A stretch of DNA of 8,805 bases, taken from IMG/VR virus record IMGVR_UViG_2684622618_000007. The stretch is one strand, 5' to 3'. This DNA comes from a virus (lineage: Duplodnaviria > Heunggongvirae > Uroviricota > Caudoviricetes). Both the position numbers and the translations under genes were made by a program. Positions within the stretch are counted from its first letter, which is position 1; every line of letters starts with the position of its first letter. Below the pieces are notes generated by a model that saw nothing but the letters and a program-made list of their open reading frames with translations, ran no database searches and was not told the DNA's origin. Positions 1 through 8,805 of this stretch are shown here, piece by piece.

Positions 1-2
1 AT

Positions 3-113
3 TTTGAATATTATTTACAGGTAAATGGAGTGGGGCACATGGATAGAAATATTACAATAGAGTATGAAGTATATGCCCGTATTGTATGGGCAGAGAAGGC
101 AAAAACATGGTAA
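3..113 (+). CDS. Possible 3' end of a CDS entering from upstream (hypothetical); ends TAA at 111-113
   Basis: Open frame from the window edge (frame of nt 3) to TAA 111-113; internal ATG at 39 preceded by GGAG at 27-30. Only 36 codons visible; no recognisable product. Confidence 0.2.
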   Translation, partial: FEYYLQVNGVGHMDRNITIEYEVYARIVWAEKAKTW

Positions 114-353
114 TTCCGTGTGTTGCCATGATACCTGATTGGCAGAATTGTTGTTTGGTTTTGAGTATATAGTCAGCGTCTTTTGTTCGGTAATTGCTCT
201 TTCAATTAAAATGCCAGATATGATTTGCTTTTCTTTGTTGTTTAGTTTTTTTGTATATTATTTTTATTGTTTTTATATAATTAGTTTTTTATTGTTGTCT
301 TATTAAGGACGGTAAATTCAGGATGGCAGTCTGTAGATAAACGGAGGTTACTT

Positions 354-411
354 ATGCTACATGATCACCTGGCAGAATGTCTGGAGAAAAAAGGACTGTA
401 CCGGAGAGCAG
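354..411 (+). CDS. Small hypothetical ORF, 5' part only (MLHDHLAECLEKKGLYRRA...), truncated by assembly gap
   Basis: ATG at 354 preceded by GGAGG at 343-347 with a 6-nt spacer; frame stays open into the N run at 412. Confidence 0.35.
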
Positions 412-461
412 NNNNNNNNNNNNNNNNNNNNNNNNNNNNNNNNNNNNNNNNNNNNNNNNNN
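412..461. other. Assembly gap (50 N)
   Basis: Run of exactly 50 N. Confidence 0.97.
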
Positions 462-499
462 GACTTTAGTGGTCGCTTTTTGTGTCATATATAAGTCGT

Positions 500-828
500 T
501 TAAGTAAACCTGTCTGAACAGGTTCTCTGGTCGTGTTTGTCTTTGTTGGGTACAAATTGAGAATATTTTTCATTAATTAATCTTCTTCTGCAGGCTTCAA
601 TAACCCACGCTGAAAAATTTCCTGAACCTTTCAGATCAAGAGCGATGTTAATTTGTTCAATCATCTGGTTTGGAAATCGGATGTTGCGGGTTGTTGTNNN
701 NNNNNNNNNNNNNNNNNNNNNNNNNNNNNNNNNNNNNNNNNNNNNNNGATGTTAATTTGTTCAATCATCTGGTTTGGAAATCGGATGTTGCGGGTTGTTG
801 TTCTGCGGGTTCTGTTCTTTGATGACAT
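500..828 (-). CDS. Small basic protein, YlcI/DUF3950-like, putative ribbon-helix-helix DNA-binding protein; reading frame interrupted in this assembly by a gap and duplication
   Basis: Minus strand: ATG at 828-826 gives MSSKNRTRRTTTRNIRFPNQ; 664 down to stop TAA (complement of 500-502) gives MIEQINIALDLKGSGNFSAWVIEACRRRLINEKYSQFVPNKDKHDQRTCSDRFT. The two parts join into one about 74-aa ORF if the duplicated 54 bp and the 50 N are collapsed. Matches my memory of E. coli prophage YlcI-family proteins (not verifiable here). Confidence 0.55.
644..697. repeat. 54-bp direct duplicate, copy 1 (abuts gap)
   Basis: Identical to 748-801; ends exactly at the N run. Confidence 0.9.
698..747. other. Assembly gap (50 N)
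   Basis: Run of exactly 50 N. Confidence 0.97.
748..801. repeat. 54-bp direct duplicate, copy 2 (abuts gap)
   Basis: Identical to 644-697; begins exactly after the N run, consistent with unmerged overlapping contig ends. Confidence 0.9.
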
Positions 829-1027
829 AATGTTGCCCCATATTCAGTGTTGCTGATTTGTATTATCTGAAGTTGCTTTTACGTTAATTTGATGCAGATC
901 AATTAATACGATACCTGCGTCATAATTGATTATTTGACGTGGTTTGATGGCGTAGATGCACGTTGTGACATGTAGATGATAATTATTATCATTTTGCGGG
1001 TCCTTTCCGGCGATCCGACCGGTTACG

Positions 1028-1039
1028 GGGCGGCGACCT
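1028..1039 (+). other. cosN: cosN: 12-nt cohesive-end sequence GGGCGGCGACCT (terminase nicking site)
   Basis: Exact lambda cohesive-end 12-mer, preceded by GGTTACG (lambda right-end terminus) and followed by CGCGGGTTTTCGCTATTTATGAAAATTTTCCGG (lambda left-end start), as recalled. Confidence 0.85.
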
Positions 1040-1076
1040 CGCGGGTTTTCGCTATTTATGAAAATTTTCCGGGGAA

Positions 1077-1090
1077 AATCATGTCGGTAC
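1077..1090 (+). repeat. R3-like element (AATCATGTCGGTAC)
   Basis: 11/14 match to the repeat core. Confidence 0.5.
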
Positions 1091-1135
1091 TTCTCGAACA
1101 TAACTATTTGTTTTTTCTAATATCGAATCCGTAAA

Positions 1136-1149
1136 GGTCCGACATGAAA
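1136..1149 (-). repeat. R2-like element, inverted (reverse complement TTTCATGTCGGACC)
   Basis: 14/14 match to the R1-like copy, opposite orientation. Confidence 0.55.
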
Positions 1150-1176
1150 ACGCCTGAAAAAGTCATTTTCGGGCAC

Positions 1177-1190
1177 TTTCATGTCGGACC
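1177..1190 (+). repeat. R1-like element (TTTCATGTCGGACC)
   Basis: Exact copy of the repeat core, 25 nt upstream of the Nu1 start. Confidence 0.55.
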
Positions 1191-1214
1191 CTGTATTTGT
1201 TGTGAGACTGTTTC

Positions 1215-1734
1215 ATGAAGGTTAATAAAAAGAAACTTGCCGAAATTTTCAACGTGGATCCGCGAACGATTGAACGCTGGCAGTCTCAGGGGCTCCCTTG
1301 CGTCTCCGGAGGTGGTAAGGGCGTTGAATCTGTATTTGATACCGCCACGGCAATTCAGTGGTATGCGCAGAGGGAAGCTGATATCGAAAATGAAAAACTC
1401 CGTAAAGAGGTTGAGGATTACAGGGCTGCCAGCGAGGCAGATCTCCAGCCTGGGACTATTGAGTACGAATGCCATCGACTTACGCGTGCGCAGGCTGACG
1501 CCCAGGAGCTGAAGAATGCCAGAGACTCCGCAGAAGTGGTGGAAACCGCATTCTGTACTTTCGTGCTGTCACGGATCGCAGGTGAAATTGCCAGTATTCT
1601 TGACGGGATCCCTCTCTCAGTACAGCGGCGTTTTCCGGAACTGGAAAACCGACATGTTGATTTCCTGAAACGGGATATTATCAAAGCCATGAACAAAGCA
1701 GCCGCGCTGGATGAACTGATACCGGGGTTGCTGA

Positions 1735-1760
<26 letters not shown>
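1215..1760 (+). CDS. nu1: Terminase small subunit (Nu1 family); divergent N-terminal winged-HTH domain, lambda-like C-terminal domain
   Basis: 181-aa ORF. C-terminal two thirds ([14 protein letters not shown]...LSEYIEQSG) match lambda Nu1 as recalled; the N-terminal 70 aa differ from lambda but retain an HTH and the GGGKG motif (nt 1308-1322). Overlaps the A start by 26 nt. Confidence 0.92.
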
Positions 1761-5441
<3,681 letters not shown>

Positions 5442-5461
<20 letters not shown>

Positions 5462-6761
5462 TCTCCCGCATATTGCCAGCATGGCTTTTAATGAGCCGCT
5501 GATGCTTGAACCCGCCTATGCGCGGGTTTTCTTTTGTGCGCTTGCAGGCCAGCTTGGGATCAGCCGCCTGACGGATGCAGTATCCGGCGACAGCCTGACT
5601 GCCGGAGAGGCACCCGCGGCGCTGGCGTTATCCGGTGATGATGACGGACCACGACAGGCCCGGAGTTATCAGGTCATGAACGGCATCGCCGTGCTGCCGG
5701 TGTCCGGTACGCTGGTCAGCCGGACGCGGGCGCTGCAGCCGTATTCGGGAATGACCGGTTACAACGGCATTATCGCCCGTCTGCAACAGGCTGCCAGCGA
5801 TCCGATGGTGGACGGCATTCTGCTCGATATGGACACACCGGGCGGGATGGTGGCGGGAGCATTTGACTGTGCTGACATCATCGCCCGTGTGCGAGACATA
5901 AAACCGGTATGGGCGCTGGCCAACGACATGAACTGCAGTGCAGGTCAGCTGCTTGCCAGCGCCGCCTCCCGGCGTCTGGTCACGCAGACCGCCCGGACAG
6001 GCTCCATCGGCGTCATGATGGCTCACAGTAATTACGGTGCTGCCCTGGAGAAACAGGGCGTGGAAATCACGCTGATTTACAGCGGCAGCCATAAGGTGGA
6101 TGGCAACCCCTACAGCCATCTACCGGGTGATGTCCGGGAAACACTGCAGTCCCGGATGGATGCAACCCGCCGGATGTTTGCGCAGAAGGTGTCGGCATAT
6201 ACCGGCCTGTCCGTGCAGGCTGTGCTGGATACCGAGGCTGCAGTGTACAGCGGTCAGGAGGCCATTGATGCCGGACTGGCTGATGAACTTGTCAACAGCA
6301 CCGATGCGATCACCGTTATGCGTGATGCACTGGATGCACGTAAATCCCGTCTCTCAGGAGGGCGAATGACCAAAGAGACTCAATCAACAACTGTTTCAGC
6401 CACTGCTTCGCAGGCTGACGTTACTGGCGTGGTGCCAGCGACGGAGGGCGAAAACGCCAGCGCGGCGCAGCCGGACGTGAACGCGCAGATCACCGCTGCG
6501 GTTGCGGCAGAAAACAGCCGCATTATGGGGATCCTCAACTGTGAGGAGGCTCACGGACGCGAAGAACAGGCCCGCGTGCTGGCAGAAACCCCCGGTATGA
6601 CCGTGGAAACGGCCCGCCGCATTCTGGCCGCAGCACCACAGAGTGCACAGGCGCGCAGTGATACTGCGCTGGATCGTCTGATGCAGGGGGCACCGGCACC
6701 GCTGGCTGCAGGTAACCCGGCATCTGATGCCGTTAACGATTTGCTGAACACACCAGTGTAA
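5442..6761 (+). CDS. C: Prohead protease/scaffold gpC (S49/ClpP-like serine protease family)
   Basis: GTG start at 5442 preceded by GGAGGAG (5431-5437); product begins (V/M)TAELRNLPHIASMAFNEPLML as in lambda gpC; 439 codons; overlaps the B 3' end by 20 nt. The ORF-track start at 5307 is a non-initiating in-frame extension. Confidence 0.9.
6156..6761 (+). CDS. nu3: Scaffolding protein Nu3, translated in frame from an internal start within C
   Basis: In-frame ATG at 6156 (MDATRRMFAQKV...) at the position corresponding to lambda Nu3, sharing the stop codon of C. Assigned by homology of arrangement, not independent sequence evidence. Confidence 0.7.
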   Translation: MDATRRMFAQKVSAYTGLSVQAVLDTEAAVYSGQEAIDAGLADELVNSTDAITVMRDALDARKSRLSGGRMTKETQSTTVSATASQADVTGVVPATEGENASAAQPDVNAQITAAVAAENSRIMGILNCEEAHGREEQARVLAETPGMTVETARRILAAAPQSAQARSDTALDRLMQGAPAPLAAGNPASDAVNDLLNTPV

Positions 6762-6770
6762 GGGATGTTT

Positions 6771-7103
6771 ATGACGAGCAAAGAAACCTTTACCCATTAC
6801 CAGCCGCTGGGCAACAGTGACCCGGCTCATACCGCAACCGCGCCCGGCGGATTGAGTGCGAAAGCGCCTGCAATGACCCCGCTGATGCTGGACACCTCCA
6901 GCCGTAAGCTGGTTGCGTGGGATGGCACCACCGACGGTGCTGCCGTTGGCATTCTTGCGGTTGCTGCTGACCAGACCAGCACCACGCTGACGTTCTACAA
7001 GTCCGGCACGTTCCGTTATGAGGATGTGCTCTGGCCGGAGGCTGCCAGCGACGAGACGAAAAAACGGACCGCGTTTGCCGGAACGGCAATCAGCATCGTT
7101 TAA
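6771..7103 (+). CDS. D: Head decoration protein gpD
   Basis: 110-aa product [27 protein letters not shown]... matching lambda gpD as recalled; AGGGA Shine-Dalgarno 6 nt upstream of ATG 6771. Confidence 0.95.
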
Positions 7104-7120
7104 CCTGACCCTTCATCACT

Positions 7121-7146
7121 AAAGGCCGCCTGTGCGGCTTTTTTTA
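7121..7146 (+). terminator. Terminator-like GC hairpin followed by T-run in the D-E intergenic region
   Basis: GCCGC (7125-7129), loop CTGT, GCGGC (7134-7138), then T8 (7139-7145). Confidence 0.4.
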
Positions 7147-7158
7147 CGGGATTTTTTT

Positions 7159-8184
7159 ATGTCGATGTACACAACCGCCCAACTGCTGGCGGCAAATGAG
7201 CAGAAATTTAAGTTTGATCCGCTGTTTCTGCGTCTCTTTTTCCGTGAGAGCTATCCCTTCACCACGGAGAAAGTCTATCTCTCACAAATTCCGGGACTGG
7301 TAAACATGGCGCTGTACGTTTCGCCGATTGTTTCTGGTGAGGTTATCCGTTCCCGTGGCGGCTCCACCTCTGAATTTACGCCGGGATATGTCAAGCCGAA
7401 GCATGAAGTGAATCCGCAGATGACCCTGCGTCGCCTGCCGGATGAAGATCCGCAGAATCTGGCGGACCCGGCTTACCGCCGCCGTCGCATCATCATGCAG
7501 AACATGCGTGACGAAGAGCTGGCCATTGCTCAGGTCGAAGAGATGCAGGCAGTTTCTGCCGTGCTCAAGGGCAAATACACCATGACCGGTGAAGCCTTCG
7601 ATCCGGTTGAGGTGGATATGGGCCGCAGTGCGGCGAACAACATCACGCAGTCCGGCGGCACGGAGTGGAGCAAGCGTGACAAGTCCACGTATGACCCGAC
7701 CGACGATATCGAAGCCTACGCGCTGAACGCCAGCGGCGTGGTGAATATCATCGTGTTTGACCCGAAAGGCTGGGCGCTGTTCCGTTCCTTCAAAGCCGTC
7801 AGGGAGAAGCTGGATACCCGTCGCGGCTCTCATTCCGAACTGGAGACAGCGGTAAAAGACCTGGGCAAAGCGGTGTCTTATAAGGGAATGTATGGCGATG
7901 TGGCCATCGTCGTGTATTCCGGACAGTACGTGGAAAACGGCGTCAAAAAGAACTTCCTGCCGGACAACACGATGGTGCTGGGGAACACTCAGGCACGCGG
8001 TCTGCGCACCTATGGCTGCATTCAGGATGCGGACGCACAGCGCGAAGGCATTAACGCCTCTGCCCGTTACCCGAAAAACTGGGTGACCACCGGCGATCCG
8101 GCGCGTGAGTTCACCATGATTCAGTCAGCACCGCTGATGCTGCTGGCTGACCCTGATGAGTTCGTGTCCGTACAACTGGCGTAA
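7159..8184 (+). CDS. E: Major capsid protein gpE (HK97-fold)
   Basis: 341-aa product MSMYTTAQLLAANEQKFKFDPLFLRLFFRESYPF... matching lambda gpE as recalled; the upstream in-frame extension from 7132 in the ORF track is not the start. Confidence 0.95.
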   Translation: MSMYTTAQLLAANEQKFKFDPLFLRLFFRESYPFTTEKVYLSQIPGLVNMALYVSPIVSGEVIRSRGGSTSEFTPGYVKPKHEVNPQMTLRRLPDEDPQNLADPAYRRRRIIMQNMRDEELAIAQVEEMQAVSAVLKGKYTMTGEAFDPVEVDMGRSAANNITQSGGTEWSKRDKSTYDPTDDIEAYALNASGVVNIIVFDPKGWALFRSFKAVREKLDTRRGSHSELETAVKDLGKAVSYKGMYGDVAIVVYSGQYVENGVKKNFLPDNTMVLGNTQARGLRTYGCIQDADAQREGINASARYPKNWVTTGDPAREFTMIQSAPLMLLADPDEFVSVQLA

Positions 8185-8186
8185 TC

Positions 8187-8213
8187 ATGGCCCTTCGGGG
8201 CCATTGTTTTTCT
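8187..8213 (+). terminator. Perfect 7-bp stem hairpin with TTCG loop followed by T-rich tract, immediately after E stop
   Basis: ATGGCCC (8187-8193), TTCG, GGGCCAT (8198-8204), then TGTTTTTCT. Confidence 0.4.
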
Positions 8214-8225
8214 GTGGAGGAGTCC

Positions 8226-8624
8226 ATGACGAAAGATGAACTGATTGCCCGTCTCCGCTCGCTGGGTGAACAACTGAACCGTGATGTCAGCCTGACGGGG
8301 ACGAAAGAAGAACTGGCGCTCCGTGTGGCAGAGCTGGAAGAGGAGCTTGATGACACGGATGAAACTGCCGGTCAGGACACCCCTCTCAGCCGGGAAAATG
8401 TGCTGACCGGACATGAAAATGAGGTGGGATCAGCGCAGCCGGATACCGTGATTCTGGATACGTCTGAACTGGTCACGGTCGTGGCACTGGTGAAGCTGCA
8501 TACTGATGCACTTCACGTCACGCGGGATGAACCTGTGGCATTTGTGCTGCCGGGAACGGCGTTTCGTGTCTCTGCCGGTGTGGCAGCCGAAATGACAGAG
8601 CGCGGCCTGGCCAGAATGCAATAA
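8226..8624 (+). CDS. FI: DNA packaging accessory protein FI
   Basis: 132-aa product MTKDELIARLRSLGEQLNRDVSLTGTKEELALRVAELEEELDD... matching lambda gpFI as recalled; GGAGG at 8216-8220. Confidence 0.92.
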   Translation: MTKDELIARLRSLGEQLNRDVSLTGTKEELALRVAELEEELDDTDETAGQDTPLSRENVLTGHENEVGSAQPDTVILDTSELVTVVALVKLHTDALHVTRDEPVAFVLPGTAFRVSAGVAAEMTERGLARMQ

Positions 8625-8635
8625 CGGGAGGCGCT

Positions 8636-8805
8636 GTGGCTGATTTCGATAACCTGTTCGATGCTGCCATTGCCCGCGCCGATGAAACGATACGCGGGTA
8701 CATGGGAACGTCAGCCACCATGACATCCGGTGAGCGGTCCGGCGCAGTAATACGTGGTGTTTTTGATGACCCTGAAAATATCAGCTATGCCGGACAGGGC
8801 GTGCG
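8636..8805 (+). CDS. FII: Head-tail connector FII, 5' partial (runs off window)
   Basis: GTG start at 8636 preceded by GGGAGG (8626-8631); product (V/M)ADFDNLFDAAIARADETIRGYMGTSA... matches lambda gpFII N-terminus as recalled. Confidence 0.85.
   Translation, partial: MADFDNLFDAAIARADETIRGYMGTSATMTSGERSGAVIRGVFDDPENISYAGQGV

Follow-up and report, generated by a model that had tools for sequence, protein, structure and literature searches.

A 54-nt duplicate bordering a run of Ns in an E. coli O157:H7 prophage scaffold is very probably an artefact of short-read assembly

The exact 54-nt duplicate that flanks a run of Ns in this stretch of prophage DNA is not a biological feature. We consider it, with a probability of roughly 0.97, to be an assembly artefact in which overlapping contig ends of a short-read draft were left side by side with a placeholder of 50 Ns between them. 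The window, by which we mean the whole stretch of 8805 nt that was analysed, is the entire WGS record LEAH01000167.1 of E. coli O157:H7 strain CO6CE2940 (assembly GCA_001309925.1); the first 4760 nt of that record are the same as window positions 1-4760, Ns included. The window represents the late region of a lambda-like prophage, with a PerC-family gene, an antisense DUF3950 gene, cos, Nu1, gpA, W, portal, C, D and E. Coordinates of the features discussed are collected in Table 1.

Table 1. Contigs, gaps, repeats and genes of the window, in coordinates as deposited.
Feature	Position	Strand	Description
Contig A	1-411		Region upstream of pchB plus first 58 nt of pchB
pchB 5' end	354-411	+	58 nt; PerC-family regulator gene cut by gap 1
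Gap 1	412-461		Placeholder of 50 Ns; true content 300 nt
Contig B	462-697		236 nt; ylcI/ynfO-family gene (3' two thirds) and the sequence downstream of it
Real ylcI/ynfO-family gene	500-828	-	74 codons once 698-801 is removed; split and frameshifted as deposited
Part of the 70-nt repeat entered by contig B	636-697		Nearest Sp9/Sp10/Sp12 mismatches at 635 and 810
Left copy of the 54-nt duplicate	644-697		Last 54 nt of contig B
Spurious ORF	653-856	+	Exists only by reading through the N run
Gap 2	698-747		50 placeholder Ns; true distance -54 nt
Right copy of the 54-nt duplicate	748-801		First 54 nt of contig C
Contig C	748-8805		5' end of ylcI, cos, Nu1, gpA, W, portal, C, D, E onward

The arrangement was assessed through direct base comparison within the window. 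Positions 644-697 are the same as 748-801 over all 54 nt, and the two copies adjoin the two edges of a run of exactly 50 Ns (698-747), the suffix of the left contig being also the prefix of the right one. Both the identity and the abutment had been reported in the original prediction and are borne out here. A pattern composed of the two copies and their spacer, which matches the window through its Ns, is found there once and in none of 200 dinucleotide-preserving shuffles. A second run of 50 Ns is present at 412-461, and no flanking duplicate was found beside it. The start-to-start offset of the 54-nt copies is 104 nt, equivalent to 2 modulo 3, and the frame of the minus-strand gene is indeed broken, as had been supposed: the pieces present as deposited are ORFs at 500-664 and 661-828, the second of which reads through the Ns. 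The plus-strand ORF at 653-856, suspected from the outset of being spurious, contains a run of X in its translation and is gone when the duplicate is collapsed.

It had also been suggested that collapse of the duplicate might give one uninterrupted 74-codon ORF on the minus strand, and deletion of 698-801 yields precisely this (MSSKNRTRRTTTRNIRFPNQMIEQINIALDLKGSGNFSAWVIEACRRRLINEKYSQFVPNKDKHDQRTCSDRFT). The repaired 74-residue product scores 66.6 bits against the Pfam family DUF3950 (PF13132; cut-off 25, E = 1.8e-18) and has the same sequence as WP_001303940.1, named 'YlcI/YnfO family protein' in RefSeq, whose coding sequence occupies positions 3750-3974 of the corresponding locus in the finished genome of O157:H7 PV15-279. 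There is thus a very high probability that the underlying sequence carries an unbroken gene. Like ylcI and ynfO of K-12, which adjoin nohD and nohA, respectively, the repaired gene is positioned just upstream of cos and the terminase genes. However, the C-terminal third of its product is unlike K-12 YlcI and YnfO, and the DNA identity of around 90% to the K-12 genes is limited to the conserved 5' part. A PDB sequence search for a solved relative of the 74-residue protein gave no match at E <= 1. The ylcI-like region is present at 8-10 places in O157 genomes. Matches to this copy of it in the phage collection cover at most about 54% of a 701-nt query, so that chromosomal prophages are its best representatives.

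In finished genomes the 54-nt stretch is present in a single copy. The collapsed sequence of 535 nt (462-697 joined to 802-1100, spanning window positions 462-1100) is found in one piece, at 100% identity, in many complete E. coli genomes, O157:H7 and O121 among them; 426 records match it at 99% or better, and the best 20 matches listed are all full-length at 100%. In the PV15-279 locus, window positions 1-411, 462-697 and 748-1300 correspond exactly to 3001-3411, 3712-3947 and 3894-4446, respectively, and the 54-mer occurs once. Since contig B ends at 3947 of this locus and contig C starts at 3894, the true size of gap 2 is -54 nt. For CO6CE2940 itself we infer, from these other genomes and from the graph logic given below, that the true sequence would have one copy and no gap.

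The source study (BioProject PRJNA277539) sequenced CO6CE2940 on a HiSeq2000, using 100-bp paired reads and a 300-bp insert, and assembled it with ABySS 1.3.4 followed by scaffolding, in which the O157:H7 contigs were scaffolded using the EDL933 and Sakai references (PMC4563881). ABySS is a de Bruijn-graph assembler whose contigs stop at branch points and which writes runs of N at unresolved repeats (PMC5411771). Both the value of k and the program that wrote the Ns are absent from PMC4563881; the figure of k = 63 employed here comes from the fit of the contig ends.

This fit was obtained by comparing the repaired window with the homologous regions of Sakai prophages Sp3, Sp4, Sp5, Sp6, Sp8, Sp9, Sp10, Sp11, Sp12, Sp14 and Sp15, all differences being listed, and by simulating runs of unique k-mers in the repaired window against Sp3-6, Sp8-10, Sp12, Sp14 and Sp15 at odd values of k from 41 to 101, a model in which the Sakai paralogues substitute for the source strain's own. 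Among these values only k = 63 gives runs at 1-411, at 462-697 and from 644 onward. The distinguishing sites lie at 63, 349, 524, 635 and 810, and the ends of the contigs follow from them: contig A ends at 411 (349 + 62), contig B starts at 462 (524 - 62) and ends at 697 (635 + 62), and contig C starts at 644 in collapsed coordinates, deposited as 748 (706 - 62, where 706 is window position 810). The window itself starts at 1 (63 - 62), position 63 being where Sp4, identical upstream of it, first departs from the window. It ends at 8805, immediately ahead of position 8806, at which Sp11 and Sp8 first differ again following over 4 kb of identical sequence. In the Sp14 copy, at the pchC locus, a mismatch at 349 is followed by 175 nt of identity; Sp4 and Sp14 each have a mismatch at 524, preceded by 62 or more identical bases. 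The ylcI-like genes of Sp9, Sp10 and Sp12 are mutually identical; they mismatch the window at 635 and 810, with no mismatch between, and are heavily diverged outside. The exact repeat common to the Sp11-type gene and to Sp9, Sp10 and Sp12 is accordingly one of 70 nt (636-697 plus 802-809). With the single copy in finished genomes and the short-read, scaffolded source, these k = 63 ends support the original prediction that the duplicate is an unmerged contig overlap.

Taken as a model, the ends suggest how the duplicate may have arisen. The genome would hold several paralogous lambdoid prophages, Sakai-like at these sites, and the record would be a three-contig scaffold derived from a prophage resembling Sakai Sp11. 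A stretch of 70 nt in the ylcI/ynfO-family gene would be the same in Sp9/Sp10/Sp12-type copies, with the sequence on both sides differing. The left contig would then extend only as far as the last k-mer containing base 635, ending at 697, and the right contig would start at the first k-mer containing base 810, at true coordinate 644. Since both would run 62 nt into the 70-nt repeat, they would share 62 + 62 - 70 = 54 nt. In the graph, contigs B and C would be separated by a four-copy, 70-nt repeat node that was left unplaced and, because this node would lie between them with no direct edge joining the two, they would have stayed unmerged. A scaffolder would finally have set them in the right order and orientation, and written a fixed placeholder of 50 Ns.

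The contig ends resemble those of de Bruijn contigs (ABySS unitigs) in that they stop where k-mers lose their uniqueness, and all of them fit k = 63. Neighbouring ABySS unitigs, however, share k-1 bases, whereas the overlap in the window is 54 nt rather than 62 and, unlike direct neighbours in the graph, contigs B and C each overlap a 70-nt repeat node that is omitted from the scaffold. The original prediction is refined to this extent: the overlap comes about through the omitted 70-nt node at k = 63, and not as a direct overlap of k-1. A k of 63 lies inside the default compiled limit of ABySS 1.3.4, and the default minimum gap of abyss-scaffold is 50 N. A literature search for this 50-N default found nothing usable. 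The Ns may have been written by abyss-scaffold, and the reference-guided scaffolding step could equally have been their writer.

The simulation at k = 63 also predicts a junction at 958|958 (runs 644-958 and 958-1741), a place at which the window is continuous. The repeat there is of 123 nt (897-1019) and is bridged in LEAH01000167.1, while the shorter 70-nt repeat was left unbridged, indicating that a later assembly stage resolved the one and not the other.

Several other candidate causes were tried and rejected. With k = 55, for which 54 would be k-1 and contigs B and C direct graph neighbours, contig B would itself break, since Sp14 and Sp4 share exact stretches of 54-57 nt inside it; the ends simulated at this k (403, 470, 578, 689 and 652) are not those observed. 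A paralogue of the OR845833 type as the single cause would break contig B at 525-619, and its exact variant, absent from typical O157:H7, is confined to 56 records (those of O26 and O145, with a few others). The ylcI-like copy of a Stx1a-converting phage has its nearest right mismatch at 811, not 810, putting the contig start off by one. Sakai Sp15 lacks a copy altogether.

Two further records were compared. LEAG01000080.1, from strain CO6CE1943 of the same study, contains the 54-nt duplicate around a 50-N run, with copies at 525 and 629 and N runs at 579-628 and 840-889. The flanks of its second 50-N gap end and start at the window equivalent of 958, overlapping by 1 nt, and this gap matches the junction predicted there at k = 63. 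The same record carries the 300 nt of gap 1 contiguously, in a form identical to the PV15-279 fill. In LEAF01000089.1 the contig to the left of the 50-N run (1925-1974) ends at position 1803 of the Sakai Sp8 locus, which is the run end predicted at k = 63 on the Sp8 path, and the contig to the right opens with the 54-mer. The 50-N runs checked therefore stand for +300, -54 and -1 nt, so that the N length is a placeholder and carries no information.

These comparisons bear on the alternative that CO6CE2940 carries a genuine short tandem duplication, of 104 nt for example, in its Sp11-type ylcI/ynfO-family gene, the middle being masked, or unsequenced where the assembler failed to read through it; the gene would then be truly frameshifted and inactivated in this strain. 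By coordinate reasoning, a junction inside the hidden 50 nt would leave the duplicate touching the Ns on both sides, as seen. Yet the length of the N run is unreal, the other 50-N run replacing 300 nt, and the k = 63 junctions place the two outer edges of the duplicate with single-base accuracy. Moreover, the structure recurs in an independently sequenced strain handled by the same pipeline, finished genomes have one copy per locus, and a pattern scan of the viral and species-representative genome collections found no contig with two 54-mers 40-70 nt apart. We regard a real duplication as extremely unlikely.

It might also be supposed that the Ns are a mask laid over known sequence by a database and not an assembly gap, the description of the species-representative genome collection mentioning a few stretches masked as N. 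Against this, the NCBI assembly copy of LEAH01000167.1 has the same N runs, sister records show 50-N runs at other predicted graph junctions, and gap 1 puts 50 Ns in place of 300 nt, which a mask of equal length would not do. The probability of masking is accordingly negligible.

In LEAF01000089.1 a left flank of Sp8 type (Bor, DUF1398) is scaffolded onto an Sp11-type contig, a join that is probably chimeric. That this record attaches the same contig C start to an Sp8-type flank, and that contig C is largely collapsed Sp8/Sp11 sequence, would suit a scaffolding mis-join in the window too, with contigs B and C drawn from different prophages and the collapsed sequence absent from the strain. However, the first 1,000 nt or so of contig C (644-1741) are made up of k-mers that, among the Sakai prophages compared, are unique to the Sp11-type copy, and contigs B and C when collapsed match the Sp11-type locus at 100% in many finished genomes. 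A mis-join at gap 2 is thus very unlikely, and an overlap between correctly ordered contigs remains the preferred reading.

Gap 1 is of a different kind. Its flanks map 300 nt apart in the PV15-279 locus, and the bases hidden comprise the last 257 nt of pchB and 43 nt of intergenic sequence. Of pchB the window retains just 19 codons. The full ORF of 104 residues taken from the PV15-279 locus matches Pfam PerC (PF06069) with 148.8 bits (cut-off 22.6, E = 5.4e-44), and the homologous gene is annotated in Sakai as pchB, ECs_2182. The stretch went unplaced because it is near-identical in the Sakai pchA (Sp4) and pchC (Sp14) loci. Just upstream of pchB, positions 229-305 are very T-rich and AT-rich and contain loosely repeated units of 25 nt, and positions 200-349 vary strongly between the Sp4, Sp11 and Sp14 copies, through numerous substitutions and indels.

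The window is collinear with Sakai Sp11 (NC_002695.2, about 2,174.6-2,183.6 kb) at 99.5% identity over 8 kb, and no complete genome was found that exceeds 99.7% to the window. Gene order is as in Sakai Sp11, with pchB followed by the small antisense DUF3950 gene, cos and the terminase genes; unlike Sakai Sp11, the deposited window lacks 300 nt of pchB and spacer, and possesses the duplicate and the Ns. Once repaired, it has no difference from Sakai Sp11 before 1756. Between 1756 and 4085 the two differ at 42 sites, all of which have the Sakai Sp8 allele in the window, leaving no private differences. Sites informative for Sp11 versus Sp8 are of Sp11 type at 1367-1679, of Sp8 type at 1756-2745, and then in turn of Sp11, Sp8, Sp11, Sp8 and Sp11 type. 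When allele sites less than 63 nt apart are grouped, 11 SNP clusters result, not one of them with mixed alleles, which is the pattern expected from the popping of SNP bubbles between two collapsed copies. From about 1742, then, the window is probably a popped-bubble consensus of two collapsed prophages and not the sequence of a real prophage, to judge from its alleles; real gene conversion may also be the source of the mosaic (1756-4549). The Nu1 protein of the window differs from that of Sp11 by 1 residue and from that of Sp8 by 31, and all contigs on which an exact-protein look-up located this hybrid are under 20 kb in length. The gpA of the window is the Sp8 protein.

The significance of these results is one of data quality only. 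LEAH01000167.1 and at least one sister record show an intact small prophage gene as broken, and LEAH01000167.1 also truncates pchB, a PerC-family regulator gene with several prophage copies in O157:H7. Such records appear, in addition, to carry a two-prophage consensus that may not exist in the cell. Database entries already on record include a 65-residue DUF3950 fragment, a 19-residue PerC fragment and the hybrid Nu1, and fragment gene calls of this sort can distort pan-genome, pseudogene and prophage-typing analyses. On the other hand, the k of an assembler proves recoverable from a single scaffold, given a close finished genome, and this offers a cheap way to separate artefactual from real duplicates.

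Some additional observations concern the small gene and its surroundings. The 70-nt repeat encodes roughly residues 7-30 of the DUF3950 protein and is identical between the Sp11-type gene and the Sakai Sp9, Sp10 and Sp12 copies, which are otherwise 9% diverged and adjoin an unrelated packaging module (DNase/HNH, then a different small terminase); constraint or recombination could lie behind this identity. Draft contigs from other projects, AVRS01000042.1 and AVSI01000052.1, begin inside the small gene at the window equivalents of 581 and 607, showing that the locus repeatedly breaks contigs in short-read O157 assemblies. Position 581 is the site at which an IS element interrupts the Sakai Sp4 copy.

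Downstream, cos (GGGCGGCGACCT) is positioned at about 1026. An ORF of 85 residues on the minus strand (844-1101), called across the cos site in the NCBI record, has no Pfam hit and is likely to be a spurious call. A scan of the whole window with Rfam at gathering thresholds gave no match. Between cos (about 1026-1037) and the start of Nu1 (1215), the motif TCATGTCGG(T/A)(A/C)C is present three times within 1066-1190, at about 1079, 1136-1147 and 1178, in the orientations +, - and +. This set, which includes a 25-nt inverted repeat (1136-1160 and 1166-1190) with 88% complementarity, may represent small-terminase binding sites of a cosB differing from that of lambda.

Follow-up and report, generated by a model that had tools for sequence, protein, structure and literature searches.

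A putative cosB of phage 21 type within a naturally chimeric (lambda/21) terminase module from an EHEC (O157:H7) prophage

The window analysed here is the whole of an 8,805-nucleotide stretch of viral DNA (IMGVR_UViG_2684622618_000007). Its features of interest lie between position 997 and the end of the terminase genes (Table 1) and comprise the elements of a cos site, the gene for the small terminase subunit (Nu1, encoding TerS) and the gene for the large subunit (gpA, or TerL). The head and terminase ORFs of the window are all intact. Homologues of Nu1, A, W, B, C/Nu3, D, E and FI lie directly downstream of the site, as in a full lambdoid prophage, and we rejected on these grounds a PICI cos, the type associated with Rpp-redirected packaging, in which a lambda-like cosN adjoins an unrelated cosB on an island devoid of terminase and head genes.

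Table 1 Coordinates of the cos elements and terminase genes in the window. [quoted passage not shown]
Feature	Position	Strand	Remarks
cosQ, GGGTCCT	998-1004	+	Inside the 'R4' box (997-1008); aligns with the M81255 R4 box, 136-147
cosN cohesive-end sequence, GGGCGGCGACCT	1028-1039	+	Identical in lambda and phage 21; nicking site ~1026-1041
I2 segment, interval between cosN and cosB	1045-1076	+	bp 18 to ~49; lambda-type sequence
R3, AATCATGTCGGTACTT	1077-1092	+	bp 50-65 from the cohesive end; critical TerS site by homology
I1, putative IHF site, AAACAAATAGTTA	1101-1113	-	bp 74-86; one mismatch to the consensus WATCAANNNNTTR
R2, reverse complement TTTCATGTCGGACCTT	1134-1149	-	bp 107-122; opposite in orientation to R3 and R1; same sequence as R2 of phage 21 (M81255 273-288)
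R1, TTTCATGTCGGACCCT	1177-1192	+	bp 150-165; accessory TerS site by homology; aligns with M81255 316-331
Putative 21-type specificity cassette (cosB and TerS codons 1 to ~70)	1073-~1426	+	~350 bp in lambda-like DNA
Nu1/TerS, 181 aa	1215-1760	+	Pfam Phage_Nu1, E = 5e-90
gpA/TerL, lambda-type	1735-3660	+	Pfam GpA_ATPase and GpA_nuclease; nicks cosN and translocates DNA, by homology

Many E. coli O157:H7 and O121 strains have chromosomal prophages that match the window at 100% identity from position 1000 to 1260. In strains TR01 and EDL933 the context is a lambdoid prophage, in which a PerC-family regulator gene and the lysis genes are found upstream and head and tail genes of lambda type follow downstream. 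In IdasGreatGrand, an isolated phage, the cosB/Nu1 segment is 98% identical. The PerC-family regulator gene, located about 0.7 kb upstream of cos (window 354-411; L008 8209-8523; L218 19137-19451), is cargo adjoining the packaging site; PerC homologues borne on lambdoid prophages of EHEC are regulators of LEE virulence genes. The PerC-family ORF (start 354) and a YlcI/YnfO-family ORF (500-828, minus strand) are interrupted by two runs of 50 N (413-462 and 698-747). At the first run about 300 bp of O157:H7 TR01, part of the PerC-family gene, are missing, and the flanks of the second run are duplicated (646-697 resembles 748-799). Both runs look like draft-assembly scaffold joins.

The left part of the cos site is of lambda type, as the initial annotation had proposed for the cohesive end and its immediate flanks. 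Identity to lambda is complete over 1021-1072, and within 997-1072 the two sequences differ only at 1011 and 1020. The cohesive end, a 12-nt sequence of the lambda group, falls on bases 1-12 of the phage 21 record OL657228, which are annotated as the cos nicking subsite, so that bp 1 of this record corresponds to window position 1028. The I2 segment has been delimited as bp 18-50 (PMC4856287). It contains four positions at which phage 21 differs and the window is lambda-like, and the I2 IHF site annotated in M81255 has its equivalent at window 1057-1071. At cosQ, the sequence GGGTCCTTTC is invariant or nearly so among the 21-type, lambda-type, Kluyvera, Citrobacter and Buttiauxella cos sites. 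Packaging termination requires cosQ. In the window it lies 30 to 24 bp before the cohesive end, reportedly the position of cosQ in lambda (Wieczorek & Feiss 2001). High conservation of the 7-bp cosQ has been described (PMC4669245).

Between cosN and the Nu1 start, the initial annotation had reported three TTTCATGTCGGACC-like elements with the second inverted, an AT-rich spacer between the first two, and no lambda-type R sequences. Matches to the pattern CATGTCGGNCC are located at 1080-1090 (plus strand, one mismatch), 1136-1146 (minus strand) and 1180-1190 (plus strand). There is no other match with up to one mismatch anywhere in the 8,805 bases, and a repeat search gave the same pairs. Positions and orientations therefore stand, as does the identity of copies 2 and 3, which extends across 14 nt (TTTCATGTCGGACC). 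Copy 1 (AATCATGTCGGTAC) is imperfect; because it still agrees at 10 of 14 positions, the looser wording of the initial annotation is fair. Within the 11-mer, two of the final three positions set R3 apart from R1 and R2. Three copies of the exact 9-mer TCATGTCGG are present in the 175 bp separating cosN from the Nu1 ATG; any 9-mer reached three copies in only 22 of 20,000 first-order Markov simulations. The lambda-type R sequence CGTTTCCKTTCT is absent from 1040-1214 at up to three mismatches, its sole nearby match being the cosQ/'R4' element at 997-1008.

The spacer between R3 and R2 is AT-rich as reported, with a GC content of 0.275-0.325 in two 40-nt segments that begin at 1080 and 1100 and jointly cover 1080-1139. 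It contains the IHF-like sequence at 1101-1113, which coincides with the I1 annotated at the same coordinates in OL657228; in register, the annotated I1 corresponds to window 1099/1101-1113. In the whole window there are 3 matches to the IHF consensus against 4.96 expected, which is chance level. Support for the putative I1 is thus positional, as the consensus match alone lacks statistical significance.

Three R sequences with R2 inverted, placed between cosN and the TerS gene, are the R-site order that defines a complex cosB (PMC9026076). The distance between cosN and R3 is also that of the family. R3 of the window has the extent of lambda R3, bp 50-65, and the spacing from cosN to cosB is critical (PMC9026076). 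Directly downstream lies a gene for a Nu1-family winged-HTH TerS, followed by one for a gpA-family TerL.

When positions 900-1300 were compared with phage records by BLAST, phage 21 (M81255, X02501, OL657228) was found at 87% identity. The curated protein_bind features of M81255 and OL657228 give R3, I1, R2 (described there as oppositely oriented) and R1, then the RBS and gene 1. The R3, I1, R2 and R1 of phage 21 fall without gaps on the elements of the window, at an offset of 861 from M81255. The two sites share the order cosQ, cosN, I2, R3, I1, inverted R2, R1 and TerS gene, the coordinates of the four cosB elements, an identical cohesive end and the R core CATGTCGG (1180-1187 in R1). They differ in that identity over 1070-1400, covering cosB and the 5' part of Nu1, is only 87.6%. 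R3 matches its phage 21 equivalent (M81255 216-231; OL657228 50-65) except at 1081 (bp 54), where A replaces G, and R1 has two differences, at bp 161 and 164.

Lambda has a homologous architecture and spacing, R3(+), I1, R2(-) and R1(+), and its own R sequences fill the same alignment columns. However, these R sequences are CGTTTCC(G/T)TTCT in lambda, a form absent from the window. N15 has a lambda-family cosN and a Nu1-family TerS in common with the window, but its cosB consists of a single R3, GAGGTTGTTGTT (bp 48-59), with no IHF site and a TerS start at bp 89 (PMC4669245), compared with bp 188 in the window. Beyond about bp 45 no similarity to N15 is seen in the alignment, and we rejected an N15-type simple cosB.

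Recognition and discrimination between the lambda and 21 classes have been assigned to R3 bp 56 and 59 and to TerS residues 20 and 24 (PMC4669245). At bp 56 (1083) and bp 59 (1086) the window and phage 21 both have G, whereas lambda has T and C. At the protein level the window and phage 21 have E20 and S24, and lambda has Q20 and E24. The TerS recognition helix RTIERWQS (residues 17-24) is identical in the window, in phage 21 gp1 and in PDB 7LWR, and the identity holds across residues 16-26. PDB 7LWR, a crystal structure of the phage 21 TerS DNA-binding domain with the sequence of phage 21 gp1 residues 1-54, is the best PDB match for residues 1-54 of the window TerS; 1J9I and 6HN7 are further matches. 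The lambda specificity class combines R sequences of the form CGTTTCC(G/T)TTCT with the helix RTIQNWQE, from which the window helix differs at residues 20, 21 and 24. Thus the window has the R3 G:C pairs at bp 56 and 59 and the E20/S24 helix of the phage 21 class, and lacks the corresponding features of the lambda class. In packaging, the 21 class is characterised by a more than 1000-fold preference for 21-type over lambda-type DNA (reference values in PMC4669245, Table 6).

We searched IMG/VR with the 70-aa DNA-binding domain and retrieved 80 loci at 93-100% identity. Together with phage 21 these gave 41 distinct cos sequences that form at least three sub-lineages. Across the 41 sequences conservation within cosB is highest in R2, where 2 of 16 columns vary, and R3 has 3 of 16; variable columns in the spacers number 17 of 41 between R3 and R2, 14 of 27 between R2 and R1, and 15 of 22 from R1 to the ATG. 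No variation occurs at positions 1083-1092 or 1180-1187, and the R cores are thus kept among relatives. The recognition helix (residues 16-26) is the same in all 80 of the associated TerS genes.

A search of genome contigs with the same domain yielded at least eight loci, seven of them lambda-type relatives at 61-63% identity. The matches listed for these relatives are from Kluyvera, Citrobacter, Buttiauxella and an Enterobacteriaceae isolate, and there is no further 21-type diversity among the matches listed. The eighth match listed, from a Planctomycetaceae MAG (L016), spans 18 residues. The helix RTIQNWQ(E/D) pairs with CGTTTCC R boxes in lambda, Kluyvera, Citrobacter and Buttiauxella (RTIQNWQD in the last three), and RTIERWQS pairs with CATGTCGG. 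Helix and R type therefore switch in step across the relatives, a co-variation as for a cognate protein-DNA pair. A separate search of viral contigs with the pattern ATGTCGG-N(40-60)-CCGACAT was too unspecific, as only 2 of 120 loci (L062 and L063) were genuine 21-type cos sites.

Taken from the DNA and protein comparisons, positions 997-1214 very probably constitute a complete lambda-family cos site with a cosB subsite of the phage 21 class. The initial annotation had suggested a TerS-binding site of a specificity class other than that of lambda, and homology to the R3, R2 and R1 of phage 21, next to a TerS with the phage 21 helix, argues that it was right. Since this class has already been described as that of phage 21, which the initial annotation had missed, the architecture is confirmed and is not new. 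The class is annotated, genetically dissected and structurally characterised.

The terminase genes combine the two phage types. gpA is 99% identical to lambda gpA (636 of 641 residues) and 67% identical to phage 21 gp2. Over residues 1-70, TerS shares 86% identity with phage 21 against 60% with lambda; over residues 71-181 it shares 97% with lambda against 50% with phage 21. At positions diagnostic for lambda or 21, the window is lambda-like as far as 1071, 21-like from 1073, and lambda-like again after a switch between about 1407 and 1430. The DNA around the cassette thus delimited is mostly 93-100% lambda-like, and W, B, C/Nu3, D, E and FI are about 97% lambda. Because the return from 21-like to lambda-like sequence falls inside the Nu1 gene, TerS is chimeric: its winged-HTH DNA-binding domain is 21-type, and its C-terminus, which would bind TerL, is lambda-type. 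The C-terminus of TerS and gpA are both lambda-type, and the subunit interface is therefore matched. Chimeras of this kind are common in nature: among the IMG/VR loci with the 21-type domain, the C-terminus is lambda-type in 59 of 80 and 21-type in 15 of 80. The sharp boundaries of the cassette exemplify how recognition site and DNA-binding domain move together as a single recombination module.

The arrangement resembles that of lambda-21hy51, a viable laboratory hybrid with 21 packaging specificity (PMC4669245). In both, 21 supplies the left end, consisting of cosB and the 5' portion of the TerS gene that codes for the HTH, and the TerS C-terminus and TerL are those of lambda. The window differs in being natural, in the length of the segment (about 350 bp against the approximately 600 bp stated for hy51), and in carrying a diverged 21-like allele. 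In design, the window is a natural counterpart of this hybrid. At Nu1 codon 86 (1470-1472) the window has Cys86, and Arg86 is found in phage 21, lambda, IdasGreatGrand and the two IMG/VR sequences compared. The residue neighbouring R86 differs in phage 21 (ERYRL versus ERHRL).

The steps by which such a site acts have been established in lambda and 21, and we infer IHF bending, protein binding and packaging specificity here by homology. According to the model of an IHF bend and a TerS dimer (PMC9026076), IHF would bind I1 and bend the DNA by about 180 degrees. The bend would set the inverted R3 and R2 opposite each other, so that a dimer of the TerS winged-helix domain could dock, with R1 in an accessory role. 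The lambda-type C-terminus of TerS would hold gpA, which would thereby be placed at a fixed distance on cosN, and staggered nicks by gpA at cosN would generate the 12-nt cohesive ends. Terminase is expected to remain on the left end that bears cosB, to dock on the prohead and to package rightwards. Termination at the next cos would proceed via cosQ, cosN and I2, whatever the type of cosB. The source of recognition specificity is predicted to be the helix RTIERWQS (E20, S24) reading the CATGTCGG core with its G:C pairs at bp 56 and 59. As this helix/core match is 21-type, the element should package 21-type DNA and discriminate against lambda-type DNA.

A different function for part of the region was also considered. 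R2, the spacer and R1 (1136-1190, 55 nt) form a near-perfect palindrome with a 23-bp stem (-36.6 kcal/mol, z = -5.3). The stretch could act mainly as a nucleic-acid hairpin, either a stem-loop or terminator in a transcript ahead of the head genes or a cruciform in the DNA, with the repeats as its arms. When only the inner part was shuffled, z was -2.9 to -4.3 in the window, phage 21, the L208 type and lambda, indicating that the spacer adds pairing beyond the R arms; since the paired spacer sequences differ between these four, the changes are compensatory. The extended palindrome is, however, absent from the lambda-type cosB of Kluyvera, Citrobacter and Buttiauxella. A terminator scan returned a single weak terminator-like match (1152-1174), 1 against 0.6 expected, and with counts at chance level a promoter or terminator was rejected as the primary function. 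An Rfam search gave no family at threshold and only generic hairpin matches below it, and a known RNA family was likewise rejected. A hairpin also leaves unexplained the presence of R3 at a fixed distance of 50 bp from the site of nicking, the putative IHF site that separates R3 from R2, and the co-variation of the repeats with the TerS helix. Because it fails to account for R3, I1 and this co-variation, a hairpin has an additional role at most, and we regard it as highly improbable that it is the main function of the stretch.

Two other explanations concern the phage 21-class cosB as a whole. The site could represent a further specificity class, related to 21 but functionally distinct, with a terminase that would not cross-package genuine phage 21 DNA. 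This would fit the divergence of about 12-14% from phage 21 in cosB and the DNA-binding domain, the substitutions in R3 (A for G at bp 54) and R1 (bp 161 and 164), and the existence of other natural R types (PhiR5_1 and L132, described below). It would also fit the TerS wing, which has G32 and G34, as in lambda, instead of the K32 and S34 of phage 21 (SGGGKGVES versus SKGSKGIES), at residues that are presumed minor-groove contacts; TerS has further changes relative to phage 21 at residues 7, 30, 37 and 45. Yet helix residues 17-24, with E20 and S24, K35 and bp 56 and 59 are all identical to 21, as is R2, and the A/G difference at bp 54 does not co-vary with the wing, L201 having the wing of the window together with the 21-like G. 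A functionally distinct class is therefore very unlikely. The least probable explanation is that the repeats arose by chance or persist, without any present function, as a decaying relic of a prophage that is defective. The window sequence is borne on the chromosome as a prophage, Nu1 has the R86C change, and the EDL933 copy of this prophage has a frameshift in its gpJ gene; the host prophage may be defective, so that the site may be out of active use in the genome of the window. Against a relic stand the rarity of a triple 9-mer in the simulations, the preservation of R cores in the 41 distinct sequences while spacers drift, the intact head and terminase ORFs and the isolated phage with a 98%-identical site. 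Within the preferred reading of a 21-class cosB, there is a small chance of something more. The widespread EHEC-prophage allele (the TerS wing and the roughly 12% of cosB that differs from 21) might be a sub-specificity that limits cross-packaging with true 21-type phages, or the 55-nt palindrome, which lambda-type and 21-type E. coli phages both keep although its sequence differs between them, might do a second job, for instance as an insulator or a hairpin in the transcript before the head operon, or as a cruciform that helps terminase to assemble.

We surveyed complete E. coli genomes for cosB alone (1072-1214) and found it at a coverage of at least 80% in 553 of 5426 genomes (about 10%), O157:H7 EDL933 and O121 strains included, usually once per genome and joined to a head module of lambda type. 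No RefSeq feature underlies the cosB match in any of the 30 records listed from this survey. The type of cosB can be read straight from the sequence, though it is unannotated in the 30 RefSeq E. coli records listed. In strains with many lambdoid prophages, the cosB type decides which terminase cross-packages which prophage. For a defective Sakai prophage, cross-packaging by another prophage with an identical cos has been proposed (PMC2669165). The finding reported by the initial annotation is correct but ordinary: a cosB of phage 21 type, set in a terminase module that is a natural lambda/21 chimera and belongs to an EHEC (O157:H7) prophage. It adds little new biology; lambda and 21 are the textbook example of a packaging specificity that lies in cosB and in the recognition helix of TerS.

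Several observations were made alongside. In E. coli Nissle 1917, ATCC 25922 and others (H118-H122), positions 1072-1115 (R3 and I1) alone match, at 95-98% by megablast, which suggests further cosB mosaics or more diverged 21-type sites. Two ORFs cross cosQ, cosN and R3, one at 844-1101 (minus strand, 85 aa), for which a Pfam search returned no match, and one at 976-1134 (plus strand, 52 aa). A coding function was rejected for both, as they overlap conserved cos subsites, and they are probably spurious gene calls. A 'hypothetical protein' CDS is annotated over the equivalent cos stretch of IdasGreatGrand (L003 1362-1640) and likewise in several other phage records.

The 21-type cosB is naturally joined to at least four cohesive-end sequences: GGGCGGCGACCT, GGGCGGAAGGCG, GGGCGGCAGCGG and GGGCGGGAGCGT (IMG/VR L164, L208 and L202, ~190-215 of each locus). 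The differences between these ends are confined to bp 7-12, where cohesive-end differences within the lambda group are known to lie (PMC4669245), and two different right-end flanks were also seen. Other R types were found in PhiR5_1 (L005, PV340545, ~495-620), namely CATGTCAGTTCT, CTGATGTCGTTTCT and CATGTCGTAAC with the helix RTIDRWQTQG, which is intermediate between 21 and lambda, and in the IMG/VR locus L132 from the viral-contig pattern search (minus strand from ~338), namely CAGATCCGTTCT, GATCCTTTCT and related forms. These R types, set in the R3-I1-R2-R1 architecture, may represent additional packaging-specificity classes.

Follow-up and report, generated by a model that had tools for sequence, protein, structure and literature searches.

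A lambda-type late region in prophage Sp11 with a phage 21-type block spanning cosB and the N-terminal domain of the small terminase subunit

The packaging specificities of phages lambda and 21 are mutually exclusive (>1000-fold), and genetics has assigned the discrimination between them to base pairs 56 and 59 of the R3 box together with residues 20 and 24 of the small terminase subunit, TerS (PMC4669245). In the domain map of TerS the oligomerisation region is central and the domain that binds the large subunit, TerL, is C-terminal; the wing has been proposed to contact the minor groove, and the specificity of TerL binding was mapped to the C-terminal half by a lambda-21 hybrid with a chimeric TerS (PMC9026076). 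The closest described system is the hybrid lambda-21 hy51, which combines cosB-21 and the 5′ half of gene 1 with the 3′ half of Nu1 (PMC4669245; PMC9026076). This hybrid, which goes back to Frackman, Siegele and Feiss (1985; cited through PMC4669245 and PMC9026076), is viable and has been used as a helper specific for 21 (PMC4669245). The locus that we describe here is a natural copy of the hy51 architecture. As the natural counterpart of a well-studied laboratory hybrid it is ordinary: an example of established biology, not a system of a new kind.

The window, by which we mean the whole stretch of 8,805 nucleotides that was analysed, comes from a draft scaffold and is a copy of Sp11, a 'lambda-like phage' prophage of E. 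coli O157:H7 Sakai. Over positions 748-8805 it is 99.5% identical to Sakai and 96.0% identical to lambda, the latter figure counting in the divergent block described below. The list of open reading frames and Pfam scans reveal a lambda-type late region, consisting of Nu1 (1215-1760, plus strand, 181 aa), A (1735-3660, plus strand; Pfam GpA_ATPase and GpA_nuclease) and, downstream of gene A, W, B, C/Nu3, D, E and FI. Gene A encodes the lambda-type large terminase subunit gpA, the partner of the Nu1 C-terminus; its DNA is ∼98% identical to lambda over 1761-2400, and the first 50 gpA residues are lambda-identical over 1735-1830. Reading frames that overlap Nu1, including one on the minus strand at 1179-1475, were taken as by-products, because the plus-strand frame gives the full-length Nu1 match. 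No RNA family was returned when the entire window was scanned against Rfam at gathering thresholds.

Upstream of the packaging site are a PerC-family gene starting at 354 (Pfam) and a minus-strand DUF3950 (ylcI-like) gene at 500-828 (ORF list and Pfam). The PerC-family regulator, which runs from 354-411 into a scaffold gap (L004 8209-8523), is pchB in Sakai, one of PchABC, and is carried as cargo immediately upstream of the packaging site cos, with the lysis genes on its other side. The scaffold gaps are two runs of 50 N, at 412-461 and 698-747. The first replaces 300 bp of Sakai sequence, most of pchB included. The second is flanked by a single 54-base duplicate (644-697 equals 748-801), so overlapping contig ends have been joined there but left unmerged, artificially splitting the DUF3950 gene. 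A further peculiarity lies at the start of gene A. In the patch 1756-1797 the window equals lambda, while Sakai Sp11 and Escherichia phage IdasGreatGrand (PP925829) share 13 differences in 42 nt; these change the final residue of Nu1 from G to D and also alter residues 8-21 of gpA (against IDILRRDVRAGLRA). Of the mismatches between window and Sakai, 41 of 42 lie within 1756-3174, so that the window's gene A came partly from a lambda-like source other than that of Sakai.

To locate the joints of the mosaic, we aligned window 900-2400 with lambda (PV340536), phage 21 (M81255) and phage IdasGreatGrand, treating as informative the 521 sites at which lambda and 21 differ and the window equals either. 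The best partition by two-breakpoint maximum chi-square is 1073-1426 (chi2 348, reached by 0/200 permutations): inside it 114 of 133 informative sites are 21-type, and outside it 371 of 388 are lambda-type. The block so defined is 354 bases long, corresponds to lambda bp 46-399, and holds exactly cosB (R3, I1, R2 and R1) and Nu1 codons 1-71. In 30-nt windows, identity to lambda is 0.83-1.0 to ∼1065, falls to 0.47-0.73 to ∼1425 and then returns to 0.83-1.0, mostly at least 0.93, while identity to phage 21 takes the opposite course. The left joint (1071-1073) lies between I2/cosN and R3, the last lambda-type site being 1071 and the first 21-type site 1073. The right joint lies just past the DNA-binding domain, at about codons 64-72. 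Informative sites at 1405-1426 are mixed, the sequence there being partly unlike both lambda and 21, and from 1430 all are lambda-type; the crossover is therefore somewhere in about 1405-1430, a range that is no finer because this stretch differs from both references.

The protein divides at the same place. Residues 1-71 of Nu1 are 59% identical to lambda (61% in DNA) and 86% identical to phage 21 gp1 (88% in DNA), while residues 72-181 are 98% identical to lambda (95.5% in DNA) and 50% identical to 21 gp1 (58.5% in DNA). These figures agree well with the preliminary description of this DNA, which had read Nu1 as a lambda-like body with an exchanged DNA-binding domain at its N-terminus, divergent over the first 70 residues, followed by lambda-like head genes and with a joint near 1425-1440 (the last 21-type site is 1426, the next lambda-type site 1430). 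The sliding-window comparison with lambda and 21 that it proposed gives sharp, opposite switches at ∼1065 and ∼1425, and uniform identity to lambda across Nu1 was not observed. Its further claim, that domain and cosB were exchanged as a unit, is supported by the contiguity of the 21-type block, in which 21-type cosB, with its R boxes, adjoins the domain with the matching helix; site and reader thus moved as one. We consider it very probable that 1073-1426 is a horizontally exchanged packaging-specificity cassette within the lambda-type cos/Nu1/A/head region of Sp11.

Like hy51, the window joins a 21-type cosB and a 21-type 5′ part of the small-subunit gene, with its helix-turn-helix specificity motif, to the 3′ part of lambda Nu1, alongside lambda gpA. 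However, its block of 354 bp is shorter than the left-end segment of hy51 (∼600 bp), its cosN stays lambda-type, its right joint at about codon 64-72 differs from that of hy51 near mid-gene, and its donor is only 86.8% identical to 21. With phage 21 (gp1 and cosB-21, M81255) it shares an identical recognition helix, the R-box core and the layout R3-I1-R2(inverted)-R1, and 86% protein identity over residues 1-71, but it departs from 21 in the 50% identity of residues 72-181, in having lambda gpA and not 21 gp2 as large subunit, and in a GGGKG wing where 21 has KGSKG. With lambda gpNu1 it has in common the fold family (PF07471), an equal length and residues 72-181 (98% identical), and with lambda more generally cosN, gpA and the head genes; it differs in the recognition helix (RTIERWQS against RTIQNWQE) and in the R boxes of cosB (CATGTCGG against CGTTTCC).

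The sites of the cos region were placed by transferring the protein-binding annotation of M81255 through the alignment; lambda bp 1, placed by the known left-end sequence of lambda, we take to be window position 1028. The lambda-type cosN region (997-1072, plus strand) includes the R4 box (997-1008), the nicking region, the 12-nt cohesive end GGGCGGCGACCT (1028-1039) and the I2 IHF box (1057-1071), and across cosN, cohesive end and I2 the window equals lambda wherever lambda and 21 differ. The R3 box of cosB, AATCATGTCGGTACTT (1077-1092, plus strand), is 21-type and one base different from phage 21 (A for G at 1081); bp 56 (1083) and bp 59 (1086) are both G, the 21 states, where lambda has T and C. 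The I1 IHF-binding box (1099-1113, plus strand) lies between R3 and R2 and differs from 21 at 2 of 15 bases. R2 (1134-1149, minus strand) is inverted and identical to R2 of phage 21, and R1 (1177-1192, plus strand) has the 21-type core TCATGTCGG. The bases at bp 56 and 59, together with the box order R3-I1-R2(inverted)-R1, give the site the sequence features of the phage-21 class. An initial R-box pattern, TCATGTCGGNC, missed R3, and the 9-mer TCATGTCGG was used instead. The window contains exactly three copies, at 1079(+), 1139(-) and 1179(+), in the order R3(+)/R2(-)/R1(+); the chance expectation is 0.07, and 0/200 shuffles reach three. We found no lambda-type CGTTTCC box in cos, and its single copy in the window, at 6605, is at chance level.

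The 181-residue open reading frame matches the Pfam family Phage_Nu1 (PF07471) over 164/164 profile positions (299.7 bits, cut-off 30, E 5e-90). It lies directly downstream of cos (997-1192) and overlaps the start of the gpA gene, the arrangement of a lambda-like TerS. Codons 1-71 (1215-1427, plus strand) encode the 21-type winged helix-turn-helix DNA-binding domain, and codons 72-181 (1430-1760, plus strand) the lambda-type oligomerisation and TerL(gpA)-binding part, at 98% protein identity; with lambda-type residues 72-181 beside lambda-type gpA, the TerS-TerL pairing is of lambda type. Taking the limits of helix and wing from PMC9026076, the recognition helix RTIERWQS (residues 17-24; 1263-1286, plus strand) is identical to that of 21 gp1, with E20 and S24, whereas the lambda helix has Q20 and E24, so that this element too is of the phage-21 class. 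The wing (residues 31-39; 1305-1331, plus strand) contains GGGKG (1308-1322, plus strand), the commonest wing state among the aligned relatives and the one found in lambda. In the wing area the window differs from 21 at residues 30, 32, 34 and 37 (V30, G32, G34 and V37), which means that identical specificity with 21 is not guaranteed. Structures of the DNA-binding domain exist for lambda (1J9I, 6HN7) and for phage 21 (7LWR); the 54-residue chain of 7LWR aligns identically with 21 gp1 residues 1-54, and the window is identical at 48 of these 54.

On two points the preliminary description has to be amended. It had placed GGGKG at 1308-1322 and called it retained; the position is right, and the motif is retained relative to lambda only, not relative to 21. 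It had also likened the N-terminus to phage 21 and to the NohA/NohD homologues of E. coli, of which the first likeness holds on alignment (86% identity to 21 gp1) and the second does not: K-12 NohD (DLP12) and NohA (Qin) (loci L005 and L010) are lambda-type small subunits over their whole length, with RTIQNWQE and RGGGKG, and within the block the DLP12 locus and the window share only 53-60% identity. The last residues of NohA are replaced at a deletion joint with stfQ. Upstream of cos, DLP12 is 99% identical to window 900-1072.

Comparison with other members of the family pairs each recognition helix with its own R-box core: RTIERWQS with TGTCGG in the window and in the Enterobacter prophage P0013, RTIQNWQE with GTTTCC in lambda, and RTITTWQS with AGATCC at the P0021 locus. 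P0013 has TGTCGG in all three boxes despite a quite different cosN. P0021 carries three AGATCC-core boxes in the R3, R2(inverted) and R1 positions, and, compared with the lambda and 21 classes, looks like a further packaging-specificity class. The two loci are found at L012 2290-2580 (Enterobacter sp. contig JBDKEE010000001) and L013 2290-2580.

With 86.8% identity to phage 21 and about 55-60% to lambda over the block, the donor is evidently a relative of phage 21 and not 21 itself. A search among sequenced phages for a closer donor turned up only IdasGreatGrand, itself a carrier of this mosaic, and thus no parent free of the recombination. The TerS of IdasGreatGrand is 98% identical in protein, and the block 98.3% identical, to the window; it differs in having other sequence upstream of ∼990, Arg86, Asp instead of Gly as last residue, and the Sakai-type patch at the start of gene A. 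In a collection of 5,426 genomes, 568 complete E. coli records carry the block at 95% identity or more, as does one isolated phage; in 373 complete records it is at least 99% identical, and a further 806 records have a best match of 80-90%, the level of 21. The Sp11-type cassette occurs once per genome in every O157:H7 genome among the matches listed.

It is possible, if on balance rather unlikely, that a phage of Sp11 type, already of the 21 class, gained its lambda-type flanks in two events, instead of the block entering by one 354-bp double crossover. The left boundary certainly varies among carriers. IdasGreatGrand, E24377A and elppa6 carry the block at 97-99% identity with different left flanks, departing from the window upstream of ∼1000, and E24377A does so already within cosN, where (L006 1300-2400) the block stands beside another cohesive end, GGGCGGAAGGCG instead of GGGCGGCGACCT. 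Right-hand joints also differ: in P0115 the block is joined to a third C-terminal type after residue 103, and P0004 has a 21-related (74% identical), non-lambda N-terminus to about residue 103 and is lambda-type beyond. Given these variable joints, the crossovers on the two sides are clearly independent, and the conserved stretches IENEKLR (residues 57-63) and residues 72-103 act as recurrent crossover zones. However, no relative was found that combines the Sp11-type block with non-lambda residues 72-103, and it is more economical to assume one double crossover, within conserved stretches of cosN and of residues 57-63/72-103. The best 120 protein homologues have mostly a lambda-type C-terminus, and are uninformative as to how often 21-type C-termini are paired with other N-termini. 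In E24377A, Nu1 has lost its own C-terminus beyond residue 169; the replacement continues into the remnant of a Lom-family gene and a tail-fibre gene, indicating a deleted prophage; many database 'Nu1' proteins are comparable fusions with Lom, tail or other domains.

If the cassette behaves as the biology of lambda and 21 predicts, a chimeric TerS dimer would use its recognition helices and wings to read the TCATGTCGG boxes in its own cosB, IHF would bend the DNA at I1, the lambda-type C-terminal half of TerS would hold lambda-type gpA, and gpA would nick the lambda-type cosN, so starting packaging. All interfaces are matched, the DNA-binding domain to cosB and the TerS C-terminus to TerL, and a functional lambda-type terminase of phage-21-class specificity is therefore to be expected. 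While the recombination can be read from the sequence itself, it is by analogy that we infer this specificity and the activity of the terminase.

There are two ways in which the specificity might differ from that of 21. The first, which we regard as speculative and improbable, is that the Sp11-type cassette forms a separate sub-specificity, with a 21-type helix and a lambda-like GGGKG wing, spread by selection for mutually exclusive packaging signals among co-resident lambdoid prophages; were this true, the smallest portable unit of specificity would be the one delimited by the natural joints, at bp 46 and about codon 70. The second, slightly less probable again, is that its specificity is distinct from those of both lambda and 21, owing to the different wing and the R3 variant. 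V30, G32, G34 and V37 do differ from 21 in or beside the wing, the proposed minor-groove contact (PMC9026076), and R3 is one base off 21. Yet the recognition helix and R2 are both identical to 21, R3 bp 56, 58 and 59 are all identical to 21, and the A at 1081 brings R3 into line with the R2/R1 core that 21 itself uses.

Far less probable is co-evolution in situ, in which the N-terminal domain and cosB of a lambda ancestor diverged faster than their surroundings under diversifying selection, with no exchange. Diversifying selection on specificity modules is expected in hosts with several prophages (PMC4669245), but several observations speak against this reading. Among codons that specify the same amino acid, those differing from lambda make up 55% in residues 1-71 and 12% in residues 72-181, and those differing from phage 21 make up 16% and 53%, while the non-coding stretch 1073-1214 switches allegiance at the same left boundary as the block; synonymous codons and non-coding DNA thus shift just as abruptly as the protein. 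Moreover, the block shares 87-88% identity with 21, an independent phage, against only about 55-60% with lambda, its boundaries are sharp within a few bases, and the same block is found in other genomic contexts. We conclude that the block, as its sequence indicates, is the product of recombination, not of selection on the protein. The idea that draft assembly produced the mosaic by joining contigs from two prophages, or that it is a contaminating laboratory lambda-21 hybrid, can be dismissed, despite the two 50-N gaps and the duplicated 54-nt contig end, given that both joints lie within one ungapped contig (748-8805), that 1000-1520 (521 bases, both joints inside) is 100% identical in finished Sakai Sp11, EDL933 and other complete genomes listed and 97.5% identical in an isolated phage genome, and that a block only 86.8% identical to phage 21 is not that of hy51.

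One residue of the lambda-type part deserves mention. Codon 86 of the window's Nu1 is TGC (1470-1472), giving R86C, where every other aligned homologue has Arg86 (lambda, 21, NohA, NohD, IdasGreatGrand, E24377A and other relatives). Cys86 is common to the window and Sakai Sp11, and may therefore be lineage-specific, and possibly impairing, in a prophage that no longer excises. In Sakai the repressor and integrase of Sp11 are disrupted, and its excision, replication and packaging were not seen, while its terminase and morphogenesis genes were judged intact (PMC2669165). Given these defects, selection on the Sp11 terminase may be relaxed.

The sequence has been public since the Sakai genome, annotated as a small terminase subunit, and the work on lambda-21 hybrids had already established the modular organisation; no published description of this natural mosaic in Sp11, nor one of PDB 7LWR, turned up in literature searches. 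What the locus provides is a clean natural case, in lambda-like phages, of a textbook principle: cosB and the N-terminal DNA-binding domain of TerS travel as one unit, which can be separated from the TerL-binding part. Compared with the segment in the laboratory hybrid, the natural block is shorter, and it ends just after the structurally defined DNA-binding domain, which fits both the genetic and the structural domain map. For predictions of which prophages, satellites or cosmids a given helper terminase can package in pathogenic E. coli, the practical consequence is that Sp11-type prophages should be counted in the phage-21 class.
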